Shown in pieces: positions 1 through 64,000 of a stretch of 64,000 bases of DNA. The stretch comes from a virus. The position numbers and the translations under genes were made by a program. The notes under the pieces are model-generated. The model was not told where the DNA came from and did not search any database. It worked only from the letters and a program-made list of their open reading frames with translations. The stretch covers positions 1-64,000 of IMG/VR virus record IMGVR_UViG_3300010033_000001. One strand, given 5' to 3'. The number at the start of each line of letters is the position of its first letter. Positions within the stretch are counted from its first letter, which is position 1.

Positions 1-124
1 TAGCTTGGCCTGCATAGAATTGGGCTTCCATATCATTACCTAATTCCTTAGCCTTAAAAAAATTCTCTTTAAATTCTTCGAGACGTTTTTCAACTTTCTC
101 TTTAAGTTCTTCCGCCCTTAACAT
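1..124 (-). CDS. hypothetical protein, 5' fragment (continues past window start)
   Basis: ATG at 124-122 overlaps the TAA (118-120) of the upstream ORF. Frame stays open to position 1. Begins MLRAEELKEKVEKRLEEF (Lys/Glu-rich). Confidence 0.3.
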   Translation of the reverse strand, partial: MLRAEELKEKVEKRLEEFKENFFKAKELGNDMEAQFYAGQA

Positions 125-486
125 TCCTGGCCTCCTTTCTCTTGCTGATTATTTGCCTCTATGAATTTCTCAAATAGTCCTTCAATACCATGAATATTAC
201 CGACCCATTCAAGAGTATATCCATTAGGATATAGTTCAAGGTATCTCTTCTTTCTTCTTTGATTAAAACCTACAGTACTGTGTTCAATGTCAGTGAATGA
301 ATCCCATTTCAATAAAATAGGATCTGTAAATCCTAAATCACTTTTTGCAAATCCTTCTGAACTACAGAAATGTGAATCTATAATATTGCCAGTATCTCCA
401 TCAATCGAATATGCTTGACAGCCGAACTCAGTGTAATTAGTAATTACTCCATAAATGACAGGTAAATTATTTTCTTGATTACTCAT
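118..486 (-). CDS. hypothetical protein
   Basis: ORF 118..510. The Met at 486 gives an 8-nt overlap with the stop (479-481) of the upstream ORF. No recognisable motif. Confidence 0.45.
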   Translation of the reverse strand: MSNQENNLPVIYGVITNYTEFGCQAYSIDGDTGNIIDSHFCSSEGFAKSDLGFTDPILLKWDSFTDIEHSTVGFNQRRKKRYLELYPNGYTLEWVGNIHGIEGLFEKFIEANNQQEKGGQEC

Positions 487-715
487 TACTTTCTCCTTCC
501 TTAACTTCAATATGAAGCTGACTAACTGGGTAGTACTCGGTTATTTCATTATCCTTGATGTAATCAATAGCATCTTCAATGTCTAGAAATGTACTATCAA
601 GAATTACCTCTTGCGGATCAGCTTGACCTTTAGTTATATAAATACATTCAAGTCTTATCTGAAACATTACTTTCTCCTTTCTGTATGTCGTGTATAGATT
701 CAATTTTATCAGCAT
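479..715 (-). CDS. hypothetical small protein (start may be the internal Met at 667)
   Basis: ORF in the minus-strand gene train; overlaps the end of 648..1403. No motif. Confidence 0.35.
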   Translation of the reverse strand: MLIKLNLYTTYRKEKVMFQIRLECIYITKGQADPQEVILDSTFLDIEDAIDYIKDNEITEYYPVSQLHIEVKEGESNE

Positions 716-1403
716 TCTGATTCATTAAGATTAGATGCTGTTGGGCCACCTTAGCGATTTCAAACGAAGATTTGATTTTTTGATAGTCAATTGAATCGTT
801 GGGCGTTTCATAGCTTTTATTCTCTTCAAAGAACTTAACCCAATCATCTGTTTTCTTTTCTCTACAGCCGATTTTAATAGTCTCCATGTAAACAATTATT
901 TGCCACTTACAATAGCTGTTTATGACTATGCCCTGGACTATCTGGTCGCCATTGACTCTCTGGTAGCCATTGACTCTCTGGTCGCCCTGGACTATCTGGT
1001 AGCCATTGACTATCTGGTCGCCCTGGACTATCTGGTAGCCCTGGACTCTCTGGTAGCCATTGACTCTCTGGTAGCCATTGACTCTCTGGTCGCCCTGGAC
1101 TATCTGGTAGCCATTGACTATCTGGTAGCCCTGGACTCTCTGGTCGCCATTGACTCTCTGGTAGCCCTCGACTATCTGGTAGCCATTGACTCTCTGGTCG
1201 CCCTCGACTATCTGGTCGCCCTGGACTATCTGGTCGCCCTGGACTCTCTGGTAGCCATTGACAAAAAGGTTCTTACACTGAATTGATCCTGTTTTAATTA
1301 ATTCACCTTCCAGATAAATATTCTCATCCGGCATGATGATATCTTGTCCTTCTTTGAAGTCTATTACCTTATATTGAATTCCGTAAATGTTTATCGTTTT
1401 CAT
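648..1403 (-). CDS. hexad-repeat protein: 18 near-identical x-G-[DY]-Q-[IR]-V units between unique N- and C-terminal domains
   Basis: 251-aa ORF with a Bacteroidota-type promoter 30 nt upstream. The central part is encoded by an 18-bp tandem DNA repeat. Confidence 0.7.
   Translation of the reverse strand: MKTINIYGIQYKVIDFKEGQDIIMPDENIYLEGELIKTGSIQCKNLFVNGYQRVQGDQIVQGDQIVEGDQRVNGYQIVEGYQRVNGDQRVQGYQIVNGYQIVQGDQRVNGYQRVNGYQRVQGYQIVQGDQIVNGYQIVQGDQRVNGYQRVNGDQIVQGIVINSYCKWQIIVYMETIKIGCREKKTDDWVKFFEENKSYETPNDSIDYQKIKSSFEIAKVAQQHLILMNQNADKIESIHDIQKGESNVSDKT
931..1262. repeat. 18-bp tandem repeat, 18 full units plus a partial one, in frame within CDS 648..1403
   Basis: Units such as ccctggactatctggtcg / ccattgactctctggtag read directly. 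Units differ only at three codons. Confidence 0.95.
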
Positions 1404-1433
1404 TGTCTTATTGTTTTGTTGTCTTGCTTATAA

Positions 1434-1464
1434 CAAATGTAACAAAAGAATCTATACAGACAAA
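1434..1464 (-). promoter_or_regulatory. Bacteroidota-type promoter (TTTG-N19-TAcaTTTG)
   Basis: The minus strand reads TTTG (1464-1461), 19 nt, then TACATTTG (1441-1434). It lies 30 nt upstream of the ATG at 1403 and is part of the conserved box TTTGTTACATTTGTTATAA. Confidence 0.7.
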
Positions 1465-1502
1465 TTTTTTCCGTAATTTTTTACTGAATTTTTTCAGGGC
1501 AT

Positions 1503-1528
1503 AAAAAAACCAGGGGTGACTCCCCTGG
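1503..1528 (-). terminator. Rho-independent terminator
   Basis: 7-bp stem CCAGGGG/CCCCTGG with a 5-nt loop, followed on the minus strand by T7. Confidence 0.7.
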
Positions 1529-1630
1529 CAACTTTAAATGAGAAAAAACGACCGGTCTTATCCGGAAGTCACATAAATGTAATTGATGTACTTTAAAATT
1601 CAAACTCGAGGGAATTCTAGAATTTCTAGA

Positions 1631-1660
1631 ATAAAAGAAGCCAGGCCGTCATAGCCTGGC
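1631..1660 (-). terminator. Rho-independent terminator
   Basis: 7-bp stem GCCAGGC/GCCTGGC followed on the minus strand by TTCTTTTAT. Confidence 0.55.
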
Positions 1661-1715
1661 TAAATGAAAATTACCATGTTTAACCTTACCCAAAGGTTAT
1701 TCAAATATATGTGTT

Positions 1716-1741
1716 TGGCAACTATATACAAAGTGGGACAA
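1716..1741 (+). repeat. left 26-bp terminal inverted repeat TGGCAACTATATACAAAGTGGGACAA
   Basis: Exact reverse complement of 6681..6706. Confidence 0.95.
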
Positions 1742-1976
1742 AGGAAAAAATGCTGGCTCTAAATGCATATGCTTGCATTTTTTCAAATCACGGTAGATCC
1801 CTTGTGCCATGAAAGACTCGTGATATTTCGGGGAACCTACGGAATGTCAAAGAACATTCGCAGCTGCCAGTGTCGCCGATCATCTACAACGGCGCCCCTG
1901 GCATACGGCCAAAACCGACTGCTATTTACACACGCGTATTAGTTTTAAGGTTTCTGAATACACAAAAACCGATTAA

Positions 1977-2207
1977 TTATTTTCCATTCTCACCAAGCCA
2001 GTAATCTAATTCCCATTCACTTATCTCAAGCTGATCTAACGCTATTCTCTTAAGCAAGAGAAACGAAATTCTTTTAAACCCGGTAGGTATCTGGATCAAT
2101 GAGGAATCTTTTAGGACCCAAATATCTTTTCCATTCCTTTTACCTAAAGGGTTTCCGCCGTGTTTATAGATAAGATCTTCTACTGACTTTTTAGAAAACG
2201 TGTACAT
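1977..2207 (-). CDS. hypothetical protein, weak HicA-like pattern without the catalytic His
   Basis: 76-aa ORF 16 nt downstream of a HicB-like gene. The pattern ...LIQIPTGFKRISFLLLKRIALDQL resembles the HicA C-terminus only loosely. Confidence 0.3.
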   Translation of the reverse strand: MYTFSKKSVEDLIYKHGGNPLGKRNGKDIWVLKDSSLIQIPTGFKRISFLLLKRIALDQLEISEWELDYWLGENGK

Positions 2208-2222
2208 ATAAAAATACTGAAA

Positions 2223-2564
2223 TCAAGCGTATGCCAGAACCCTACTCATACTTGGATTAAATACTGGACTATTAAAAAGTTTTGGCTTTTTAAATGTGTT
2301 ATCGGATTTTTTCCATCCAAGATTTCTTAATGCTTCTTCCAATGTACCTAACTCAGAATGAACCTGAAAAAAAGTGTCTAAGGCCGATTTTAGGTCATTG
2401 ATTGCATCTTCCTCGCTGACTTTAGAATATCCGATTGTCTTAAAATGAGGACTAAACAATATCCATTCCCCATCAGACTCTTCAACACTTACTTTTAAAT
2501 CATTAATTTCCAAGGAAATCGTATTGCCGAAACTATCACTTACTATTTTTAATCTAGTATCCAT
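2223..2564 (-). CDS. HicB-like (UPF0150-fold) protein
   Basis: The motif WILFSPHFKTIGYSKVSEEDAINDLKSAL matches the HicB/UPF0150 N-terminal domain pattern (read by eye). Confidence 0.45.
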   Translation of the reverse strand: MDTRLKIVSDSFGNTISLEINDLKVSVEESDGEWILFSPHFKTIGYSKVSEEDAINDLKSALDTFFQVHSELGTLEEALRNLGWKKSDNTFKKPKLFNSPVFNPSMSRVLAYA

Positions 2565-2730
2565 AATTCTCCCCCCTTACTCAAGTTGTTTGTGTGACAC
2601 AATATATAGGTTTTTTATCTCCTTTAAAATCACCTATACTATCACTAACGAAAAAACCCCACCAAAAGATGATCTTTCTTAAATCCCTTACTCTCCAAGA
2701 ACCTTCACAAGCTAACATTGTTGTCTATTA

Positions 2731-3066
2731 TCAAGCAGTCATTAAATAATGGTATTTATTAGTAATTTTTCGTTGAATTGAAAAATTGACTGCCTCACTA
2801 GGTAGAACTTGGCCAGATACCTTTCTGATTTTGATTTTCTTTGACTTCAAATATTCTTCAATGGTACCACGCTTTTTGACTGATTCAAAAAGACACATTA
2901 TAGCCTTCCGAAAATTTATAGAAGCTTCATCGCTCGTTGATCCACTTACGACAATATTTAAATCAGGTGAGTGAACTATAAAGTCTCCTTGATCAATATA
3001 GCTAGAAGCTATTACCTCAAACATCGTCTTAGTTGCTTTCATGTCATATTCACATTTAGTTGTCAT
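2731..3066 (-). CDS. HicB-like (UPF0150-fold) protein (start possibly the Met at 3042)
   Basis: FIVHSPDLNIVVSGSTSDEASINFRKAI shows the same fold signature as the neighbouring gene. Confidence 0.4.
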   Translation of the reverse strand: MTTKCEYDMKATKTMFEVIASSYIDQGDFIVHSPDLNIVVSGSTSDEASINFRKAIMCLFESVKKRGTIEEYLKSKKIKIRKVSGQVLPSEAVNFSIQRKITNKYHYLMTA

Positions 3067-3092
3067 GCAAAATTACAGGTTTTTACAATTAT

Positions 3093-3120
3093 AAAAAAAG
3101 CCCGTCGTTTCCGACAGGCC
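3093..3120 (-). terminator. Rho-independent terminator
   Basis: GC-rich imperfect hairpin (cccgtcg tttc cgacagg) followed on the minus strand by T7. Confidence 0.55.
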
Positions 3121-3185
3121 CCTTAACCAACTTGCAACTGATAAACTATTGCATTACTATGCAAAAGAATCACAATAAAGTGATT

Positions 3186-3494
3186 CTAATTCTTATTTTC
3201 AAGTTTCTGAAGGTTTTCCTTTAAATACTTAATCAGAATTTCACCTTGTTCAATATCGGCATCAAGTATATTAATACTGTGCTCAAGCTGCCTGCTATGC
3301 CTTTTGGCAAGGTCATTTGCCAGATGCTCACGCTGTGCCTTCATTTGATTGAGCTCAAAGGTCGCCTCACCGAGCTCGGTCTTAATTGTGTCGATTGTCA
3401 TACTTTGTTTGTCATTTATGGTTACCTTCAATACCTCATCGAATGTGGCGTTGATTTTGAATTTCTCATTGTATCGATTCTTTCTTTTAGTCAT
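3186..3494 (-). CDS. coiled-coil protein
   Basis: 102-aa ORF whose ATG overlaps the transposase stop by 8 nt. Heptad-like, Glu/Lys/Leu-rich. Confidence 0.5.
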   Translation of the reverse strand: MTKRKNRYNEKFKINATFDEVLKVTINDKQSMTIDTIKTELGEATFELNQMKAQREHLANDLAKRHSRQLEHSINILDADIEQGEILIKYLKENLQKLENKN

Positions 3495-4452
3495 ACCTCA
3501 TGTTTGTTAATTCATCATAGCTTAAAGGCGCCTCACTGCTTTCCAGGAACTTATGCATCCTTTCTGATGCACTCATAGCCCGGGCATTGAAAACGGCAGC
3601 AAACGCATTCAAATACCTGTGCAAATGCTTTTCGCTTATCTGGTGGTGAACACCGTATATGGAACGTTTAAAGAGACTCCAAAAATTTTCTATGCTATTA
3701 GTGTGTACCTGGCCATCGACATACTTCGAAAGGCGGTGCAATATGGTGGCATGGTTGTACCTCTTGTTCAGGTCCATGTATGACTTATTCTCATCGGTGT
3801 ATATGGTGGCACCTGCCGGTACTTTCTGATTAATGAATTCCAAGAGGTGCTTTTTCTTACCGCTGGGCATGTACCTTAAAACGATTTGACCGGATCGCTC
3901 CATGATACCCATGAGCATTTTTTTAGGCTTGTAGGGTGTGCCATCATTTCTAAAATTACCGTTGTTCGGGTCACGCTTGCGGCCAAAGTGTTTGTTCTTC
4001 TCCTTTCCATCAATCCAAGCTTCATCAACCTCAATGGGTCCGGAGCAATCCAAGAACTCAGGTTGTTGCTCCTTAAGCATTTCGCGGATTCGGTGCATCA
4101 TGAACCAGGCTGTTTTCTGTGTGATGCCTAGCAATTCAGCCAGGTAGGGACTAGTGACGCTTTTCTTACTTGTGGTTAGGATATAGATCGCCCCGAACCA
4201 TATTCTCAATGGCTTCTTAGTATTCTGAAAAATAGTTCCGACCAACACCGTGAATTTTTTCCTGCAGTCTTTGTTACTGCACTTATAACCACGATTCGTT
4301 TTGTAGGGCTTTTCACTTTGGCAATGCGGGCACCTGGGCTTGCCGTTCCATCTAATTTGTTCGTAGTACTCGATTGCCGTTTTTTCATCACGGAAATAAT
4401 CGAGCAAATGAGGTAGGGATTTGAAATTCATGTCGTAAATAATCGTTGTCAC
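3487..4452 (-). CDS. IS1595-family (ISXO2-like) DDE transposase
   Basis: N-terminal zinc ribbon (CPHCQS...CSNKDC), an HTH region, then an ISXO2-like core (EVDEAWIDGK...IYTDENKSY...HTNSIENFWS). Confidence 0.8.
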   Translation of the reverse strand: MTTIIYDMNFKSLPHLLDYFRDEKTAIEYYEQIRWNGKPRCPHCQSEKPYKTNRGYKCSNKDCRKKFTVLVGTIFQNTKKPLRIWFGAIYILTTSKKSVTSPYLAELLGITQKTAWFMMHRIREMLKEQQPEFLDCSGPIEVDEAWIDGKEKNKHFGRKRDPNNGNFRNDGTPYKPKKMLMGIMERSGQIVLRYMPSGKKKHLLEFINQKVPAGATIYTDENKSYMDLNKRYNHATILHRLSKYVDGQVHTNSIENFWSLFKRSIYGVHHQISEKHLHRYLNAFAAVFNARAMSASERMHKFLESSEAPLSYDELTNMRYD

Positions 4453-4499
4453 TTCAAAGATAAGACATGTCCCAATAACTACCTAATTTTTTAACAACT

Positions 4500-4727
4500 T
4501 TAAAATTCAAGTTCAGTTTCCAGCAGATCAGGCAGGTCCATTTCCAGGCCCTCGCATACCTCGAGTAAAAAAATGAAGCTGGGATTTACCCTGCCTCGCT
4601 CGAGTCTATTAATTGAAGGCTGATCCTTACCGATCTTATGTGCCAAATGCGTTTGTGAAATTCCCATTCGTGTGCGTACTATTTTTACTTTTTTCCCTAA
4701 CTCTTGCAACCTCCCGTCATCTTTCAC
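4500..4727 (-). CDS. XRE/Cro-CI family helix-turn-helix regulator
   Basis: GISQTHLAHKIGKDQPSINRLERGRVNPS is a canonical HTH_3 signature. Confidence 0.85.
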   Translation of the reverse strand: MKDDGRLQELGKKVKIVRTRMGISQTHLAHKIGKDQPSINRLERGRVNPSFIFLLEVCEGLEMDLPDLLETELEF

Positions 4728-4769
4728 AATGAAAAGGTATTCTATTTCAAACAGAACAATTATAACCGA

Positions 4770-4789
4770 TTTGTTATATTTGTAACAAA
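4770..4789 (+). promoter_or_regulatory. plus-strand copy of the phage promoter box (TTTGTTATATTTGTAACAAA; -7 element TATATTTG at 4775-4782)
   Basis: Lies in the divergent gap between XRE (start 4727) and the plus-strand gene (ATG 4803). There is no clean TTTG at -33. Confidence 0.45.
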
Positions 4790-4802
4790 AAAATTGATCT
4801 AT

Positions 4803-5273
4803 ATGAAAGTTTTTAAAAAACCATTCAAGAGGCCTTACCTATTGACAATGGTCTTTTTATTTGGTGCGTTGATGTTTAGCCGATCTGTGTTTTCCAATCC
4901 TGAGCAAGGTACTATCGTATCACTGCACGAGCGTCTTATGACAAAGTACTTTGAGGTAACGGCCAATGATGTGAAAATATCATACGATCATGGAACAACG
5001 TTAATGGTCAACCTTACTTATAAAAACATTGATTCCAAAAATCGGAAAATTGAAAATGGACATGTATTCGTAAAAGGCAAGGGCGGTAAGACCTACAAGA
5101 TTGATGTTACTTTAACTAAAACATCGAACGCGGTTCATATGCAATTAAAAACCCAAACATCAATCAAAATCGATATAGCATTTAAGATCCCTAATAGTAT
5201 GTCAGGTAGGATATATTATCAACCGGCCGACTCATATGAGGGGTCTTTCATAGACTTAGGAGAATTATATTGA
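4803..5273 (+). CDS. secreted/exported protein
   Basis: The Met at 4803 gives the signal-peptide-like N-terminus MKVFKKPFKRPYLLTMVFLFGALMFSRSVFS. The track ORF 4704.. starts further upstream in the promoter region. Confidence 0.6.
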   Translation: MKVFKKPFKRPYLLTMVFLFGALMFSRSVFSNPEQGTIVSLHERLMTKYFEVTANDVKISYDHGTTLMVNLTYKNIDSKNRKIENGHVFVKGKGGKTYKIDVTLTKTSNAVHMQLKTQTSIKIDIAFKIPNSMSGRIYYQPADSYEGSFIDLGELY

Positions 5274-5295
5274 TTTTTAACAAATCTGAAATATT

Positions 5296-5484
5296 ATGTG
5301 TAATGAAGATTTTAGAGAATATGCAGAAATGCTTCAAAGAAACCTCGGTTTGATACCTGAATTTATCATTTATGCTGAAGCCTACTTAAAAGACGTTGGC
5401 ATCGAACCAAATGAAGAAAATCAGGAAGAATGTATGGAGCTCTTACTGAAGTTTGCACAGGATCTAGCTAAGGAATCTGATTGA
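5296..5484 (+). CDS. small acidic protein
   Basis: 62-aa ORF 23 nt after the previous stop. Confidence 0.4.
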   Translation: MCNEDFREYAEMLQRNLGLIPEFIIYAEAYLKDVGIEPNEENQEECMELLLKFAQDLAKESD

Positions 5485-5487
5485 GAG

Positions 5488-5601
5488 ATGCATAAGATGC
5501 CCACACATTCAAACGACTCGGTATTGCTCTTGGTATTCATTGGGGTCATAGTATTGGTAACTGCCATGCTACTGAAACACGACAAAAAGAAAGGTTCCTG
5601 A
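5488..5601 (+). CDS. 37-aa single-pass membrane peptide
   Basis: Hand-translated as MHKMPTHSNDSVLLLVFIGVIVLVTAMLLKHDKKKGS. Starts 4 nt after the previous stop. Below the ORF-track size cutoff. Confidence 0.35.
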   Translation: MHKMPTHSNDSVLLLVFIGVIVLVTAMLLKHDKKKGS

Positions 5602-5735
5602 CGACCACTTATTGAGATTGTATTTTTAAGTTCTTAAAAATTCACTACATTCAAGCATTGGCTTGCTGGGACAAGCAAGCTGGTAGATCAGCTGTACCTA
5701 TACGGTGTCATCGTATCGGGTACCGCACTCAGTGG

Positions 5736-5763
5736 GGCCGGCTATATGCCGGCTCTGTTTTTT
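5736..5763 (+). terminator. Rho-independent terminator
   Basis: GCCGGC tatat GCCGGC followed by TCTGTTTTTT. Confidence 0.55.
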
Positions 5764-5792
5764 AATAGCGATGTCAAATTAAACTTTACGAT

Positions 5793-6062
5793 ATGATAGG
5801 ATGGCAAGATTACTATGAGTACATGCATAGTGTACAAGAATCAATGATCGAAAACATGAAACCGATTGTTGATGATGATCCAAGCACTCAATACTTAAAA
5901 AGGTCGAATGAAAAGATCAAATTGGAACGGCAATTTGCAGAAGCATCGATTCAATTCATGCAATCAAATGGTATACCTGCAAGTCATGAAAATTATACAA
6001 TCAGTACTGCGATGATGCTGCCGTTATTAAATGAATTATATAGAAAGCGGATGACTATGTGA
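5793..6062 (+). CDS. hypothetical protein
   Basis: 89-aa plus-strand ORF followed by a terminator. Confidence 0.45.
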   Translation: MIGWQDYYEYMHSVQESMIENMKPIVDDDPSTQYLKRSNEKIKLERQFAEASIQFMQSNGIPASHENYTISTAMMLPLLNELYRKRMTM

Positions 6063-6098
6063 ATAAGTCGAATACTTGTACATAACCATGTTGAAAAC

Positions 6099-6135
6099 AA
6101 AACCCTGTCAAATTGATTGATAGGGTTTTTTGTTT
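6099..6135 (+). terminator. Rho-independent terminator
   Basis: AACCCT / AGGGTT stem with a 15-nt loop, followed by TTTTTTGTTTG. Confidence 0.45.
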
Positions 6136-6186
6136 GTAAATTGGTCCGGAATAAAAAAGACCCCATCAATTAAGATGGAGTCTTCA

Positions 6187-6269
6187 TATCCAGTGATGAA
6201 AGCCGTATAGACACCAGTTTAGAAAGCTGGCGCTCGCAAAGCATGTCGGTTCGAATCCCATCTGGACTA
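6187..6269 (+). tRNA. degenerate class II tRNA-like element or tRNA fragment (anticodon position reads AGA)
   Basis: Good anticodon arm CCAGT-TTAGAAA-GCTGG, a variable-arm hairpin GCT-CGCAA-AGC and a T loop TTCGAAT. The T stem has a C-C mismatch, the acceptor has only 5 bp and no D stem could be drawn. Confidence 0.3.
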
Positions 6270-6278
6270 CTATTTATT

Positions 6279-6364
6279 GGCGCAGTGGCGAAATCGGTAA
6301 ACGCATCAGATTTTGACTCTGATATCCGTCCCAGGATTTGTCGGTTCGAATCCGACCTGCGCTT
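6279..6364 (+). tRNA. class II tRNA (long variable arm, Leu-like D arm) with anticodon UUG (Gln by anticodon)
   Basis: Acceptor GGCGCAG/CTGCGCT (G1-U72 wobble), U8, D stem GCG/CGC with loop AAATCGGTAAA. Anticodon stem TCAGA/TCTGA with loop TTTTGAC (anticodon 6313-6315). 17-nt variable arm with an ATCC/GGAT stem. T arm GTCGG-TTCGAAT-CCGAC. Confidence 0.7.
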
Positions 6365-6373
6365 CTATTTATC

Positions 6374-6444
6374 AGTGCCGTGTCCGAGTGGCCAGGTAAT
6401 GTGGTTGCCCCCCATTTACACCGGTTCGAATCCGGTCGGCACTT
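6374..6444 (+). tRNA. 71-nt tRNA-like gene, anticodon ambiguous (GCC or UGC)
   Basis: Perfect acceptor AGTGCCG/CGGCACT and T arm ACCGG-TTCGAAT-CCGGT. Ser/Tyr-like D loop GAGTGGCCA, but the D and anticodon stems are weak. Confidence 0.5.
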
Positions 6445-6475
6445 CAAAGATAGGCTTTTAGGCCTATCAAGTATT

Positions 6476-6553
6476 GGGGGAGTAGCTCAACCCGGATAGA
6501 GCGTCTGACTTAAAATCAGAAAGTTGCGGGATCGTACCCCGTCTCCTCCACCA
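6476..6553 (+). tRNA. class I tRNA with anticodon UAA (Leu by anticodon), 3' CCA encoded
   Basis: Acceptor GGGGGAG/CTCCTCC (one G-U), D arm GCTC-AACCCGGATA-GAGC, anticodon arm TCTGA-CTTAAAA-TCAGA (anticodon 6511-6513). 5-nt variable loop, T arm GCGGG-ATCGTAC-CCCGT, then A-CCA. Confidence 0.8.
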
Positions 6554-6623
6554 ATTTTATAAGGGCTTAATTGCCCTTTTTTCTTTTAAGGCATCATGAT
6601 GCCGTTGTTACAAACTTATCTAT

Positions 6624-6649
6624 AGTTGCCGAAAAAAGGCAACTTTTAT
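6624..6649 (+). terminator. Rho-independent terminator closing the tRNA array
   Basis: Perfect 7-bp stem AGTTGCC/GGCAACT with loop GAAAAAA, followed by TTTTAT. The stem reuses the GGCAAC core of the cassette inverted repeats. Confidence 0.65.
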
Positions 6650-6680
6650 CAAAATATTTTTAAGAGGTTAAAAATAAACC

Positions 6681-6706
6681 TTGTCCCACTTTGTATATAG
6701 TTGCCA
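6681..6706 (-). repeat. right 26-bp terminal inverted repeat
   Basis: TTGTCCCACTTTGTATATAGTTGCCA is the exact reverse complement of 1716..1741. Confidence 0.95.
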
Positions 6707-6735
6707 GTGCCTTATAACCACCGAGATAAAGGTAC

Positions 6736-6766
6736 AAAAAAAACCAGCCGATTCAGAATCGACTGG
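6736..6766 (-). terminator. Rho-independent terminator after the terminase operon
   Basis: 10-bp stem (9/10 paired) CCAGTCGATT/AATCGGCTGG followed on the minus strand by T8. Confidence 0.7.
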
Positions 6767-6846
6767 CCAATAAACACACACATTTTAAAAACGTTAGGAT
6801 AACCCAACACATGAAGATAAACATATTTTTAACAAGTACAAAATAA

Positions 6847-8526
6847 TTACCGCAAAATGTACGGCGCTATCGTTGATTGTCCAAGCTTGCGATTCTTACG
6901 CACCCAATTCCAATATACTGCTGCATCGAATATATTAGGTGACTTACCGCCCAAACGCTTTTTGATTTGATCCTTAGACTCGATTTTGATCATCTTGTCT
7001 GATATGCTGTACTTCACCAATGTACACTGCTTGACAAATTCCTGAAGCGTTCTAGGATCAGCGATATCGACAATGAAATCACGATGCATAAGATCCAGAC
7101 GGAATTGAAACATCATTTGCGCCCTGAGTGATGCAAAGGTGTATTTGGGGTTACCCTCGCGATCAACGGGTATACAGTCCATATCAGGACCACCTTGCAA
7201 ACCGATCACACTATAGTTCAATCTTGCAAATTCGTTAATGGTACCAACACCAACACCAACTGCATCGACTCCTACGGATTGATGATCAACACCCTGATGC
7301 TTTAACTTCCAAGTATGATAAATCGGAATACCGTGTTGCCTCAGGTGCTCATCATCATTCACCAGATTATCAGCCAGGGCATTTGCGTTTGGACATTGGA
7401 ATTCATTGATGCGAGTCATCACATTACGCTTACCCCACACCAAACAGGCCTTATCACCAGCCTCAGAGTTGGCCACGTCAACACCTAGTGCATTATTGCA
7501 ATCTACTATGTGCTTATTAGTGCCGTCATCGTTCAGTTCATTCTGATCGAGGATGTTATGATCATATTCCTTACGCTGAGTACAGCAAGCTACTATCCAT
7601 TCATGCATGATCAGCGAGTCACTGGATTGTGCCGGTGCAATACCTCGAGCTCGAGACTTAAAGAAGGGTGAATCTTCTCCATATTCCTCACGCCGTTCAT
7701 CAATCGACTGAATGGTAACAGCCCCGGGAATGATTTCTTTTTTGTTGACTACGTTAGGGTGATCATAGCCTGATATGATGATGTGGTGAGTATTAGGACG
7801 CTCACAAAACAGGTGTAATGCATCGGTTTGAGAATCAGGGTTACCAATGGCACATATGACATTGTTTTCACCTGTACAAGTGTTCACAATGGCTTTCACT
7901 ACTGCGGGTGATATCCCGGCAGTTTCTTCGAGTAAGAAAAGCATATTTTTGGCATGGTATCCCTGCATCTTTGTGGCTGACTCCTCATCGGCACCGACTC
8001 CGGAAACCACACCGATCATTTGGTGCGCGTCGTTACCTTCCTCATCCATGTGTTTGTTCAACCTCATACGTCCATCCGGAAGTATTCGTAAGCTGTACAG
8101 CTGGGCACGGTTGTTCATTTTCCTGAACTTTTTAAAGCCCTTGGCCACTTCTTTCCATAGAATAGTTTTGAGTTGTGTAAGCTTTGGAGCTGTGGCTATC
8201 ACTATTGAGTCCTCATATACATCCAAGAACCAATAGGCAAGGCGGGCCACCATGTAAGTCTTGCCGGTGCCCGTGGCTGACTCAATGCCAACGTTCTGTT
8301 TATTGGCTAAGGCCTTGCATGCTTCCAAGAATGGGTTCACTGTTCCATCCCATTGGTGATTTTCATATCCGCCATGTACTGTCCAGTCCAGTGAGCCGAT
8401 CGGTTCCTTAAACTTTTCTATCATCCACTTATCGGGATATCGCTGGTAATACTTTCTTTCAACTACTTTGTGTAATTGTTCCAGCATTTGCCGCCTTGTA
8501 ACGTGCGGATGATTTGTGACTGTCAT
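6847..8526 (-). CDS. terL: terminase large subunit
   Basis: Walker A GIESATGTGKTY, Walker B-like MLFLLEE, C-terminal nuclease-sized domain. ATGA overlap with the upstream small-terminase candidate. Confidence 0.8.
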   Translation of the reverse strand: MTVTNHPHVTRRQMLEQLHKVVERKYYQRYPDKWMIEKFKEPIGSLDWTVHGGYENHQWDGTVNPFLEACKALANKQNVGIESATGTGKTYMVARLAYWFLDVYEDSIVIATAPKLTQLKTILWKEVAKGFKKFRKMNNRAQLYSLRILPDGRMRLNKHMDEEGNDAHQMIGVVSGVGADEESATKMQGYHAKNMLFLLEETAGISPAVVKAIVNTCTGENNVICAIGNPDSQTDALHLFCERPNTHHIIISGYDHPNVVNKKEIIPGAVTIQSIDERREEYGEDSPFFKSRARGIAPAQSSDSLIMHEWIVACCTQRKEYDHNILDQNELNDDGTNKHIVDCNNALGVDVANSEAGDKACLVWGKRNVMTRINEFQCPNANALADNLVNDDEHLRQHGIPIYHTWKLKHQGVDHQSVGVDAVGVGVGTINEFARLNYSVIGLQGGPDMDCIPVDREGNPKYTFASLRAQMMFQFRLDLMHRDFIVDIADPRTLQEFVKQCTLVKYSISDKMIKIESKDQIKKRLGGKSPNIFDAAVYWNWVRKNRKLGQSTIAPYILR

Positions 8527-9353
8527 TCGTCTTTCATTAAGTCACCCAATTTATCAACATCAATGTCAACCAGGTTTTCCCCGGCTGCTGCCTGCATTTT
8601 CTTTATACTCTCAATGATTTCTTCCTCGGTCAGCTGGGCACCGCTGTCATCATCAATGATACTCCTGGGGTCAATGGTGCCATACATAAGGTACATCATT
8701 TTCATTTTTTCCCTGGTTGCCATCATGGCCCCTCTATAATCCTGTTTACTGACTAGCATAGTGAACAGCATTTCCATGCGCCTCTCATACATGGCAGCCT
8801 CTAGCTTAGGTTTCATCCTGTAGTTGTATACTATCTGTTCTTTGGCCTTACTGATAAGGTCGTCAACGATGCTGGTATTCTTAATGTCTACCGCAGACCA
8901 TAAATAGAATTCCGGTATGTCCAGCATTTCCGGGCTTTTCTTCAGCTGGTCTTGTATGGCTCGGATCTTCTCAATGATTTGTTCACGGGTGAGGGCCAGG
9001 ACCAGCCAGCCCATAACATGCTCAACCTGCTTTAAGAATTCCTTATCCTCTTTGGTTTGTGGACGCTCAACCGGTTTGATCGGTAGTATCCCCAAAGGCT
9101 TGATCGTGGGTCGCTCAACCTTTGGCAAATCAATCTTAAGTAGCTCTTTTTTGAATTTGCGGTCTTTCTTAACCTGTTGCCTGTAAATGTTGACCCATTT
9201 ATATTTTTTGACATATCTATCAAGCTGCCTTTTGGACACGTTGAACATAGGCGCCATAATCTCAAATATCTGATTATCAGTACCTCGCGGGCATTCTTCA
9301 TAGAATTTCTTGTGTACCCTTAATTCAATCGGTGTAATCGCACCTTCCGCCAT
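8523..9353 (-). CDS. putative terminase small subunit / DNA-binding packaging protein
   Basis: Immediately upstream of terL and overlapping it. Basic HTH-like N-terminus (NVSKRQLDRYVKKYKW). Call is by position only. Confidence 0.45.
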   Translation of the reverse strand: MAEGAITPIELRVHKKFYEECPRGTDNQIFEIMAPMFNVSKRQLDRYVKKYKWVNIYRQQVKKDRKFKKELLKIDLPKVERPTIKPLGILPIKPVERPQTKEDKEFLKQVEHVMGWLVLALTREQIIEKIRAIQDQLKKSPEMLDIPEFYLWSAVDIKNTSIVDDLISKAKEQIVYNYRMKPKLEAAMYERRMEMLFTMLVSKQDYRGAMMATREKMKMMYLMYGTIDPRSIIDDDSGAQLTEEEIIESIKKMQAAAGENLVDIDVDKLGDLMKDE

Positions 9354-9534
9354 AAATCAACTATATGTCGAAAAATAGTAAAAAACTTGACACATTCTTT
9401 TGTTACATGTCAAAGATCGGCTGCACCCAATTTGTAACAAGTGCGTTTATGAGGCGCAAACATCATATTTATCGAAGATTTTTCATTTTTTGCCGCGTGT
9501 CAAACTTTCGTTATCGGGTTGAGGGACCCAGGCA

Positions 9535-9744
9535 TTATTTCTCAATTGTTGGGTTCTTCAATTGATCAAGATATCGGTTCTTTTTGGCAATCTTACGGTT
9601 TAATGCTTCGATCTTGATTTGTGTTTGTACCAAATCACCTTTTAGGCTTCTTAACTGACGACCGTAATGTCCAAGATCGTTTGTGCACAGTAAGATTTTT
9701 TCGTTGATCTCCTCTTGGGTTAATTGCTTTTTATCTCTTTGCAT
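9535..9744 (-). CDS. small coiled-coil protein
   Basis: 69-aa ORF, heptad-like. Confidence 0.4.
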   Translation of the reverse strand: MQRDKKQLTQEEINEKILLCTNDLGHYGRQLRSLKGDLVQTQIKIEALNRKIAKKNRYLDQLKNPTIEK

Positions 9745-9996
9745 AACGGTTTTTTTTAAGCCCGTCTTTCCAGGCTGTCAGTCTTTGAACACCTTAAGCC
9801 ATACAATGGGCAGACTCTAAGTCTGCGAGAGGAAGCCATAATCAGATGTCCCAATGCCTAAGATGAACCCGACAAGGTTCGCCTCATTTTATCCTCTCAA
9901 ATAGTTCTTTTCAACCAATGCTTTAGGCTACTCGCTCACGGTCGTATCTGTGAAATCCGAATAGTTCAGGTGTGGGCTTTCACCTAAAGCTGATTG

Positions 9997-10078
9997 TGGC
10001 GATGGCAGGAATCGAACCTACAACCTTACGGACTCCGCAAGTGCATGAGCGGGGCTAACCAATATCCCCATCATCGCT
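9997..10078 (-). ncRNA. tRNA-like element with canonical acceptor, D and T arms but no anticodon loop
   Basis: The minus strand reads AGCGATG-AT-GGGG-ATATTGGTTAG-CCCC ... GTAGG-TTCGATT-CCTGC-CATCGCC-A. The anticodon position is a closed hairpin CTC(A)TGC-ACTT-GCGGAG followed by CC-GTAA-GG. Confidence 0.45.
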
Positions 10079-10092
10079 TCTTTAAATAAGTT

Positions 10093-10322
10093 AGGAAATA
10101 AACAGGATTCGATACCTGTAACCGTTCATGACCGGATATTTCGTCTTCTACTAGAATTACCTATCCGTTACATGGCGCTCTGTACAAAGCACCAATGTTC
10201 ACTATAGACCCTCCTGCCCTCGCAGGTGTGCAGTATTACACCAAATCACCAACTAATATGCGTTACTTATCACAAGCTGCATGGGTTAGTCCCCACCGCT
10301 ACGCGCTTCCGCCACTATTCCC
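10093..10322 (-). ncRNA. candidate ~230-nt structured RNA closed by a tRNA-type acceptor stem with G3-U70
   Basis: 5' GGGAATA pairs 7/7 with 3' TATTTCC (G3-U70 wobble). Leu-like D-arm string GTGGCGGAA at the 5' end and a T-arm-like ACAGG-TATCGAAT-CCTGT at the 3' end. Internal hairpins GGTGT/ACACC, CCTGC-GAGG-GCAGG and GGTGCT-(T)TGTACA(G)-AGCGCC (6 bp; 7 bp if the adjacent T-G wobble is counted). Confidence 0.3.
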
Positions 10323-10381
10323 TATTGATTAAGTCAATTTTCCAGGTCACGTCTTGATCCTGGTCAGTAGCCAAAGACAGG

Positions 10382-11176
10382 TTACCCTAATCCTTGGCTA
10401 TTTTCGGTTTTTAATTCTCGCATGCTTAACTGTTTAGGTTCCTGTTTCTTTACCTGTGCAGGGTTGAATAACTGACCCTGTTTGATATGGTTCTTTAACC
10501 TTTCGACCCCTGCTTTATAGTAGTCTTCATCAATCTCCCATAGGTCCAGATCAAAGCCTAAATCATAACATGCTATTGCTATGCTCATAGAGCCTCCATG
10601 AGTGTCTAGAATCCTATCCCCAGGTTTGGCATAGTTCTGTAATAGCCACTTGTAAAGGGCTACAGGTTTTTGTGTGGGATGAATGCGCTTATCAATACCA
10701 GTGTTATCCCAATTAATTTTTCCCCCTTGCTTGTTACCGCTCCATTTATATCTAAAAACTGTGATTCTTTTTTGAAGTGAGCAGCTCGCTAAGTCACCAT
10801 GAGAGAAGTTAATTTTGGTTCCTTAAAAATCAGTTTCCTTGTCATGAAATATTCTACCTTTGGATGTGATATAACTCGCATAGTAATTACAACCCCAGAT
10901 GATTTGGTTTTCAGTCACTAAATGAAGTGATTTAAAATAGTTCTCTTTAGGAATAGAGTCATTCCAATCCTTGTTTTTATGTATTGATGGGTACTTTTTA
11001 CCGTTAGCTTGAGGAAAGTTTTTACCCGCGGCACCACTTCCATTAATCATATCAAGACCAATTCCATACGGAGGATCCACAATGGCCAAATGGTAGGACT
11101 TCTCTTTCATGGATTTCATAGCTTTCATACAATCCCCATGATACAGGTTAATATTTGGTGTCTTGCTTACGTTCAT
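10382..11176 (-). pseudogene. DNA methyltransferase (N6_N4 type, DPPY...HPTQKP...GGS) interrupted by an in-frame TAA at 10823-10825
   Basis: ORFs 10823..11176 and 10382..10588 share one frame. Hand translation across the gap is continuous: ...HDKETDF*GTKINFSHGDLASCSLQKRITVFRYKWSGNKQGGKINWDNTGIDKRIHPTQKPVALYKWLLQNYAKPGDRILDTHGGSMS... Confidence 0.75.
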
Positions 11177-11182
11177 AGACTC

Positions 11183-11857
11183 TCAGTTTTCTAGATCAAA
11201 ATGATCAACAATATACATCAAACAATCCTCAGTTGACTTGAATCCGGTTTTCTGTTTGACTGCATTGATAAGGTTGTATAACCGCTTTCGGTTTTCCTCA
11301 CGCATTGGCAGGTCAAAGTGCACATGCCCATGGTCAGTGATTACTCCTGATCCTGATTCAAAGGGTTTGACATCCTTTACAGCGACATCAATCGTATCAG
11401 CTGCGTTAGTGATATCAGCTGCAATACGATCGATGTTCACACCTTCATATGACAGTGTGCTTTTAAGCCAATCGTTATCGATTCCCTTGACGAACTTGAT
11501 CATGTTGTCACGATCGATTTTACCATACTGTGAGGTGATCACCAGCAAACGCTGTTTAGCTTCTTTTCGGCTTTTGGCCAGGATTTCAATGTATGGTATT
11601 TCGAAGGGCTCGACCTCATGCTTAGTAAGGGTTATGATACGTTGGTGGCCATCGATGCAATGGGCGACTTTGCTTTTGTCAAACCATACGATAATGGGTA
11701 CAAAGAAACCGTTGTTTTCGATTGAGTTGAGCAGCTTATTTTCATCCTTTTGTGATAATGTCTTCAGATCACCCTGCAGTAACTGAACCGATCTGTAATC
11801 AATACACGGCAGGTCATTAGGGTTAATAATTTTCATGTTTGGTTTTTTTAACAACAT
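11183..11857 (-). CDS. ParB-like nuclease-domain protein
   Basis: The N-terminal ParB/Srx-type motif ...VPIIVWFDKSKVAHCIDGHQRI; adjacent to a methyltransferase, as is common in phages. Confidence 0.55.
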   Translation of the reverse strand: MLLKKPNMKIINPNDLPCIDYRSVQLLQGDLKTLSQKDENKLLNSIENNGFFVPIIVWFDKSKVAHCIDGHQRIITLTKHEVEPFEIPYIEILAKSRKEAKQRLLVITSQYGKIDRDNMIKFVKGIDNDWLKSTLSYEGVNIDRIAADITNAADTIDVAVKDVKPFESGSGVITDHGHVHFDLPMREENRKRLYNLINAVKQKTGFKSTEDCLMYIVDHFDLEN

Positions 11858-11939
11858 AAAAAAAGCCGATTAAAAAACCAGCTTTTCAGTGACAACTTTA
11901 GCTTTTCATTACGACATGAAAGCATGTCACAAATGTAAC

Positions 11940-11970
11940 GAAAAAATTGTGTATGGCAATCACAATTTTG
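11940..11970 (-). promoter_or_regulatory. promoter box (TACATTTG -7 element, weak -33 ATTG)
   Basis: The minus strand has TACATTTG at 11947-11940, lying 83 nt upstream of the ATG at 11857 and just downstream of two terminators. Confidence 0.45.
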
Positions 11971-11988
11971 CAGTATATAAAAAAAGCG

Positions 11989-12011
11989 ACCTGATGGCCG
12001 CTTATGACTCC
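11989..12011 (-). terminator. Rho-independent terminator
   Basis: GCGGCC-ATCA-GGTCGC followed on the minus strand by T7. Confidence 0.65.
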
Positions 12012-12058
12012 CAATTAAGCAAACTATAGATATTACACTATACTGTTTTAAAGGTAAT

Positions 12059-12085
12059 AAAAAAAAGCGCCCGAGTCAAGGACGC
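12059..12085 (-). terminator. Rho-independent terminator (tandem with 11989..12011)
   Basis: GC-rich imperfect hairpin followed on the minus strand by T8. Confidence 0.5.
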
Positions 12086-12246
12086 TTATTTACTAAACAT
12101 ACCTATGGAAATATGACATCTCAATAGTTAGGTTTAGAACACATTGTATTACCTTAAAAATTCAGCACCGTCTGCGCTGCCTCAACCTATCTAGTAATTC
12201 TGCTAGCCTGTTCAAGGGTTAACATTTTAAACTTAATCAAAAAACG

Positions 12247-12819
12247 TCAGTCGACAAAATATATTTTACTGGGTGTCAATAATTTCAGTGGCGCCTTCCC
12301 CTCATCATTAAATATGAGTTCATCATTTTCCCGGGGCTTGTTGGCAAGTGGCCTTGCAATGGCGATCATGTAACCCGGTATTGTGACGTAATCGCTTCCT
12401 GACCCTAAGTACAGGTTAAAGTCACGATCACCATGGCCATAATATCCGATTTCTTTTTGCTTATCCATGTTGTTAAACCCATAGAAAGCACTGTACTGTT
12501 TGCCATCGGGTGCGGTCACAGGCTCGATTGTTTCGATGTATACATTGGTGAGGCTCTGCAATTGCAAGAATATGTAAAACTTATTGACCTGGGGTATATT
12601 TTTGGTTTCAATGCCATTGTATTGGAACTGACCGGTACGGCGATAGAGCCATGACTGTTCGAGGGCTGTAAACTCAGCACACTTGATTTTAGCGATGTCA
12701 TGGCTTTTATACCTGGCGAAGGTGGGAACGTACCACCCGTAGCGAGAAAGTCTGTATAGGCGGTACCAGCGGTCGTGATGTGGCCCTTTTGGCTTGACTA
12801 TGAATAACGGCTTATGCAT
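12247..12819 (-). CDS. hypothetical protein
   Basis: ORF 12247..12906. The Met at 12819 (MHKPLF...) gives an ATGCATAA overlap with the upstream stop. Confidence 0.5.
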   Translation of the reverse strand: MHKPLFIVKPKGPHHDRWYRLYRLSRYGWYVPTFARYKSHDIAKIKCAEFTALEQSWLYRRTGQFQYNGIETKNIPQVNKFYIFLQLQSLTNVYIETIEPVTAPDGKQYSAFYGFNNMDKQKEIGYYGHGDRDFNLYLGSGSDYVTIPGYMIAIARPLANKPRENDELIFNDEGKAPLKLLTPSKIYFVD

Positions 12820-13099
12820 CGTCCAATTTTTCCAACAAAACCGGAGCACCCTTGTGATACACCTTTTTGAAATCAGCCAAGCCATTGGGGTAACTTTGAG
12901 TGGCATTTCTTATCAAATGTTCTGCATAAGGTTCAGGTACTAAACCTTCAGCGGGATGGATATAATAATTATACTCGATTGCATGGGCTTCAATATTATT
13001 GATTTGCCAATCATGACTATCACTCCACAATATAACTTTCTTTTCAAGCTGCTCATCAGGCAGCTGATTGCAAAATTCCTTTAGTTCTTTCCAATTCAT
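12812..13099 (-). CDS. hypothetical protein
   Basis: 95-aa ORF in the gene train. Confidence 0.5.
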   Translation of the reverse strand: MNWKELKEFCNQLPDEQLEKKVILWSDSHDWQINNIEAHAIEYNYYIHPAEGLVPEPYAEHLIRNATQSYPNGLADFKKVYHKGAPVLLEKLDDA

Positions 13100-13103
13100 G
13101 TTT

Positions 13104-13454
13104 CTAAATTTTTCGGTTAGGCACTTGGACTATGTGGGCATATTTGAAATTGGTTTCAGGGGGCCCATATTTTTTGATGACCTCAACAAGATCCTCGTCA
13201 TTGAAATGCACCACAGCCTTAGACAACTCAACTGCATCTACTTCGACCATTGCATAATAACTTGGTAATGTCGATTCAAGCCTCATCATCAGTTTAAACC
13301 CATCTTTAGCCAGGTCACTGACCTTTACTATTTCTGTCGTCAGTTTATCAGCTGTGCCGCATATCGCGGGTAATTCAATCGGGTTCATCTTTGGTCCGAG
13401 TTTAACTCGCTTAGCATCTTTAGGTACAACCTTTAGGCTTTTTTTATCGGTCAT
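13104..13454 (-). CDS. hypothetical protein
   Basis: 116-aa ORF in the gene train. Confidence 0.5.
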   Translation of the reverse strand: MTDKKSLKVVPKDAKRVKLGPKMNPIELPAICGTADKLTTEIVKVSDLAKDGFKLMMRLESTLPSYYAMVEVDAVELSKAVVHFNDEDLVEVIKKYGPPETNFKYAHIVQVPNRKI

Positions 13455-13468
13455 TGATTATTGTGGTT

Positions 13469-13726
13469 TTAGGGTTTTCTTGAGTTTTTCACCAATTCGC
13501 CAATCTCTTCCATGATATCGTTTTTGGCTACTGAATAACCCATTTGATACCCTTTTCTGGATGCCTCGTCAACGATTTCATTGAACTTCTTAAGATTCTC
13601 ATTTAAGCCTTTTTTATATGCGACATTGGTTTCTTCGGCAATCCATTGACACAAAGAAAAGCCTTCTCTGACCATAGCTTGATTCATTAGATCCTGTACT
13701 TCTTTTTCATTAGTATAATTTTCCAT
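13469..13726 (-). CDS. hypothetical protein
   Basis: 85-aa ORF in the gene train. Confidence 0.45.
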   Translation of the reverse strand: MENYTNEKEVQDLMNQAMVREGFSLCQWIAEETNVAYKKGLNENLKKFNEIVDEASRKGYQMGYSVAKNDIMEEIGELVKNSRKP

Positions 13727-13736
13727 AATGTTGTTT

Positions 13737-14183
13737 TTAAGAGGTTCCTTTGATAAGCTTCTCGAGATCTACAGTCGATATATCTTTGAGCATTTCGTAA
13801 TGCTCAGCCCCTAGCTTTTTGATACGCTCAACATATTCCAAGGCGCTTTTCTCATATTGTTTGATCCTATTAAGTAACTTCTCTTTGGTAGCATCCTTAA
13901 GGTCAATCTTATTGAGATATCCAACCACACTCTGATCAAGTGATGAGAATACAAAGCAACTGAGTGGTTCCAGGTAATAGCAATTACTAGTCCTAAACAA
14001 CACACCACTACTGTCATTGATAACAAAAACCTCACGTTTATCGATCTTTTTCAGGGTAATGCTCATGATTTTAGTTTCGATGATTTCAACCTTGTCCTGG
14101 TAATCAATATCAATCTTATAATACACATCCCCGGGGCTGACAGTCGATCCGATTTTAACGGGTATAAGTTTAGCCTCACTCAT
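13737..14183 (-). CDS. hypothetical protein
   Basis: ORF 13737..14219. The Met at 14183 gives an ATGA overlap with the upstream stop. Confidence 0.5.
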   Translation of the reverse strand: MSEAKLIPVKIGSTVSPGDVYYKIDIDYQDKVEIIETKIMSITLKKIDKREVFVINDSSGVLFRTSNCYYLEPLSCFVFSSLDQSVVGYLNKIDLKDATKEKLLNRIKQYEKSALEYVERIKKLGAEHYEMLKDISTVDLEKLIKGTS

Positions 14184-14467
14184 AATTCTATCACCCCCCT
14201 TCCCTGACATGCCGGGCATGAAATCACATTCAAGCTTACCCCATCGTATTTAACTCCGGTACCATTGCAATGGCTACATATTGCTTTGCGTTTCGGTTTT
14301 CGTTCCGGGTCAGCGAATCCTACACGGTATGCCAGGTTACATCTTTGGCGGCACATTGCGCCCGGTTGATGACATGGGCCATCCTCGAAAATCTGGCAGT
14401 CATGCATTTTACTGTTTGTTGTCGCCATGGCATCGGCCAAGGCTGCAAGCTCTTTTGTTCTTCCCAT
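14180..14467 (-). CDS. DnaJ-type zinc-finger mini-protein
   Basis: Two CxxCxGxG motifs (CSHCNGTG, CPACQGRG) plus additional Cys residues. Confidence 0.6.
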   Translation of the reverse strand: MGRTKELAALADAMATTNSKMHDCQIFEDGPCHQPGAMCRQRCNLAYRVGFADPERKPKRKAICSHCNGTGVKYDGVSLNVISCPACQGRGVIEL

Positions 14468-14742
14468 TAGAATATTTTTTCTGCTATTGTTGATTTAATC
14501 CATTCCTCATCATAGTCCTCAGTCTCATTGAATCCACCTATTCCATCGTCAATAAGAACATGTATGATTTCAATTTCAGTTCTGTCATAAAAATATGGGG
14601 GGTTCACTGAGTCGTAACTTGTTCCACGTGAAACAGTTACCTCATATAGCACGTGAACGTATTCACCGTTTGGCCCGCTTGTTGTTTCGATATACCCATC
14701 CACGATCATTGATTTAACCGAGACCATTCGCTTTATCCTCAA
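14467..14742 (-). CDS. hypothetical protein
   Basis: 91-aa ORF abutting its neighbours. Confidence 0.45.
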   Translation of the reverse strand: MRIKRMVSVKSMIVDGYIETTSGPNGEYVHVLYEVTVSRGTSYDSVNPPYFYDRTEIEIIHVLIDDGIGGFNETEDYDEEWIKSTIAEKIF

Positions 14743-15082
14743 GCCTTACGGCTGTCATGAACATGATTAGTACCAGGGGAAAGACCCACCCGAAAGTAAG
14801 CCCGCCAATGATCATGCTCGTAAGCCCTAATGGTATCGATACCATGAGGTAGCGCCTGCGCTTATACTTCTCAACCTTTTTGATAAAATTGACCCGTTCG
14901 AGTGCTTCGGTGACTAATTCCTGGTACCTCTCTTTAGGTTTGTCCGGGGCTCCATGTATTTCAGGCATAGTTCGCCCTGGGATGTCTCCCTTTGTTGGTG
15001 ACACAGCACCACCGCCCTTGATTTTTACCTTTTTCTTTTTCATATCTCTGTTATTCTTAGTTAGGGTAGTAACTGAGTCCAT
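14714..15082 (-). CDS. membrane protein
   Basis: C-terminal hydrophobic stretches (YLMVSIPLGLTSMIIGGLTFGWVFPLVLIMFM). Confidence 0.45.
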   Translation of the reverse strand: MDSVTTLTKNNRDMKKKKVKIKGGGAVSPTKGDIPGRTMPEIHGAPDKPKERYQELVTEALERVNFIKKVEKYKRRRYLMVSIPLGLTSMIIGGLTFGWVFPLVLIMFMTAVRLEDKANGLG

Positions 15083-15288
15083 TTAAGTATTTCATCATTG
15101 CTCATCATACCGCCACTACTACCGTTTAGATCCCAATTCATACCACCCAATCCGCCTTTAGGATGATACGTCATAATTCTATGGTTTCCGAAATAATCAA
15201 CTGTATAATAATCACCATACTCACTTGGCAGTTCGTTATCGCTCGGTTTGTGCCAGACGACAACTACGGTCATTTGTTTTATTTCCAT
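15061..15288 (-). CDS. hypothetical protein
   Basis: 75-aa ORF. Confidence 0.4.
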   Translation of the reverse strand: MEIKQMTVVVVWHKPSDNELPSEYGDYYTVDYFGNHRIMTYHPKGGLGGMNWDLNGSSGGMMSNDEILKWTQLLP

Positions 15289-15551
15289 TATTCTACCTTA
15301 TCAAATCCCCAAAATTCATCCATTCTCTTAATGACATCAACATTAGATTGCATGTTGTACCTTTCGGCTATGTGCTCCCATCCATGGCTATGGTTTGGCT
15401 CATAAGCACAACCGCAGGCGCTTCTAAAGCTGGCCTCCCCGTTTACTATTTCTGTACCTACCGATTCACCGCATATACTACAATTATGCGCATGCCAGTA
15501 AGTAATGCCTTTCAATTCGGCTTGTTTCTTGAATTCTTCTGCTATTCTCAT
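15288..15551 (-). CDS. Cys/His-rich small protein
   Basis: 87-aa ORF with HAHNCSICGE...CGCAYEPNHSHGWEH. Confidence 0.45.
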   Translation of the reverse strand: MRIAEEFKKQAELKGITYWHAHNCSICGESVGTEIVNGEASFRSACGCAYEPNHSHGWEHIAERYNMQSNVDVIKRMDEFWGFDKVE

Positions 15552-15736
15552 TCTTTTACTTTAATGGTGAGTTCTTTTAATTGGATCAAGGATTTTTCCA
15601 TACCCGTAATTTCTCAAGGCAATACATGATCATTAAGTGATACGTCACTATCACAGTAAATCCAAGGAAATGGCAGTAATGCCTGATTTAAGTTAGATTA
15701 GGAAGTTCGTGAAAAAATTGGTTTTGTTGTTCATGT

Positions 15737-16246
15737 CTAATTTTTACAATTTGAAAATAAGTTGCCTATGTTAAAGCCGGCTTTCATGATCACCAGCAAT
15801 ATTTCGAAGTAGTTGTCAACGGGTCTGAAATTGTGAGATTGATTGACTTTGTATTCAACCAAAAAATTATTTGATATTCTGATTGTAAAATAGCCCCATC
15901 CGTTTTCAAATACAGCTTGCTTGCAATTAAGATGATATCCTAAAAAACTGAATTTATCAACATCAAAACTTTGATCTTGAATTTTCACCATTTTCAAAAT
16001 GGCTTTGAAATGATCATCTGTGAAATCACAAAAATGCAATAGTTCCGGAGAAACAGAATCAACGGGGACATACTTGAGCCTTGTCACATTGTTTTCTTCA
16101 TGTTCGAGTTCTACCAGTTGCTCATCATGATTCACAGATCTCACGATGCCTCCAGAAACCTTCACGCCATCACCGATAATTGAATCTATCAATGCGCGGC
16201 ATCCGGTGTAGAAATTGAAAAGCTCAATGCGGGCTATTTTTTCCAT
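15737..16246 (-). CDS. hypothetical protein
   Basis: 169-aa ORF, the first gene after the promoter at 16265..16295. Confidence 0.55.
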   Translation of the reverse strand: MEKIARIELFNFYTGCRALIDSIIGDGVKVSGGIVRSVNHDEQLVELEHEENNVTRLKYVPVDSVSPELLHFCDFTDDHFKAILKMVKIQDQSFDVDKFSFLGYHLNCKQAVFENGWGYFTIRISNNFLVEYKVNQSHNFRPVDNYFEILLVIMKAGFNIGNLFSNCKN

Positions 16247-16264
16247 TGTTCATCTGATTTATAA

Positions 16265-16295
16265 CAAATGTAACAAATTGTATGAAACCCACAAA
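16265..16295 (-). promoter_or_regulatory. Bacteroidota-type promoter (TTTG-N19-TAcaTTTG)
   Basis: The minus strand reads TTTG (16295-16292), 19 nt, then TACATTTG (16272-16265), 19 nt upstream of the ATG at 16246. The conserved box TTTGTTACATTTGTTATAA is present. Confidence 0.7.
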
Positions 16296-16307
16296 TTTTT
16301 AACAAGT

Positions 16308-16334
16308 AAAAAAAATACCCGACAGACGGCCGGG
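16308..16334 (-). terminator. Rho-independent terminator
   Basis: CCCGGC-CGTCT-GTCGGG followed on the minus strand by TAT8. Confidence 0.65.
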
Positions 16335-16364
16335 CATTACGATTGCACCTGATTGCGATATGGC

Positions 16365-16604
16365 TTATTCACGTCTCTTTTTGCTGTTCCGCACAGTAAA
16401 ATTTTTTGCCTTATCATTCATCACTATCAGCTTGTTATTACCATAACGAACAAAATCGAGATAACCTTTGCTGAATTTATAGAACAGGGTTTGAGGACTT
16501 ACCTGAATGTTTACCGCATCACAAAATTCTTTTATGGTCAGGATGTCATACTCATGAGTTTCACCTTTTTCCTCAATCCTCAACCTGGGTCTATCGTATT
16601 CCAT
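16365..16604 (-). CDS. hypothetical protein
   Basis: 79-aa ORF overlapping the end of the lipoprotein gene by 14 nt. Confidence 0.4.
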   Translation of the reverse strand: MEYDRPRLRIEEKGETHEYDILTIKEFCDAVNIQVSPQTLFYKFSKGYLDFVRYGNNKLIVMNDKAKNFTVRNSKKRRE

Positions 16605-17280
16605 TTAGACGTTTTCTTACGTAAAGAAAGCCGAAAAGAATCACAATCGCAACTATGATCCATTTCCAGGGAAAAAGCCGTTTACGCGTATCAAGTGCAA
16701 TAATTGTTCTGTTACTTTCTATTTCTAACTCAATGGGGTCAAAATGAAAGTCCAGAATCCCATCAATAAATGACAATGTGAACCTATATGGCGCGGTATA
16801 CACATCATCACCATACTCCATTGACAAAGTATCGACCACGGTGATCATAGTATCGACGTATGCGCCCAGCTGTAGCTGGGCCCTCAGGTCGTCAACCCTT
16901 CGCCTGGCATCAATATATTGTCTTGTTAATGCGTGGTTGGGGTCGACTATGATACGCTCCGGATCAGTAAACATCCTGACCGTATCAGGTACCGGTAAAT
17001 TTTCCAACGAATCAATCAATTTTCGTGCATCATAATACTCAGCTAATAATGAATTAAATTCAGCTGTATCTGTTGGTACTGGTATTTCTACCGTAATCGT
17101 ATCAGTTTTCAATTCACGGTATTCCACCTGTTGGATCGTATCTGCTAACTCAGGGTATTTTGCTAGGGTTTCCTCAATATTGTCGTAGGCCTTTCGTAGT
17201 CGGTTCTTGTGGAAGTTGAGGCCGCACCCGCTAACGAGTACGGCCATCATAGCAGCCAAAAGAAAAATTCTTCTATCCAT
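16591..17280 (-). CDS. lipoprotein with a C-terminal transmembrane helix (unimolecular spanin candidate)
   Basis: Lipobox LVSGC at the N-terminus and C-terminal TM WKWIIVAIVILFGFLYV. Sits directly downstream of the holin-like and amidase genes. Confidence 0.5.
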   Translation of the reverse strand: MDRRIFLLAAMMAVLVSGCGLNFHKNRLRKAYDNIEETLAKYPELADTIQQVEYRELKTDTITVEIPVPTDTAEFNSLLAEYYDARKLIDSLENLPVPDTVRMFTDPERIIVDPNHALTRQYIDARRRVDDLRAQLQLGAYVDTMITVVDTLSMEYGDDVYTAPYRFTLSFIDGILDFHFDPIELEIESNRTIIALDTRKRLFPWKWIIVAIVILFGFLYVRKRLNGIR

Positions 17281-17633
17281 TAGTCAAAAATTCTTAGTTC
17301 GGATTTTACGCGTTTCCTTATGGCTTGGAATATATCAAGAGACCAATAACCAATACCAACAATTATGGCGTCATTGTAGCCGATGTACTTATCGAGTAAA
17401 TCCTTTCCAAACCATATGACAGCCACACCAAAGACCAGAGACAAAATCCAGTTGACATAAGCCTCGTGTATGAATATATTGAAATTAAAGCTTACCCCTG
17501 GTTTCTGGCGTACTTTTTTACGTGCATGGATCAGGTCAGTGATCATTTTGAGCACGACCCCAAACAACAGGGGTATAATGTCATCAAGGCCGAACGCGGC
17601 TGCCGCGCTGACCAAAATCATAAATGTTTTCAT
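17280..17633 (-). CDS. holin-like membrane protein
   Basis: 117 aa with 2-3 hydrophobic helices and a charged C-terminus. Lies between the amidase and the spanin candidate, with overlapping start/stop codons. Confidence 0.5.
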   Translation of the reverse strand: MKTFMILVSAAAAFGLDDIIPLLFGVVLKMITDLIHARKKVRQKPGVSFNFNIFIHEAYVNWILSLVFGVAVIWFGKDLLDKYIGYNDAIIVGIGYWSLDIFQAIRKRVKSELRIFD

Positions 17634-18301
17634 ATTACGTTGTTTTGTTCAACATACAATATCGCATTATATAGGCAGTATGCGATTCTCATCTGAAAAT
17701 CATAGCTCATCAACATCATGGCTTGTTCGTGGTTTTGATAGAAAAGGTTTTCCACCAATATGGCCGGGCACTTTGTTTTGGTCAACATGGCAAATCTTGC
17801 CTCTTTGTCAGCATCACCATCGGACTCATCAGCACGGAACTTGAAAACTTGATTCTCATTTTCTAAGAATTCATTTTTGTAGAAATGTGCAAATACTTCA
17901 GCAATTGGGTCGGAAGGTGTATCACCCGGGCTTGTGTAAATCTCAAAGCCTCTAGCCGCGACACTTGGCCCTTCGATATCAGTATTGGCCGCATTGCTAT
18001 GGATTGAAATCAGTATACATGGTTTGTTTATACCTGAGGATATGGCATTTACCGTATTGATCCTGTGATTCAATGGTGTGTCAAATACCTGGTGTGGTAC
18101 CATGGTTGAATCATAACCCTTTGCCTTCATCATAGAGTGAAGCATATAGGCAACTTGCCGGTTTACGAATCCCTCAGGGATCCAAAAACCATCTTCGAAA
18201 GTGTACTGCTTTGCCCCAGGGGTTTCATATTTCCACCCAATTGGGTTAATACCACCATGGCCAGGGTCAAGCAACCACATGTAATTAGATGTTTCTATCA
18301 T
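17630..18301 (-). CDS. N-acetylmuramoyl-L-alanine amidase (Amidase_3-type endolysin)
   Basis: LDPGHGG, SIHSNA and ...AILVENLF motifs. Confidence 0.85.
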   Translation of the reverse strand: MIETSNYMWLLDPGHGGINPIGWKYETPGAKQYTFEDGFWIPEGFVNRQVAYMLHSMMKAKGYDSTMVPHQVFDTPLNHRINTVNAISSGINKPCILISIHSNAANTDIEGPSVAARGFEIYTSPGDTPSDPIAEVFAHFYKNEFLENENQVFKFRADESDGDADKEARFAMLTKTKCPAILVENLFYQNHEQAMMLMSYDFQMRIAYCLYNAILYVEQNNVI

Positions 18302-18687
18302 TGGTTATTTTTTATAAGGTCTGAAATTTCAATTGCTACCAGATTGCACCATTTTATGAACGACCTATGAAGGTAAATTTTCTGAATGCGTTCATTGAAG
18401 TAAAGGTACTTTAAGGTTCTACCTTTATCATTCACCTGCCAGCAAAGCCGAAAACAAAAGTTATAGAATTCAGGGTATTCTTTGATCAATGGGCTGTCAC
18501 CCCGAACGAATTGCAAAATATTTTCCAGGAAAAACCTACGATCGTGGAGGCTTGTATCATAATGAAATACGCGATTATCCAAAAATATTCTATACTTTTC
18601 AATGCATTTGTCAAGACACTTGAAATCATTGGGGTCAAACAACATTTGTTGATCGGTTTTGCCATATATGTTTAATTGGTTTGACAT
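18298..18687 (-). CDS. hypothetical protein
   Basis: 129-aa ORF with an ATGA-type overlap with the amidase gene. Confidence 0.5.
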   Translation of the reverse strand: MSNQLNIYGKTDQQMLFDPNDFKCLDKCIEKYRIFLDNRVFHYDTSLHDRRFFLENILQFVRGDSPLIKEYPEFYNFCFRLCWQVNDKGRTLKYLYFNERIQKIYLHRSFIKWCNLVAIEISDLIKNNQ

Positions 18688-18705
18688 GATCCAAATGGTT
18701 ATAAT

Positions 18706-19470
18706 CTAAAACGTTTCTTTTTCGTCGTCGGCGATATCACTCCCCTCATCTGTTCCATCATCGTTATCATCCCCAGGTTCATCCGGGTCCTGTTCACTAA
18801 CCTTGGCCTCAAGCACATGATTGATTTGCAGTTGATGATCGTTTGATTGCAACTCAGTCGTTTTGATTACATCATTGGGAGTACACTTACTGCCAGCCTT
18901 GAAATAGTACTTCAGGTTTTCGTCAAAGTCGATCTTTACAATCGCCTGTTTTTCCCGTTCCTCATAACCTTGTTGGATATCATTGCAAAGCTTTTCTATC
19001 TTCCCCTCAATGCCAGTGATTATGCTTTTGTGCTGATCCATGGCCTGCTTTTTTTCCATGTTGGCCTCCTGAAGTTGTTTGTACAAGGATGCCAGTTGTT
19101 GGCCATGGTGCGCGCTTTCCTCAGCTGTGAAAATATGCTTATCCATGATTTTCTGCGTTCCAGGAAGCACAAGTATGGTGCCATTGATGGCTGCATACCT
19201 AATGGATGGTCTGAGCGCTTGATCCATATGCTTCCATTCCACTCCATCCGGAACCTCATAAAATGGGAATGCAGTTGTGTCATCCATCTTGTATTTAAAT
19301 TCTGCATGAATTCCATGCTCATCAATCATGAATGACTGTAATGTTTCAATAGCATCTTCAAGTTCCTGGAGGTTATTTTGCTTGGATATGATAATCTTTC
19401 CGTTGGTATAGATCATATTAATCGAAGTTATAGGGTTTTGAAATAGAAACCAGAATATGAGGTTTGTCAT
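18706..19470 (-). CDS. hypothetical protein with an acidic C-terminal tail (start possibly the Met at 19416)
   Basis: 254-aa ORF with a coiled-coil centre and a DPDEPGDDNDDGTDEGSDIADDE tail. Confidence 0.5.
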   Translation of the reverse strand: MTNLIFWFLFQNPITSINMIYTNGKIIISKQNNLQELEDAIETLQSFMIDEHGIHAEFKYKMDDTTAFPFYEVPDGVEWKHMDQALRPSIRYAAINGTILVLPGTQKIMDKHIFTAEESAHHGQQLASLYKQLQEANMEKKQAMDQHKSIITGIEGKIEKLCNDIQQGYEEREKQAIVKIDFDENLKYYFKAGSKCTPNDVIKTTELQSNDHQLQINHVLEAKVSEQDPDEPGDDNDDGTDEGSDIADDEKETF

Positions 19471-19894
19471 GTGTGTAAATCTTCTGTGTGTTTAGAATTG
19501 AAATCCTTGAATCATTGGTAAAAATGTGACCTTCCAAGGCATCAAGAACTGGTTTTGTGAGGTTGTCAAGGTCGGGCTTTGTTGTTTTGAACACCCGTTG
19601 GTAGTGTGCTATTGCAAATTTCTGGCTTGATGCAAGGTTTTTAGTGGGTGCAAAGGCAAACTCAATACTCACATTTATGCAATGGTCAATCACTTCAAAG
19701 CCTTTAGGGCGTTGTTGTTTCCATAGAAGCAATATTTCATCCTGATACGCTTCGAGTGACTTATCAGAAAATGCCATTGCACGACCGGTCTTCTTATGCT
19801 TGCCGATCCTGGTTGACTGTTTGGCCTTTGGTTCTATGTACAATTTAAATGATAAATCCATATCAAAAAATGAAATATCTAAACCCATTATCAA
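19418..19894 (-). CDS. rusA: RusA-family Holliday junction resolvase
   Basis: KPDLDNLTKPVLDALEGHIFTNDSRI matches the RusA catalytic Asp region. Confidence 0.7.
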   Translation of the reverse strand: MIMGLDISFFDMDLSFKLYIEPKAKQSTRIGKHKKTGRAMAFSDKSLEAYQDEILLLWKQQRPKGFEVIDHCINVSIEFAFAPTKNLASSQKFAIAHYQRVFKTTKPDLDNLTKPVLDALEGHIFTNDSRISILNTQKIYTHDKPHILVSISKPYNFD

Positions 19895-19945
19895 AGATCA
19901 CAATGAACGTGTTTCCTCCTATCATTCGCTTGTTGTCGATCCAAA

Positions 19946-20701
19946 TCATATCGTAATGTTTTTGATTTTCTGAAGATTGTGTTTCATCAACTCAATTCCA
20001 TAGTCGCCAATGTACGAAAATTTTTTTAACCTGTTCAAAATTTGTTCATTGGTTATTCCTTTGTCGATCCAATCATCGAAATAATGATGCATGGTAAGCT
20101 TACCCTTTGCAGGGATAACAGCAAGGAACATTTTTGAATCCACCAGGCAATTCAGGATATCATCGGAAAAACGATCTACGGCCGGTTCGATGGCTTTTAG
20201 TTGGTGTCCCTTGTATGCTGCTACGATCATGCGCTTAATGATCTGATCGTGTTCGAATAGCTTCTTTCGTTCATCATCAACGATGTCACCGATCATTAGC
20301 TTGATGTGTAGGTCACGGGCTCGGGCATTATCCCGTCCTTTCTTGTACCAGGTAAGGATCTTGTGAACATAATCCACCCCGATGGACTGGTAGTGTTTAG
20401 TTAGATTCTCATTGTTTGCCTCAATTGCCAATTCGAAAGCCTTTATGATTTCCAAGGGTTTCAGGTCGGAATGCTTGTTGCATACCCAGTTGACAATGAC
20501 TTTGCCTGAAGCACGATCGGGAAAGTTTTCTTCTTTCAACCCCATTAGGGAGAATGCATGTTCCAATGATGTTGCTATCTCATTTTTAAACTGGGCTACT
20601 TCATTGCTATCCTGAACCACATGGGGTGTAGCTTTTACTTTTCGCTTCGGGTCAATCAGCCCACCCGCGAGATCCTGTATTTTTTTTGGTTCCTTTTCCA
20701 T
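19946..20701 (-). CDS. hypothetical replication-module protein
   Basis: 251-aa ORF immediately downstream of the initiator candidate. Confidence 0.45.
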   Translation of the reverse strand: MEKEPKKIQDLAGGLIDPKRKVKATPHVVQDSNEVAQFKNEIATSLEHAFSLMGLKEENFPDRASGKVIVNWVCNKHSDLKPLEIIKAFELAIEANNENLTKHYQSIGVDYVHKILTWYKKGRDNARARDLHIKLMIGDIVDDERKKLFEHDQIIKRMIVAAYKGHQLKAIEPAVDRFSDDILNCLVDSKMFLAVIPAKGKLTMHHYFDDWIDKGITNEQILNRLKKFSYIGDYGIELMKHNLQKIKNITI

Positions 20702-21608
20702 TTCCTTTGGCTTTAGTTCTCATGATCGATACAATTTCGTTGATATTGGAATCAATATCCTTTAAATCCATTTTGTTGTAGAGGTAATTGTTCTGGTGGC
20801 CCTCAAGTAAGTGCCAGTTATCGAGTAGTGCCTGCCAAGCTTCAACTACATCATCATCGGTTTTGATCTTGTTCTGAGTCTTGAGGTATCTGATAATGCT
20901 TTTCATTTTTCTTCCCGCAATAGCGGTCATCTTTGGTTTTACTGAATTCATTTTTTCGAACCAGACAAAGTATATTTCCAGCATGCGAACGTAGAGTTCG
21001 TTTTCAGCTTTTTCATGTTGGACGCCTTCAAAAACCTGGTTCCAAACCGAATCAAAATTTTTTGCAAAAAATTCTATTTCCTTTTCATGTTGATCGCGCG
21101 AAGTGATGAGCGCGATAAAAGAATAAAGATGTTTAAGTGTTTTAGTGTTTAAGTGTTTTATTATACTAACAATGCTTTGGTAGTTGCTTTGGTAGTTGCT
21201 TTGGATAGTGCTTTGGTATTTTTTACCGAAGCTCTCGAAATCTTCATCATTTGCTTTGGTAATTGCTTTGGTAATTGCTTTGGTACCTGCTTTGGTAGTT
21301 GCTTTGGTAGTTGCTTTGGTACTTTTTACCAAAGCAATTCTATTGGAAGTAAACTGATTTGTCGACCTTGAAATCACATGGATCATCCCCCATTTATCCA
21401 GGTCATCAAAAGCTTTTTTATAGGTCTTGTAACTACTTATCCCAATGGAGGCCATGGTTCTATCGGTAGGCACACCGAATTCAGGCGGCCACCCCAGGGT
21501 ATTGCAAAGGTTAACACATGCATAGTATAAAGCATGATGAACCGGCTTTACTTCAGCGTTACCATAGGCAAAGCCGGTCCATTCTTTTTGATATTCGTAT
21601 CCCGTCAT
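20652..21608 (-). CDS. replication initiator / replisome organiser candidate containing internal iterons
   Basis: Winged-helix-like N-terminus. The central TKATTKATTKAGTKAITKAITKA and YQSTIQSNYQSNYQS stretches are encoded by 12-bp DNA repeats, a lambda O-like arrangement. Confidence 0.5.
   Translation of the reverse strand: MTGYEYQKEWTGFAYGNAEVKPVHHALYYACVNLCNTLGWPPEFGVPTDRTMASIGISSYKTYKKAFDDLDKWGMIHVISRSTNQFTSNRIALVKSTKATTKATTKAGTKAITKAITKANDEDFESFGKKYQSTIQSNYQSNYQSIVSIIKHLNTKTLKHLYSFIALITSRDQHEKEIEFFAKNFDSVWNQVFEGVQHEKAENELYVRMLEIYFVWFEKMNSVKPKMTAIAGRKMKSIIRYLKTQNKIKTDDDVVEAWQALLDNWHLLEGHQNNYLYNKMDLKDIDSNINEIVSIMRTKAKGNGKGTKKNTGSRGWAD
21173..21335. repeat. two clusters of 12-bp iterons GCTTTGGTAnTT (4 + 6 copies), each ending in an inverted copy; candidate replication origin
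   Basis: Units at 21173, 21185, 21197, 21209 and at 21253, 21265, 21277, 21289, 21301, 21313. Palindromic ends GCTTTGGTAttttttACCGAAGC and GCTTTGGTActttttACCAAAGC. An adjacent direct repeat GTTTAAGTGTTTTA occurs twice (21131-21160). Confidence 0.6.
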
Positions 21609-22300
21609 TTATACACGTATTCGGTTAAGCCCAAATCCTGACACGCATCAAAGTAGTGAAGTAGCCACCTATCGATGTCATGCTTCATACCTGGGTAAGG
21701 GTACAATGAAAAATGATCATACTCGAATCTGATGTCACGTGATTGTCTGATATCGCGTGTATCGGCATCGAGCGCCTGAAATACATTGTATTGTACCCTA
21801 TGGCCACCACTGGCCAGCAAGTAGAACCTCCATTGTGTTGAGTCGTAATATGATTTGAAATCGTAATAGCCTCGAGTAGTTTTCTGCTCATGAACCTCGA
21901 GGCCATAAATGCCATCAAGCCGCATTAATACCTGAACGGGTTGACCCCGGTAGTCAGTGTAATATCGCGACCAAGTTTCAAAACTCATTCCCTGGTATCG
22001 CTCCCTAAACTTTAGCGCATGCGTCAGCTGATCGGCTGTAAAGTATACCCCTTCCGGCATATCATCAACCTTGACATAATACAAGCCTTTCTGATCGGTT
22101 CTGAAAGGTTCACTGCCTAATTCAATTACAGCATGATATGCGCTTCCAATCGTCGCCTGTGGCGTCCATTCTGCTTCACGCTTTACGGTCTTAATAAAAG
22201 ATTCCTGGGTAATGTAGTTGTTATAAAGTCCGTTTATGAATTTCCTGAACGTTTCAAGCTTGGAAGGGCTAACTTTCCACTGTTTCCGGCTCGGCTCCAT
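21605..22300 (-). CDS. PD-(D/E)XK-type nuclease (Cas4/RecB-like exonuclease candidate)
   Basis: D...E-x-K arrangement (LDGIYGLEVHEQK). Position between the ATPase and the initiator is typical of phage recombination modules. Confidence 0.4.
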   Translation of the reverse strand: MEPSRKQWKVSPSKLETFRKFINGLYNNYITQESFIKTVKREAEWTPQATIGSAYHAVIELGSEPFRTDQKGLYYVKVDDMPEGVYFTADQLTHALKFRERYQGMSFETWSRYYTDYRGQPVQVLMRLDGIYGLEVHEQKTTRGYYDFKSYYDSTQWRFYLLASGGHRVQYNVFQALDADTRDIRQSRDIRFEYDHFSLYPYPGMKHDIDRWLLHYFDACQDLGLTEYVYK

Positions 22301-23726
22301 CGAACAGGCTCAGTTTATTTTCATCCTCATCAGGAATCGCACCATGCTTTCGCATTTCATTTATCACTGCCTGGCTCTCCTTGTCATTGACCTCTGACAT
22401 GTCAATCTCAGCTGTCTTTGCCTTTGGCGCCTTAGGTTTCTTTTCCTGTGGTTGCTTTGATGGCGCTTCAGCCGCATCTTGCTTAGGCTCAGCTGTAGGC
22501 TCGTCACCCTTCTCAAGGGATTTTGCTGATGCGTCAGTGTCATCGTATTCCTTTGACTTACTATTGAATTTGAATCCTACCTTTTTGGCAAACTCAGTGA
22601 TTGTTTTTTTAACGGCTTTTTTACAAGTATCAGGCAACTCAGAAACCAAATCAAACCACATGTTAATGTCGTTCGCACTGGTAACAGTCTGACTCAGCTT
22701 ATCATTAAAGAGCACACCTACCTTTTCGGCCAATGGCAAATCGATCATCTTTTGTATACGATTTTGCAGATTTTCGAAATGATCCCCTATAAATTCGGTA
22801 GCATCATCATAGTCATCGAATGCATCAATTATATCACATAATATTTTGGTGACACGTTGATCGATCAGACCTATAACTTGTTTGCGGGTGATAGGGTCCA
22901 GTTCGTTAGCTTTGTCATGTACCTCGTCGAATCCGGCAACATCATCGATCGAATTGATCACATCATCAAACTCATTGATAATATCCATTGCTTTTTGTTG
23001 CTCTTCGCTCATCTGGTTGAAACACTCATGCGTCTTATCCAGAATTCTTTGCATGAATCCTTTCCAGGTAGGATCTGTGTAATAAGGTAACTCGAGTACC
23101 TCAAATCCGGGTGCATTCTTTCCAAAATGATGATCCCGGGGTGTAAAATCAAGTATATGTTTTCCACCCTTGATCTGCATGTACCCTACCAGGTCGGAAA
23201 TACCTAATAGAATGTCATAGGATCCACCGGTAACCTTTGGAATATACCTTATCTCGTCACCATTCTTTTCGGTGGTGGCGTGGGCAATTATGATCAGATC
23301 AACGCCCTTGTTTTTCAATTTGCGCTTAAGGACCTTTTCAAATTGATGCTTCAACACACCATAACCCTGAAGGCTCAGGGCGCCATCCCCTCGGGAGTTC
23401 TTTTTATCGGCTTCAATGATATAGTCGCTTGCATAGTTCAAAAGTTCCTCAGCCGTATCACATACAATCGTTTTGACACCATATTCACCAATGAAGTCGC
23501 CATGTTCACTTTTTCCATCAATGAAATCAAGGAACTCCTGCCAACTGTCCATTTTCAAGGTAGCCGCCCGGCCATATGCCCGCTGGGCCCCATCATCAAA
23601 GTCAATCAATAAACAATTATCGGCTGTTATAGCCAATGATGTTTTTGCTACCCCGGGTTCACCATACTTGGTAATAATCAGGTTACGATCAGGTAGCGGC
23701 TCGTTAGGTAATATCAGTTTTGCCAT
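22269..23726 (-). CDS. AAA/RecA-like ATPase (AAA_24-like) with a long charged C-terminal extension
   Basis: Walker A-like YGEPGVAKTS and Walker B-like TIVCDTAEE. Lys/Glu/Pro-rich tail. Confidence 0.55.
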   Translation of the reverse strand: MAKLILPNEPLPDRNLIITKYGEPGVAKTSLAITADNCLLIDFDDGAQRAYGRAATLKMDSWQEFLDFIDGKSEHGDFIGEYGVKTIVCDTAEELLNYASDYIIEADKKNSRGDGALSLQGYGVLKHQFEKVLKRKLKNKGVDLIIIAHATTEKNGDEIRYIPKVTGGSYDILLGISDLVGYMQIKGGKHILDFTPRDHHFGKNAPGFEVLELPYYTDPTWKGFMQRILDKTHECFNQMSEEQQKAMDIINEFDDVINSIDDVAGFDEVHDKANELDPITRKQVIGLIDQRVTKILCDIIDAFDDYDDATEFIGDHFENLQNRIQKMIDLPLAEKVGVLFNDKLSQTVTSANDINMWFDLVSELPDTCKKAVKKTITEFAKKVGFKFNSKSKEYDDTDASAKSLEKGDEPTAEPKQDAAEAPSKQPQEKKPKAPKAKTAEIDMSEVNDKESQAVINEMRKHGAIPDEDENKLSLFDGAEPETVES

Positions 23727-24433
23727 TATGCATCAAGTTTGGTTTTAAAGAAGTCAGATTTCTTTTCGATAGGCGGGTATAAATCAACTAGCTCGTCACC
23801 GATCAACTCTTGTTGAGGATTAACACCATTCAAGGCATCGGGTTGCTTCACAGTCTTTAAAAACGATTCGCGTTGTTTAAGCTCAGCATTGGACTGTTCC
23901 ACCTTAGATTTAAGCTCGTTCCATGTGCCATCATTGGAATAGTCGTATACGGTTCGTGATGTCCTGGTGATGAGGAAGTTTTCAACATGGAATACCTTTT
24001 CTGATTCAGGAATCTGATCAAGCAGGAAATCGATAATTTGCTTTTTGATACCTACCTTGCTATCAGCAAACAGTGATTCAAATGCCAGAATACGAGCGTA
24101 GTGTTTTTTAGCAGTATCGACATCAATTTCGCCGTTCGCGATCGCCTCAGCGTAATGACTCACTGCCATATCCTTAAGGTCTCTGTTTAGGGCTGTGAAC
24201 ACATCAAGGTAATCTATATGTGGCCCATGACTTTCATGAACCTCAGTGAATGGTAAATCAGCAATTGCACGAGCCTCGACGGCTTCCTCAACCAATATGG
24301 CCACCGTATCTACTTTAGTTACCGGGTTACCTTTCTGGTTTACCTTACCCTCTGTTTTCATCTGCCGGTTAATCGCCCGTACTTCGTCATCAAGTTCGGT
24401 CTCCAGTTTAATTTGCATTGATATTTGATTCAT
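23726..24433 (-). CDS. hypothetical protein
   Basis: 235-aa ORF preceded by a promoter box; stop and start abut the ATPase gene. Confidence 0.5.
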   Translation of the reverse strand: MNQISMQIKLETELDDEVRAINRQMKTEGKVNQKGNPVTKVDTVAILVEEAVEARAIADLPFTEVHESHGPHIDYLDVFTALNRDLKDMAVSHYAEAIANGEIDVDTAKKHYARILAFESLFADSKVGIKKQIIDFLLDQIPESEKVFHVENFLITRTSRTVYDYSNDGTWNELKSKVEQSNAELKQRESFLKTVKQPDALNGVNPQQELIGDELVDLYPPIEKKSDFFKTKLDA

Positions 24434-24454
24434 TGTATAAAGTTTAATTTATTA

Positions 24455-24485
24455 CAAATATAACACTTGTTATAAGTTACGCAAC
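24455..24485 (-). promoter_or_regulatory. promoter box (TATATTTG -7 element, -33 GTTG)
   Basis: The minus strand has TATATTTG at 24462-24455, 22 nt upstream of the ATG at 24433. Confidence 0.5.
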
Positions 24486-25040
24486 GGTATTACCTGTAAG
24501 TTCATGCAAGGCATTCAGGAAAATCTCAAACGCTTGTTCATCCGTCCAGCCAATGGGGAATTTGCTTTCAAACGGTGGTGTTGTCCTGGTAAATCCTTTT
24601 TTGAATACCAAGTACTCCCATTCAAAAAGTATCTTTTCACAAGCCTTGACCTCCTTGTGTACACTCTTTTGATAGTAGTGCATATTGAGCCCAAATTTTT
24701 TGAATATGGTTTCTTCCATACTCATTATGTAGTCCTTTAGTTCTGGCCACTGTTCGAATAGCACATCCTTAAAAGGTTTTGTCCAATCACCAAAAAAAGC
24801 CTCACTACAATCATGCAAAAGCCCGTAGATCGCCATGCGATTCGGCAACATTAGTGCAACGTAGTAACTATGTTCGGCAACCGAATAGAATCGGTTGATC
24901 TGACCTGCAAACCGGCAACACTTACTTAGTCCGGAAACTATATCATAGGGACTGACATCGTTTTCTTTGAAATCAAACAGGTCGATTTCAGTTTGTGTGG
25001 CAGTTTCAATTTTGGCCGTTAGAATCTTTTTTTCTTTCAT
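24477..25040 (-). CDS. HD-domain phosphohydrolase
   Basis: H...HD...D pattern (AEHSYYV...LLHDCSEAFFGD). Confidence 0.6.
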   Translation of the reverse strand: MKEKKILTAKIETATQTEIDLFDFKENDVSPYDIVSGLSKCCRFAGQINRFYSVAEHSYYVALMLPNRMAIYGLLHDCSEAFFGDWTKPFKDVLFEQWPELKDYIMSMEETIFKKFGLNMHYYQKSVHKEVKACEKILFEWEYLVFKKGFTRTTPPFESKFPIGWTDEQAFEIFLNALHELTGNTVA

Positions 25041-27060
25041 TGCTTTTATTGATTAGTGATTTGATCATTTCCTCCTCAACGGTAAGTATGTTATTGCTGG
25101 CATCTACCGCATCCTCCGCGATATCACGTTTTTGGTTGATGATCTCTAATTTTCTTTCATCCACGGTGTCCTTTCCAATGAAGTAATGGGCAGTTACATT
25201 TCGTTTCTGGCCAATCCTATGCGCTCGGTCCTCGGCCTGATCCTGGCCCGCTGGTGTCCACCCCATTTGGTAACAGGCCACATGCGCAGCTGCAGTGAGC
25301 GTATGGCCAAAGCCACCCTTTGCATAGGTTATGAATATGTTCATGACCTGGGGGTCATTCTGAAACATTTTCTTGTGCCGGTCGATATCATCATCATCGG
25401 TACGTCCGGATATCTCAACGCTATTCTGAAATCTTTCTTTAATCAAATCAATAACGTTGATGTTTACGCAAAAGATGATCACCTTTTCACCAGCATCATT
25501 CATCATCTTCAACCATTCGCAGAAATCATCTATACGGCCAATGGCTGACAGCTGACTCAGGTAATTCATCTTTACCAGCATTTCGGCACGCTGAGCAGCT
25601 TCTATTTTTCCGTTACTCGCCCCCTTCTTTGCCAACCAATCAAGCAAGTTGATATAAGCATGGTCATATTCCTTACGGTTGGATAACTCGAGCCTGACAA
25701 TGCGCCTGACCTTTTCCGGTAGTTCTGTAAGGACCTGCTTTTTTTCACGACGCACCAGGCACATTCGCCTTAGCCTGGTGTTTAGATCCCGGGTCACACT
25801 TCCGGTATTGAAACTTTTCGAATTGATATTGTTGTAATCCTTTTTAAACTTGTAGGCCCCACCGAATTGATCGATTAAACCTAATAGTTCAAGCTGTGCT
25901 ACCGCATCGTTCACATGATTGACAATAGGCGTACCGGTCAACAGCATACGCACTTCCATATGATCAACAATCTTATTTATGATCTTCCAGTTATCAGTTC
26001 TGTTGTTCTTCAATAAATGTGATTCATCAATGATCACACCTTTAAACAACAACTGCTTACCATTGAGGTAAATGTATTTCCTGGTTTGGCCACCTTCTGT
26101 AATTACCTTTCTGATATCATCAACGAAGAAAGTCTTGGCGCCATGGTAATTAACAATAAGGAAATCGCACATACCATGTTCGATAAATGCATCGATTTTG
26201 GCCATGTTCTTTTTTGTGGCCACCACAGCCTTGTAATCAGTCCAAGCGTGTATTTCATCGGCCCAATTATAGCGAAGTGACAGAGGGCAGAATATGACCA
26301 CAGGCATACGGTTTATACCTACAGCGGTAGCTATGGCCTGGGGTGTCTTGCCCAGTCCCATTTCGTCACATAGCCACATACGCTTAACCCTGATGCCATA
26401 GTCGACACCCACGGTTTGGTAATCATACAATCTGATTTTCAAAGGTATTTCAAGATCTACGCGCTCGAATGAATAGCTTTGTGCAAAATTGTTGTGATAG
26501 TTCCGGATGACATTCTCAGCAGGATCACTGATTTCAAATTTTTCTTTTTGCTGAAACTCCTTCAGCTCCTTGTTGTAGTTTCTTACGAATGCTTTCAGCT
26601 CCTTTGCAAAGTCGATATCAACTTCCCAATATTTTTTCTCACGGTTGCACCTCCTGACGCCGATCGGCACATTCTCCTTGAACGTCTGCAGCATCTGCTT
26701 GGTGTATCGAAAGGTGACCATGAACTTTTCACCTGAGAAATCAATGAAGTTCCGGCGTTTGATTTCGGTTCCTGAATTGGTAATGAGATCATTGTGCTTG
26801 TCAGTCTCAGCCGCCAAATCAGTGATAATACCGTAGGCCTTCAGCTCGGGAGTGAATCGTTGGATGATGACTAAAAGGTCGTATGCCTCCTTAAATTTCC
26901 ATTCCTTTTTTACCCGCATTTGTTTGATAAACTCAATTTCCTTTTCGTTTATCTTCTTGCTGAATGGAATTTTGCCTGTTACTGCAGTCAATTGTCGCCA
27001 CTCAAAGAATAGCCGTCTGATTTGTTTGTAGTTCCCATCACGGGCAAGGACTGTAGGCAT
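25006..27060 (-). CDS. SNF2-family helicase/translocase
   Basis: DEMGLGKT (motif I), DESH (motif II), C-terminal helicase motifs (QAEDRAHRIGQ). Confidence 0.85.
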   Translation of the reverse strand: MPTVLARDGNYKQIRRLFFEWRQLTAVTGKIPFSKKINEKEIEFIKQMRVKKEWKFKEAYDLLVIIQRFTPELKAYGIITDLAAETDKHNDLITNSGTEIKRRNFIDFSGEKFMVTFRYTKQMLQTFKENVPIGVRRCNREKKYWEVDIDFAKELKAFVRNYNKELKEFQQKEKFEISDPAENVIRNYHNNFAQSYSFERVDLEIPLKIRLYDYQTVGVDYGIRVKRMWLCDEMGLGKTPQAIATAVGINRMPVVIFCPLSLRYNWADEIHAWTDYKAVVATKKNMAKIDAFIEHGMCDFLIVNYHGAKTFFVDDIRKVITEGGQTRKYIYLNGKQLLFKGVIIDESHLLKNNRTDNWKIINKIVDHMEVRMLLTGTPIVNHVNDAVAQLELLGLIDQFGGAYKFKKDYNNINSKSFNTGSVTRDLNTRLRRMCLVRREKKQVLTELPEKVRRIVRLELSNRKEYDHAYINLLDWLAKKGASNGKIEAAQRAEMLVKMNYLSQLSAIGRIDDFCEWLKMMNDAGEKVIIFCVNINVIDLIKERFQNSVEISGRTDDDDIDRHKKMFQNDPQVMNIFITYAKGGFGHTLTAAAHVACYQMGWTPAGQDQAEDRAHRIGQKRNVTAHYFIGKDTVDERKLEIINQKRDIAEDAVDASNNILTVEEEMIKSLINKSNERKKDSNGQN

Positions 27061-27109
27061 GTACTAAAAATAAAGGCGCACTAAGGCCCCTATCATTGAT
27101 GAATAATAA

Positions 27110-27544
27110 TTAGGCCGTTTTTCTTATTTCGTAGTATCTACTTATGTTGTAGTAACGGCACTTTCCGGTCTTGTCATCCTTCAGTTTGAATACCAGCAAA
27201 ATAACATTTTTGCCTGACTTTTCAAACTCACTATCCAGCTGAGCAGGGCAGTTGTATGCCTTGCTAAATAGTCCCATATTGTTTTCCTGTAAGGTATCAA
27301 TGAATTGCTTAAGCTCCTCAAATTTTTGAAACTTGTCAAGCTGCTCGGTTAGCTCCTGGACATGATCAAACGCTTTGTCCTCATCTGACCTTTTGGTTGT
27401 GATGTTCACTTTAATATCAATCTTTTTGCCGTTGGCAGGATTTGTGATTTGCTCCTCAACCTTATCAGCTTTCGTTTTGGCGCGCTCGGCTTTAGCTAAG
27501 CCTTGGTAAATCTCATCTGCGTCTTTTTTGAATTCTGGTTTCAT
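27110..27544 (-). CDS. hypothetical protein (first gene of the early unit)
   Basis: 144-aa ORF 31 nt downstream of the promoter box. Confidence 0.5.
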   Translation of the reverse strand: MKPEFKKDADEIYQGLAKAERAKTKADKVEEQITNPANGKKIDIKVNITTKRSDEDKAFDHVQELTEQLDKFQKFEELKQFIDTLQENNMGLFSKAYNCPAQLDSEFEKSGKNVILLVFKLKDDKTGKCRYYNISRYYEIRKTA

Positions 27545-27574
27545 GTCTATAGTTTTTCGCTGTCTGATTTATAA

Positions 27575-27605
27575 CAAATATAACAAACCAGAATCAACAG
27601 ACAAA
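27575..27605 (-). promoter_or_regulatory. Bacteroidota-type promoter (TTTG-N19-TAtaTTTG)
   Basis: The minus strand reads TTTG (27605-27602), 19 nt, then TATATTTG (27582-27575). The conserved box TTTGTTATATTTGTTATAA is present. Confidence 0.7.
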
Positions 27606-27633
27606 GTTCAGTCCAGAATTTTTTACGGTTCAT

Positions 27634-27659
27634 AAAAAAAGGGCCGCATGAACGGCCCC
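27634..27659 (-). terminator. Rho-independent terminator ending the structural operon
   Basis: GGGCCG-TTCATG-CGGCCC followed on the minus strand by T7. Confidence 0.75.
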
Positions 27660-27697
27660 AAACTTTAACATGATATACCTAACGGGGGATTAATATA

Positions 27698-28867
27698 CTA
27701 ATTAACCATATAAATGATGTTCAAATTCAAATTACTTGAGACTTTGACGGGAAATGACTCATTGAGTTCCTGGAATTGTATCCCAGCACGAAATACCTGA
27801 CCGGTCGTTGGTGGTGTGGTAACGTTCATATGAAAAGGTAATGTGATTCTCTGAGAATCGTTAAGTGCAGGAACTATATATTGCTGAGCAATCGTTACAG
27901 GAGTTCCGGGATTAGCGGCAGGTCCGTTGATCCATTTTAAACGCACCGCTAAATCATCATTATCAGATCCTTCTCTCGCATATTCAAACGATACCCAAAA
28001 GAATAAACCACGGGTGCCCAATGTATTATCGAGGTCATCGGGTGAAAAACTAAATAAGATCATCTTGCCGCTTGCCGGTATGGTTTCCAGTCCACCGCTA
28101 CCTATGCCTAAGTGCTTTGTAATATTCCCAACTGGAGGGCTGTCTTCTTTAATTATTAAACCTTCAAGAGCGGTTATCCTGCTAGTATGGTTGTTTGTAG
28201 TGTTCGTAAGTGTATTGGTGGTATTGGTTAAAGTCTGAATTGCAGAATCAAACGCACTCTGTAGCACACGTAAGGCAATCGCGCTAGTGTTTGCTTGTAC
28301 TGATGTCTCGAGTGCTGTGATCTGTGCCTGAAGCGCATTAAAACGCGTCAGGTCATCAGCATATGCCGGCGCAGGATCCTGGACATATTCAACACCTGAG
28401 GCATTCAATGCAGAAGTACCTGCCGGCACAGTCAACCTGCCTAATACAATTTCGTTACTTGTTACGGCGCCCTCATTGGCTACTGGTTTGGACGATGGTG
28501 TGCCTTGGATGACATGATATGTAGCCTGAGCGCCTCCGGAAAGTTCTACCCTCTGATGCCTGAGTACGATAATATCTATACGTGGGTGTGTAGTGTCACC
28601 TGGTGAAATGGGAATCGTTACCGCTGCATCCTCCTTGATCACAGTGCCGTGCTTGGTCAAAGCAAAAGAATGGTTCGCACTGATTGCATTGGTTGCTAAT
28701 GTGAATTGATAACCTGTAGTATCATGATTGAGTACAAGATTAAGATCAGAACCCGGTGCGAAATCGTAACCCCGATATCTTCCGGGTACCAAGCTACCTA
28801 AAAGCCAGGTATTGATGTCGATCGTTCGATCATCAGCCAAGTACTCGAATGTTCTAGTCTGTGCCAT
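27698..28867 (-). CDS. fibre/receptor-binding-like structural protein
   Basis: 389-aa last gene of the late operon, with a Thr/Asn-rich coiled segment (TLTNTTNTLTNTTNNHTSRITALE). Call is by position. Confidence 0.3.
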   Translation of the reverse strand: MAQTRTFEYLADDRTIDINTWLLGSLVPGRYRGYDFAPGSDLNLVLNHDTTGYQFTLATNAISANHSFALTKHGTVIKEDAAVTIPISPGDTTHPRIDIIVLRHQRVELSGGAQATYHVIQGTPSSKPVANEGAVTSNEIVLGRLTVPAGTSALNASGVEYVQDPAPAYADDLTRFNALQAQITALETSVQANTSAIALRVLQSAFDSAIQTLTNTTNTLTNTTNNHTSRITALEGLIIKEDSPPVGNITKHLGIGSGGLETIPASGKMILFSFSPDDLDNTLGTRGLFFWVSFEYAREGSDNDDLAVRLKWINGPAANPGTPVTIAQQYIVPALNDSQRITLPFHMNVTTPPTTGQVFRAGIQFQELNESFPVKVSSNLNLNIIYMVN

Positions 28868-28869
28868 TA

Positions 28870-29232
28870 TTATGGTCCCTCTTTTTGGTTGTATAAGCTA
28901 GTAATATTCTCCTTGATATACTGTATGTCAGCGGCCATGGTATCAAGCTTTTCCTTGTAGTACTTCGATTCGGTGCTTAGTCGTTCAACATTTAATTTCA
29001 AGTTATTGATTTCGCTGTAATGTGACTTATGATCCTTTTCGATGGTATTGTCAACTCTCGCATCGACCTGTTTTATGTCATTGGAAAGTCGATCGATTAG
29101 ATTCTTAATTAGAAATCCAATAATCGAAACAAGTATTGTAGCGCCTAGTACGACAAAGGGTAAATGGTTAGCATCTTCAGGTGTCTGGGCCCGCTCATTT
29201 AACCAGGCTAATGAAAGAAGGATCTTAACCAT
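28870..29232 (-). CDS. membrane-anchored coiled-coil protein
   Basis: One TM (LPFVVLGATILVSIIGFLI) followed by heptad repeats. Confidence 0.5.
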   Translation of the reverse strand: MVKILLSLAWLNERAQTPEDANHLPFVVLGATILVSIIGFLIKNLIDRLSNDIKQVDARVDNTIEKDHKSHYSEINNLKLNVERLSTESKYYKEKLDTMAADIQYIKENITSLYNQKEGP

Positions 29233-29681
29233 TTTGGCAACTTCAATTTATTCTCGTAATGACGTTTATAATCAAACTGATATAATTCAACAAATCCAAT
29301 ATAAAAGGTTATTACGATAAGAGGTAGGCCAAAGATAATTATTTCATATTTAGCAAGCCATAGCCCGCCGGTTAGAATGTAATCTGTTATTCTATAAATT
29401 GAAAAGAAAAAGAATATTAACCCGATCAACTCAAGTGAATATTTTGGGTTTTTAACAATGTCATTGTATTTGGTCATAAAAGACATCAACAAATACATCA
29501 AAAAGAACATACTCACTTCATAGCCTAACAATACGGTGTACCAGTCAAGTGACCTACGATTGTGAGGCTTTAAAGGGTATAGGCTAAGCAGTTCATTACT
29601 AAGCCTAAACAATTGCGGTATCAAAATCAATAGCCCAAAAAAGACTATTGACAATATCAATACAAATTTCCAGCGGTTCAC
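29208..29681 (-). CDS. polytopic membrane protein (GTG start)
   Basis: Four or more hydrophobic helices in 157 aa. Confidence 0.5.
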   Translation of the reverse strand: MNRWKFVLILSIVFFGLLILIPQLFRLSNELLSLYPLKPHNRRSLDWYTVLLGYEVSMFFLMYLLMSFMTKYNDIVKNPKYSLELIGLIFFFFSIYRITDYILTGGLWLAKYEIIIFGLPLIVITFYIGFVELYQFDYKRHYENKLKLPKWLRSFFH

Positions 29682-29799
29682 AACGTCTTAGTTTGGTGGA
29701 CTACCTGGTGGATTTCCTGGAGGCAGGTTTCCGCCCTTATCACCGTCATCATCTCCATTGCCGACAGTCGTTCCGTTACCGTTTCCATCCGGATCATCA

Positions 29800-30069
29800 T
29801 CATCCGGAAGTCTTGTTAATAGTTCGTTTGATTTCATTTATTTGTGATTTATAGGTTTTGAGTTGTTCATCGACGCAATCCATCGATTCCTTAAATTCTT
29901 TGTTTGCACTAACCAGTTGCAAAAAATTGGCCTTAATCAATTCCATTTCCTCGAATCCTATTTGCCGTGTTTTCACCACCTTCAACAAGATGCCCAGTAA
30001 AAACATAATGGCAATGCAGCACAATACGATGAGGGACAAGCACACGTTTTGATAGATATCAGCTTCCAT
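29800..30069 (-). CDS. membrane-anchored coiled-coil protein
   Basis: N-terminal TM (VCLSLIVLCCIAIMFLLGILL) followed by a coiled coil. Confidence 0.5.
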   Translation of the reverse strand: MEADIYQNVCLSLIVLCCIAIMFLLGILLKVVKTRQIGFEEMELIKANFLQLVSANKEFKESMDCVDEQLKTYKSQINEIKRTINKTSG

Positions 30070-30075
30070 CAGTCA

Positions 30076-30444
30076 CTATGTTTTCGGTTTGCTTAGCTTA
30101 AGCGTTTTTATAGTTGACTCTTGGCCATCATACCTTTTAGCTTTTAAAGCATCCAATGCCATTTTTTCAAGCGATGTAGTTGATGAATTAGAAGAAAAAG
30201 GAACATTTGACAAGGAGAATTGTGTCACAATAGCACAACCTTCATTCAACGCTTTTTCGTTTGCATATACTGCAAATGTGTATGATGCCGGGTTAACAAT
30301 TTCTACATTCTTACCTTTATCACGGTCGTGAATAAGTTGATTACCCATATTAATATTTACCTGTGATAAAACGATCGCAGCTGCTGTATACTTGGCAAGT
30401 GTGCGATGGTCTGTATAATCTGCAATCAAAGCTAACTTTTGCAT
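30076..30444 (-). CDS. hypothetical protein
   Basis: 122-aa ORF downstream of the tail fibre gene. Confidence 0.45.
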   Translation of the reverse strand: MQKLALIADYTDHRTLAKYTAAAIVLSQVNINMGNQLIHDRDKGKNVEIVNPASYTFAVYANEKALNEGCAIVTQFSLSNVPFSSNSSTTSLEKMALDALKAKRYDGQESTIKTLKLSKPKT

Positions 30445-30455
30445 AGAATTTGATT

Positions 30456-30914
30456 TTAATCTTTAAGAATTGGTTTGATCAAGTTAAGAAATCTGTCAAT
30501 GCCATCCAATTCGAAGTTATCCCCAAAGTCCTTCGAAGCTGACAGTTTCAAGGGTGTAATTTCGGGACACTCAATTGAAGTAAGCTTGGCCCACCATACA
30601 TTTAATGCCTGAGCGACATCAGGTTTCAAATCAAGGGGTTGATTCTTTGGCATCTGAGAAACATCTACCTTGTGTTCCTCGAGTAACCATGCATCGCGCT
30701 CCATAACACAAAAATCCATTTCTGGCTGAATATGATTTTTGATCTTATGTACCTTCATACCTAGTTTCATATTCATCTTTGAAGGCAACATTGAAAGTCC
30801 AATGTTAATCTGAAAAAGTTGTTCTCGGGTCAGAACATCTGATTTTTTCTGTTCGCCTGGTTTTTTAGGCGCTGCTGTTTTGCGTGTCGTGGTTTTTCTC
30901 TGTGTTTTCGCCAT
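30456..30914 (-). CDS. hypothetical protein with a basic N-terminus
   Basis: 152-aa ORF downstream of the tail fibre gene. Confidence 0.45.
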   Translation of the reverse strand: MAKTQRKTTTRKTAAPKKPGEQKKSDVLTREQLFQINIGLSMLPSKMNMKLGMKVHKIKNHIQPEMDFCVMERDAWLLEEHKVDVSQMPKNQPLDLKPDVAQALNVWWAKLTSIECPEITPLKLSASKDFGDNFELDGIDRFLNLIKPILKD

Positions 30915-30973
30915 AGCTAATCATTAATTTTTTTCTAAATGTAAGATTTTTTATGTGCATAAAAAATCAAAGT

Positions 30974-33900
30974 CTATACAACCCAAGCAGGAATTTCAAC
31001 ACGCCTCCAATTATTAGTGCCAACACAAAGGTACATATGGGTTGCGGTAAATCTTATCTCTCCAAGCGTGCCGATATCAGTTGGAAATCCAGGTGCGGTA
31101 TTTAAAGCACTTAGATTGAACTGTCCGCCAGACCTTATGTTACCATCAGCTAGTATTTGACCAAATGCTATTATATTACCAGTACTACCAGCGGAAAGGG
31201 TTAAGTCTCCCGGATTTGTCGCATGTTCATTACCACTGAGTGTAATGTATGCGCCACGAGTAGAGTTAGCACTTCCACCTCCTGCAAGTGATACTAATTT
31301 TGTATCAGAGCCATTGGCAGTATCAGCAGCAGCCAATATCCAACTATTCGGGGAAAAGGTATTGTTCTGGTTTCTTCTTAAATATGATCCGTCTAAATTT
31401 AGATTATTGTTAAATATTGAAAGAGGTATTCCGCTAACAAGTGCTTTTTTTGTTGTTAAACCATCAACAACTACTATATGATCGGTACCCAACAATCCAG
31501 AATTTAGTGCCTGTAAAGCATCAAAGTCTACAGTTACATCAGGGGCTGAAACTGTGCCCTCATTAATTAAACCAATTCCCAGACCACTTACAGGTATAAA
31601 ACCAGAATCATTATTGAAGATAGACAAAGGTATAGAAGATATCAATTGTCGATTTTCTACACCTCCATTTTCTGCTATTAAATAATCTGTGCTTAATAAT
31701 GTGCCCCCTATTGGTAATTCTCCAAAGTCTAAAGCTAAAGAGACATCTCCTGAACTGCCTCCACCAGATAATCCCAATCCGGCAGTAACCCCGGTAATAT
31801 CTCCACCACCGACACTAGGGATTGACTCTAAACTTATCAGCCCTGTTGAATTATTATAAGTCAACACGAAGTTATCCTGTCCAGCTCCAACTGTTTGATT
31901 TACATCAAAACTATAATTTTCTAGTGATACATTTCCTGTTCCTTTTGTGTTTATTGTTACACCTATATTGGCCTGTGTTCCTGTGGCTGTGAATGTTCTG
32001 CTCGTTCCCGCTGTTGATGATGTCCCTAAATTAAAATTACTACTTCCGAGGACAACGCTACCACCGCCACTAGCATCCAAAAATAAACTGCCGCTGCCTT
32101 TGGGTTGTAAAATTAAATCTATATTGGCATCTAAACCAATAGCTTGTAAAGTCCGATTAGTTCCACTTCTTGTATCAGCCCCCAAATTAATAACACCACT
32201 ATCTAAAAAGATTTCGCCTGAGTTAGTCGTTAAAACTAAGTTTTGATTAAGTAAAGAACTTATTGTACTGCCATTTATACGAATGTCATCCCATTGGAAA
32301 TAGCCTGTTCCAGACGCGCTATTTTGAATATTTGCACCGCTATCTTCAAGATTTGCTAAAACACCACCAGCCCCAAAATCAACACTTTTCCAAGTATTAG
32401 CAGCAGTACATAAGTAAATCGAATTTTCCGTGAATCTTATTTCCCCTAATGTGCCTGTGTCGGTTGGGCTTAATGGGGCGGTATTAAGGGCATTCAGATT
32501 GTATTGACCAAAAACTTTTATACCATTACTTGTAACGTTTAACCTCTCAATTGATCCATCAAACAATCTGATGTCACCAGAGTCACCCGATGCCAAAATC
32601 AAATCACCTGGATTAGTAGCATGTTGATCTCCGTGAAGAGTCATAGAGGCACCCCTTTGACTACCACCGCCTCCACCTCCTCGGATTGTTACTGATTTGT
32701 TGTCAGAACCACCAGAACTGTTACCCTCGGCTAAAATCCAATCAGCGGGATCAAACCTATTATTCGCGTTGTTTACCAGAGTGGTTTCTATTTTATCATA
32801 GAGTGCGTCCTTAGTAGGTACCTCTAAACTTCCATTCCAACTAACCCCGTACATTTCGTGTGGAACAGTTATATCTACAGTAGATGTAACGCCACTATTA
32901 GATATTCTAAATCTTTCGATATTATTAGTTCCTATTACTACATCCGCATTACTTTCATTATAGAGTTCTAAATGACCTGCGTCTATTAAGCCTATTCTTC
33001 CTATTTCCAAATCATTGAGAATAGTTATCTTGCTAATAGGAGTATTAGAATCACCAACAGTCATATCCCCCTGTACCGTGATACTGTTTTCGAAGGTTTC
33101 TGCGATATCTGTCCTTGCGTAATTGGAAAGATCAACAGAAAGGACGCCAGATATAAAACTTAGATTTGGTCCTAATAAAACAGTTGATAAATCACCCGAT
33201 CCATCAGTACCAACCATTCTATTTGCAGCTAATACCCCTTGATTGGAAGATCCAACAACAGAGAACCTAATGCCTATATGAACGACGCCAAAAGGATTCA
33301 TTACATCAACGCTAGCGCTACCAGTATTAGCAATCATATCAGATGCCATATTCACGCCAGTAGTATCAGTGTAAATTTGTACCTGGTTTAAAGATATATC
33401 AGGTGCTTGGCCAGGGTATCTTCCAGTAGGATTATTAAAAGTTGTACCAGCCGTTCCAGCGTTTACATCGTGCTTATGCTGTGGAACATCAGTAATATTT
33501 TCCTGTCCACCTGTGTTACCTATCAATCTATTCGTTAGCCCTGAACCCTGGCCTGATCCAACCTTTACTCTTGATCGAAAATCAGGAAGATTAAAAGTGG
33601 TTGACCCATCACCTACACCATAGGTAGTGCCTATAACCGCAAAAAGATCTGCATAAATACCAACTCTTGAAACAGCTGAACCATCACATAAAACTACTCC
33701 AATCGGTGTACTACCTACGTATTCTACGATTTCACCAATGGTTCCGGAAGAAAGACTTTCTATTTGGTCATAAACAGCATTTTTAGTAGGTACCTCTAAA
33801 CTTCCATTCCAAGAAACACCATAAGCTTCATCTGGGACGGTTACACTTCCTGAGCCTAGAAAAATACCAGTAGAAGCATTTAATACTAATGTTTCAGTTC

Positions 33901-34603
33901 CTCCATCATTTCGCATTGATATATTAGCAATAGAACCACTAGTACTTGTAATATCAATTTGACCTGCTGAGTTGCCGGAATTAGGTTTATGAATAATGTT
34001 ATTAGCACTTGTTAAAGGACCAATCACATTCACACTCCCTGCGGTATATGACAAGTCATTTCCGGTCAGTTGCCAATAATTCACACTTGCTAAATTGACA
34101 CTCAATCCATTAACACCTTTAGTCAGTGTATTACCATTGAGTTCAAGCCGTAACTGGGAACCTACAATCTCAAGACCCTCACCGTCAGTTGTGAGTGTTT
34201 CACTTATCTTTTCCCAACTGGATGATGTTCTTCGATATAAAAGTCCTTCATTGACTACTAATAGGACAGCGTTTTCTTGTACAGGAGTAAACAACCATGA
34301 ACTATTAACCCTGGTTGCAATCTCATTTGTGCGGCCTTCAAAATCATCACCTGGTGTCGTAGCGCCAAGCACCAAGTAACGATCGGAATTTGCAGGTGTA
34401 GTTGGAGCATCAGCCTGAATCGACAATACAGGCGTCTGAAAAAATACTGTTTCACTCAAGGGTACCCATGAAACACCATTGTTATAATGCAATACAACCT
34501 GCTCCGGAAACTGAGGATCAATGATCCTGGCCCAAAGAATATATGTTTTCGCCGGCGGTGTTTCGCTTCTTATTAATCCTACTACATTTCCTAGATTTGC
34601 CAT
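30974..34603 (-). CDS. tail fibre with a tail-collar domain and duplicated distal modules
   Basis: Collar motif (PIGVVLCDGSAVSRVGIYADLFAVIGTTYGVGDGSTTFNLPDFRSR...QHKHD). Follows the baseplate J/I genes. Contains internal duplications. Confidence 0.8.
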   Translation of the reverse strand: MANLGNVVGLIRSETPPAKTYILWARIIDPQFPEQVVLHYNNGVSWVPLSETVFFQTPVLSIQADAPTTPANSDRYLVLGATTPGDDFEGRTNEIATRVNSSWLFTPVQENAVLLVVNEGLLYRRTSSSWEKISETLTTDGEGLEIVGSQLRLELNGNTLTKGVNGLSVNLASVNYWQLTGNDLSYTAGSVNVIGPLTSANNIIHKPNSGNSAGQIDITSTSGSIANISMRNDGGTETLVLNASTGIFLGSGSVTVPDEAYGVSWNGSLEVPTKNAVYDQIESLSSGTIGEIVEYVGSTPIGVVLCDGSAVSRVGIYADLFAVIGTTYGVGDGSTTFNLPDFRSRVKVGSGQGSGLTNRLIGNTGGQENITDVPQHKHDVNAGTAGTTFNNPTGRYPGQAPDISLNQVQIYTDTTGVNMASDMIANTGSASVDVMNPFGVVHIGIRFSVVGSSNQGVLAANRMVGTDGSGDLSTVLLGPNLSFISGVLSVDLSNYARTDIAETFENSITVQGDMTVGDSNTPISKITILNDLEIGRIGLIDAGHLELYNESNADVVIGTNNIERFRISNSGVTSTVDITVPHEMYGVSWNGSLEVPTKDALYDKIETTLVNNANNRFDPADWILAEGNSSGGSDNKSVTIRGGGGGGSQRGASMTLHGDQHATNPGDLILASGDSGDIRLFDGSIERLNVTSNGIKVFGQYNLNALNTAPLSPTDTGTLGEIRFTENSIYLCTAANTWKSVDFGAGGVLANLEDSGANIQNSASGTGYFQWDDIRINGSTISSLLNQNLVLTTNSGEIFLDSGVINLGADTRSGTNRTLQAIGLDANIDLILQPKGSGSLFLDASGGGSVVLGSSNFNLGTSSTAGTSRTFTATGTQANIGVTINTKGTGNVSLENYSFDVNQTVGAGQDNFVLTYNNSTGLISLESIPSVGGGDITGVTAGLGLSGGGSSGDVSLALDFGELPIGGTLLSTDYLIAENGGVENRQLISSIPLSIFNNDSGFIPVSGLGIGLINEGTVSAPDVTVDFDALQALNSGLLGTDHIVVVDGLTTKKALVSGIPLSIFNNNLNLDGSYLRRNQNNTFSPNSWILAAADTANGSDTKLVSLAGGGSANSTRGAYITLSGNEHATNPGDLTLSAGSTGNIIAFGQILADGNIRSGGQFNLSALNTAPGFPTDIGTLGEIRFTATHMYLCVGTNNWRRVEIPAWVV

Positions 34604-35361
34604 TATTGAATATAAATTAAGTCACCGTTACTATTAATAAAATATTTATCCGCATCAGGACCTTCGATAATCAGGTTACCCTGATCATCCAGAAACACGT
34701 TCAATTCGGGAGTATTTACAGGGTCATAAATCAAGTCACCATTAGAATCAATCTGTAAGCTGATCAGGTGGAACGTAATTTCAGTACCATTAACTGTCAC
34801 CTGGTTGAGCTCGGCATTTATAGGCCTTAGGAAGTCATCAATTTTAAATATCGTTTGCCTTATGGTATCATTCAATACTAAGCCACCAGTGATCACAATA
34901 TCATAGAATGAACAGGCAGGGCAACTTTCATCAAAAACCCTATCAGGGTTATCAAACCCAATCGATTGATCAAATGAATTAGCTGTGAATGATTCATTGA
35001 TGGTAATGGTATCAAAGCCCAGCATTTTCAACAGCAATTCATAACTCCTCTTTGTGCCTTTGATATTGTAAATCTGATGTGCCACAGAAAGGATTCTTCT
35101 GCGGAACGTCAGATTGTCCTGTACGATCACAGGGTTACCTGCCTGAGCCTCGAGTAATGGTAAAAACTGAGCCTGTGCGGTAAACGGGTCGATCAGGTTT
35201 TCAACCATGTCGGCAATAGGGGCGAGTATATCGGTATCGTAATAATCGCCTAGCATACGATGAAATCGCTCATTTAACCCACGACCATTGCCATCAGGAA
35301 AGACATCTTGAGTCTTAAAGTATCGCGGAAACCGCTGGAATATGGTGTCAATCAATGCCAC
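34603..35361 (-). CDS. baseplate protein, P2 gpI-like
   Basis: FLPLLEAQAGNP...FRRRILSVAHQIYNIKGTKRSYELLLKMLGF pattern, positioned after the J-like gene. Confidence 0.55.
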   Translation of the reverse strand: MALIDTIFQRFPRYFKTQDVFPDGNGRGLNERFHRMLGDYYDTDILAPIADMVENLIDPFTAQAQFLPLLEAQAGNPVIVQDNLTFRRRILSVAHQIYNIKGTKRSYELLLKMLGFDTITINESFTANSFDQSIGFDNPDRVFDESCPACSFYDIVITGGLVLNDTIRQTIFKIDDFLRPINAELNQVTVNGTEITFHLISLQIDSNGDLIYDPVNTPELNVFLDDQGNLIIEGPDADKYFINSNGDLIYIQ

Positions 35362-37016
35362 TATACAATACCACCCAGTACGGTTAAAGTTATGTTTGCC
35401 TCACTGATCACCGGTATGCTAGGCTCAGAAAGGAAGATTGATTTATTGAATGGGTAAGTATAGAATTCATACTGATTACCGATAGTATAAGTACCAATTA
35501 TGTTCATGGTCAATTCATCGAATTCAATGGTTACACCTGTTGAAAAACTTCCAAGAAATGAATCAGCCCTCACCACATCAAAAGTATTTGTTCCGGTAAA
35601 ACGAATGTCCCATTTAACGCGATCCTCGCTGTCGGATTTTACCGTTCGAGTCCAGTTCAATACCTCAGTAGTCATACCTAATGGCCTTGCAAATGGCCTG
35701 GTATTGATATTGGTCAACGATGTATTGATAACACCCTCACTGTTTTCCATGGTCTGGTAGATATCGCCAATCACTATACTACCACGTATGTCCTGATTTT
35801 CAGAACTTCCGAATGTGGTCAATGCATCCTTTACATTCTGCTCAACTACGCTATTCTGAAAATTCGGTAGAGCACTTATTTGCGCCTCAATGATGACTTC
35901 AACCTCACCCGCAGGTAATATCAACAAATTGGTCGTGATCATCTTCCTGGTGTCCATGTAGGTGCCTACACTGGTTAATAAACCAGCTGGTGCAGTTCCA
36001 CCACCGGTTGGTACAATATAGATTTCAACATTTTTTCCACAATCGAATTCAACACCGGCTCGGGCTACACCTGGCGCCAATGTCGCCACATCCTCATAAT
36101 CCTGGAGTGTGACTGCCCTGTCTTTCGTCCGGACTGATAGTGGTATCAACCTTTTCAGGTCCTCAAGGTTTTGTGCCCGCCCGCCACCGGTAGCAGCTGA
36201 TTCATTAGTCACAGTCAACACTACACCACCCGGCACAGTGATTGAACTGATGATTATCGTAATTCTATTAGGTGCAACATTTCCGGTTTCACCAACCGAA
36301 ACGTTATATGACACCAGGACATCATCACCTGAATTCGGAATTTCACCCGTTACCCCATCACCAAATTCAACTTCCATTACCTGGCTTTCATTGAGCCCGG
36401 CTTTGAATACCTGGCTTGTAGGTGTTGAAAATCCAAATGTTTCCACAGGCAGAAAATTTGTGGCCCCTACAACCACACTGATAGAATTGTCAGCAACGTT
36501 GGCGGCTAATGGAAATGTCTGCCTGGCACTGCCATCGCTTTGACCAACATTCAGGCCTGTGACCGCGGTTACCTGGCTGGCGTCAACTTTGACCGATAGC
36601 ATGCCGGCTGTAATGGTTCCGGCCGTAGTTGTCACATATCTTATATCACCACTTGTTGATACCACTGTGCCGATGGGTATATCGATGTCTGTTCCTGCCA
36701 CAACATTTATCGCAAATGTTAATTCAACCGTTGCGGGTATAACACCCCGGGCACGGTAATCGAATCCTCGACTGATCTTTATGGCGCTATCAAATCGTTT
36801 GCATGTACTTAAAAATCTTTCTTCAGCCTGTCGATCGATGTAGTACCCAACCATTTCGGCAACACCTGACCACACGCTGATGAACATGATATAAGGATTA
36901 CTTTCATTATGGTCAGTTATCTCAGGTACATTTGTCGGTAGCCGAGCGATAACAGTATCCTTAATCTGCCTGAACGTCCGGGTGATGTACCCAACCCATG
37001 GATTATTTACGATCAT
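35361..37016 (-). CDS. baseplate J-like protein
   Basis: 551 aa following the gp25-like gene; size and order match P2 J / Mu gp47. Confidence 0.65.
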   Translation of the reverse strand: MIVNNPWVGYITRTFRQIKDTVIARLPTNVPEITDHNESNPYIMFISVWSGVAEMVGYYIDRQAEERFLSTCKRFDSAIKISRGFDYRARGVIPATVELTFAINVVAGTDIDIPIGTVVSTSGDIRYVTTTAGTITAGMLSVKVDASQVTAVTGLNVGQSDGSARQTFPLAANVADNSISVVVGATNFLPVETFGFSTPTSQVFKAGLNESQVMEVEFGDGVTGEIPNSGDDVLVSYNVSVGETGNVAPNRITIIISSITVPGGVVLTVTNESAATGGGRAQNLEDLKRLIPLSVRTKDRAVTLQDYEDVATLAPGVARAGVEFDCGKNVEIYIVPTGGGTAPAGLLTSVGTYMDTRKMITTNLLILPAGEVEVIIEAQISALPNFQNSVVEQNVKDALTTFGSSENQDIRGSIVIGDIYQTMENSEGVINTSLTNINTRPFARPLGMTTEVLNWTRTVKSDSEDRVKWDIRFTGTNTFDVVRADSFLGSFSTGVTIEFDELTMNIIGTYTIGNQYEFYTYPFNKSIFLSEPSIPVISEANITLTVLGGIV

Positions 37017-37018
37017 AA

Positions 37019-37414
37019 TTAATAATTTAACTGCCTGTAAAATGGGTATACAAACGATTCAATTTCATTCCGTGCCTTAATGCTAGCCAATATGATGACA
37101 TTCAATATACTGGGGTCGCTTTCTGGTTCCTCAAAACTTACGCTAACAACTGTAATCCTACGTTCCCACCGCGCCAATGCCTCCTTCACAAAGGTATCTA
37201 AAAGACTTCTGAGTATGACATCATTCTGCTCAAACAGAACGGTTTCAATCTCAGAACCAAAGTTCGGGTTTCCTTCATAAGTTCCGACCCTAGTATTGAG
37301 TATGATATTAATCGACTGCTGAATCAAAGCAGAATCATCGATAGTGTTTACACTACCTTGAGCACTAATTGTCGTCGGGTATGACGTTCCTACTCCTAGA
37401 TATGCCCTGGCCAT
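37019..37414 (-). CDS. baseplate wedge protein, GPW/gp25-like
   Basis: IQQSINIILNTRVGTYEGNPNFGSEI...RWERRITV pattern. Confidence 0.75.
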   Translation of the reverse strand: MARAYLGVGTSYPTTISAQGSVNTIDDSALIQQSINIILNTRVGTYEGNPNFGSEIETVLFEQNDVILRSLLDTFVKEALARWERRITVVSVSFEEPESDPSILNVIILASIKARNEIESFVYPFYRQLNY

Positions 37415-37650
37415 TATGTTATCCTTCCTTCACCTATTGCGTTTACTAATTGATTACCGCCTGTCGTACTGCCTGTTACGGTTGTGTTCACAGTTCCTGA
37501 CTCAATATAAGCTTTAAAAACCGCTACCAGATCCTCGGCAAACTGTTGCTTTGCTTCCGGAGCCGCTTGGCCCTCATTGATTATACTATCCTCAAGATCG
37601 TTAAGTACCTGTACAATTCCTGCTATTGCTTCTATATCATTAAGTGCCAT
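37414..37650 (-). CDS. hypothetical baseplate-module protein
   Basis: 78-aa ORF between the spike and gp25-like genes. Confidence 0.4.
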   Translation of the reverse strand: MALNDIEAIAGIVQVLNDLEDSIINEGQAAPEAKQQFAEDLVAVFKAYIESGTVNTTVTGSTTGGNQLVNAIGEGRIT

Positions 37651-38257
37651 CTGAGAGTAAGTTATTAAAATCCTGTCTTAGTTCCTCGAATTCCAACAAG
37701 TTGATGAAAGGCTGCGGACCGAGAGCTGTGGCAGTAGTAGCCTCATTAATAAGCAGAAACAGCCTATTGATCAATGCACCGAGATTAGAATCGTTTGATG
37801 ATCCCGCGAATAGCTTATCACTCAAAATAACCTTTTGACCTTCCCGATTTTGAATGGTGATTGTATTGTTGCCATCATCATAAATTGTAAAATTTCCTGA
37901 AGGTGTGGCATATACGAACCTATTAGGGTAATTCTCAGCTGCCTGACTAACGCCTTTACCAATCTGGTAACCTGCATATTCCCAGAATGGAAAATTTACA
38001 TCACCTTCCTTGAAAATGATATTCACATTATCACCGATACTTGGTACATGGTTTAGGCCTCGAGGTATTGACTTTGGCTGCACCCATTGTTCAAGTGTAA
38101 CATTTCCATATACTGCAGGGCATTGAATACGCAGCCTCATGATCTGCTCAGGGTCGTTATTATCAACTACGATACCATTATAGAATGAATAGTATCGCCT
38201 GATCGATGTCAATCCGAACCGTGTAATTTTCCTTATGATATCATTGGCTAGACTCAT
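37640..38257 (-). CDS. baseplate spike, gpV/gp5 OB-fold-like
   Basis: GIVVDNNDPEQIMRLRIQCPAVYGN...WVQP pattern. Confidence 0.65.
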   Translation of the reverse strand: MSLANDIIRKITRFGLTSIRRYYSFYNGIVVDNNDPEQIMRLRIQCPAVYGNVTLEQWVQPKSIPRGLNHVPSIGDNVNIIFKEGDVNFPFWEYAGYQIGKGVSQAAENYPNRFVYATPSGNFTIYDDGNNTITIQNREGQKVILSDKLFAGSSNDSNLGALINRLFLLINEATTATALGPQPFINLLEFEELRQDFNNLLSDGT

Positions 38258-39479
38258 TATTTACCTCATCAGTTACATCATTACCGTTTTCATCAAAAAA
38301 GAATGACGACACCATACGTGTATTATTCTTTTCATCAGGACCAACACTGTCATTTACCTCATCAGCCTCATCTGAATCTGTAATATTCAGATTAATTGCA
38401 TTGCGTGTCAGTACCAAAGTTGATAAGGCACTACCTGGCTTAATTATATGCCTAATGCATTTTACAAACCAATTACCTGAGTGACGCTGTGCAACGTTTT
38501 CGATGGTGATCACGTCAGTCAAGTCAATACTGGGATCCATCTCAATGGTTAGACTAGCTATATGATCATTTAAAGCCTCATCTTTTTTCCTCTTAGCAGC
38601 CACGTTGTCGGATTCCTGCTGATTCCTGGTAGGGGTTACAAGAATTTCAGCAACCTCATCAGCAACGATGTCAAGACCACTTCTTTGCGGTAACTCAGCG
38701 CCGAAAAGATCAAATTTAATGTTAGCCGAGTAACGACCAAGCTTGGTATCATCCACTGTTTCACCCTCTGTAGATTTACCATTGATTTCTTCACCATTTA
38801 AATCATAATAAGATTTGACTTCTGTATTACTCGAGTCAGGTTTCTTTTTCAGGTCACTGGCTTTTGGTTTGAAATTTTTGATCACACTATTGCCTGGCCC
38901 ATAAGTAAATGTCCTGACTGAATCTCGATCAAGTGGCCGATTAACAAAATACAGCGTATTGTCCTGCACATAGAAAATATAGTTACCATGCCTTTCAATT
39001 GTTTCAAGGTAATGTATAATTTCATAGTCAGTTTGATTGGCCTGAGCTATGAAATTCCATTCAAAAAATGTGTCATCAATGACACTATCCATACCATATT
39101 TATTAGCTATTGCCTGAACGATCTGACTGCTTGTCATCTGCTGCCATACCTTACTGAGTTTATTCTTTTTCATCAATAGGCCTAAATCTGTGGCCATGAC
39201 AGTAACAGTAAACTTAGGACCGTAGTTAGGCTCTATTGATGATATACGCGCAACCCGAACCGCAGACAGGTTTTGGCCGGCATACCCGTATTGAAAGTTA
39301 ATGAATTCACCTTCGCGTAAATCAGGTTCATCAAGCCGCTCGGGTGACTCAAAATACATCATCAATTTCAATAGCGAATCCTTATCACTACAGTCATCAA
39401 AATCAAATGATGTTATTGAATCATTCAATAAGGTGTCGCTTTGTACCAACACCACCCTGAAAATCGGAGCCTTAGCCAT
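38241..39479 (-). CDS. baseplate hub / late control gpD-like protein
   Basis: 412 aa with N-terminal gpD-like features (...TSSQIVQAIANKYGMD). Follows the LysM-like tail protein. Confidence 0.6.
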   Translation of the reverse strand: MAKAPIFRVVLVQSDTLLNDSITSFDFDDCSDKDSLLKLMMYFESPERLDEPDLREGEFINFQYGYAGQNLSAVRVARISSIEPNYGPKFTVTVMATDLGLLMKKNKLSKVWQQMTSSQIVQAIANKYGMDSVIDDTFFEWNFIAQANQTDYEIIHYLETIERHGNYIFYVQDNTLYFVNRPLDRDSVRTFTYGPGNSVIKNFKPKASDLKKKPDSSNTEVKSYYDLNGEEINGKSTEGETVDDTKLGRYSANIKFDLFGAELPQRSGLDIVADEVAEILVTPTRNQQESDNVAAKRKKDEALNDHIASLTIEMDPSIDLTDVITIENVAQRHSGNWFVKCIRHIIKPGSALSTLVLTRNAINLNITDSDEADEVNDSVGPDEKNNTRMVSSFFFDENGNDVTDEVNNESSQ

Positions 39480-39821
39480 TTACAAATAATTTATCGTGAA
39501 GCTACGTAAATCAGGTATGATAATCTCAGTGCCAATCAATGAGGATATATCAATCGGATTAACGATTTGGTTTGCCTCGGCAATGATCCACCAGTAATCT
39601 CGTGAGTTGTCCACCTCATCACTATAATACCGATATGCCAGGCTTATAAGTGAGTCATGCCCATTTACAAGATGATATCTGTCCTCCTCAACGGACACAT
39701 AATCAATGAAGTCACGTACCAGCTCTGCACGGCCGTCAGCATACTCAAGTATACGACCCCGCGCGAACGGGTTTTCACGCCTAAGCTCGACGCGCCTATC
39801 ACGGAATCTGAAATCTGACAT
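39480..39821 (-). CDS. LysM-like tail protein (gpX-like)
   Basis: YHLVNGHDSLISLAYRYY...WWIIAEANQIVNP...IIIPD. Confidence 0.6.
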   Translation of the reverse strand: MSDFRFRDRRVELRRENPFARGRILEYADGRAELVRDFIDYVSVEEDRYHLVNGHDSLISLAYRYYSDEVDNSRDYWWIIAEANQIVNPIDISSLIGTEIIIPDLRSFTINYL

Positions 39822-40281
39822 CGTCTGTAGTTAAGTTTCTTTCCGGATCAAGTTTTAATTCAAGTTCTACTGATGCGTATACCGGTAGCCAATTGTGTAG
39901 TGCTGAAAAGTTCGTCAATACCGGTCTAACAGTATTCACAATCCAAACGTAGTCTTTAAACAAATCACCCCAGATCAGTTTCACGTTCCTGATCTGTTGC
40001 GATGATGCATTGTTATAGGTCAACGACACCAGCCAATTGACCTTATTAATCGCATCGGCCCGTCTTTCATCATCAGCGAAAAAATCCAGCGTAAATTTGA
40101 TACTCTCCTTACCACCAGTGTAATGCTGAAAAGGAAAATTTCGGCTAATGATATCAATCTCCTTCAATGCACCCAATCGACTCCATGTGATATCGGGAGG
40201 AACGAATTGAATTTGCATTCTGCTAAATGGCGGTGCGAGCTCAACCAAAAATAACTGATTCTTAGTAGTTGAAATTGTCAT
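39799..40281 (-). CDS. tail protein following the tape measure (gpU / tube-initiator position)
   Basis: 160 aa; called by position only. Confidence 0.3.
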   Translation of the reverse strand: MTISTTKNQLFLVELAPPFSRMQIQFVPPDITWSRLGALKEIDIISRNFPFQHYTGGKESIKFTLDFFADDERRADAINKVNWLVSLTYNNASSQQIRNVKLIWGDLFKDYVWIVNTVRPVLTNFSALHNWLPVYASVELELKLDPERNLTTDDVRFQIP

Positions 40282-42632
40282 TGCCTGGCCTCATCTAGTT
40301 CAATCTGATCAATCACCCTGCTCGATATTTCCTGGCTATCGATTTCTACGACTACCTTGGTATCTCTGACGGTCTCCTTAGTATTCTGTACCGTTACCGT
40401 TTCATTTTGTGCTGCTGTAGCATTTGCCACAGTTATATTTTGTGCCAGGTTATCAAGCCGTGGTGACCTGGCGACTCCCTGAACGTTAGCATTTATATCA
40501 GCATCATCACTAAGCCCTAAAAAGCTAAGTATTGAGCCACCAAATGGCAAGGCTGATAGTAAACCTTTCACCAGAATAATTAAACCGTTCCATGCGGATT
40601 TGAGACCTTTACCTATTTGGTCTACAATGAATGCGCCAAGATTCCAAAGTCCACTGGCAAAATTGGTTAAAAAATTTCCAAGTTCCTTGAATCTCGTGAT
40701 AAGGCCTATTGCGAGGAGTCCAAATGTCATAAAGGCAGAAATGACGAATCTTATCACTGGTAAAATCACACCAACAAATACGGATGCTAAAAGTTTTCCG
40801 GCCTTAGTCCATTTTTCAAGTGATGATTCGTTTTTGTCAACTTCAATCCCAAAGAGTGCAAATACTGAATCCAAGAATTTATTGAACATGTTCTTCACCT
40901 CCTCAAAGACAGGCTTCAATTCCTTGGAAATATCTTTAAATACAGATAAAAACCCACTCACAAACGACTTAATCCTTACAATCCATGTACCTAAGTTCAA
41001 AACGAATTGTAGTATACCCATCTTATCCAAGCTATCCCGCATTCCTTTCGATAACGCGAATGTTTCACCGTTCCATGATTTAAATATCTGAATCGAAGCC
41101 TTGATGACACCACCAATTTTTTGCAGGACACCAAGAAAACCTGTCGCTGGTTCATCCGTCCCTTTCATAACTTTGTTAAATTTATTTACTGCGATTGCAG
41201 CCAAAATTAAAGGTGCTGCAATTAAAGCGGCTATTGCAACAAATGGCAATATACCGGCAATGGCCGGTGCCGCTGCAACCGCAATGGCAATCAATTCAGT
41301 AACTATGGCCCCTAATATTGGTACAAGTGTACCACTTACAAAAGACCATACGATAAAACCACTAATCAACATAGCCACCGCAGCAGCAACCCTAACTATC
41401 CATTGTCCTAGTTTGGTTTGTATCAATTTATTGACAAGTCCAAGCAGTTTAGTGAAAAGCTGAACTATAGGCCTTAGTATTGGGGTCAGTGCTGCACCGA
41501 TTTGTGTCATCGTCGTCTGGAACACTGATTGAAACAATATGAAATCACCCTTAAGATTATTTAATAATTCGTTGGCAACCCGCTCAGCTGTCCCTGCTGC
41601 ATTCTCATTTTGTTTGGTAAAATGCTCGAGTGCATCGGCACCCCGTAAAATAACCTCACGGCCATCACGAAATACTTTTACCTGGGCTTGCATTAGTGTT
41701 GTGATCTCCTGAATCGATTCGGCACCGAATATAGTTGTCAGTGTAGCAACCCGCTGCTGATCGGTCATATGCCTCGTGGCCTGTTGAACCCTCCTCACTG
41801 TTTCATTCAGCCCAACAAATTTACCAGTCGCATCAAACACACTGAGGCCGATGGCGTTCATTTCATCCTTTGCCGCTTTGATACTACCGGTAAGCCTGGC
41901 TACTAATGAAGTACCTAAAGCCCTGGTACCTATTGAGCCCTGAAGGCCCGCATTGGACAGTGCCATCATCGATGCCGCTGCCTCCTCAATTGGTATCTTC
42001 AATGCCGATGCAGTCGGCCCTAAAAATTTCATACCCTGTGCGAACTGCTCAACATTCTGGTTTGAGTTGATGGCAGCGTTTGCGATCACATCAGCAACCC
42101 GGGCCATTTCGCGTGCCGGTAGTTGAAACTGTGCTAATGTATTGGAAGCAATGTCGGCTGACCTGGCCAGGTTAATATTGCCGGCTGCTGCAAGGTTCAA
42201 AGTACCTGGTAAGGCATCCATTATCTCCTGAACCTGAAAACCTGCCTGAGCCAGGAACACCTGGCCCTTTGCGACTTCCTTAGCACTAAATACGGTATCC
42301 TCACCCAGTGCAAGAGATTGTTTTCTGAGCTCATCCAATTGGACGGAGCTCGCCTGTGATTTTGCACCGACCTCGCTTATAATAGCCTCAAAATTGGCAC
42401 TCGCGGCAATCGCAAAACCAAAAGGCGCCAGTAATCCGGTTATAGTAAGTATCGTCGTTAGAAAGCCTGCAGTAAGTGCCTGAAGGTTTTGATTGATCTT
42501 AGTCACACCTGCGTTAACGGTTTGATTCAGCTTGTTGAATGATGAACCAATGTTACCTGCTTTATTTGAAAAAGCATCGGTCAGTGAGAACACGATTCCC
42601 ATTCCCAAATTGTCTCCGCTACCAAATGCCAT
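40278..42632 (-). CDS. tail tape measure protein
   Basis: FLGPTASALKIPIEEAAASMMALSNAGLQGSIGTRALGTSL core motif, hydrophobic central segments, and position after the chaperone. Confidence 0.85.
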   Translation of the reverse strand: MAFGSGDNLGMGIVFSLTDAFSNKAGNIGSSFNKLNQTVNAGVTKINQNLQALTAGFLTTILTITGLLAPFGFAIAASANFEAIISEVGAKSQASSVQLDELRKQSLALGEDTVFSAKEVAKGQVFLAQAGFQVQEIMDALPGTLNLAAAGNINLARSADIASNTLAQFQLPAREMARVADVIANAAINSNQNVEQFAQGMKFLGPTASALKIPIEEAAASMMALSNAGLQGSIGTRALGTSLVARLTGSIKAAKDEMNAIGLSVFDATGKFVGLNETVRRVQQATRHMTDQQRVATLTTIFGAESIQEITTLMQAQVKVFRDGREVILRGADALEHFTKQNENAAGTAERVANELLNNLKGDFILFQSVFQTTMTQIGAALTPILRPIVQLFTKLLGLVNKLIQTKLGQWIVRVAAAVAMLISGFIVWSFVSGTLVPILGAIVTELIAIAVAAAPAIAGILPFVAIAALIAAPLILAAIAVNKFNKVMKGTDEPATGFLGVLQKIGGVIKASIQIFKSWNGETFALSKGMRDSLDKMGILQFVLNLGTWIVRIKSFVSGFLSVFKDISKELKPVFEEVKNMFNKFLDSVFALFGIEVDKNESSLEKWTKAGKLLASVFVGVILPVIRFVISAFMTFGLLAIGLITRFKELGNFLTNFASGLWNLGAFIVDQIGKGLKSAWNGLIILVKGLLSALPFGGSILSFLGLSDDADINANVQGVARSPRLDNLAQNITVANATAAQNETVTVQNTKETVRDTKVVVEIDSQEISSRVIDQIELDEARQ

Positions 42633-42658
42633 ATGATCAAATTTTTAATGCAACTTAT

Positions 42659-42681
42659 AAAAAAAAGAGGTCATTACCTCT
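42659..42681 (-). terminator. hairpin plus T8 between the chaperone and tape measure genes (attenuator candidate)
   Basis: AGAGGT-AATG-ACCTCT followed on the minus strand by T8. Confidence 0.4.
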
Positions 42682-42683
42682 TT

Positions 42684-42881
42684 TTACCGGGTCTTAGTCT
42701 TTGACCTGAGTTTCTGTAATTCAGCCTGTTCTTTTTCTTTCTGTTCAGATAACTTATCAATGAATTTCAGTATGCTCGTTAACTCAAGTGATTTAAAATC
42801 ATCCAATGAGCCTAGCGACAACCCGCCATAATTTAAATAGAAATAGGCCTCCTCTAGGTCGCCAAGCTCGGAAAGAAAAAA
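42684..42881 (-). other. programmed -1 frameshift: slippery heptamer T_TTT_TTC (42881-42875) plus a 65-codon -1 frame extension of the tail chaperone
   Basis: Hand-translated -1 frame is open from the slippery site to the TAA at 42686-42684 (FFLSELGDLEEAYFYLNYGGLSLGSLDDFK...KTKTR). The zero frame stops at 42854. Confidence 0.7.
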
Positions 42882-43738
42882 CTTGAGGTCTGCACCAGAT
42901 CAACCATGGTATTCATGTTATCATCATTTTGATTAACGATGTTAACCGTGGTATTGAAGGTACCTTCGCATTTCTGAATTTGCTGTCGCATTTTTTCGAT
43001 GTCAAGCACTTCTGCCTGTCGATAGTTCCAAGAAGATTCTACATCTTTATTTTGCTGTTTGTCATGCAAAATAAGTTTTGGCGAACGCATTTGTATAGGT
43101 GTGTTGATCGTAATCTCATTCACCTGCATTTTCGCAAAATTCTTTTCGGCTCTCGCTGTTGATAATTGCCATTGTATTCTTTTACCTTCCAGAGTTTTAA
43201 ATTCTTGTGTCCGGAACTGATCTATTTGAGAATAGCTATCGAACATTTTGATGAATTCATCAGGAATGTTTGCAGGATGCTCAGGGTCGTTGCTCATCAT
43301 GACAAGATCCTCATAATCTTCCACATCCCATTTTTCCATTAATTCACTGATAAGCTTATCACGGTGCTCGTCAACCCAGTAATAGGGTTTTTTCTCAAAG
43401 GCTTCCTCTGTGATGTCAAATTCATATTTCTGGGCATCTTTTTGCTTGCCTTTCACCGGCCAGTTATACGTGAATGGAAACGTTTTAGGATTCCCCAATG
43501 AAAAGTTACGACATCTGAATAATAGATACTTCAGGTCATTGGAGAGCATATTAACCACAAACTCATGTGTGATTTTATCATTGTCACCGACCCTTTGTAA
43601 TACAGCCGCTGCCAGCCTGGTGAATGCTGACCTGTCATTTAGATTCTTTTGATTACTCAGGATATCCTGATCATCACCGAGCATTGAACGGACCACACAT
43701 TCCACGCCGCTAGGTAATACAAATTCTTCTGTTCTCAT
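42854..43738 (-). CDS. tail assembly chaperone (short form)
   Basis: Lies between the tube and tape measure genes and ends 19 nt after a TTTTTTC slippery site (last base 42875; TAG at 42856-42854). Confidence 0.65.
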   Translation of the reverse strand: MRTEEFVLPSGVECVVRSMLGDDQDILSNQKNLNDRSAFTRLAAAVLQRVGDNDKITHEFVVNMLSNDLKYLLFRCRNFSLGNPKTFPFTYNWPVKGKQKDAQKYEFDITEEAFEKKPYYWVDEHRDKLISELMEKWDVEDYEDLVMMSNDPEHPANIPDEFIKMFDSYSQIDQFRTQEFKTLEGKRIQWQLSTARAEKNFAKMQVNEITINTPIQMRSPKLILHDKQQNKDVESSWNYRQAEVLDIEKMRQQIQKCEGTFNTTVNIVNQNDDNMNTMVDLVQTSSFFFPSLAT

Positions 43739-43767
43739 ATCAAATTTTTATGTTCATAAAAATAGGC

Positions 43768-43792
43768 AAAAAAAAAGAGGGTGCAAACCCTC
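43768..43792 (-). terminator. hairpin plus T9 after the tail tube gene (attenuator candidate)
   Basis: GAGGGT-TTGC-ACCCTC followed on the minus strand by T9. Confidence 0.55.
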
Positions 43793-43818
43793 TCTTATGT
43801 GTGTTAAGCATGTTGCGC

Positions 43819-44301
43819 TTAAAGGCCAAAAATTAGATTCCATCCCGGGGAGTTTTGTGGGTAATAACTTCTTACCGAAAATGTCACCTCCTCCATAAGT
43901 TTTTCACCGTCACCAGTCGATATGTAATTGATGCCGGCACGTTTCTGTGGCCACATCTCACCAATGTACCACGTTTGCACAACATCAAGCCCACCAGGTG
44001 CTAGTTCCCTGATAAATGCTGTTCTACGGCTTGCTATTGGATTTATAACAGCCTGAGCCATCCAGTCCAATATCCAGTTATCAGGCACGTCAAATGGCTT
44101 AATTTTCATCAACGTCATTGTGCTGAATTTTGGCTTACCCGGTAACTTGATATCAGACTCACCATAAGGTGCACCCTGCATAATTTCAGGCAGCTCGATT
44201 TCTGGTGGCGTCAATTCTTGGAATGCGAAATTGTTACCTCCCTGAACTTCCAGTAAAAACTGAAAGTTCATCATTGCTAAGATTCTTTGATCTACTGACA
44301 T
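43819..44301 (-). CDS. tail tube protein
   Basis: FQFLLEVQGGNNFAFQELTPPEIELPE...LPGKPKFSTMTLMK pattern (T4 gp19 / P2 FII-like); follows the sheath gene. Confidence 0.75.
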   Translation of the reverse strand: MSVDQRILAMMNFQFLLEVQGGNNFAFQELTPPEIELPEIMQGAPYGESDIKLPGKPKFSTMTLMKIKPFDVPDNWILDWMAQAVINPIASRRTAFIRELAPGGLDVVQTWYIGEMWPQKRAGINYISTGDGEKLMEEVTFSVRSYYPQNSPGWNLIFGL

Positions 44302-44304
44302 TTT

Positions 44305-46239
44305 TTAGTTGCTTACGTCTGTGCCTACCACAAATTCCAGCCTGTTAGAACTTGTCAATGTGGCATCAATTGATATTTTTTCAGTAGCCGGAATCGGTAT
44401 AAATACGATCCGGATACGATATTCTCCATTCTCAATGTTCTGAACAGTGTTATACTGTACCTGTGTGAAGTTGTCAACGTCCTGATCACCAATCCAAAAC
44501 CAATCCGTATTTTCACGGGGTCGTATGGCACGCTGATCGGCCAGGTTCCTCATGAATACTGAACCGGCACGATATGCAGCTTTCCAGGTGAAAGGGTCAT
44601 TGGGCTCAAACAGGAAAGGCCTGATCAATGTATTGAGTTCCCTAACCATATGAATCACCAAATCGGCTACATTCTCACGCGCAAGGAACGATGTTCCATC
44701 ATCATGCAATGAGTTGTTACCATGGTACTGAAGTTGGCCATTACTATTTACAACAAAGTTATAACCTGTGTTATAGACAGAATTTGCGTTTGTGATATTG
44801 TCAATCGAACCGTAGTTTGTCACCAAGTTATTATAAGGCCTTGTGATCACACCGCTCGCCTCCCTTGCCGCGCTGAACCATGGCCCAAATCTAACGTCCT
44901 TTATCAGCTGCAATGGGAACACGTCAATCACTGCGGGTATATCGATAGTACCACCAACGTTAGCCGGGTCAGGAATATTGATATAATCCGCAACGATACG
45001 GCCGAGATAGTTGTCGATTTTGGTGTTTGAACTGAATGTACTCAGTGCGTCACGATAGTTTATAAGTTGGCTTGATGAAAGGTTCGCGGGGTGTGTAGTA
45101 TAGAATGCCATTGGTTGACCTGCTGCCAGTCTCGCATTGCAATAATCACTTAGGCCAACATCAATATCGTTGTCAGCAACGATGTTCAAAATTCTTTGTG
45201 CATTGGTCACCTCTCCAAAAGCATACCAACCTGTGTTATTATCAGGACTACCTGTGTAATCTGTGGCAACGATAGCACCTAGATCCTGACTACCACCTGC
45301 AAGTGTGAATGTTCCGGTAGGTATTGACACTACAATTGCACTGAATTGAACATCACGTAATGATGAATTCAAGTTCGCTAGTTGCTGCGCAGTTGGTGTG
45401 CTGTCAATGCCTCGCAGCACTTCATCCTGATCTGAGTCAGGCATGCTAACAACAATATCAACTTCACCAGAAACACCGCTAATTGATTCGGTAATGGTTA
45501 CCGTACCATGGTAACCTGCACCAACATCCTTAGCGGTAATGGTTGCACTTGGTTGTGTTCCGGTAACACCACCGCTAAAAGTCGTGCCGTTACCACTCAC
45601 AGCAATTGTACCAACTACAGCGATATTCAAAGTATATACGTTAGCATCAGCACCTGTACCAACAGGGGCAACTACGTCAAAATTACCCGTTGCCTCCTTT
45701 GTGGCACTAAAACCATGTGTACCTGTACCACCATTGATGAGATCAACAATCGCCTGTGCAACCGCAGTCATACTTGACTCAGAAGCCGTTTTCGTATAAT
45801 CAGCGATTTGAACCGGGCTACCGCCAACGGTAACTGTAATTGTAACCGTATCATTATTGGCGCCTATGTTGGTGACATTCGCAGGAGCCTCGGCCAATGT
45901 TTCAGGAGATCCCGAGCTACCAGTAGCCGCAATTGATGCTTTGGAACCTTCGATCGTTGCCCGGTCGGTGATTGTCGTATAATGTGCGGCCGGGCTTATA
46001 TATAGAGACACCCCGGCATCAAGTATTCGCATAGCTGCTGTGGGCCCAATATCATTATCCAGGTGACTACCAAAGAAACGACGAAATTCGTTTGAATTCC
46101 TCACTAATCTGGCAACGTTCTTTTCACCTCGAGACGTGGGAATCTGTAGACATCCGACTGATTCATCATCCGATGGCAAAATCAGCGATTCGTCAGTGAC
46201 GCTGACGCTAGTGCTGGGAAATCCTATCGTTCTAGTCAT
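44305..46239 (-). CDS. tail sheath protein
   Basis: 644 aa. C-terminal sheath signature (VADLVIHMVRELNTLIRPFLFEPNDPFTWKAAYRAGSVFMRNL...EYRIRIVFIPIPATEKI). Confidence 0.8.
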   Translation of the reverse strand: MTRTIGFPSTSVSVTDESLILPSDDESVGCLQIPTSRGEKNVARLVRNSNEFRRFFGSHLDNDIGPTAAMRILDAGVSLYISPAAHYTTITDRATIEGSKASIAATGSSGSPETLAEAPANVTNIGANNDTVTITVTVGGSPVQIADYTKTASESSMTAVAQAIVDLINGGTGTHGFSATKEATGNFDVVAPVGTGADANVYTLNIAVVGTIAVSGNGTTFSGGVTGTQPSATITAKDVGAGYHGTVTITESISGVSGEVDIVVSMPDSDQDEVLRGIDSTPTAQQLANLNSSLRDVQFSAIVVSIPTGTFTLAGGSQDLGAIVATDYTGSPDNNTGWYAFGEVTNAQRILNIVADNDIDVGLSDYCNARLAAGQPMAFYTTHPANLSSSQLINYRDALSTFSSNTKIDNYLGRIVADYINIPDPANVGGTIDIPAVIDVFPLQLIKDVRFGPWFSAAREASGVITRPYNNLVTNYGSIDNITNANSVYNTGYNFVVNSNGQLQYHGNNSLHDDGTSFLARENVADLVIHMVRELNTLIRPFLFEPNDPFTWKAAYRAGSVFMRNLADQRAIRPRENTDWFWIGDQDVDNFTQVQYNTVQNIENGEYRIRIVFIPIPATEKISIDATLTSSNRLEFVVGTDVSN

Positions 46240-46283
46240 GAATTTTTTTTTATGAATTTACCTCTTTTCGATTAAAACACAAA

Positions 46284-46982
46284 TTAATTCAAATTGACGA
46301 CAATATCATCATCAGTATTGTCAGGCTCACCAAAACCATTCACATTAACCTGAATGCTTTGTATCGGTTGTATGTCCTGTTGAACTATTCTGTCCTCATC
46401 GAATACAACGTGTCGAACGATATACCGATAGATACGCTCGATATTATTACCGTCACTGACATCGACTGGTTCAAAGTTCTGGAATATCCAAAAACCTCCC
46501 TCAGTATTGGTCAAATCATCATTGATGCCTTTCAGGAACCTACGCCGGTTAAAAGCCTGCCCCATTACTTGAGTCAATGCCCTGTCATCCCGGGTCTTCA
46601 ATGTAATGATCCGGAATTCATATTCAATATCATTTGTGGTTTCAGCTGTAGTGACCTTATTAAAGGTCATACTCTGGCCACTTCCAACCTGTGTGAAATC
46701 AACGGGCCGGCCGAAACCAATGGATCCTGCATTGACTTTAACACGGTCAATTATGATTGTCTTTTGCTTTAGGTCCCCTCGGTTATTAAAACCGCCAACA
46801 CCAAATAATTCAACATAGGTACCGGCTGATATCATCGCATTACGAGCGGCATCAAGACCTGCTGGGTCATTGGCAATGTTAAAAGCCCTTACATCCGGAT
46901 GAAGGTTTTTTCTGATGAGCTCATCCTTAATTGCCCATTCAATACCTCGATCAATCTGTGCAAGTGTGAAAGGTGTGATCAT
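46284..46982 (-). CDS. neck/tail-completion protein
   Basis: 232 aa immediately upstream of the sheath gene; called by position only. Confidence 0.3.
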   Translation of the reverse strand: MITPFTLAQIDRGIEWAIKDELIRKNLHPDVRAFNIANDPAGLDAARNAMISAGTYVELFGVGGFNNRGDLKQKTIIIDRVKVNAGSIGFGRPVDFTQVGSGQSMTFNKVTTAETTNDIEYEFRIITLKTRDDRALTQVMGQAFNRRRFLKGINDDLTNTEGGFWIFQNFEPVDVSDGNNIERIYRYIVRHVVFDEDRIVQQDIQPIQSIQVNVNGFGEPDNTDDDIVVNLN

Positions 46983-47470
46983 ATACCGTACTTACGTTTT
47001 AAGAAATTCAATGCGTTCCTATCCATAAAATCAGTTTCCTTCAACCAGGCTTTGATTTCTTCCATAACCGGACCCCATAGCGGGCGCCTGGGTATGTTCC
47101 TGACTATTGAACCAAATTCATGAACCTTTGCGATGTCAGCAACTTCATCACCTTCATCAGTTTTCACCTTCCTGAGCACACCGGCAAATACCTGCTTTTT
47201 GTTAACTACCTGACTGGTGATCGCCTGGTAATAAACACTACTTCTCACAAGTATTTTTTCAGATTTGCTCTGCCTGATCTTTCTAGCCTTATACTGATCG
47301 CTCAACGGCTGCCATTCCAAATCCTGATCTACAATGTGTTTGACCGCCCTACGTTCACCTTCAAGTCCTATTTTCTTCAGGCTGTTCCTATTGGCCAACC
47401 ACAGGTCATTTTTCAGATTGGTTGATACCGCCATCACCTTTGCCCAATCACCAGTCTTTTTAACTCCCAT
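46979..47470 (-). CDS. head-tail joining protein (HK97 gp10 / Mu gpG-like by position)
   Basis: 163 aa with overlapping start/stop codons with its neighbours. Confidence 0.35.
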   Translation of the reverse strand: MGVKKTGDWAKVMAVSTNLKNDLWLANRNSLKKIGLEGERRAVKHIVDQDLEWQPLSDQYKARKIRQSKSEKILVRSSVYYQAITSQVVNKKQVFAGVLRKVKTDEGDEVADIAKVHEFGSIVRNIPRRPLWGPVMEEIKAWLKETDFMDRNALNFLKRKYGI

Positions 47471-47930
47471 CCTGCTGTGGTAAAAATCTTTTCAAATCAA
47501 CTCTTACTAATAAATTACTTGACCCTATGGGGCCACGTACATTTACACCCGTTATCACGTACTCACGATTATTCACGACAAAAGTGTCCTGTCCCGCGAT
47601 CATTTCCGGTTCATTGTTGGCGCTTATAAGTCCTTGTGTATTCAGGTCGGCAAAATTGAACAGCAAGTAGCTTTCTGTAACATTCTTTGCCCCGCTATCA
47701 CTGAATTCAGATTCACTATTGCTTTCACCGGTTTCTTTAACCTCTAGGGCCAGCAAATTGAAATCTGTATCACTAGTAGTTTCACTTTTTTCCTCATTGA
47801 AGAGAACTACTGAGTCAGTGCGTCGTGTCTTTCTCCGGAACACTACCGGCACCTGGAAGAACGTATCAGTAACATCCTTGATTGCATCAGTAAATTGTTG
47901 TCGATCAGCTGCTGAAAGTAAGTCTACCAT
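47460..47930 (-). CDS. neck-module protein
   Basis: 156 aa; called by position only. Confidence 0.3.
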   Translation of the reverse strand: MVDLLSAADRQQFTDAIKDVTDTFFQVPVVFRRKTRRTDSVVLFNEEKSETTSDTDFNLLALEVKETGESNSESEFSDSGAKNVTESYLLFNFADLNTQGLISANNEPEMIAGQDTFVVNNREYVITGVNVRGPIGSSNLLVRVDLKRFLPQQDGS

Positions 47931-48451
47931 TAGTAACCTGTTTTATCAATTTTGGTAATGAATGGGGTAAGTACAGTATCACCGTCATCAAGCTGACGGC
48001 AAATTGGTAATTCATAACCTAATAATGTAGCCTGCTGGCAGATCTTCTGAAGTGTTTTACTGATTAGTTCCTTTGCATTCAATCCGAAACCTGACTTTGA
48101 AAAATCAGCCGTTTGAAATTCTACTTCAGTCACGTCAGCCTGTGCTCGTTTGATATCGCGATTACCTGACTTACCGTCAGTTGTCGTGGTTGATTCCAGG
48201 GACTTTTTGCAGAGTAAATCGTATTCTACCAGATAAGCCAATAATAGTTTTTGTTGATTGCTATAACTTGCCTCTACTTCGACCTCGGAATCTTCCAATT
48301 CTGTGAAAGGCTGAAGGTTATATTGCTGTGCAATGATCAGGTTATCGATATCAGTATCAAGCTGTGCCGGAATGGTACCCTGCAGGTAGGTCAGGTTAGT
48401 TTTGATAATTTCTTTAATCGTTCCTAATGGCATCGTATCAAGTTTAAACAA
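47930..48451 (-). CDS. head-tail connector/adaptor candidate
   Basis: 173 aa, the first gene after the capsid block. Confidence 0.3.
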   Translation of the reverse strand: MFKLDTMPLGTIKEIIKTNLTYLQGTIPAQLDTDIDNLIIAQQYNLQPFTELEDSEVEVEASYSNQQKLLLAYLVEYDLLCKKSLESTTTTDGKSGNRDIKRAQADVTEVEFQTADFSKSGFGLNAKELISKTLQKICQQATLLGYELPICRQLDDGDTVLTPFITKIDKTGY

Positions 48452-48472
48452 GAAGAGCCCAGTACGGGCTCT
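48445..48472 (-). terminator. hairpin after the capsid block (attenuator candidate)
   Basis: AGAGCCC-GTACT-GGGCTCT followed on the minus strand by TCTTGTTT. Confidence 0.4.
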
Positions 48473-48499
48473 CTTAAAGGTGATAATATATCGAAGAAA

Positions 48500-48997
48500 T
48501 TACTTTCCTTTATTGGCCTGAGCAAGCTCTTTTTTCAGTCGTGCAACCTCATCAGTCAATTCTTTGTTTTTAACCTCTACCGCTGCAGCTTCTTCAACCT
48601 TTTTGTTTGCACTGGCAGTCAATTCCTGTGCCTCAGTCAATACAGCCTCAGCGGCCTCCTTATCCTGCTGGGCCTGGATTGCATTCTGCTTAGACTCATC
48701 AAGCGCCTGAGTTGCTTTGTTAAGCAATTCATTCGACACCTGGCCAACCTTTTTCGCCTGTGCATTATCGGCTTTTGTTTGTTTAGCCTTTTCTGACTTG
48801 GCACGTTTCTGATATTCGTCATATGCTGACTTATCAGTGATTATCAAACCCTGTCGGCCGACGGCTGACAAAACCGCATTCGTTTCTTTAAGGGGAACCA
48901 CCATACCCGGTAATAGGGTCTGGTGTTCCTCCTTTTGATCTCTATCAGTAAAGCTCGATGCCAATTTGCCGAGCCTGTAATATTTAGTATCTGCCAT
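48500..48997 (-). CDS. Ala/Lys/Gln-rich coiled-coil head-module protein
   Basis: 165 aa directly after the major capsid gene. Confidence 0.45.
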   Translation of the reverse strand: MADTKYYRLGKLASSFTDRDQKEEHQTLLPGMVVPLKETNAVLSAVGRQGLIITDKSAYDEYQKRAKSEKAKQTKADNAQAKKVGQVSNELLNKATQALDESKQNAIQAQQDKEAAEAVLTEAQELTASANKKVEEAAAVEVKNKELTDEVARLKKELAQANKGK

Positions 48998-49000
48998 CGA

Positions 49001-50356
49001 TTAGTTGAATTTAGTGGTATTGATTTCAGAATCGATGTCCATGTAAGTAGGAAATGCCCCGGTTTGACCCGCAGTTGCATTGTAAATAGTTCCACCATTT
49101 ACGACTACCCTGGCATCACGTTTGACAATTACAAAACCTTGGCGATAGGTAAGAAACAGCCTTAAGCTTTGTGTTTCAGGATCTCTCAGCTGCTCAGCTC
49201 GTAGTGAGCCAAACTGAAGTTTCAACAACGCCCTGGCGCTGTTCAGAAAAATCGACTTGTTAGCCGCCAGGTTAAACACACTTTGGTTCTGTACACCGAC
49301 CTCAGCCTGATCACGCATGAACGTGATCGGGGTAACATAGTTACCAGTAGTTCCTGATTCGACTATGTTTTTGGTGCTCTGTGCCTCAGTCGTGATGAAG
49401 TAGTTAGGACCCAACCCCAATCGATTCATTCTTGTGGCGACTCTGATCATGTCAGGCCTGTCGATTCCTGTAGTGGTATTGTCCACACCAATTTCAGGTG
49501 CACTTTCTGACATATCAGATTGTTCACCATTCAAAAGAACAGTCAAAGCCTCATTGTCAGAACCCAGTGCGAACTGTGATGAAAAGTCCTGCATAAAGAT
49601 TGTCATGTCGGACAATGCCGATTGCAAAATCAGTTCTTCAGTAAGTTCCATACCTACACCAATCTTGTACAGGTTGACGCTCTTTTGACCAAATTTGGTT
49701 GTTCCGATAGGAATCGCGGAACCTTCACCTATTCTCCTTGCCAATGCGTTGGACTTCCTGATTTGTGGCATAATGATGCCATCAAGTTTATCAACCTGTC
49801 GGGTTCCGGCAATCCAGTTCATATGCATTGCCGTGTGCAGGTAATTGGTTCTGATTGGATCAAGAATCAGTTCACTGATCAGGAATCGAAAGTCATTAGG
49901 TACTGAATCAGTACCACGGGGCCCATCAAATCCAAGTACATTTGTACCGTGGTTTATCAATGATTGCTCGAGTTGTGAAACACTGGAAATATCAGTCTTC
50001 AATGCTTTGGCAACATCGTGCAAAGTCATTGAATTCTTATAGATTCCCATTGCCTGCAGCAGCTTATCAGACTTGCTGACTTCAATCTTTCCGTCAGAAG
50101 CTTTTTCATCCTTGAGGCCATAGAATTGTTCAAGTGCCGTATTCAAGTTTAGATCAATTGGCTTGATCCTATTGCCATCCTCATCGACCGAAACGCCACT
50201 TCTGGCATCAGAAATTTGCTTTGTCATCATCAAAGCACTTTCCATAACACACTCCTTCAGTTCAGTCCGATCTTTGATCAGCTTGTCACCCTGAAAGTGC
50301 TCGAATACCTTTTGACGTGACTTCTCAGCCTCTACTAATTTAATTTCCTTTTTCAT
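49001..50356 (-). CDS. major capsid protein
   Basis: 451 aa; positioned after the protease/scaffold and decoration-like genes. Confidence 0.6.
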   Translation of the reverse strand: MKKEIKLVEAEKSRQKVFEHFQGDKLIKDRTELKECVMESALMMTKQISDARSGVSVDEDGNRIKPIDLNLNTALEQFYGLKDEKASDGKIEVSKSDKLLQAMGIYKNSMTLHDVAKALKTDISSVSQLEQSLINHGTNVLGFDGPRGTDSVPNDFRFLISELILDPIRTNYLHTAMHMNWIAGTRQVDKLDGIIMPQIRKSNALARRIGEGSAIPIGTTKFGQKSVNLYKIGVGMELTEELILQSALSDMTIFMQDFSSQFALGSDNEALTVLLNGEQSDMSESAPEIGVDNTTTGIDRPDMIRVATRMNRLGLGPNYFITTEAQSTKNIVESGTTGNYVTPITFMRDQAEVGVQNQSVFNLAANKSIFLNSARALLKLQFGSLRAEQLRDPETQSLRLFLTYRQGFVIVKRDARVVVNGGTIYNATAGQTGAFPTYMDIDSEINTTKFN

Positions 50357-50358
50357 TG

Positions 50359-50802
50359 TTATTTTATGTATGGGGACTGCAAAATACCGATTTCAATGAC
50401 ATCACCAACAGCAGCGCCGTTGTTCAAAGAACGACCTACAACAACATTACCTGTTGCTGAAGTGATTACATTCGGCGGCCCACTACTGGGGTTTGTTCCA
50501 TCAAATGTGATTTCAGCGCCACGCGCAATGGCAGCCGTTTTTACAGTTCCTTCAATTACTGCGGTAAAGAATGTATTGACCGTTATTCGGCCATATTGAT
50601 CCTCTGCGATTTCAACATAACCAATTGGAAAATCGGTCGCTGCTGCAATTGGAATCACCTGGTAATCGGCCGTTGTGTCAACTTTCACCGGTAGACCTTT
50701 TACGAAGGTTCCAGTGCCAGCCTTGAATGATAGTGATAGCGGGTACTTTTCCTTAAAATGTACATTTACTTCCGCTAAATCTTGGATTGATCCAGTGCTC
50801 AT
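50359..50802 (-). CDS. DUF2190-like head decoration/cement protein
   Basis: 147 aa with a Gly/Ala/Val-rich beta pattern (PIGYVEIAEDQ...GAEITFDG...VVGRSL...GDVIEIGIL). Confidence 0.4.
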   Translation of the reverse strand: MSTGSIQDLAEVNVHFKEKYPLSLSFKAGTGTFVKGLPVKVDTTADYQVIPIAAATDFPIGYVEIAEDQYGRITVNTFFTAVIEGTVKTAAIARGAEITFDGTNPSSGPPNVITSATGNVVVGRSLNNGAAVGDVIEIGILQSPYIK

Positions 50803-50803
50803 T

Positions 50804-52246
50804 TTATTTTCTGTTTAAGTCTACAAGGTTTACAGCGCCCTTAGATTTCTCTTTGGTTACATCGTCTTTCGGGTCAGCACTCGAGCGCATTTTGATTTTG
50901 GTGGAATTACACACCTCACAGACAGCACCAAATTCTTCATAAAGCTGACCGCCAAACATGACAATCTTAGCTTCGACACTTTCGATATCGCCATCCTTGA
51001 TTTCATTTAAAATCGTATCATCAGGCTCACCTTTACTGAATTGGTTATAAAGGCTAGTGGCTTTTTCGCGTGCTGCTTCCAGAATCTTTTCGCCAGCTTC
51101 AGAATTCTTTTTGTTCTGGGCGATTTCAGATTCCAGGTCAGATTTTTCCTTTTGCAGATTCTTGTAACTGGTTTTAAGCTGCTCATGCAAATCCTTTTCG
51201 GTTGCAAATTTCGCTGCATCAGTTTTGAAGTTCTGCATTTCGACTTGATCATCCTTGCTCATTAAGACAAGAGTGTCAAAGTCCTGTGTTTCCAGCTTAC
51301 TTTCGAGTTCCTCCGGTTTGCAGGCAAAGAAAGCAATCAAGAAATTTTGAAGATCTTCATTCATTTTTTTATTAGGTTTTTGAATTGTTTTTTTAGTTGG
51401 TCCTGCGACCGGCTTGTTCAAATGTACTATTTTTTCGGAGTCAAGACAATCATACACAAAGTATTTGTTGTTTGTCTCGTATAGATTCCTTAAAGGATCA
51501 TCATTGAAATTGTTGAAAAACAACTCGCCTTTATTCAGGCTGAACATACGTGATATTGGTACTTGTCCACTACTATCCAGCATCTTAGCAAAAGGATCTG
51601 CCCCATCCCATACCAAAGAACTTTCTAAATACTCCTCAATACTGGTGGCAACCCGGGTCACCTCCCGGCCGTCCAACATTTCACCAACATGCATAAAGAA
51701 ATCTATGGGCTCCTCAAACTCATGTGATGACTCCCATTCAAAAATAACCGTCACGCTGGCAGAGTCCACGGGTGAACCATGGGGTGAGTTCATTTCACGA
51801 ACAAGCCTGGGGTGCAGTACATTGTCAATGATGAAAGGTGCATCGATTCCGGCCGGTATTCTGGTACCTGCATCATTAGTATAAGCCGCAGTATAAACCG
51901 TATTTCCAACGATACCGATATTATTGCCTGTCTCTAAGATATGATCACGGTACGCAGTCACTCCCGCCAACATTGGCGTTGAAGCTTTCAAAACGCCTGG
52001 GGCTGTGAAATCACTCGACTTCCATGTGCCGCTGCCCACAATCGTTTCTGATATGTGCCTGAATGGAAAGAAAGAAAAATCGCCTTCCTTTGGTACCACA
52101 TCGATAGGGCCATCCGGGGTACCCTCACCCGGGCCTAAACCCTGAAATGATTCTTTTGATACTTTGGCATTGTGGGCCATCAGCATATCACAGCTGCTAT
52201 TGAATAGGGTTAAAGCATTTTGTCCTGTGATTTTTTTCCTCGCCAT
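50804..52246 (-). CDS. prohead protease fused to a scaffold-like coiled coil
   Basis: The N-terminal half has an HK97-protease-like YRDHILETGNNIGIVGN motif. The C-terminal half is a charged coiled coil. Confidence 0.45.
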   Translation of the reverse strand: MARKKITGQNALTLFNSSCDMLMAHNAKVSKESFQGLGPGEGTPDGPIDVVPKEGDFSFFPFRHISETIVGSGTWKSSDFTAPGVLKASTPMLAGVTAYRDHILETGNNIGIVGNTVYTAAYTNDAGTRIPAGIDAPFIIDNVLHPRLVREMNSPHGSPVDSASVTVIFEWESSHEFEEPIDFFMHVGEMLDGREVTRVATSIEEYLESSLVWDGADPFAKMLDSSGQVPISRMFSLNKGELFFNNFNDDPLRNLYETNNKYFVYDCLDSEKIVHLNKPVAGPTKKTIQKPNKKMNEDLQNFLIAFFACKPEELESKLETQDFDTLVLMSKDDQVEMQNFKTDAAKFATEKDLHEQLKTSYKNLQKEKSDLESEIAQNKKNSEAGEKILEAAREKATSLYNQFSKGEPDDTILNEIKDGDIESVEAKIVMFGGQLYEEFGAVCEVCNSTKIKMRSSADPKDDVTKEKSKGAVNLVDLNRK

Positions 52247-52313
52247 CAGCGTATTTTTGATCTAATATATGAATTCTCAAATTATGTTGCTAATACCAGT
52301 GTCGCATCACACA

Positions 52314-52679
52314 TTAGATGTAATACACAACAATTTCTACCGATCCTACCGTGGCCCCATTAGCAGTGTAATAAGCCTCTATATTTAGAGGATTAGAACT
52401 GTCCAATACTGCAAATTTCACACTTCTATCAATGACATTACCACTTCCTACATCTAACATGAGATGACCAGTACCAAATATAAGGTCCTGGTCAGTAGAT
52501 ATTCCGACCTCAACAGTTGGACTGGTACCATTGAAGAAAGTTTCTTGATAACTTTCGGAGTATAGCACATAAGATCCTGCCGGTATTGTTCCCAAAGTTA
52601 CTATGGCAGGACTATCGTGACTCACAGTAGCTCTGACTGTTTTGACGATATGATCATTTTCTGTATGGTGTAAAGGCAT
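52314..52679 (-). CDS. hypothetical virion-module protein
   Basis: 121-aa ORF. Confidence 0.45.
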   Translation of the reverse strand: MPLHHTENDHIVKTVRATVSHDSPAIVTLGTIPAGSYVLYSESYQETFFNGTSPTVEVGISTDQDLIFGTGHLMLDVGSGNVIDRSVKFAVLDSSNPLNIEAYYTANGATVGSVEIVVYYI

Positions 52680-52688
52680 TATTTTATA

Positions 52689-53231
52689 TTAGTTAATAAC
52701 TGCTGCTTGCAAAATTGTACCAAAACCAGAGGTTAAACCAGCGCCTTGCTCTACACCAATATTTCTGGTTCCTCCTGAATTTTGCCATACCTTTAATTCA
52801 AAATTTTGAGTGTTTGGTAAAGTAAAGATAGCAGAACCAGTCTGTACAGTACCAACAGAGACTGCTTGTACAGTACTTTGAGCAAGTCTTTGTGTATTAT
52901 CACCGTTTATTTCTAAATAAGCTGTCCTCACTCCTACACTATTAGTGTCCCAATTAACCATATAGGAAACCATTAAAGTTAGATCACGACCACTATTATT
53001 TGTGATAATACCAACTATACTCAACGATAATCCCGTGGATGTCGGATTAGACTCAAATCTAGTATCTGCTGAATTAAAAAGTGCCCCTGCGCCTACGCTT
53101 ATCTCATTTAATATGCTTCTAATACCATTTCTCCTTACCGCAAGAATAGGAGCGTTTTTTAACCTGACTAGATTCCCATTTTTTGAAAAATGATCATCAT
53201 GAAGATGACTATGTTGTACATGAGTCCCCAT
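52689..53231 (-). CDS. hypothetical beta-rich protein
   Basis: 180-aa ORF whose start overlaps the stop of the giant gene. Confidence 0.45.
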   Translation of the reverse strand: MGTHVQHSHLHDDHFSKNGNLVRLKNAPILAVRRNGIRSILNEISVGAGALFNSADTRFESNPTSTGLSLSIVGIITNNSGRDLTLMVSYMVNWDTNSVGVRTAYLEINGDNTQRLAQSTVQAVSVGTVQTGSAIFTLPNTQNFELKVWQNSGGTRNIGVEQGAGLTSGFGTILQAAVIN

Positions 53232-56200
53232 TAAGTTACTGGTGTTGTTCTCAAAGTTCCATCATTCTCTACCTGAATCCTATGTCTAGAAGCATCAGGA
53301 GCAATCATTATGAAACTATCAAATTCTAATTCTCCTGTTATTTTATGCTCACTGACTGTTTCTTCTAGTGCCAATCCATAAACAAATCTGGTTGCTCTAC
53401 CTTGAAGTAAGGCTGCTAAATCAGAATGTCTGAAAAAATGATTAGAACCAAATGTTCTAAATTCAATATCTTGTGGTATATCTATAGACTCCCATAAAGG
53501 AGAAGGTGTATCAATATCATTATCATCTAATTGAACAGCAGAACCGGTTGCACCAATAGCTGCTGGTACTGTTTCTAATATTCCAGTAGGATTTCCATCG
53601 GTACCTATAGCAGGTCTAAAATGAATAAGCAATTCGTTTTCTCCTGTAAATGTATAATCAGTATTTGCATTCCGTCTAAATGTTTGCCATCTATCTTGAC
53701 GAGCTACAGTATTTTGGGCTGTATAGTTTAAGATAGTAGCAGTATCAGGAGTAAATCTGACTGTTATATCACTTGGAGCACTTTCAAGAGTAAGATCTAC
53801 TACTAAATTAGCTCCATCTACTCGATATTCATATCCAATAACTATATCTACAGTTCTATTACTATATCTAGGTCCTAAATAAATACTATCAGATATAGTG
53901 CGTTTTGCTTGTGCAGTATTAGTAGCAGGTATTGGTACTTCTACTAATCTTCCAGCGTCAGTATCAACTCCACCAAGTAATATATCTGGACCAATTTGAA
54001 GAGTTCTACTGGTTGATGTTGCACCTGTTGGAAAATTAGTAATAATATGTGTTGATACACTACCTGGAGTAGTAGTAACTATATCACTCCCGGCACTTCT
54101 AGGTAAGAAGTGAGGTTCATTTGTAATTACAGCAGAAGTAGTTTGTTGTGGAATAAAGTTATTTATTCTAAACGTACCTGATACGGTAGTATCAACAAAC
54201 GGTATCAAATTGGCACCATCAACGATATATAGTAATATCTTTGTAGAAACAGTATTAGCTATACTTCCAGTTAAATCTCCTGTTGCATTTGTGATAGCAC
54301 TTGTAAATGCTGTACCTCCCACTTTGGCAGTAAATGTTAGTACTTCCGCATTCGAAACTACTGTAACACCGGCAATATCTAAAGCGGTTGCATGAGTAGT
54401 AACAAAATCAGTGGCCGTGTCTGATAATCCTAAAGCATTAAACGTCACTAAATAATCGGTTCCATTAATGTTTATGTTTGCAGTACCAGAAGTTCCACTT
54501 AGAGTAATATCGTCAACCTGAGCTAATGCATTTACTTTAAATCCAAATTGTCGAAAGATATTCGTACCTAATCCTGTATATCTAATACCTTCCCCAGCAT
54601 CGTCATATGTTATACCTGCACTTTCATAATGTTGATTTGCAGCAGTACCTCTGAAATCTGCTAGTAAATCATATCCTGTTAAAACATTTACAATTTCTGT
54701 AGCTGCTGCTGGAGTAAATAAATCTGCCCAATCATTGAGTTTACTAACATTGGGAGAAAGAGGGTATAATGCATCTATCTTACTTCTTAATGAAGATATA
54801 TCTGTAGATGATCCATTTGTAAATCTATTTAGAAGTGCTATTGGAAAATTCCCTTCTCTAAGTTGAAAGAAGTCACTTAGAGTAAATTGTTGTGATCCAT
54901 TTACAGTAGTTTCAGTTATTTGATCTGAGAAATGAAACAAAGTAGATGACACCGGGAATCTATCACCTGAAATAATATCCCAATCATTTATATCTGTTTG
55001 ACTTGGAGTATCCGAAATAGCCAATAACCAATCTCCTTGAGTTACAGCAGTGCCTAATAAAAATCCATCTCCTCCTATTCTATAAGCAGAAAACCTGGAA
55101 GCCCCTTGAGGTAAAGGAGTGTTTGTTGACGCAAGAGTATCGGGAATGACTGTTTGATCTTCAATAATCCAAGTATCATGCGGGGTTGAACTAGGTGCAA
55201 TATTAATTCCTGTAACTCTTCTTAAAAATCCTCTGTTAGCTCCTGAACGATATACTAAAGTTGTAGGACTAGATAAATATACACTGAAGGTACTTCCAAG
55301 ATAATCAGAACCACCTATTCCTGTTGGAAAAATATACAGAGGATTACTAGATGTAGCAGCTACTAGTGTAGCACCAGATATAAGCTCATAACTTATTTGA
55401 CCAGCTACTAACCTAGAAGTTCCTATCTCTATAAATGCATATTGACTTAAACTAGTAATACCAATAGGTAATGTAAGAGTAAAAGATTGAGCTGTAGCTG
55501 CTGCACTAGGAGGTGTAGAAGGTTCTACTAATATATCTCTACTTGATAAAGCAGCAACTGTAGTACTAGGTCCTACTGGACCTGCTGGACCTTGAGGTCC
55601 AATAATTCTATTTGCTTGCTTAAATATAATAGCATGATTTAAAAAGCCAAAATTAGATATATTAGCAGCTATTCTAGTATTTGTACCAAGTTGATAAGCA
55701 ATTAGTCTAAATTCTAATCTATAAGGAAAAGGAGCATCTAAAAACTCCTGATCTATAGTTATAGTTCCTAAGCCTGGGATAGTAATATCACCCAAAGGAA
55801 CAATTACCTCTGAGTTAAATCCGTTGAACTCTATCGTTTGAGGTGTCGCTGCCTGTAAATCTATTCTTAAACTTCTAGGTGTAGTAAAAGCATTTGCCTG
55901 TCCTTCAAAGTGGGTAAATCTACTTTGTATTTCTAAGGAACAAGCAACATCAGACTGTAGTTGTATTTGTCCCTGAAACAAATTTTCAAAAGGAATATCC
56001 GCAAGTATTCCACCTACTGATGTTCGGGTAGGGATCACATCAAAATCAGTTCCATCACCTGTGGCTAATACTACATGACTCGTAGAAGGTGTAGCAAGCC
56101 CAGCACTCGGTGTCAGCCTTTCGTAATAATAATTAGGATTACTTGATGGAAGTGCATTTATCGTTTGTAAAATTTGTGCATTAGAAACAGACGCTACGGT

Positions 56201-57202
56201 GCCTGTAAACTCAAATCTTCTAATCGTAAGACTCCCGTTTGAGATCGCAGCATTTGTACTTACCGAACCTGATCTGGCCTGAATAGAAACTCTGATTTGA
56301 TCGTTTTGCTCTAAAGCACTTTTGAAAGATAGGGTAAACTCCAAATCATTAGGAGCCAAAGGGCTTACATCAGCAGTTGTTGCCCTGATATAACTGGATT
56401 GTTCCGCTTCTATAGAAGCCACTCCCGACCTTACTTTATATAGTTTGATATCAGGAACTAATCGATCATTTGCAGTTGAAGTAGTGTTTTGTACCGTCAA
56501 ATTGACAGTTATGTCATAAAAACCTGCTTCATCAATATCGACTCTGGTTGTGTCTGTATTAAGACTAGAATGGTCTGAACCGCTTGCATTAGGTTCTGCT
56601 GTAAATACAACAAAAGTTTCAGAACTAATAGCCTGAGAGGCTAAAGAAGTTGAATACTCATTATCAAAACTGTTCGCTGTTATATCTGTGTCCTCAAAAG
56701 AATTGCTTAGAATATCAAAGATCAAAATCTCAGTATCGGCAAACGGCATACCTTGATCCCTTTGATGAACTACGGGAATCTCAAACCACCCTGCGCTGCC
56801 ACCCATACCCTCAACAGGTTCAGTAGTTTTGAATAAGGCAAATTTAGATGGGTTATCTAATGCTTTTAATCGAATAAACGTATTGGCAGGTAAACTTTGA
56901 TATACTTCATCCAGTCTTTCTGTGCTTGTAGCAGTCCCCGCCAACCTGTCTATATATACTCTTGTAGTAGTTTGTACCGTGGTATTATTAAATCTTATTC
57001 CCTTTACTGGTGGATCAGATGTATTTGAAGTTGCATCAAATGTGTACAATATATCATGCCTCTCAAGATTAGAGATAGCAGATTCTACGTTTTGACTTTG
57101 CCCTTGACGTACAACATCCTCAGAAATAGCAATTGGATTACCATTGGATGTCCTGAGGCCGTTTAATAAGCGAATTGGATTTTCTAAATCAGAAGTAGCC
57201 AT
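53231..57202 (-). CDS. giant fibrous structural protein (1323 aa)
   Basis: Uninterrupted ORF, Thr/Ser/Asn/Gly-rich, with a short collagen-like GPQGPAGPVGPS stretch. Confidence 0.6.
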   Translation of the reverse strand: MATSDLENPIRLLNGLRTSNGNPIAISEDVVRQGQSQNVESAISNLERHDILYTFDATSNTSDPPVKGIRFNNTTVQTTTRVYIDRLAGTATSTERLDEVYQSLPANTFIRLKALDNPSKFALFKTTEPVEGMGGSAGWFEIPVVHQRDQGMPFADTEILIFDILSNSFEDTDITANSFDNEYSTSLASQAISSETFVVFTAEPNASGSDHSSLNTDTTRVDIDEAGFYDITVNLTVQNTTSTANDRLVPDIKLYKVRSGVASIEAEQSSYIRATTADVSPLAPNDLEFTLSFKSALEQNDQIRVSIQARSGSVSTNAAISNGSLTIRRFEFTGTVASVSNAQILQTINALPSSNPNYYYERLTPSAGLATPSTSHVVLATGDGTDFDVIPTRTSVGGILADIPFENLFQGQIQLQSDVACSLEIQSRFTHFEGQANAFTTPRSLRIDLQAATPQTIEFNGFNSEVIVPLGDITIPGLGTITIDQEFLDAPFPYRLEFRLIAYQLGTNTRIAANISNFGFLNHAIIFKQANRIIGPQGPAGPVGPSTTVAALSSRDILVEPSTPPSAAATAQSFTLTLPIGITSLSQYAFIEIGTSRLVAGQISYELISGATLVAATSSNPLYIFPTGIGGSDYLGSTFSVYLSSPTTLVYRSGANRGFLRRVTGINIAPSSTPHDTWIIEDQTVIPDTLASTNTPLPQGASRFSAYRIGGDGFLLGTAVTQGDWLLAISDTPSQTDINDWDIISGDRFPVSSTLFHFSDQITETTVNGSQQFTLSDFFQLREGNFPIALLNRFTNGSSTDISSLRSKIDALYPLSPNVSKLNDWADLFTPAAATEIVNVLTGYDLLADFRGTAANQHYESAGITYDDAGEGIRYTGLGTNIFRQFGFKVNALAQVDDITLSGTSGTANININGTDYLVTFNALGLSDTATDFVTTHATALDIAGVTVVSNAEVLTFTAKVGGTAFTSAITNATGDLTGSIANTVSTKILLYIVDGANLIPFVDTTVSGTFRINNFIPQQTTSAVITNEPHFLPRSAGSDIVTTTPGSVSTHIITNFPTGATSTSRTLQIGPDILLGGVDTDAGRLVEVPIPATNTAQAKRTISDSIYLGPRYSNRTVDIVIGYEYRVDGANLVVDLTLESAPSDITVRFTPDTATILNYTAQNTVARQDRWQTFRRNANTDYTFTGENELLIHFRPAIGTDGNPTGILETVPAAIGATGSAVQLDDNDIDTPSPLWESIDIPQDIEFRTFGSNHFFRHSDLAALLQGRATRFVYGLALEETVSEHKITGELEFDSFIMIAPDASRHRIQVENDGTLRTTPVT

Positions 57203-57204
57203 AA

Positions 57205-59388
57205 TTATGAAGCTGTTAAAATTGTACCATTGTATGTATTGTTCACCGCAACGCCAACATTAGCAATTACGATGTTATAGTCCTGAGCAGCTATTGTGAA
57301 GCCATTAATGGCTGCAAACTGGTTACCTTGTGAAAGTGATGAATCATATAATGTAAAACCTCCCTGTGTTATTCTGGTAATTGTTCCAAGTGCCACAGGA
57401 ACCGCAAAATACAATCTATATAAATTGCTATCATCAGGAATACCTGATACTGTCCAATTACCTGCGAACTGATCCCGGGCTTCAATATCGGTATTTGTAA
57501 AGTCGATATTAGTGTGATCCTGAGTGGATAATACCCTACCAAAATGCGCCTGCTCATGGGTTTGTAAATTACCAATAGTTACAGGATATGGCAGTGAGTC
57601 ATGAGTGACATTGGTAAAGTCAGTTACTCGAATCAAGAATGTTAAATTAGTCGGGGCTGAACTATCAATACCACTTAATATTATTGTCTCTACTTGTTCA
57701 CCATCTCGTGTTGGTACCGGCAATGTTTTATTATCACCTGCATTTACAATTAATTCAACTCCTTGAACACTATAATGATTACTGATTGAATAAGTGGCTA
57801 TGTGGCTGACATTGAGGTTTGTGTTAAGGTCAACCCTTTCAGGTATATCGATACTAAAATCATGTGCTGAAGGTTCTACAGGCTCAAATCCTAAGGTACG
57901 CAGTTTGTCAGTAAGTTGAGTATCATCGATCGCACCTGTCAAACCACCAATACTATGAACATATTGACTACCATCAATTCTGTGCCAGTTCCCTGCAAAA
58001 CTCGAGCTACTTGGATTGTCAACAATAGCCAGCAGAATATCCTCAGTAGAAAAGGGTTCATTGTCAACTGTACCAGGACGAGTATTTCTATATGCATACC
58101 CCTTGTTAATCGTTCCCGTTGGAAAACTGCCGGTGCTGGCATCCCAAATCAAATCTGCACCCTGATCATCTTCAAGTACAAATGGTGCATTGATTGTCGT
58201 AGGTGTGACATCAGGCCTTTGCGGAGTCGTAGTCCCAGATATAGCAGTAGTGTTACTCATTAATAGCCACCTGGTGGCACCTGATCGCGGCAATTTTAGG
58301 AATATGCTTTGACCACGAGTGAGGGTAATGCTCTGACCAATCTGACCAATGAATTCCCCGGTCTGTGCAGTTATCATCATCTTTGATGCCTCAGAATCAT
58401 TTATGAACCTTACTACAAAATCAGTGACTGAATTGGTAATAAAATTCGCAATTGAATCAAGAGTTACAACTACCTGACCCAAAGGATCACGAACATTGAT
58501 TACATTGTGCCTGTCGTAAGTTGCAGAATTAGTGTGTGTAATGGTTATGCTATCAGTGATAGGTTCATTTTGAAATCTTCCTGATGCACCAGCTGGACCC
58601 ACTAATGATGTGGGTGATCCCCATGCGCCTGAAGCTTTAGGGCCATACAAATTATTGGCAGTTGTATCGATGAAAAAATCACCGTCCTGACCGGTGCCTC
58701 CGGAAGGTGCAGCCGTGCCATTTAATATGGTTCGACCTCCCGGACCAGTGGGGCCTATCAATGAAACTGCTGAACCCCATACCCCGGCATTCTTTGGGCC
58801 ATATATATCATTTGCTGCCGTGTCAATGTAGAAATCTCCATTTTCACCCAACCCTCCACCAGGTGCACCGGTACCGTTGAGTACCGTTCTGCCGGCAGTA
58901 CCCGTATCACCCTTCTGGCCGCGTACAACCGCAGAAACATTAGTCCAGTTGGTATTGGAATATATCGTCGGGTCAGTTGCGCCATCCCACCGCTGAAACT
59001 GCGCACCAACTGAAATGAGGGTTTCAAACGACCTTAGTTCATCAGTGTTATCAGTCGGGTTACCAACTGGTAAGCCGGGGTCAAAATAATCATCCCTTGC
59101 CTGAGCATCAGCGAAATTGTGATTTGAATCTATTGTAAATCCTGCCCCACCGCCACCCCTTGAGTTAATTTCTTCAGTTAAATATTGTAGTGCATCATCG
59201 ATCGTGCCAAATGCGACACCTGATTCATTTTGAACCTCACTCAGAGGTAGGCTACGATTGAATATCGGCCTGTTATTGGCATCAGTGAAAACAAAATCAT
59301 TGTTATCATCGAAATCAACATAGATCCCACCAGGGAATATCCTATTGTCAATTCTGACTGAATTGTTCTGTCTATAAATACGGGCCAT
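57205..59388 (-). CDS. fibrous structural protein with collagen-like tandem modules (727 aa)
   Basis: Two ~52-aa repeats R-T-[VI]-L-N-G-T-x-A-P-x-G-G-x-G-x-x-G-D-F-[YF]-I-D-T...Y-G-P-K...W-G flanked by G-x-x triplets. Confidence 0.6.
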   Translation of the reverse strand: MARIYRQNNSVRIDNRIFPGGIYVDFDDNNDFVFTDANNRPIFNRSLPLSEVQNESGVAFGTIDDALQYLTEEINSRGGGGAGFTIDSNHNFADAQARDDYFDPGLPVGNPTDNTDELRSFETLISVGAQFQRWDGATDPTIYSNTNWTNVSAVVRGQKGDTGTAGRTVLNGTGAPGGGLGENGDFYIDTAANDIYGPKNAGVWGSAVSLIGPTGPGGRTILNGTAAPSGGTGQDGDFFIDTTANNLYGPKASGAWGSPTSLVGPAGASGRFQNEPITDSITITHTNSATYDRHNVINVRDPLGQVVVTLDSIANFITNSVTDFVVRFINDSEASKMMITAQTGEFIGQIGQSITLTRGQSIFLKLPRSGATRWLLMSNTTAISGTTTPQRPDVTPTTINAPFVLEDDQGADLIWDASTGSFPTGTINKGYAYRNTRPGTVDNEPFSTEDILLAIVDNPSSSSFAGNWHRIDGSQYVHSIGGLTGAIDDTQLTDKLRTLGFEPVEPSAHDFSIDIPERVDLNTNLNVSHIATYSISNHYSVQGVELIVNAGDNKTLPVPTRDGEQVETIILSGIDSSAPTNLTFLIRVTDFTNVTHDSLPYPVTIGNLQTHEQAHFGRVLSTQDHTNIDFTNTDIEARDQFAGNWTVSGIPDDSNLYRLYFAVPVALGTITRITQGGFTLYDSSLSQGNQFAAINGFTIAAQDYNIVIANVGVAVNNTYNGTILTAS

Positions 59389-59412
59389 AAGAGTTAAATT
59401 GTTTTTATGTCA

Positions 59413-61956
59413 TTACGTTATTATTGCGACTGAGCGACCCCGGCAATTTGGATGATAAGGGGGCGTGGTTATATCATTACTTTGTAGTTGCTGTGCATCC
59501 ATTCGCTGAAACTCATCTAAGTCGAATGAGGTTGCAAATGGGGATCGTCGGTTTAACGATTCCGGAGGCGACTCGAGTATATTGTTAATCTTGGTTACTG
59601 CCTGGCTGACTGATAGGACCATGCCATGCATATGCCGGCAATACGGACATGTCAACTGATCATTGACCTCAACAACTTCATATTGCGTAACCTGGGCCTG
59701 ATCCATATACCTGATGTTGGCGATGTTCCTGGCTGCATTCATTGTGGTTTGAATGATACGCTTAGCCTTCCATTCCTCGAGTGTGACGTTATCAGAGAGC
59801 TCAGTCAGGAATGCATCAAGGTTTGACGGGCTATCAAGGGCAACGTTTTCGGAAAGGTAATTTTCATTGATCACCGTTACAAGGCGCTGGCGCGTATCAG
59901 GATCCATGATGAACTTTCCTAAATAGAAATCATCGGATTGCCTTAAGAAATCAATGGCCCGGGCATCATTGAGGTCAAAGACTGCATCCGGAATTTCAAA
60001 ATCCTGGAATGATATTCCGTTCTTTTGCTTGGCAAGCGCAATGCCTTCATCAAACGGCCTTTGCTCACGTCTATAGAAACGATATGTTTCCATGATATTT
60101 GATGAAATCGTATCGCTGGCAGCGACTTGAAAATGCTGATCCCAGTTCACATAAAGACCGAGCAATACACCGTTCCTGAACTCAGTGAGTGTTTCATCAC
60201 CGCGCATATTTTCAATTGCAACACGAGAATCTTGAATTGCTTTGCCTACTGCTGAATCAAATACAGCTTTGATTTGGAATAGGTAATTATTGACAAAGCC
60301 CTGTATACGTCTATCTGCAAATTCGGTGGCCTCGAGTTGGTAACTGTGCTGATCACCGTGGTTATGATCATGGTGGTGGTGGTGGCCATGGTCATGATGA
60401 TGATGATGATGATGTTCATGGTCATCATCCTCGCATTCTACTGGAATATAATAATCATATAAATATTCATCGCCACCCATTCGATTAATGACCGATCTTA
60501 AGTCCTCGCTGAATCTGCGTAGGCGCATATTTTCGATATTGTCAGTTCCCTCGCTGCCCGGATTAGTCGAGCCAGGGCCATTTGGTTCAGTAGTAACACC
60601 ATTACCACCACCAGGATTAGCCCTGAATAATGGCTCCGGAAGTGCAGGTTCCTCATACCCTAATTCAATGGCAGCCTGATTTTGATCAATAAAACCTTCA
60701 TCACGTTTCTTGGTAACATTTTCAATTTTCAGTTTTTCAGTTTCTTCCTCCCTTTTCTTATCAGTGATCATCGGCTTTTCAAACTTGATTTGTACGAAAC
60801 CAGGTGAAAAACCATTTAATAGCAAATCCATTAATACCACACGTTCAAGGAACGATGCAACGATGCGCTGGTAGTTGTCAATGTTCTTACTCATCTTAGC
60901 CAGCAATACACGCCCGAAAGTTTCGGTAGTGCTTTGATTGTCGCCCAAAAGTGATGGGTCCTGCTTAACACCATTATAAACCAAAGTCTTGATCATATCA
61001 AGCAACTGGCTAGATCCCTCAGCATTAACATTGGTTCCCTGCAACTGAAATTCGTAGAAATCTTTGTAGCCGATTGTTACACCTTGGCTGAATCCATTTT
61101 GAATCTGTGGGTACACATCATCGAGGTGTTTCTTTAATCTGGCTTCATAGGCTGTATCACCTTCTCCATTTCTTCGCTCAGGCCTGGCAAGTAATACAGA
61201 AAGGAACCCTAACATGCCGATGCGACGCATCATTGACCTGAAGCTTTTGAGCATATCATTTTCAGCTGCCAAGTCAATTAGTGCCGAGAATAATGGCGGT
61301 ATCGCATAAGGCTCTTGCTGAAACTTTTGAATAGCAATGTAGCTATAGGTTGCCGTGTTCAATTGGCGGTAGCCTGATATGGCCATGCTACTCACGGTCG
61401 TATCACGCTGAAGGGGTAAGTATAAATCATTCTCCTTATCACGGACAAATTTGATATCAACCGGATTGACTTTGTGAACCCGCTTAACTCCAGAAAGATC
61501 TGGTTCTATTTCGGCCTCAGCTGAAACACATCCGAATGTGGCTGCCTGGTAGAACAGATCATTGATCAATGTATTTTCGCCATCAGAAAAGTCATACCAG
61601 TCACCTATCCTGGTCTTAATGTGTGTGATCATTTGGCTCCTCATTTCATCAGAAACCTCATCAGAAAAGTTGTATTCGAAATCAGTGTTGCCCAATGTCA
61701 TGATATTGTTGACAGCGAATGATACGTGTCGGTTATATATGGACAAGTTTTCGAGTATGGGTAATAACTGGATATCGAAATCTGTGGAAGTAGGAGAAAA
61801 GGGATCCAGGCTAATATTGATGTCAGCCTGATCGACTGATGATCTACCACCGCGTACAGGTGTCTCTATTGAGTCCTCCCCAGTGATAAATGATTGTTGT
61901 ACAGGTGTTTCTACTGCGCGCGCGCTGCCGTAAAATTCTATATCCTTAAGCACCAT
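59413..61956 (-). CDS. portal protein fused to a MuF-like (SPP1 gp7-type) minor head domain, with an internal poly-His tract
   Basis: 847 aa. The portal-sized N-terminal part is followed by EDDDHEHHHHHHHDHGHHHHHDHNHGDQH. The C-terminus has LTCPYCRHMHG...TPPYHPNCRG, typical of Phage_Mu_F domains. Confidence 0.6.
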   Translation of the reverse strand: MVLKDIEFYGSARAVETPVQQSFITGEDSIETPVRGGRSSVDQADINISLDPFSPTSTDFDIQLLPILENLSIYNRHVSFAVNNIMTLGNTDFEYNFSDEVSDEMRSQMITHIKTRIGDWYDFSDGENTLINDLFYQAATFGCVSAEAEIEPDLSGVKRVHKVNPVDIKFVRDKENDLYLPLQRDTTVSSMAISGYRQLNTATYSYIAIQKFQQEPYAIPPLFSALIDLAAENDMLKSFRSMMRRIGMLGFLSVLLARPERRNGEGDTAYEARLKKHLDDVYPQIQNGFSQGVTIGYKDFYEFQLQGTNVNAEGSSQLLDMIKTLVYNGVKQDPSLLGDNQSTTETFGRVLLAKMSKNIDNYQRIVASFLERVVLMDLLLNGFSPGFVQIKFEKPMITDKKREEETEKLKIENVTKKRDEGFIDQNQAAIELGYEEPALPEPLFRANPGGGNGVTTEPNGPGSTNPGSEGTDNIENMRLRRFSEDLRSVINRMGGDEYLYDYYIPVECEDDDHEHHHHHHHDHGHHHHHDHNHGDQHSYQLEATEFADRRIQGFVNNYLFQIKAVFDSAVGKAIQDSRVAIENMRGDETLTEFRNGVLLGLYVNWDQHFQVAASDTISSNIMETYRFYRREQRPFDEGIALAKQKNGISFQDFEIPDAVFDLNDARAIDFLRQSDDFYLGKFIMDPDTRQRLVTVINENYLSENVALDSPSNLDAFLTELSDNVTLEEWKAKRIIQTTMNAARNIANIRYMDQAQVTQYEVVEVNDQLTCPYCRHMHGMVLSVSQAVTKINNILESPPESLNRRSPFATSFDLDEFQRMDAQQLQSNDITTPPYHPNCRGRSVAIIT

Positions 61957-61968
61957 ATCGTAAATATA

Positions 61969-61996
61969 TGAAAAGAGCCCGAATAATCGGGCTCTT
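61969..61996 (-). terminator. Rho-independent terminator upstream of the portal gene
   Basis: AAGAGCCCG-ATTATT-CGGGCTCTT followed on the minus strand by TTCATATATTT. Confidence 0.5.
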
Positions 61997-62026
61997 AAGG
62001 GTGCTCAGTATTTGGGGGGTGATTAA

Positions 62027-62356
62027 CTACAAATCGAATAGTTTTTTGGCTTCATCGAAATTCCAATACACTGCACCATGCTCAGCATGACCCTTTGTAC
62101 CAATTAAAGGCAAAAGGCATGACCTGATATGCTTTACTGCTGCATTTTCTTCATCCCTTACATTCTTGACTTTTAATGTCGACTTATCATAGAGCTCACG
62201 GCCATTATCCCAAATCATGCCGGAATACTGACCGCGCTTCTTTTGTTCATAACACCTGGCTATAAATTTCTGAAGCGATACATTCCATTTGATGAGTATT
62301 CTGAATTCATTGTATTGGAATACTTTTTTAAGATTAGGATAGTAGATCTGTCTCAT
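62027..62356 (-). CDS. hypothetical protein
   Basis: 109-aa ORF abutting the methyltransferase gene. Confidence 0.5.
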   Translation of the reverse strand: MRQIYYPNLKKVFQYNEFRILIKWNVSLQKFIARCYEQKKRGQYSGMIWDNGRELYDKSTLKVKNVRDEENAAVKHIRSCLLPLIGTKGHAEHGAVYWNFDEAKKLFDL

Positions 62357-63249
62357 TAGAAAGTGCGTAATGATTTGCCAGTAACTTTTTTCGATTTCTT
62401 GGCTTGGACTACATCAATGACCATCATCCACGGCTTAATCATAGTACCCTCCGCTTTAAACTCATGCGTTTTGATCGGTATTACGATAGTCTGATAGAAC
62501 TTTGTTTCAAACGTAATCGAAGCGTTCCAATCATTGAAATTAGCTCCAAATGGTATGCCTAATGTCTCGCGCATGGCACCTTCCAGCCTTGTTGTACCGT
62601 TGGCGAATCCAGGCCAGGCAAGGGTCACAATTCGGCCACCAGGTTTAACCAGTGTGAGCATTTTTATGATATGATGAATGTATTGCATTTTCGAAAATGG
62701 CGGGTTGGCTATGATGCCATCATATAGGAGATCATCATCAATGTGATCATGTATTTTTAGAAAATCTTTACATATGATCCGATCGAATGAACCCGAGCGT
62801 TCCATACAATAATTTAGATTCAGGTCGTCATTCTCACAGACATCAATTGTTATATCAATGGGGGCTATATCCAACTCAATGGCACGGTTTACCAATGCGT
62901 TGACAAGTCTCAATCTGCCAGCACTAGGTTCCAGGTATCGACCGCCAACGACTGGGTTAAGCTGCTTTGCCATGGTTACCGCTAAATCCTTGCTTGTCTG
63001 ATAGAATTGCGACTCTTTTTTGGCATTCACGTTATCACCCAATTTGAGGCGCTCAAGTGTTTGGGCAGCTTTATTTCCCTCGAATTTCCATCCCTGTACT
63101 TGACGACCTACCCATTTGCCACCGGCTTTCTCGATTGCCGCCTTAAGTTTTGCATAGTCATTTCCATCAAGCGGGTGAATACGTCTTGATGGGGCATATA
63201 TATGCGCATCGTCAGCTGTGCATTTGTTGATCATTTCAATTAGTTCCAT
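62356..63249 (-). CDS. SAM-dependent DNA adenine methyltransferase (NPPF type)
   Basis: Motif I-like YLEPSAGRLRL and motif IV IIANPPFS. Confidence 0.6.
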   Translation of the reverse strand: MELIEMINKCTADDAHIYAPSRRIHPLDGNDYAKLKAAIEKAGGKWVGRQVQGWKFEGNKAAQTLERLKLGDNVNAKKESQFYQTSKDLAVTMAKQLNPVVGGRYLEPSAGRLRLVNALVNRAIELDIAPIDITIDVCENDDLNLNYCMERSGSFDRIICKDFLKIHDHIDDDLLYDGIIANPPFSKMQYIHHIIKMLTLVKPGGRIVTLAWPGFANGTTRLEGAMRETLGIPFGANFNDWNASITFETKFYQTIVIPIKTHEFKAEGTMIKPWMMVIDVVQAKKSKKVTGKSLRTF

Positions 63250-63491
63250 CAGTTAAATCGATTTTTTTGAATTGTGATTGACATTCTAGGCGGCTGATCA
63301 TCATTATTGATGATCCAAATAGATGAACCAAATAGTAATCTTATACGCTCCTTAATCGAAGGTTTCCAAGCTGTGGCACAATAATCTTCCTGTTTGTCAT
63401 CTGATGTAAAGTGATAATATGGCAACGGCTTGCCGCGCCCGTCAGTGGGTTTGGCCAGCTCATTGCATTTGTCGAAATACTTAGGCTTCAT
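63249..63491 (-). CDS. hypothetical protein
   Basis: 80-aa ORF abutting its neighbours. Confidence 0.45.
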   Translation of the reverse strand: MKPKYFDKCNELAKPTDGRGKPLPYYHFTSDDKQEDYCATAWKPSIKERIRLLFGSSIWIINNDDQPPRMSITIQKNRFN

Positions 63492-63789
63492 TTTTAGTCT
63501 TTACAATTTTCCAGGGTGTGAGGTATAAGTACAGTGGCTTATTTTTCCAGTTTATATAAACCAAGTTCAAGCCATCCCATCCAGAAAGGGGCAAAACAAA
63601 ATACATGATCGAAATACGTGTCATAAATTGAATTTTTGAAATACCTGATGATCGTTCTTTCGGCGGATTAGATGTCATGTTTGTCACCGAAAACGTTAGA
63701 TTCCTTTTTACATTGTGCCGAGTTAGCCTAATGCAGATCCACTGCATCAACACAAAATTGATTACTCCCAGTAATGTTATCTTTTTCAT
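63481..63789 (-). CDS. membrane protein
   Basis: ORF 63481..63870. The Met at 63789 (MKKITLLGVINFVLMQWICI...) lies 5 nt after the upstream stop. Confidence 0.4.
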   Translation of the reverse strand: MKKITLLGVINFVLMQWICIRLTRHNVKRNLTFSVTNMTSNPPKERSSGISKIQFMTRISIMYFVLPLSGWDGLNLVYINWKNKPLYLYLTPWKIVKTKNEA

Positions 63790-63793
63790 GAGA

Positions 63794-64000
63794 TTATACT
63801 TTGATGTTTGCGAATTTAGAAAGCTTTTGGATAGGCTCAGGCAATACGGTGCCTCCCACGTGTTTAACAACCCATGTGACTACTTCATCAATCACGATGC
63901 CCATGCTTTCGACCTGGGAGGCGTTAAGCTCGTTGCGCATCATTGTGGCCATCTGAATGGATTTAAACTGTTCAATCCAATGGTCCTCAATGATGGCTTT
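63794..64000 (-). CDS. hypothetical protein, 3' fragment (starts beyond window end)
   Basis: Frame is open from position 64000 to the TAA at 63796-63794 (...VVKHVGGTVLPEPIQKLSKFANIKV). Confidence 0.35.
   Translation of the reverse strand, partial: KAIIEDHWIEQFKSIQMATMMRNELNASQVESMGIVIDEVVTWVVKHVGGTVLPEPIQKLSKFANIKV

Follow-up and report, generated by a model that had tools for sequence, protein, structure and literature searches.

The window analyzed here is a stretch of 64,000 nucleotides from the IMG/VR virus record IMGVR_UViG_3300010033_000001, and the parent contig of 70,226 bp continues for ~6 kb beyond it. A tRNA-shaped element lies on the minus strand within a gap that holds no ORF and is flanked by minus-strand genes (Table 1). 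With respect to the sense of transcription, the element is preceded by a ParB-like gene and an N6_N4 DNA methyltransferase and followed by a 69-aa ORF, a 276-aa ORF, and the gene for the large terminase. The methyltransferase occupies a single frame that is interrupted by a TAA codon. The corresponding position is Glu in four of the five full-length homologs (64-70% identity), which points to a single fresh GAA to TAA change in a gene that otherwise appears intact. Recoding of the stop codon was considered and set aside, as there is no tRNA with a UUA anticodon, no second gene is affected, and Glu is the residue aligned with the stop. An IS1595-type transposase is encoded elsewhere in the window. 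The protein scan covered 29 ORFs, and none of these encodes a Ro/TROVE protein, an RNA ligase, a CCA enzyme, a reverse transcriptase, an integrase, or a defense-related partner. The closest match to the large terminase (TerL) among 5.8 billion proteins is 59% identical, and the phage appears to have no close relative. Members of the terminase clade repeatedly carry tRNA genes a short distance upstream of the terminase and on its strand (L023, L043, L065, L074, L075, and L078).

The sequences that immediately border the element are unremarkable. Both the terminator-like hairpin, whose T run ends ~20 nt short of the element, and a promoter-like site ~85 nt past it are at chance frequency. The hairpin segment at 10143-10094 was also considered as a miniature "tRNA", but its fold is not significant (z-score -0.23). 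Upstream segments with complementarity to the D and T regions were rejected as well, because a duplex would require a different order and the matches do not exceed chance.

Table 1. Coordinates of the tRNA-shaped element, its component parts, and neighboring features of the window
Feature	Position	Strand	Details
tRNA-shaped element, whole	9997-10078	minus	82 nt; CCA not encoded; trailer CAATC
Acceptor stem, 5' strand AGCGATG	10072-10078	minus	A1 opposite C72, then 6 Watson-Crick pairs
D arm GGGG-ATATTGGTTAG-CCCC	10051-10069	minus	4-bp stem, 11-nt loop
Anticodon-arm equivalent CTCATGCACTTGCGGAG	10033-10049	minus	17 nt, canonical length
Competing helix CUUGCGG-AGU-CCGUAAG	10025-10041	minus	7 bp; predicted minimum-free-energy state
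Short class-II-like variable arm TCCGTAAGGTT	10022-10032	minus	CC-GUAA-GG hairpin; 11/11 identical to L265
T arm GTAGG-TTCGATT-CCTGC	10005-10021	minus	5-bp stem; 17/17 identical to L265 and L091a
Acceptor stem, 3' strand CATCGCC	9998-10004	minus	Discriminator A at 9997
ORF-free gap holding the element	9745-10381		637 nt; minus-strand flanking genes
Upstream hairpin ACAGG-TATCGAAT-CCTGT, then T-rich run	10094-10143	minus	Closed by GAAATA/TATTTC; terminator-like or decayed T arm
N6_N4 DNA methyltransferase	11176-10382	minus	Single frame
TAA codon in methyltransferase	10825-10823	minus	Glu in 4/5 full-length homologs
Large terminase	8526-6847	minus	
Three tRNAs called by ARAGORN	6279-6553	plus	Default settings
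IS1595-type transposase	3487-4452		

Read along the minus strand from 10078 to 9997, the element is AGCGATG-AT-GGGG-ATATTGGTTAG-CCCC-G-CTCATGCACTTGCGGAG-TCCGTAAGGTT-GTAGG-TTCGATT-CCTGC-CATCGCC-A. An earlier, sequence-only reading had described an acceptor stem with an A.C mismatch and six pairs, a D arm, a T arm, a closed hairpin CTC(A)TGC-ACTT-GCGGAG, and a mini-hairpin CC-GTAA-GG, all of which are present base for base. The element resembles a canonical tRNA in its acceptor stem and discriminator A, its D arm (GGGG-AUAUUGGUUAG-CCCC), and its T arm (GUAGG-UUCGAUU-CCUGC), which carries the T54-Psi55-C56/A58 signature. The D arm contains A14, G18, and G19, and position 8 is A rather than U. What is missing is a 5-bp anticodon stem with a 7-nt loop that contains U33 and a purine at position 37.

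Standard tRNA finders do not report the element. With default settings, ARAGORN reports three tRNAs elsewhere in the window and no canonical cloverleaf at this site. Rfam yields no match at the element at gathering thresholds. Relaxing the search to E <= 10 in the region 9700-10400 gives, as the strongest match within the clan, a tmRNA hit (10.9 bits, E = 0.034) that spans the T arm and 3' acceptor strand; the score against the Rfam tRNA model (RF00005) must therefore be below 10.9 bits, compared with a threshold of 29. With lowered thresholds, ARAGORN draws a tRNA-Arg(GCG) with the arm UGCAC-UUGCGGA-GUCCG and the loop UUGCGGA (U33, G37). This fold costs a C.C mismatch and, in addition, a shift of the acceptor stem or a linker of 5 nt between the D and anticodon arms, and it was set aside because the arm is out of register with all homologs. 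An ARAGORN search that allows for introns returned nothing credible.

The tRNA shape itself is more than chance, as indicated by a pattern scan and by clear homologs. The scan required a T arm of five pairs with the loop T-T/G-N-R-A-N-N and, immediately after it, 7 nt able to pair with a segment located 60-112 nt upstream. Seventeen matches were obtained in 1.23 Mb (the window and related phage loci), the element among them, versus zero to two in each of eight shuffles.

Homologs were difficult to find. Exact and gapped patterns of the element gave nothing in IMG/VR, the JGI metagenomes, and the GTDB genomes (185,579 species) until the pattern was cut down to the variable arm plus the T arm, which recovered L091a on an IMG/VR contig and L265/L266 and L268 on JGI metagenome contigs. 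A search with a D-arm pattern produced 119 loci, with L091 as the sole real one, and BLAST against the INPHARED phages and PLSDB plasmids gave T-arm matches only. Two pattern scans of the 185,579 GTDB species genomes found the family body in no cellular genome. The family copy is absent from 88 contigs of terminase-based relatives (8 Logan/JGI and 80 IMG/VR loci), and the L265/L266, L091, and L268 loci contain no homolog of any window protein. L265 adjoins Ala and Phe tRNAs and L268 adjoins a Trp tRNA, in phage tRNA clusters; these neighboring tRNAs have the usual U33 and A37.

Table 2. Alignment of the element (window) with its three homologs, in order from the 5' end
Sequence	Acceptor	8-9	D arm	26	Anticodon arm	Variable arm	T arm	Acceptor	73
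Window	AGCGAUG	AU	GGGG-AUAUUGGUUAG-CCCC	G	CUCAU-GCACUUG-CGGAG	UCCGUAAGGUU	GUAGG-UUCGAUU-CCUGC	CAUCGCC	A
L265	GUUGAUG	AG	GCGG-AUAUUGGUUAG-CCGC	G	CUGGU-CUCAAUA-GCCAG	UCCGUAAGGUU	GUAGG-UUCGAUU-CCUGC	CAUCGAU	U
L091a	GGCGUUG	AU	GGGG-AUGGAGGAUUAG-CCCC	A	CUGGC-ACUCUUU-GCCAG	CCCGUAAGGUC	GUAGG-UUCGAUU-CCUGC	CAACGCU	A
L268	ACCGAUG	AU	GGGA-GUUGGUUA-UCCC	G	UGUUA-UCGCCUU-UGAUA	CAUCCGUAAGGUC	GUAGG-UUCGAAU-CCUGC	CAUCGGU	A

The aligned sequences (Table 2) share a class-II-like body with an 11-nt D loop and an 11-13-nt variable arm in the form of a CC-GUAA-GG hairpin, of which CCGTAAGG is invariant in all four. The body signature of the family consists of the D loop, the CCGUAAGG variable hairpin, and the T arm GUAGGUUCGAWUCCUGC, and the element carries each of these. 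Compared with L265, it is identical in the D loop (11/11), the variable hairpin (11/11), and the T arm (17/17), or 39/39 positions together. The 1-72 pair is weak across the family (G.U, G.U, A-U, and A.C), U37 is found in every member, and C33 in three of the four. ARAGORN calls L265 as tRNA-Leu(CAA), L091a as tRNA-Arg(UCU), and L268 as tRNA-Gly(GCC), all with an open 7-nt loop on a 5-bp stem. The Rfam tRNA model passes L265 (33.2 bits), fails L091a (23.2 bits), and finds nothing in L268 at E <= 1. The family is unusual and previously uncatalogued, and standard finders either miss its members or mislabel them.

A family covariance model (R2) was built from the window, L265, and L091a, with L268 left out of training. 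The untrained L268 scores 61.7 bits, compared with 15-38 bits for every other tRNA in the 1.23 Mb; the element reaches 100.8 bits, though it is itself part of the training set. The acceptor stem covaries between the element (AGCGATG) and its homologs (GUUGAUG, GGCGUUG, and ACCGAUG). Relative to L265, three acceptor pairs and one D-stem pair, 11-24, have changed with compensation. Over the four-sequence alignment, six pairs are changed on both sides, including acceptor pairs 2-71 and 5-68 and D-stem pair 11-24, and 94.5% of cloverleaf cells are paired versus 28-50% with the partner slid, for four sequences whose alignment was fitted to the model. The covariation is supportive of the family without being decisive. 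The element is a derived member of a genuine phage tRNA gene family, the other members of which have open loops. Conservation in relatives, on which the sequence-only reading had made itself depend, is divided: the tRNA body is conserved in other phages, and the sealed arm is shared by no homolog.

The alignment places positions 10049-10033 in the family register as the anticodon arm. The outer three pairs are retained, and one of these, 29-41, is compensated (C-G in the element, G-C in L265 and L091a). The two inner pairs are lost, with A.G at 30-40 and U.C at 31-39, leaving a loop of GCACUUG that has C33, C35, and U37 in common with L091a and L268. The register shown by the homologs indicates that CTC(A)TGC-ACTT-GCGGAG, the other pairing open to these 17 nucleotides, is the homologous arm in a slipped configuration, with a bulged A followed by U.G, G-C, and C-G pairs and a loop of ACUU.

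Sequence change is concentrated in this arm. The element differs from L265 at 11 of 17 arm positions and at 9 of the other 65 (Fisher p = 7e-5), and from L091a at 9 of 17 and 10 of 65 (p = 0.003). Between L265 and L091a, the differences amount to 7/17 in the arm, nearly all in the loop, and 15/65 in the rest (p = 0.2). A class-II tRNA pair unrelated to the family behaves similarly, with 8/17 arm and 2/65 body differences between L078 and L074 (p = 2e-5). L074/L075 is a regular tRNA-Leu(UAA), and L078 has the loop UACGACA without U33; both the L074/L075 and the L078 tRNAs are located ~1.6 kb upstream of the terminase, on the terminase strand. Since this pair repeats the pattern, arm-focused change on a conserved phage tRNA body has been seen twice. 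Such a distribution is not what uniform decay predicts. It fits either a body under selection with the arm free to vary, or a last working ancestor that had a different arm and a recent lesion. No other copy or template of the arm is found in the window, which rules out a diversity-generating retroelement template or a duplicated arm there.

Folded as a single strand, the element has a predicted energy of -31.2 kcal/mol (z = -2.2) and retains the acceptor, D, and T helices. The middle of this fold is formed by the helix CUUGCGG-AGU-CCGUAAG and a small GC-UCAU-GC hairpin. The helix has pair probabilities of 0.96 or higher in the nearest-neighbor model; it uses up the 3' half of the anticodon arm together with the variable hairpin, and the homologs have no such helix. 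Evaluated explicitly, the fold with this helix has an energy of -30.3 kcal/mol, the fold with CTC(A)TGC-ACTT-GCGGAG -25.8, the canonical register with three stem pairs -21.6, and the Arg(GCG) fold -17.1 kcal/mol. The latter two are 8.7 and 13.2 kcal/mol above the minimum, respectively. Neither of the predicted low-energy folds displays an open anticodon loop. The closed middle of the sequence-only reading is upheld in both of these folds, but the model prefers the helix with the variable arm over the hairpin that had been noted. Its statement that no 7-nt loop with U33 could be drawn is too strong as worded, given the UUGCGGA loop from relaxed ARAGORN, and holds in that no low-energy state offers a 7-nt loop. 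The broader claim that the elbow and acceptor are kept and that no usable anticodon loop exists is supported by both the sequence and the folds.

The stability of the closed arm is not exceptional. The 17-mer alone folds at -3.5 kcal/mol, which is equaled by 622 of 5000 shuffles (12%), and when the arm is shuffled with the body held fixed, 48 of 600 variants (8%) attain the observed total energy. Selection for sealed hairpins is not supported by these calculations. Because closed folds are matched this often, sealing can be taken as the outcome of two lost stem pairs in a G+C-rich arm, and design is not demonstrable. Two substitutions, either G40U with C39A or A30C with U31G, restore pairs 30-40 and 31-39, and ARAGORN at default settings then calls a tRNA-Ser(ACU); no single substitution yields a clean call. 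An architecture purpose-built for mimicry, be it a Y-RNA module, a primer, or a decoy, as had been proposed, is not supported by these results: the family has open 7-nt loops, the element is two substitutions from a callable tRNA, and its hairpins are no more stable than those of shuffles. For the putative decoy and primer roles, for which there is no sequence criterion, the scanned ORFs offer neither a reverse transcriptase nor a defense-related partner.

Other tRNA-shaped elements were encountered in the phage loci scanned. Uncalled elements whose acceptor and T arms are perfect and whose middle is aberrant or enlarged include those at L008, L017, L024, L091b, and L268b and minihelices of 47-56 nt. 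The enlarged examples measure 150 nt (L091b), 119 nt (L268b), and 201 nt (L008). L024 encodes a terminase 46% identical to that of the window and a methyltransferase homologous to the one in the window (42% identity over the C-terminal half), which is followed downstream by two tRNA-shaped elements at distances of ~100 and ~290 nt. The layout is similar in the window, where the element is ~300 nt downstream of its methyltransferase. One of the L024 sequences, L024x, shares 67% identity with the element over 66 nt, from the variable arm into the 3' trailer, with E = 1e-4 in a tiny search space. Under the family model, it scores 23 bits, the same as any tRNA, and orthology with the element is therefore unproven despite the syntenic position. 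Three further methyltransferase-based neighborhoods contain no tRNA-like element.

Taken together, the results establish that the element is tRNA-derived, is part of a phage tRNA family, and has no anticodon that it can display. Its ancestor would have been a phage-borne tRNA of this family with a class-II-like body. Loss of the two loop-proximal pairs of the anticodon stem (A30.G40 and U31.C39) would free bases for a new pairing, which could be CUC(A)UGC-ACUU-GCGGAG or, through recruitment of the variable arm, CUUGCGG-AGU-CCGUAAG, so that positions 34-36 (ACU) would no longer be shown in a 7-nt loop. RNase P, RNase Z, and the CCA-adding enzyme recognize the acceptor/T-arm stack and the elbow. 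Because these are all intact, the RNA, if transcribed, would be expected to mature as a tRNA, cut by RNase P and RNase Z and given CCA. Charging might even be possible by a synthetase to which the anticodon is irrelevant, as it is to LeuRS and SerRS; these two would be the sole plausible chargers of a class-II-like body with A73. Codon pairing on the ribosome would be impossible because there is no 7-nt loop, and the element almost certainly cannot read a codon.

How the element came to be in this state admits several explanations. We tentatively favor, at slightly less than an even chance, a recently inactivated former tRNA that has taken on no new role. Pseudo-tRNAs are common, the element is close to a callable cloverleaf, its closed folds are unremarkable, and the closed state is unique to it. 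The adjoining methyltransferase, with its fresh nonsense mutation, and the IS1595 transposase nearby also argue for a relic. The non-uniform divergence argues against one, as do the L078 parallel and the odd loops (C33, C35, and U37) that three of the four family members carry on intact bodies. Phage genomes usually lose dead DNA fast and seldom keep junk. These same observations fit a retained, non-decoding RNA, in which a host or phage factor reads the acceptor stem, elbow, and variable arm, and the anticodon arm is free or deliberately closed. We regard this as a serious alternative, though a less probable one. Possible roles include a decoy or competitor for anticodon-arm nucleases, an RNase P/Z processing signal in front of the packaging operon, or a tRNA-like module within a longer regulatory RNA. 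Retention is consistent with the focus of divergence in the arm, the conserved body sequence, and the covarying acceptor stem, with the non-canonical loops on perfect bodies elsewhere in the family, and with L078 as a parallel case. The other uncalled elements with perfect acceptor and T arms and aberrant middles, and the L024 layout that mirrors the window, point the same way. Anticodon-arm defense tRNases are widespread (PMC10264068, PMC13056530, and PMC12445682), and a pseudo-tRNA with a non-translational role is on record (PMC3399842). However, the sealed hairpins are no more stable than chance and the sealed state occurs in no homolog. L024x is a generic match at 23 bits, and three methyltransferase neighborhoods have no such element. 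A decoy for an anticodon nuclease would also be expected to keep the loop of its target, and the 29 scanned ORFs include no partner gene (Ro, RNA ligase, CCA enzyme, or reverse transcriptase).

Two further explanations fare less well than the inactivated tRNA. The element could be an unorthodox decoder, which reads AGU as a tRNA(ACU) with two tolerated mismatches or CGY through the UGCAC-UUGCGGA-GUCCG arm. The canonical length of the arm, the relaxed ARAGORN call of tRNA-Arg(GCG), and the presence of C33, C35, and U37 in L091a and L268, both called at default settings, are compatible with decoding, but we consider it improbable. The required folds are 8.7 (canonical) and 13.2 kcal/mol (Arg) above the minimum, the Rfam tRNA score is below 10.9 bits, and the Arg fold needs a C.C mismatch plus a 5-nt linker or shifted acceptor, out of register with the homologs. 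C33 and a pyrimidine at position 37 are also contrary to nearly all known decoders. Most improbable of all is that the element represents the tRNA-like domain of a tmRNA, a Y-RNA-like module, or an attP site containing part of a host tRNA. The tmRNA match of 10.9 bits (E = 0.034) is weak against a threshold of 47 bits, C3-G70 takes the place of G3.U70, there are no tag reading frame and no pseudoknots, and the ARAGORN tmRNA search was negative. In Y-RNAs (YrlA), the two ends of the RNA pair into a Ro-binding stem that encloses the tRNA-like domain, and an rsr gene is expected nearby. The Y-RNA-like domain that had been suggested for this locus does not survive this comparison, as the ends of the element lie in the acceptor stem, Rfam gives no Y-RNA match, and no Ro protein is encoded among the 29 scanned ORFs. 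At an attP site, just the 3' region of the host tRNA would be expected, identical to the host copy and beside an integrase. The element has both tRNA halves, two pattern scans gave no match in 185,579 species genomes, and no integrase is found among the scanned ORFs.

The element may be compared with several known systems. Like ordinary phage tRNA genes and the "pseudo" or undetermined tRNAs of phages, it has a cloverleaf body, and its homologs sit in tRNA clusters. Unlike ordinary phage tRNAs, it has no open anticodon loop, its body is unusual, and default finders miss it. The tRNA-Other of Bacillus cereus is a pseudo-tRNA that functions outside translation as the tRNA-like element of a larger regulatory RNA (PMC3399842). 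Both are tRNA-derived and keep the shape, but tRNA-Other is chromosomal, with experimental phenotypes and mapped longer transcripts, and the element is known from its sequence. tRNA-Other is the nearest documented counterpart should the element have been re-used, and a precedent for the exaptation of an inactivated tRNA. For the arm-focused divergence, the closest framework is that phage tRNAs have been proposed to mutate their anticodon loops and thereby escape host anticodon nucleases (PMC10264068). Defense enzymes are described that cleave inside the anticodon stem or take off the arm entirely (PMC13056530 and PMC12445682). As in the escape tRNAs, change in the element is focused in the anticodon stem-loop; unlike it, they keep a 7-nt loop and decode (PMC10264068). 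The tRNA-like domain of tmRNA shares the acceptor and T arms and likewise has another helix in place of the anticodon arm, but the element has a true D stem, is 82 nt in total, and has no mRNA-like part or pseudoknots.

A tRNA body can also serve purposes other than decoding. In processing signals of the mascRNA/MALAT1 type and in engineered tRNA scaffolds, where a cargo takes the place of the anticodon arm, RNase P, RNase Z, and the CCA enzyme use the body as a handle, and it also confers stability. These are eukaryotic and artificial, respectively, and the "cargo" of the element would be a hairpin of just 17 nt; L091b, L268b, and L008 look like scaffolds. Conceivably, though we think it unlikely, the element is one case of a wider, as yet undescribed practice of phages, in which the conserved tRNA body serves as the handle and the anticodon arm as a cassette that is free to vary, generating stable non-decoding "tRNA scaffolds" that are processed by RNase P and RNase Z. 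The cassettes would then range from a closed hairpin with a 4-nt loop (the element), through scrambled loops (L078, L091a, and L268), to inserts of 50-125 nt (L268b, L091b, and L008). If so, such RNAs would be competitors of anticodon-arm defense nucleases or carriers of small regulatory RNAs.

Should the element be merely a dead tRNA, it would carry little weight beyond documenting a tRNA family that finders miss or mislabel and a genome in which two neighboring genes have been freshly lost. If instead the body is selected and the arm is free, it would speak for non-decoding uses of tRNAs by phages, such as decoys, processing handles, and scaffolds, and the "pseudo-tRNAs" of phages would merit systematic study. 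Cleavage of tRNA is now emerging as a major antiphage strategy. What is worth pursuing is the pattern seen across the family, in which the body is conserved and the anticodon arm is free.

The 82-nt main element, a tRNA-shaped gene whose anticodon arm has collapsed, lies downstream of a methyltransferase gene, and tRNA-shaped genes that are not called as tRNAs are also present in other phage contigs. At the site of the internal TAA of the window methyltransferase, four of the five full-length homologues (64-70% identity) encode Glu. Judged from this alignment, the stop looks like a fresh nonsense change of GAA to TAA, or else a site of read-through.

Features of the window and of other phage or metagenome contig loci (L-numbers)
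Feature	Location	Strand	Remarks
IS1595-family transposase	window 3487-4452	-	DDE_Tnp_IS1595 + zinc ribbon
Degenerate T arm	window ~6246-6262	+	GTCGG-TTCGAAT-CCCAT, then CTGGA; directly upstream of tRNA-Gln
Three called tRNAs	window 6279-6553	+	Bodies and anticodons mismatched
N6_N4 DNA methyltransferase	window 10382-11176	-	Single frame; one internal TAA at 10823-10825
Two tRNA-shaped elements	L024 14129-14217, 14309-14397		No ARAGORN call
Further uncalled tRNA-shaped genes	L008 13883-13952, L008 14093-14293, L017 13861→13761, L091 955→806, L268 8966→8848		Phage contigs
47-56-nt elements	L099/L116; L120, L126, L130, L132; L133		Acceptor stem + short linker + T arm only
Orthologous class-II tRNAs	L074 5488-5569, L075 2028-2109, L078 3011-3092		~1.6 kb upstream of terminase
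Thg1-family gene	L273 6550-7218		tRNA-His guanylyltransferase-like, 3'-5' polymerase

In L024, a homologue of the window methyltransferase is followed, approximately 100 and 290 nt downstream, by the two elements, and both have a perfect 7-bp acceptor stem. One carries a hairpin resembling a long variable arm (UUUCCC-CGGA-GGGAAA); in the other, a 5-bp stem capped by a UUA triloop takes the place of the anticodon arm. On the phage-like contig of L273, a homologous methyltransferase precedes the Thg1-family gene by 900 nt. The uncalled genes of L008, L017, L091, and L268 retain intact acceptor and T arms, often together with the D arm, and vary in their middles. At one extreme the middle is a closed pentaloop hairpin (total length 70 nt); at the other, inserts extend the RNA to 101-201 nt. 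No Rfam family matches these genes. The minimal elements of the L120 group and L133 have CTACGGTACTAAGGTGCAGGTTCGACTCCTGCC in common; their acceptor stems differ, with full compensation.

Among the class-II tRNAs upstream of the terminase gene, the L074 and L075 copies are regular tRNA-Leu(UAA). The L078 orthologue shares their body (2/65 differences), but its anticodon arm is rewritten (8/17 differences), with a UACGACA loop that lacks U33.

Within the called cluster of the window, the "tRNA-Gln(UUG)" combines U73 with a class-II body whose variable arm is 17 nt long, the "tRNA-Leu(UAA)" is built on a class-I body and has its CCA encoded, and the "tRNA-Gly(GCC)", with a 3-nt variable loop, falls below the Rfam threshold. 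The degenerate T arm may be the leftover of a fourth cluster tRNA. The transposase is situated within the phage genome, between the contig end and this cluster.

Five contigs (L102, L117, L125, L134, and L141; compared with L096 and L121) carry an identical 3' part of a tRNA-Met, which begins at the anticodon stem, runs to the 3' end, and is fused to unrelated AT-rich sequence. These fusions look like prophage attachment-site junctions.

What the first reader, a model, noticed from the sequence alone, without database searches (positions are those of the whole stretch)
10093..10322. ~230-nt RNA whose ends form a perfect acceptor stem with a G3-U70 pair
On the minus strand, 5' GGGAATA (10322-10316) pairs 7/7 with 3' TATTTCC (10100-10094). 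The third pair is a G-U wobble, the alanine-identity position used by tRNA-Ala and tmRNA. The 5' end continues with GTGGCGGAA, which resembles the start of a bacterial tRNA-Leu D arm. The 3' end carries a T-arm-like ACAGG-TATCGAAT-CCTGT. About 150 nt of hairpin-rich sequence lie in between (GGTGT/ACACC, CCTGC-GAGG-GCAGG, and GGTGCT/AGCGCC with a TGTACA loop). Possible explanations are a tRNA gene carrying a large insertion or intron, or a miniature tmRNA-like molecule. Against a standard tmRNA: the T loop has 8 nt, one unpaired T separates the T stem from the acceptor, the discriminator is T, no CCA is encoded, and I found no tag-like reading frame.
Basis: seen in the sequence. Interest (0 to 1): 0.7.

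Follow-up and report, generated by a model that had tools for sequence, protein, structure and literature searches.

The report
Anticodon-less tRNA-shaped RNA in a phage
The 230-base element is built on the frame of a leucine-type transfer RNA whose decoding arm is replaced by about 180 bases of hairpins. It is neither a working tRNA nor a tmRNA, but similar unexplained tRNA-framed RNAs turn out to be common in phages.

Summary
The 7/7 end pairing plus a T-arm-like hairpin is not rare on its own: about one such frame occurs per random 64-kb window. It becomes non-random because a class-II (Leu-type) D-arm start, GTGGCGGAA, follows the 5' strand in exact tRNA register (0 of 200 random windows).

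So E1 (10093-10322, minus strand) is tRNA-derived. It is not a decoding tRNA, an intron-bearing tRNA, a tmRNA or a group I intron:
- ARAGORN at default settings finds nothing, and Rfam finds nothing even at E<=10.
- No single deletion restores a tRNA, and there is no anticodon hairpin.
- By homology the "G3-U70" pair sits at 2:71, with a His-like -1:73 G-C pair on top.

A second anticodon-less tRNA-like module (E2, 9997-10078) follows 15 nt downstream. E1 has no detectable homologue anywhere I could search.

The architecture is not unique. Pattern scans of IMG/VR recovered at least 14 unrelated families of 156-219-nt Leu-type tRNA frames whose anticodon arm is replaced by a structured insert, some with compensatory changes. 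One lies in the prevalent gut LoVEphage, another in a relative of this phage. T4 species 1 RNA is the classical precedent.

Best reading: a natural "tRNA scaffold" RNA, or a decaying one. The function of its payload is unknown.

The parts
10093..10322 (-). E1: the whole tRNA-framed element (230 nt)
   Evidence: Sequence. MFE fold -71.9 kcal/mol with 71 pairs, 10 of them G-U. No Rfam hit at E<=10.
10315..10322 (-). Acceptor 5' strand GGGAAUAG. It pairs with 10094-10101 (UUAUUUCC): 8 bp, with G-U at the 3rd and 8th pairs.
   Evidence: Register by homology with GTGGCGRAA in the tRNA at 6285 and in the IMG/VR frames.
10303..10314 (-). UG connector plus a miniature D arm (GCG-GAAG-CGC). The D loop is cut down to 4 nt and has no G18G19.
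   Evidence: Comparison with the Leu-type D arm GCGAAAUUGGUAGACGC in the IMG/VR frames.
10276..10302 (-). Hairpin H1 at the anticodon-arm position: 9 bp with two irregularities and a 6-nt loop GACUAA. It is not a canonical anticodon loop.
10259..10274 (-). Hairpin H2 (UGUG-AUAAGUAA-CGCA).
10124..10253 (-). Multi-branched domain M. It is closed by GUUGGUGAU/GUCAUGAAC and holds hairpins at 10228-10241, 10213-10226, 10170-10198 and 10133-10167.
   Evidence: (z = -2.16 for this domain alone).
10102..10119 (-). T-arm-like hairpin ACAGG-UAUCGAAU-CCUGU. The loop has 8 nt: canonical UUCGAAU with one extra A.
   Evidence: It is also flagged as a weak terminator-like hairpin followed by a U-rich tract.
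9997..10078 (-). E2: a second anticodon-less tRNA-like module. Acceptor AGCGAUG/CAUCGCC pairs 6/7; D arm GGGG-AUAUUGGUUAG-CCCC; a 7-bp hairpin with a 3-nt loop replaces the anticodon arm; canonical T arm GUAGG-UUCGAUU-CCUGC; A73.
   Evidence: Only a 10.9-bit partial tmRNA/tRNA-clan hit on its 3' end. Its 3' 22-mer is identical to the 3' ends of bacterial tRNA-Met/Val genes.

Best explanation
E1 is a non-decoding, tRNA-framed RNA. It keeps the frame of a class-II (leucine-type) tRNA: an acceptor helix stacked on the T stem, a two-base connector and a remnant D arm. Everything between the D arm and the T arm has been replaced by about 180 nt of hairpin-rich RNA closed by its own helix. It sits with a second anticodon-less tRNA-like module (E2) at the 3' end of the ParB/DNA-methyltransferase transcription unit, just upstream of the promoter-like site for the terminase operon.

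Inferred mechanism: it is co-transcribed with the upstream genes. The acceptor/T-arm minihelix is then recognised by host RNase P at the 5' side and by 3'-end trimming enzymes. This releases and stabilises a discrete RNA of about 230 nt, in the same way that engineered 'tRNA scaffolds' and phage T4 species 1 RNA are made. The frame serves as a processing and stability handle, and the inserted domain is the payload. The payload's target is unknown.

Shown: the tRNA derivation, the absence of decoding and tmRNA features, and the recurrence of the architecture in other phages. Inferred: transcription, processing, stability, and any function of the payload.
For: - Three tRNA features lie in correct register: 0 of 200 random windows show this, and GTGGCGRAA occurs only here and in a real class-II tRNA.
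- All helices of the frame and of the insert are intact: 8/8, 5/5, 3/3, and four insert hairpins without mismatches.
- The minus-strand fold is 23.6 kcal/mol more stable than the plus-strand fold, with 10 G-U pairs. The whole 640-nt non-coding gap folds with z = -3.15.
- An adjacent second anticodon-less tRNA frame is present.
- In the closest relative (L003) the same position holds an ordinary intrinsic terminator, so this is an accessory insertion.
- The architecture recurs. In one IMG/VR scan 35 of 120 pattern hits have a perfect 7/7 acceptor pairing across 156-182 nt with no tRNA inside, in 10 families. Four more frames measure 204-219 nt. One further frame (X21) lies 1 nt after tRNA-Gln in a related phage.
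- Rfam's tRNA model matches two of the frames end to end, with the anticodon arm replaced by 98-106 nt.
- Compensatory changes between family members support the insert helices (L104/L109 and L103/L160).
- One family is in Bacteroides LoVEphage, where it is annotated only as 'tRNA-His / tRNA-Undet' in two joined pieces.
- T4 rnaC (species 1 RNA) has the same plan: a canonical T arm, a terminal helix and an expanded middle.
Against: - E1 is a singleton. No homologue was found by nhmmer/blastn or by a covariance model in about 0.9 Mb from some 60 related phages, in 2.1 Mb of IMG/VR loci carrying other frames, in IMG/VR or GTDB pattern scans, or in GenBank phages. There is therefore no covariation evidence for E1 itself.
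- The only other copy is 100% identical.
- Its frame is degraded exactly where the tRNA elbow forms: a 4-nt D loop without GG and an 8-nt T loop. Its discriminator is not A. This fits decay as well as it fits divergence.
- The single-sequence z-score of -1.9 is weak.
- No promoter, expression data or processing data exist.
- In the full transcript the E1 5' region can instead pair with E2: global MFE -108.4 against -103.1 kcal/mol for the two local folds.
Confidence: 0.5

Rival explanations
1. Decaying relic. E1 and E2 are pseudogenes of tRNA or tRNA-framed genes, possibly scrambled by duplication or recombination between tRNA-like modules. They are no longer under selection. Any processing is incidental and the RNA does nothing.
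For: - The D loop is truncated, the T loop has an inserted base, there is no anticodon arm, and the discriminator is non-A.
- Rfam and ARAGORN do not recognise the element.
- No homologue is present even in phages whose terminase is 50-59% identical.
- The neighbouring methyltransferase gene carries an in-frame TAA, so the region may be decaying in general.
Against: - Every helix of the frame and of the four insert hairpins is still perfectly paired, with G-U pairs only on the transcribed strand. Random decay would break stems as readily as loops.
- Degenerate frames can still be real stable RNAs: T4 rnaC has a 5/7 terminal helix and no D arm.
Confidence: 0.3
2. Intron-containing tRNA. E1 alone, or the E1 5' part joined to the E2 3' part (ARAGORN's tRNA-Leu(UAG) with a 236-nt intron), is spliced to give a functional tRNA.
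For: - ARAGORN -i reports the chimera at default threshold, with a perfect 5-bp anticodon stem AGCGG/CCGCU.
- The E1 5' 50 nt and E2 are more complementary than shuffled controls: -42.7 against -34.2 +/- 4.2 kcal/mol, 17 of 500 shuffles as good.
- A few IMG/VR frames (L120 and the second unit of L283) keep a Leu(UAA)-type anticodon loop next to an insertion.
Against: - The chimera's acceptor stem pairs only 4/7, whereas each element pairs with its own partner strand (8/8 and 6/7).
- Position 37 would be C.
- There is no group I or group II signal at E<=10.
- ARAGORN -i makes about 6 intron-containing calls, likely spurious, in 900 kb of control DNA.
- No deletion of E1 restores a tRNA.
- No bacterial mechanism is known for removing a ~150-240-nt non-group-I intron from a tRNA (established knowledge).
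Confidence: 0.06
3. Miniature tmRNA-like molecule that is charged (with Ala) and rescues or tags stalled ribosomes.
For: The termini form an acceptor/T minihelix with a G-U at the third pair from the end. The middle is large and hairpin-rich, with no anticodon. ARAGORN reports a tmRNA at -ps70.
Against: - No hit to RF00023 or to the alpha, beta, cyano, mitochondrial or permuted tmRNA models at E<=10.
- The low-threshold ARAGORN calls include equally good ones on the other strand, and the tag is 'not identified'.
- The proposed tag ARAGGSIVNIGALYRAPCNG lacks a hydrophobic degron end.
- The T loop has 8 nt, there is no A73, and no CCA is encoded.
- By homology the G-U lies at 2:71.
- The helix that closes the insert starts 49 nt after the D arm rather than directly, as P2 does in tmRNA.
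- No SmpB is seen in the phage.
Confidence: 0.02
4. Part of a larger cis-acting structure. The 640-nt gap (9745-10381) acts as a whole. It could be a processing, termination or stability region between the early/accessory unit and the terminase unit, or the packaging-site region at the DNA level. The tRNA-like pieces would then be only raw material.
For: - The whole gap folds with z = -3.15.
- A very stable hairpin overlaps the methyltransferase stop codon (z = -4.9).
- The E1 T arm plus its U-rich tail scores as a terminator-like site.
- The relative L003 has a plain terminator at this position.
- The location is directly upstream of the terminase genes.
Against: This does not explain why two modules keep precise tRNA registers, with the acceptor strands abutting the T stems. 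No repeats or long inverted repeats typical of cos/pac or origin regions were found.
Confidence: 0.1

Closest known systems
Phage T4 species 1 RNA (rnaC, 139 nt; NC_000866 70908-71046), a small stable RNA of unknown function in the T4 tRNA cluster
   Same: It is phage-encoded and lies in line with tRNA genes on the same strand. Its termini form an acceptor-like helix that abuts a T arm (CCGGG-UUCGAAU-CCCGG). The middle is expanded into long hairpins, there is no anticodon arm, and no function is known.
   Different: There is no sequence similarity. rnaC has a canonical 7-nt T loop, no D-arm remnant and a 5/7 terminal helix. E1 is 90 nt longer and has a Leu-type D-arm start. rnaC is experimentally known as a stable RNA (annotation); E1 is not.
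Unnamed Leu-type tRNA frames with a 75-150-nt insert in uncultivated phages (IMG/VR families L101-L198, L240, L248, L272, L290). This includes the Bacteroides LoVEphage element annotated 'tRNA-His / tRNA-Undet' (MW660583.1 29237-29439) and X21 in the related contig L021.
   Same: They share the 7-bp acceptor ending in the G of GUGGCG, the UG connector, a Leu-type D-arm start and a T arm directly followed by the acceptor 3' strand. The anticodon arm is replaced by a structured insert closed by a 7-9-bp helix. Most have no anticodon hairpin, and they often lie beside tRNA genes.
   Different: Those frames were selected for a canonical D-arm start and T loop, and they mostly have A73. E1 has a 4-nt D loop, an 8-nt T loop, an extra terminal base pair and two extra hairpins before the closing helix. 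E1 shares no detectable sequence with any of them and fails the Rfam tRNA model that two of them pass.
Engineered tRNA scaffolds (recombinant RNA inserted in place of the anticodon arm so that the cell processes and stabilises it; mentioned in PMC3753655 as listed; the details are from my own knowledge)
   Same: The design principle is the same: the acceptor, T and D frame is retained, and the payload replaces the anticodon stem-loop.
   Different: The scaffolds are artificial and use an intact tRNA elbow. E1's elbow-forming loops are altered.
tmRNA (Rfam RF00023 and variants)
   Same: A tRNA-like domain made by the two ends, a large structured middle and no anticodon.
   Different: E1 has no CM match, no tag reading frame, no A73/CCA and no P2-type direct connection. 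Its G-U is not at 3:70 in the homologous register.
Bacterial tRNA-Leu(UAA) genes interrupted by a group I intron
   Same: A Leu-type tRNA body with a large intervening sequence.
   Different: E1 has no group I core, its insert is too short, and it has no split anticodon loop and no restorable tRNA.

Membership tests
Canonical decoding tRNA | Acceptor helix (7 bp) stacked on a 5-bp T stem, with the 3' strand abutting the T stem | tested here: met
   8 bp + 5 bp with no gap, or 7 bp with one bulged U.
Canonical decoding tRNA | 7-nt T loop (UUCRANY) and a D loop with G18G19 that form the elbow | tested here: not met
   The T loop is UAUCGAAU (8 nt). The D loop is GAAG (4 nt, no GG).
Canonical decoding tRNA | 5-bp anticodon stem with a 7-nt loop (U33, purine 37) | tested here: not met
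   No such hairpin lies at a plausible position. The H1 loop has 6 nt, GACUAA.
Canonical decoding tRNA | Recognised by ARAGORN or the Rfam RF00005 model | tested here: not met
   (nothing at E<=10).
Intron-containing tRNA (group I or other) | Removal of one contiguous segment restores a canonical tRNA | tested here: not met
   About 7,700 deletion variants gave 0 ARAGORN calls at default threshold. The -i call is a chimera with a 4/7 acceptor stem.
Intron-containing tRNA (group I or other) | Group I catalytic core (P3-P9, G-binding site) | tested here: not met
   No RF00028 hit at E<=10. The order of helices in the MFE fold does not fit P3-P8 (by inspection).
tmRNA | tRNA-Ala-like domain: G3-U70, A73, CCA end | tested here: not met
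   A G-U is the third pair from the end, but it lies at 2:71 in the homologous register. Position 73 is U or a paired C. No CCA is encoded.
tmRNA | Resume codon and tag reading frame, with pseudoknots | tested here: not met
   ARAGORN calls a tmRNA only at <=70% threshold, with 'Tag not identified' and comparable calls on the opposite strand. No convincing pseudoknot was found (that scan is noisy).
tmRNA | Match to the tmRNA covariance models | tested here: not met
   One search gives none on E1. One search gives only a 10.9-bit hit on the T arm and acceptor of E2.
tmRNA | Charging by AlaRS and binding to SmpB | not testable with these tools
   This needs biochemistry. No SmpB family is among the phage proteins.
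tRNA-framed stable phage RNAs (T4 species 1 type; IMG/VR and LoVEphage frames) | The ends form an acceptor-like helix abutting a T arm, and the anticodon arm is replaced by a large structured insert closed by a helix | tested here: met
   for E1. for the comparison set.
tRNA-framed stable phage RNAs (T4 species 1 type; IMG/VR and LoVEphage frames) | Leu-type 5' part (acceptor position 7 = G of GUGGCGRAA, UG connector, GCG D stem) | tested here: met
   The D loop itself is truncated in E1.
tRNA-framed stable phage RNAs (T4 species 1 type; IMG/VR and LoVEphage frames) | Phage genome, same strand as its neighbours, next to tRNA or tRNA-like genes | tested here: met
   E2 lies 15 nt downstream. 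The genes on both sides are on the minus strand.
tRNA-framed stable phage RNAs (T4 species 1 type; IMG/VR and LoVEphage frames) | Sequence or covariance-model homology to another member | tested here: not met
   This grouping is architectural, not a homology family.
tRNA-framed stable phage RNAs (T4 species 1 type; IMG/VR and LoVEphage frames) | Accumulates as a discrete processed RNA | not testable with these tools
   No expression data are available.
Bacterial/phage Y RNA (YrlA) | Ro-binding terminal stem with an internal tRNA-like module, and a linked rsr (TROVE) gene | tested here: not met
   No Rfam hit. No TROVE domain is among the phage proteins. In E1 the tRNA-like module is formed by the termini themselves.
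tRNA-Sec / allo-tRNA (8/5, 8/4, 9/3 types; PMC5389517) | 13- or 12-bp acceptor/T branch, long D stem with a 4-nt loop, UCA or other anticodon, long variable arm | tested here: inconclusive
   The 8/5 branch and a 4-nt D loop are present. The D stem has only 3 bp and there is no anticodon arm.

The most novel reading that the evidence does not exclude
E1 is a functional member of a widespread and so far undescribed kind of phage RNA. In this kind, a leucine-type tRNA frame is used as a natural scaffold, and in canonical members perhaps as a LeuRS, RNase P or CCA-enzyme handle. The scaffold carries lineage-specific structured payloads of 75-180 nt in place of the anticodon arm. The payloads would act on host or phage factors, for example as decoys or sponges for tRNA-directed defence or processing enzymes. 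T4 species 1 RNA and the LoVEphage 'tRNA-Undet' would be other members.
Probability: 0.3. Interest if true: 0.8.

Novelty: new variant of a known kind. Interest (0 to 1): 0.5.

Why it matters
If E1 is expressed, it adds to evidence that phages repeatedly build non-decoding RNAs on a tRNA frame. That plan has been known since the 1970s from T4 species 1 RNA, whose function was never explained.

Following this finding turned up many independent examples, including one in one of the most prevalent human-gut phages. In databases these are either missed or mislabelled as intron-containing or 'undetermined' tRNAs. This gives a concrete, testable set:
- Are they cut by RNase P?
- Are they charged by LeuRS?
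- Do they affect tRNA-targeting defence systems?

For annotation, it shows that tRNA finders run in intron mode produce misleading calls on such elements.

Tried and rejected
- Default ARAGORN and the Rfam gathering scan of the window found nothing at E1 or E2. Rfam at E<=10 on 9500-10900 and on E1 alone gave no relevant family.
- ARAGORN intron and low-threshold modes gave only a chimeric tRNA-Leu(UAG) and non-specific tmRNA calls on both strands.
- A deletion scan to restore a tRNA gave none.
- Homologue searches all gave no match to E1:
  - megablast and blastn against 50,697 GenBank phages;
  - six IMG/VR pattern or protein scans aimed at E1, E2 or X21;
  - a GTDB pattern scan;
  - nhmmer/blastn and a single-sequence covariance model against about 0.9 Mb around the terminase gene of some 60 related phages;
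  - nhmmer/blastn against 2.1 Mb of IMG/VR loci.
- Exact-protein look-ups found only the source contig and one 100%-identical Logan contig.
- E1-E2 paralogy: a local alignment is significant only for the T arm.
- Direct or inverted repeats, MITE-like ends: nothing beyond chance.
- phi29-type pRNA, RNase P RNA, 6S, SRP, Y RNA, GOLLD/ROOL and self-cleaving ribozymes: no Rfam signal.
- E3 (9923-9993) as a third tRNA-like unit: rejected. Its MFE fold is two simple hairpins.
- E2's 3' end as an attP-like copy of a host tRNA: the 22-mer matches tRNA-Met/Val genes in five unrelated phyla, so it says nothing about the host.
- Genome-wide stop-codon recoding, with E1 or E2 as a suppressor tRNA: only one gene has an in-frame stop, and neither element has a suppressor anticodon loop.
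- Literature searches found no description of such elements in phages.
Full report
**Context**

The window is most of a 66-kb contig of an uncultivated contractile-tailed phage (ENA ERZ27245420 k141_180476). Nearly all of its genes are on the minus strand.

The finding lies in a 640-nt stretch with no credible ORF (9745-10381). Upstream is a ParB-like gene plus an N6/N4 DNA methyltransferase (11857-10382). Downstream are a 69-aa ORF, a 276-aa ORF and the large terminase gene (9744-6847).

The closest relatives have terminases only 50-59% identical. In the closest one (L003) the ParB gene is followed by a plain intrinsic terminator and a 170-nt spacer, not by this region.

**Checking the observation**

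Three points need refinement.

First, the "unpaired T" at 10101 can wobble-pair with G10315. The acceptor helix then has 8 bp and is continuous with the 5-bp T stem.

Second, the terminal pairing is not significant on its own. In 200 second-order Markov randomisations, a T-arm-like hairpin with a 7/7 partner within 450 nt turns up about once per window (0.98). None of those also has GTGGCGRAA in register. That nonamer occurs only twice in the real window: at positions 8-16 of this element, and at positions 7-15 of the class-II tRNA at 6279-6365. The element is therefore genuinely tRNA-derived, and specifically Leu-type in its 5' part.

Third, that homology fixes the register. The G of GUGGCG is acceptor position 7 in the phage's own tRNA and in all the frames found later. 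E1's wobble pairs therefore lie at 2:71 and 7:66, and its first G-C pair is an extra -1:73 pair. This is the tRNA-His arrangement, not G3-U70 under a free A73. The alanine-identity argument does not hold in this register.

**What it is not**

ARAGORN at default settings and Rfam at gathering thresholds find nothing here. Rfam at E<=10 with lax filters on the element alone returns no family at all: no tRNA, tmRNA of any type, group I or II intron, RNase P RNA, Y RNA or ribozyme.

There is no 5-bp/7-nt anticodon hairpin. The hairpin at the anticodon-arm position has 9 interrupted pairs and a 6-nt loop, GACUAA. Deleting any single internal segment (about 7,700 variants) never gives a tRNA at ARAGORN's default threshold.

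ARAGORN's intron mode reports a tRNA-Leu(UAG) with a 236-nt intron. That call joins the 5' end of this element to the 3' end of the next one, and its acceptor stem pairs only 4/7. The same mode makes about six intron-containing calls, likely spurious, in 900 kb of related phage DNA.

tmRNA calls appear only at a 70% threshold or lower. They come with equally good calls on the opposite strand and an unidentified tag. No SmpB, Ro/TROVE, RNA ligase or CCA-adding enzyme is among the phage's recognisable proteins.

**Anatomy**

On the minus strand, E1 consists of the following parts.
- An 8-bp acceptor helix (10322-10315 with 10101-10094).
- A UG connector.
- A 3-bp D stem with a 4-nt loop GAAG (10312-10303).
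- Hairpin H1 (10302-10276) and hairpin H2 (10274-10259).
- A multi-branched domain of about 130 nt (10253-10124), closed by GUUGGUGAU/GUCAUGAAC, which holds four clean hairpins.
- A GGUU linker.
- The T arm ACAGG-UAUCGAAU-CCUGU (10119-10102).

The fold has 71 pairs, 10 of them G-U. The minus strand folds at -71.9 kcal/mol (z = -1.94) and the plus strand at -48.3 kcal/mol (z = -1.03).

Fifteen bases downstream lies a second module, E2 (10078-9997). It has a 6/7 acceptor stem, a normal D arm, a canonical T arm and A73. Its anticodon arm is replaced by an 8-nt linker and a 7-bp hairpin with a 3-nt loop. So there are two adjacent anticodon-less tRNA frames.

The whole gap is unusually structured (z = -3.15). 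A sigma-70-like promoter (TTGAAA-17-TAAAAT, 9914-9886) lies downstream of both modules. They therefore most likely belong to the 3' end of the upstream transcription unit.

**Homologues**

None was found for E1.
- GenBank phages, near and distant modes.
- IMG/VR and GTDB pattern scans.
- nhmmer, blastn and a calibrated single-sequence covariance model over 0.89 Mb around the terminase genes of about 60 related phages.
- An independent Logan assembly is 100% identical over 4.8 kb. This confirms the sequence but offers no variation.

There is therefore no covariation evidence for or against E1 itself.

**The architecture recurs**

A crude scan for "T arm + 7/7 acceptor" in the related loci found X21 (L021 15366-15540). 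X21 is a 174-nt element that starts 1 nt after a normal tRNA-Gln. It has a perfect acceptor stem, a canonical T arm, GUGGCGAAA in register and a ~100-nt insert closed by an 8-bp helix.

I then scanned IMG/VR for GTGGCGAAA-N(120-150)-GGTTCGAGTCC. The chance expectation is about 3e-4 per stretch. The rest score 1-5 of 7, as expected for neighbouring unrelated tRNAs. These 35 fall into 10 unrelated sequence families of 156-182 nt. ARAGORN finds no standard tRNA inside any of them.

Rfam's tRNA model matches two of them end to end, just above threshold. In both, the entire anticodon arm is replaced by 98-106 nt. Only one family keeps a Leu(UAA)-type anticodon hairpin.

Family members differ by compensatory changes.
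- GTTTCTG/CAGAAAC becomes GTTTCAG/CTGAAAC (L104 to L109).
- GTCAGGT/ACTTGAC becomes GTTGGGT/GCCCGAC (L104 to L109). This helix interleaves with AATAGCAT/ATGCTATT as a pseudoknot.
- GGGT..ACCC becomes AGGT..ACCT (L103 to L160).

The inserts are therefore selected structures, not junk.

A second scan with a longer gap gave four more convincing frames of 204-219 nt, the size of E1. One of them has E1's T stem ACAGG/CCTGT.

The commonest family belongs to Bacteroides LoVEphage and its cultured relatives. The one annotated record calls it "tRNA-His; tRNA-Undet" in two joined pieces, and the other five records leave it unannotated. The LoVEphage paper mentions only "nine tRNA genes" (PMC8525569).

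The classical precedent is T4 species 1 RNA (rnaC). It has a canonical T arm, a terminal helix abutting that arm, an expanded middle and no known function.

**Interpretation**

The best-supported reading is that E1 is a non-decoding RNA built on a Leu-type tRNA frame: a natural counterpart of the engineered "tRNA scaffold". The acceptor/T minihelix would direct RNase P and 3'-end trimming and stabilise the excised RNA. The inserted domain would be the payload.

What is shown: the tRNA derivation, the loss of decoding features, the exclusion of tmRNA and group I intron readings, and the recurrence of the plan in many phages. What is inferred: transcription, processing, stability, and that the payload does anything.

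The main rival is that E1 and E2 are decaying relics. The following points favour decay:
- E1's D loop and T loop, the two partners of the tRNA elbow, are both altered.
- The discriminator is not A.
- E1 is a singleton.
- The adjacent methyltransferase gene carries an in-frame TAA.

Two points argue against decay. All stems of the frame and of the insert remain perfectly paired. T4 rnaC shows that a degraded frame can still give a real stable RNA.

I put the scaffold reading at about 0.5 and the relic reading at about 0.3. The remainder is shared between a larger cis-acting structure, an intron-containing tRNA and a tmRNA-like RNA.

**Novelty**

tRNA-framed phage RNAs are a known but unexplained kind (T4 species 1). 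E1 is a new and unusually large, degenerate variant. The set of Leu-type frames found on the way appears to be undescribed: it is absent from Rfam, and I found nothing on it in the searchable literature. That set, rather than E1 alone, is the more interesting result.

Noticed in passing
window 10823-10825 (minus strand), within 10382-11176: The N6/N4 DNA methyltransferase gene is interrupted by a single in-frame TAA (..DKETDF*GTKINF..). The stop falls between the DPPY motif and the HPTQKP / GGS motifs, so both halves are needed for activity. The stop is also present in an independent Logan assembly (L091, 100% identical). It could be a pseudogene, programmed read-through or a strain-specific nonsense mutation. 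No other gene shows this.
   Followed up: partly
window 9997-10078 (minus strand): E2 is an 82-nt tRNA-like module with a normal D arm, a canonical T arm and A73. It has an A1-C72 mismatch and a 7-bp/3-nt hairpin instead of an anticodon arm. ARAGORN does not call it and Rfam does not call it at gathering threshold.
   Followed up: partly
window 6279-6365 and 6476-6553 (plus strand); also L120 5226-5308: The body types and anticodons of the phage's tRNAs look swapped. The 87-nt class-II, Leu-type body carries anticodon UUG (Gln). The 75-nt class-I body carries UAA (Leu). An 83-nt tRNA with anticodon UUG also occurs in an unrelated IMG/VR phage. This could mean missense or recoding tRNAs, or non-standard identity rules.
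   Followed up: no
window 10273-10315 with 9997-10077 (minus strand): The 5' 50 nt of E1 are extensively complementary to E2: duplex -42.7 kcal/mol against -34.2 +/- 4.2 for shuffles, 17 of 500 as good. In the full transcript the global MFE uses this pairing instead of the E1 acceptor helix. It may be an alternative conformation or a trace of common origin.
   Followed up: partly
window 10368-10400 (minus strand): A very stable hairpin (UAGCCAAGGAUUAGGGUAACCUGUCUUUGGCUA) has the methyltransferase stop codon in its loop. The 81-nt stretch that contains it folds with z = -4.9, and no U-tract follows.
   Followed up: no
window 9886-9914 (minus strand) and 9745-9885: This is the best sigma-70-like promoter of the region (TTGAAA-17-TAAAAT, 10 of 12 matches). 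It is followed by a structured leader of about 130 nt ahead of the 69-aa ORF and the terminase genes. The leader includes GAGAGGA..UCCUCUC and GCAGACU-UAG-AGUCUGC.
   Followed up: no
window 3487-4452 (minus strand): An IS1595-family (ISXO2-like) transposase gene lies inside the phage contig. It is in an accessory island that also holds the three tRNA genes and an HTH regulator on the opposite strand.
   Followed up: no
L021 15366-15540 (plus strand): X21 is a 174-nt tRNA frame with a perfect acceptor stem, a canonical T arm, GUGGCGAAA in register and a ~100-nt insert. It starts 1 nt after tRNA-Gln in a phage whose terminase is 41% identical to this one. The 260 nt between the two flanking tRNAs are also non-coding.
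   Followed up: partly
IMG/VR loci L101-L198, L240, L248, L272, L290; MW660583.1 29237-29439 (L338 4001-4203): At least 14 unrelated families of 156-219-nt Leu-type tRNA frames have the anticodon arm, or in L272 the D loop, replaced or expanded by structured inserts. Some show compensatory changes and a pseudoknot. The LoVEphage copy is annotated 'tRNA-His / tRNA-Undet'.
   Followed up: partly
L093 1684-1757 (Candidatus Saccharibacteria MAG contig): A 74-nt tRNA-like sequence has a GGCGATG/CATCGCC acceptor stem and a canonical T arm, yet ARAGORN does not call it.
   Followed up: no
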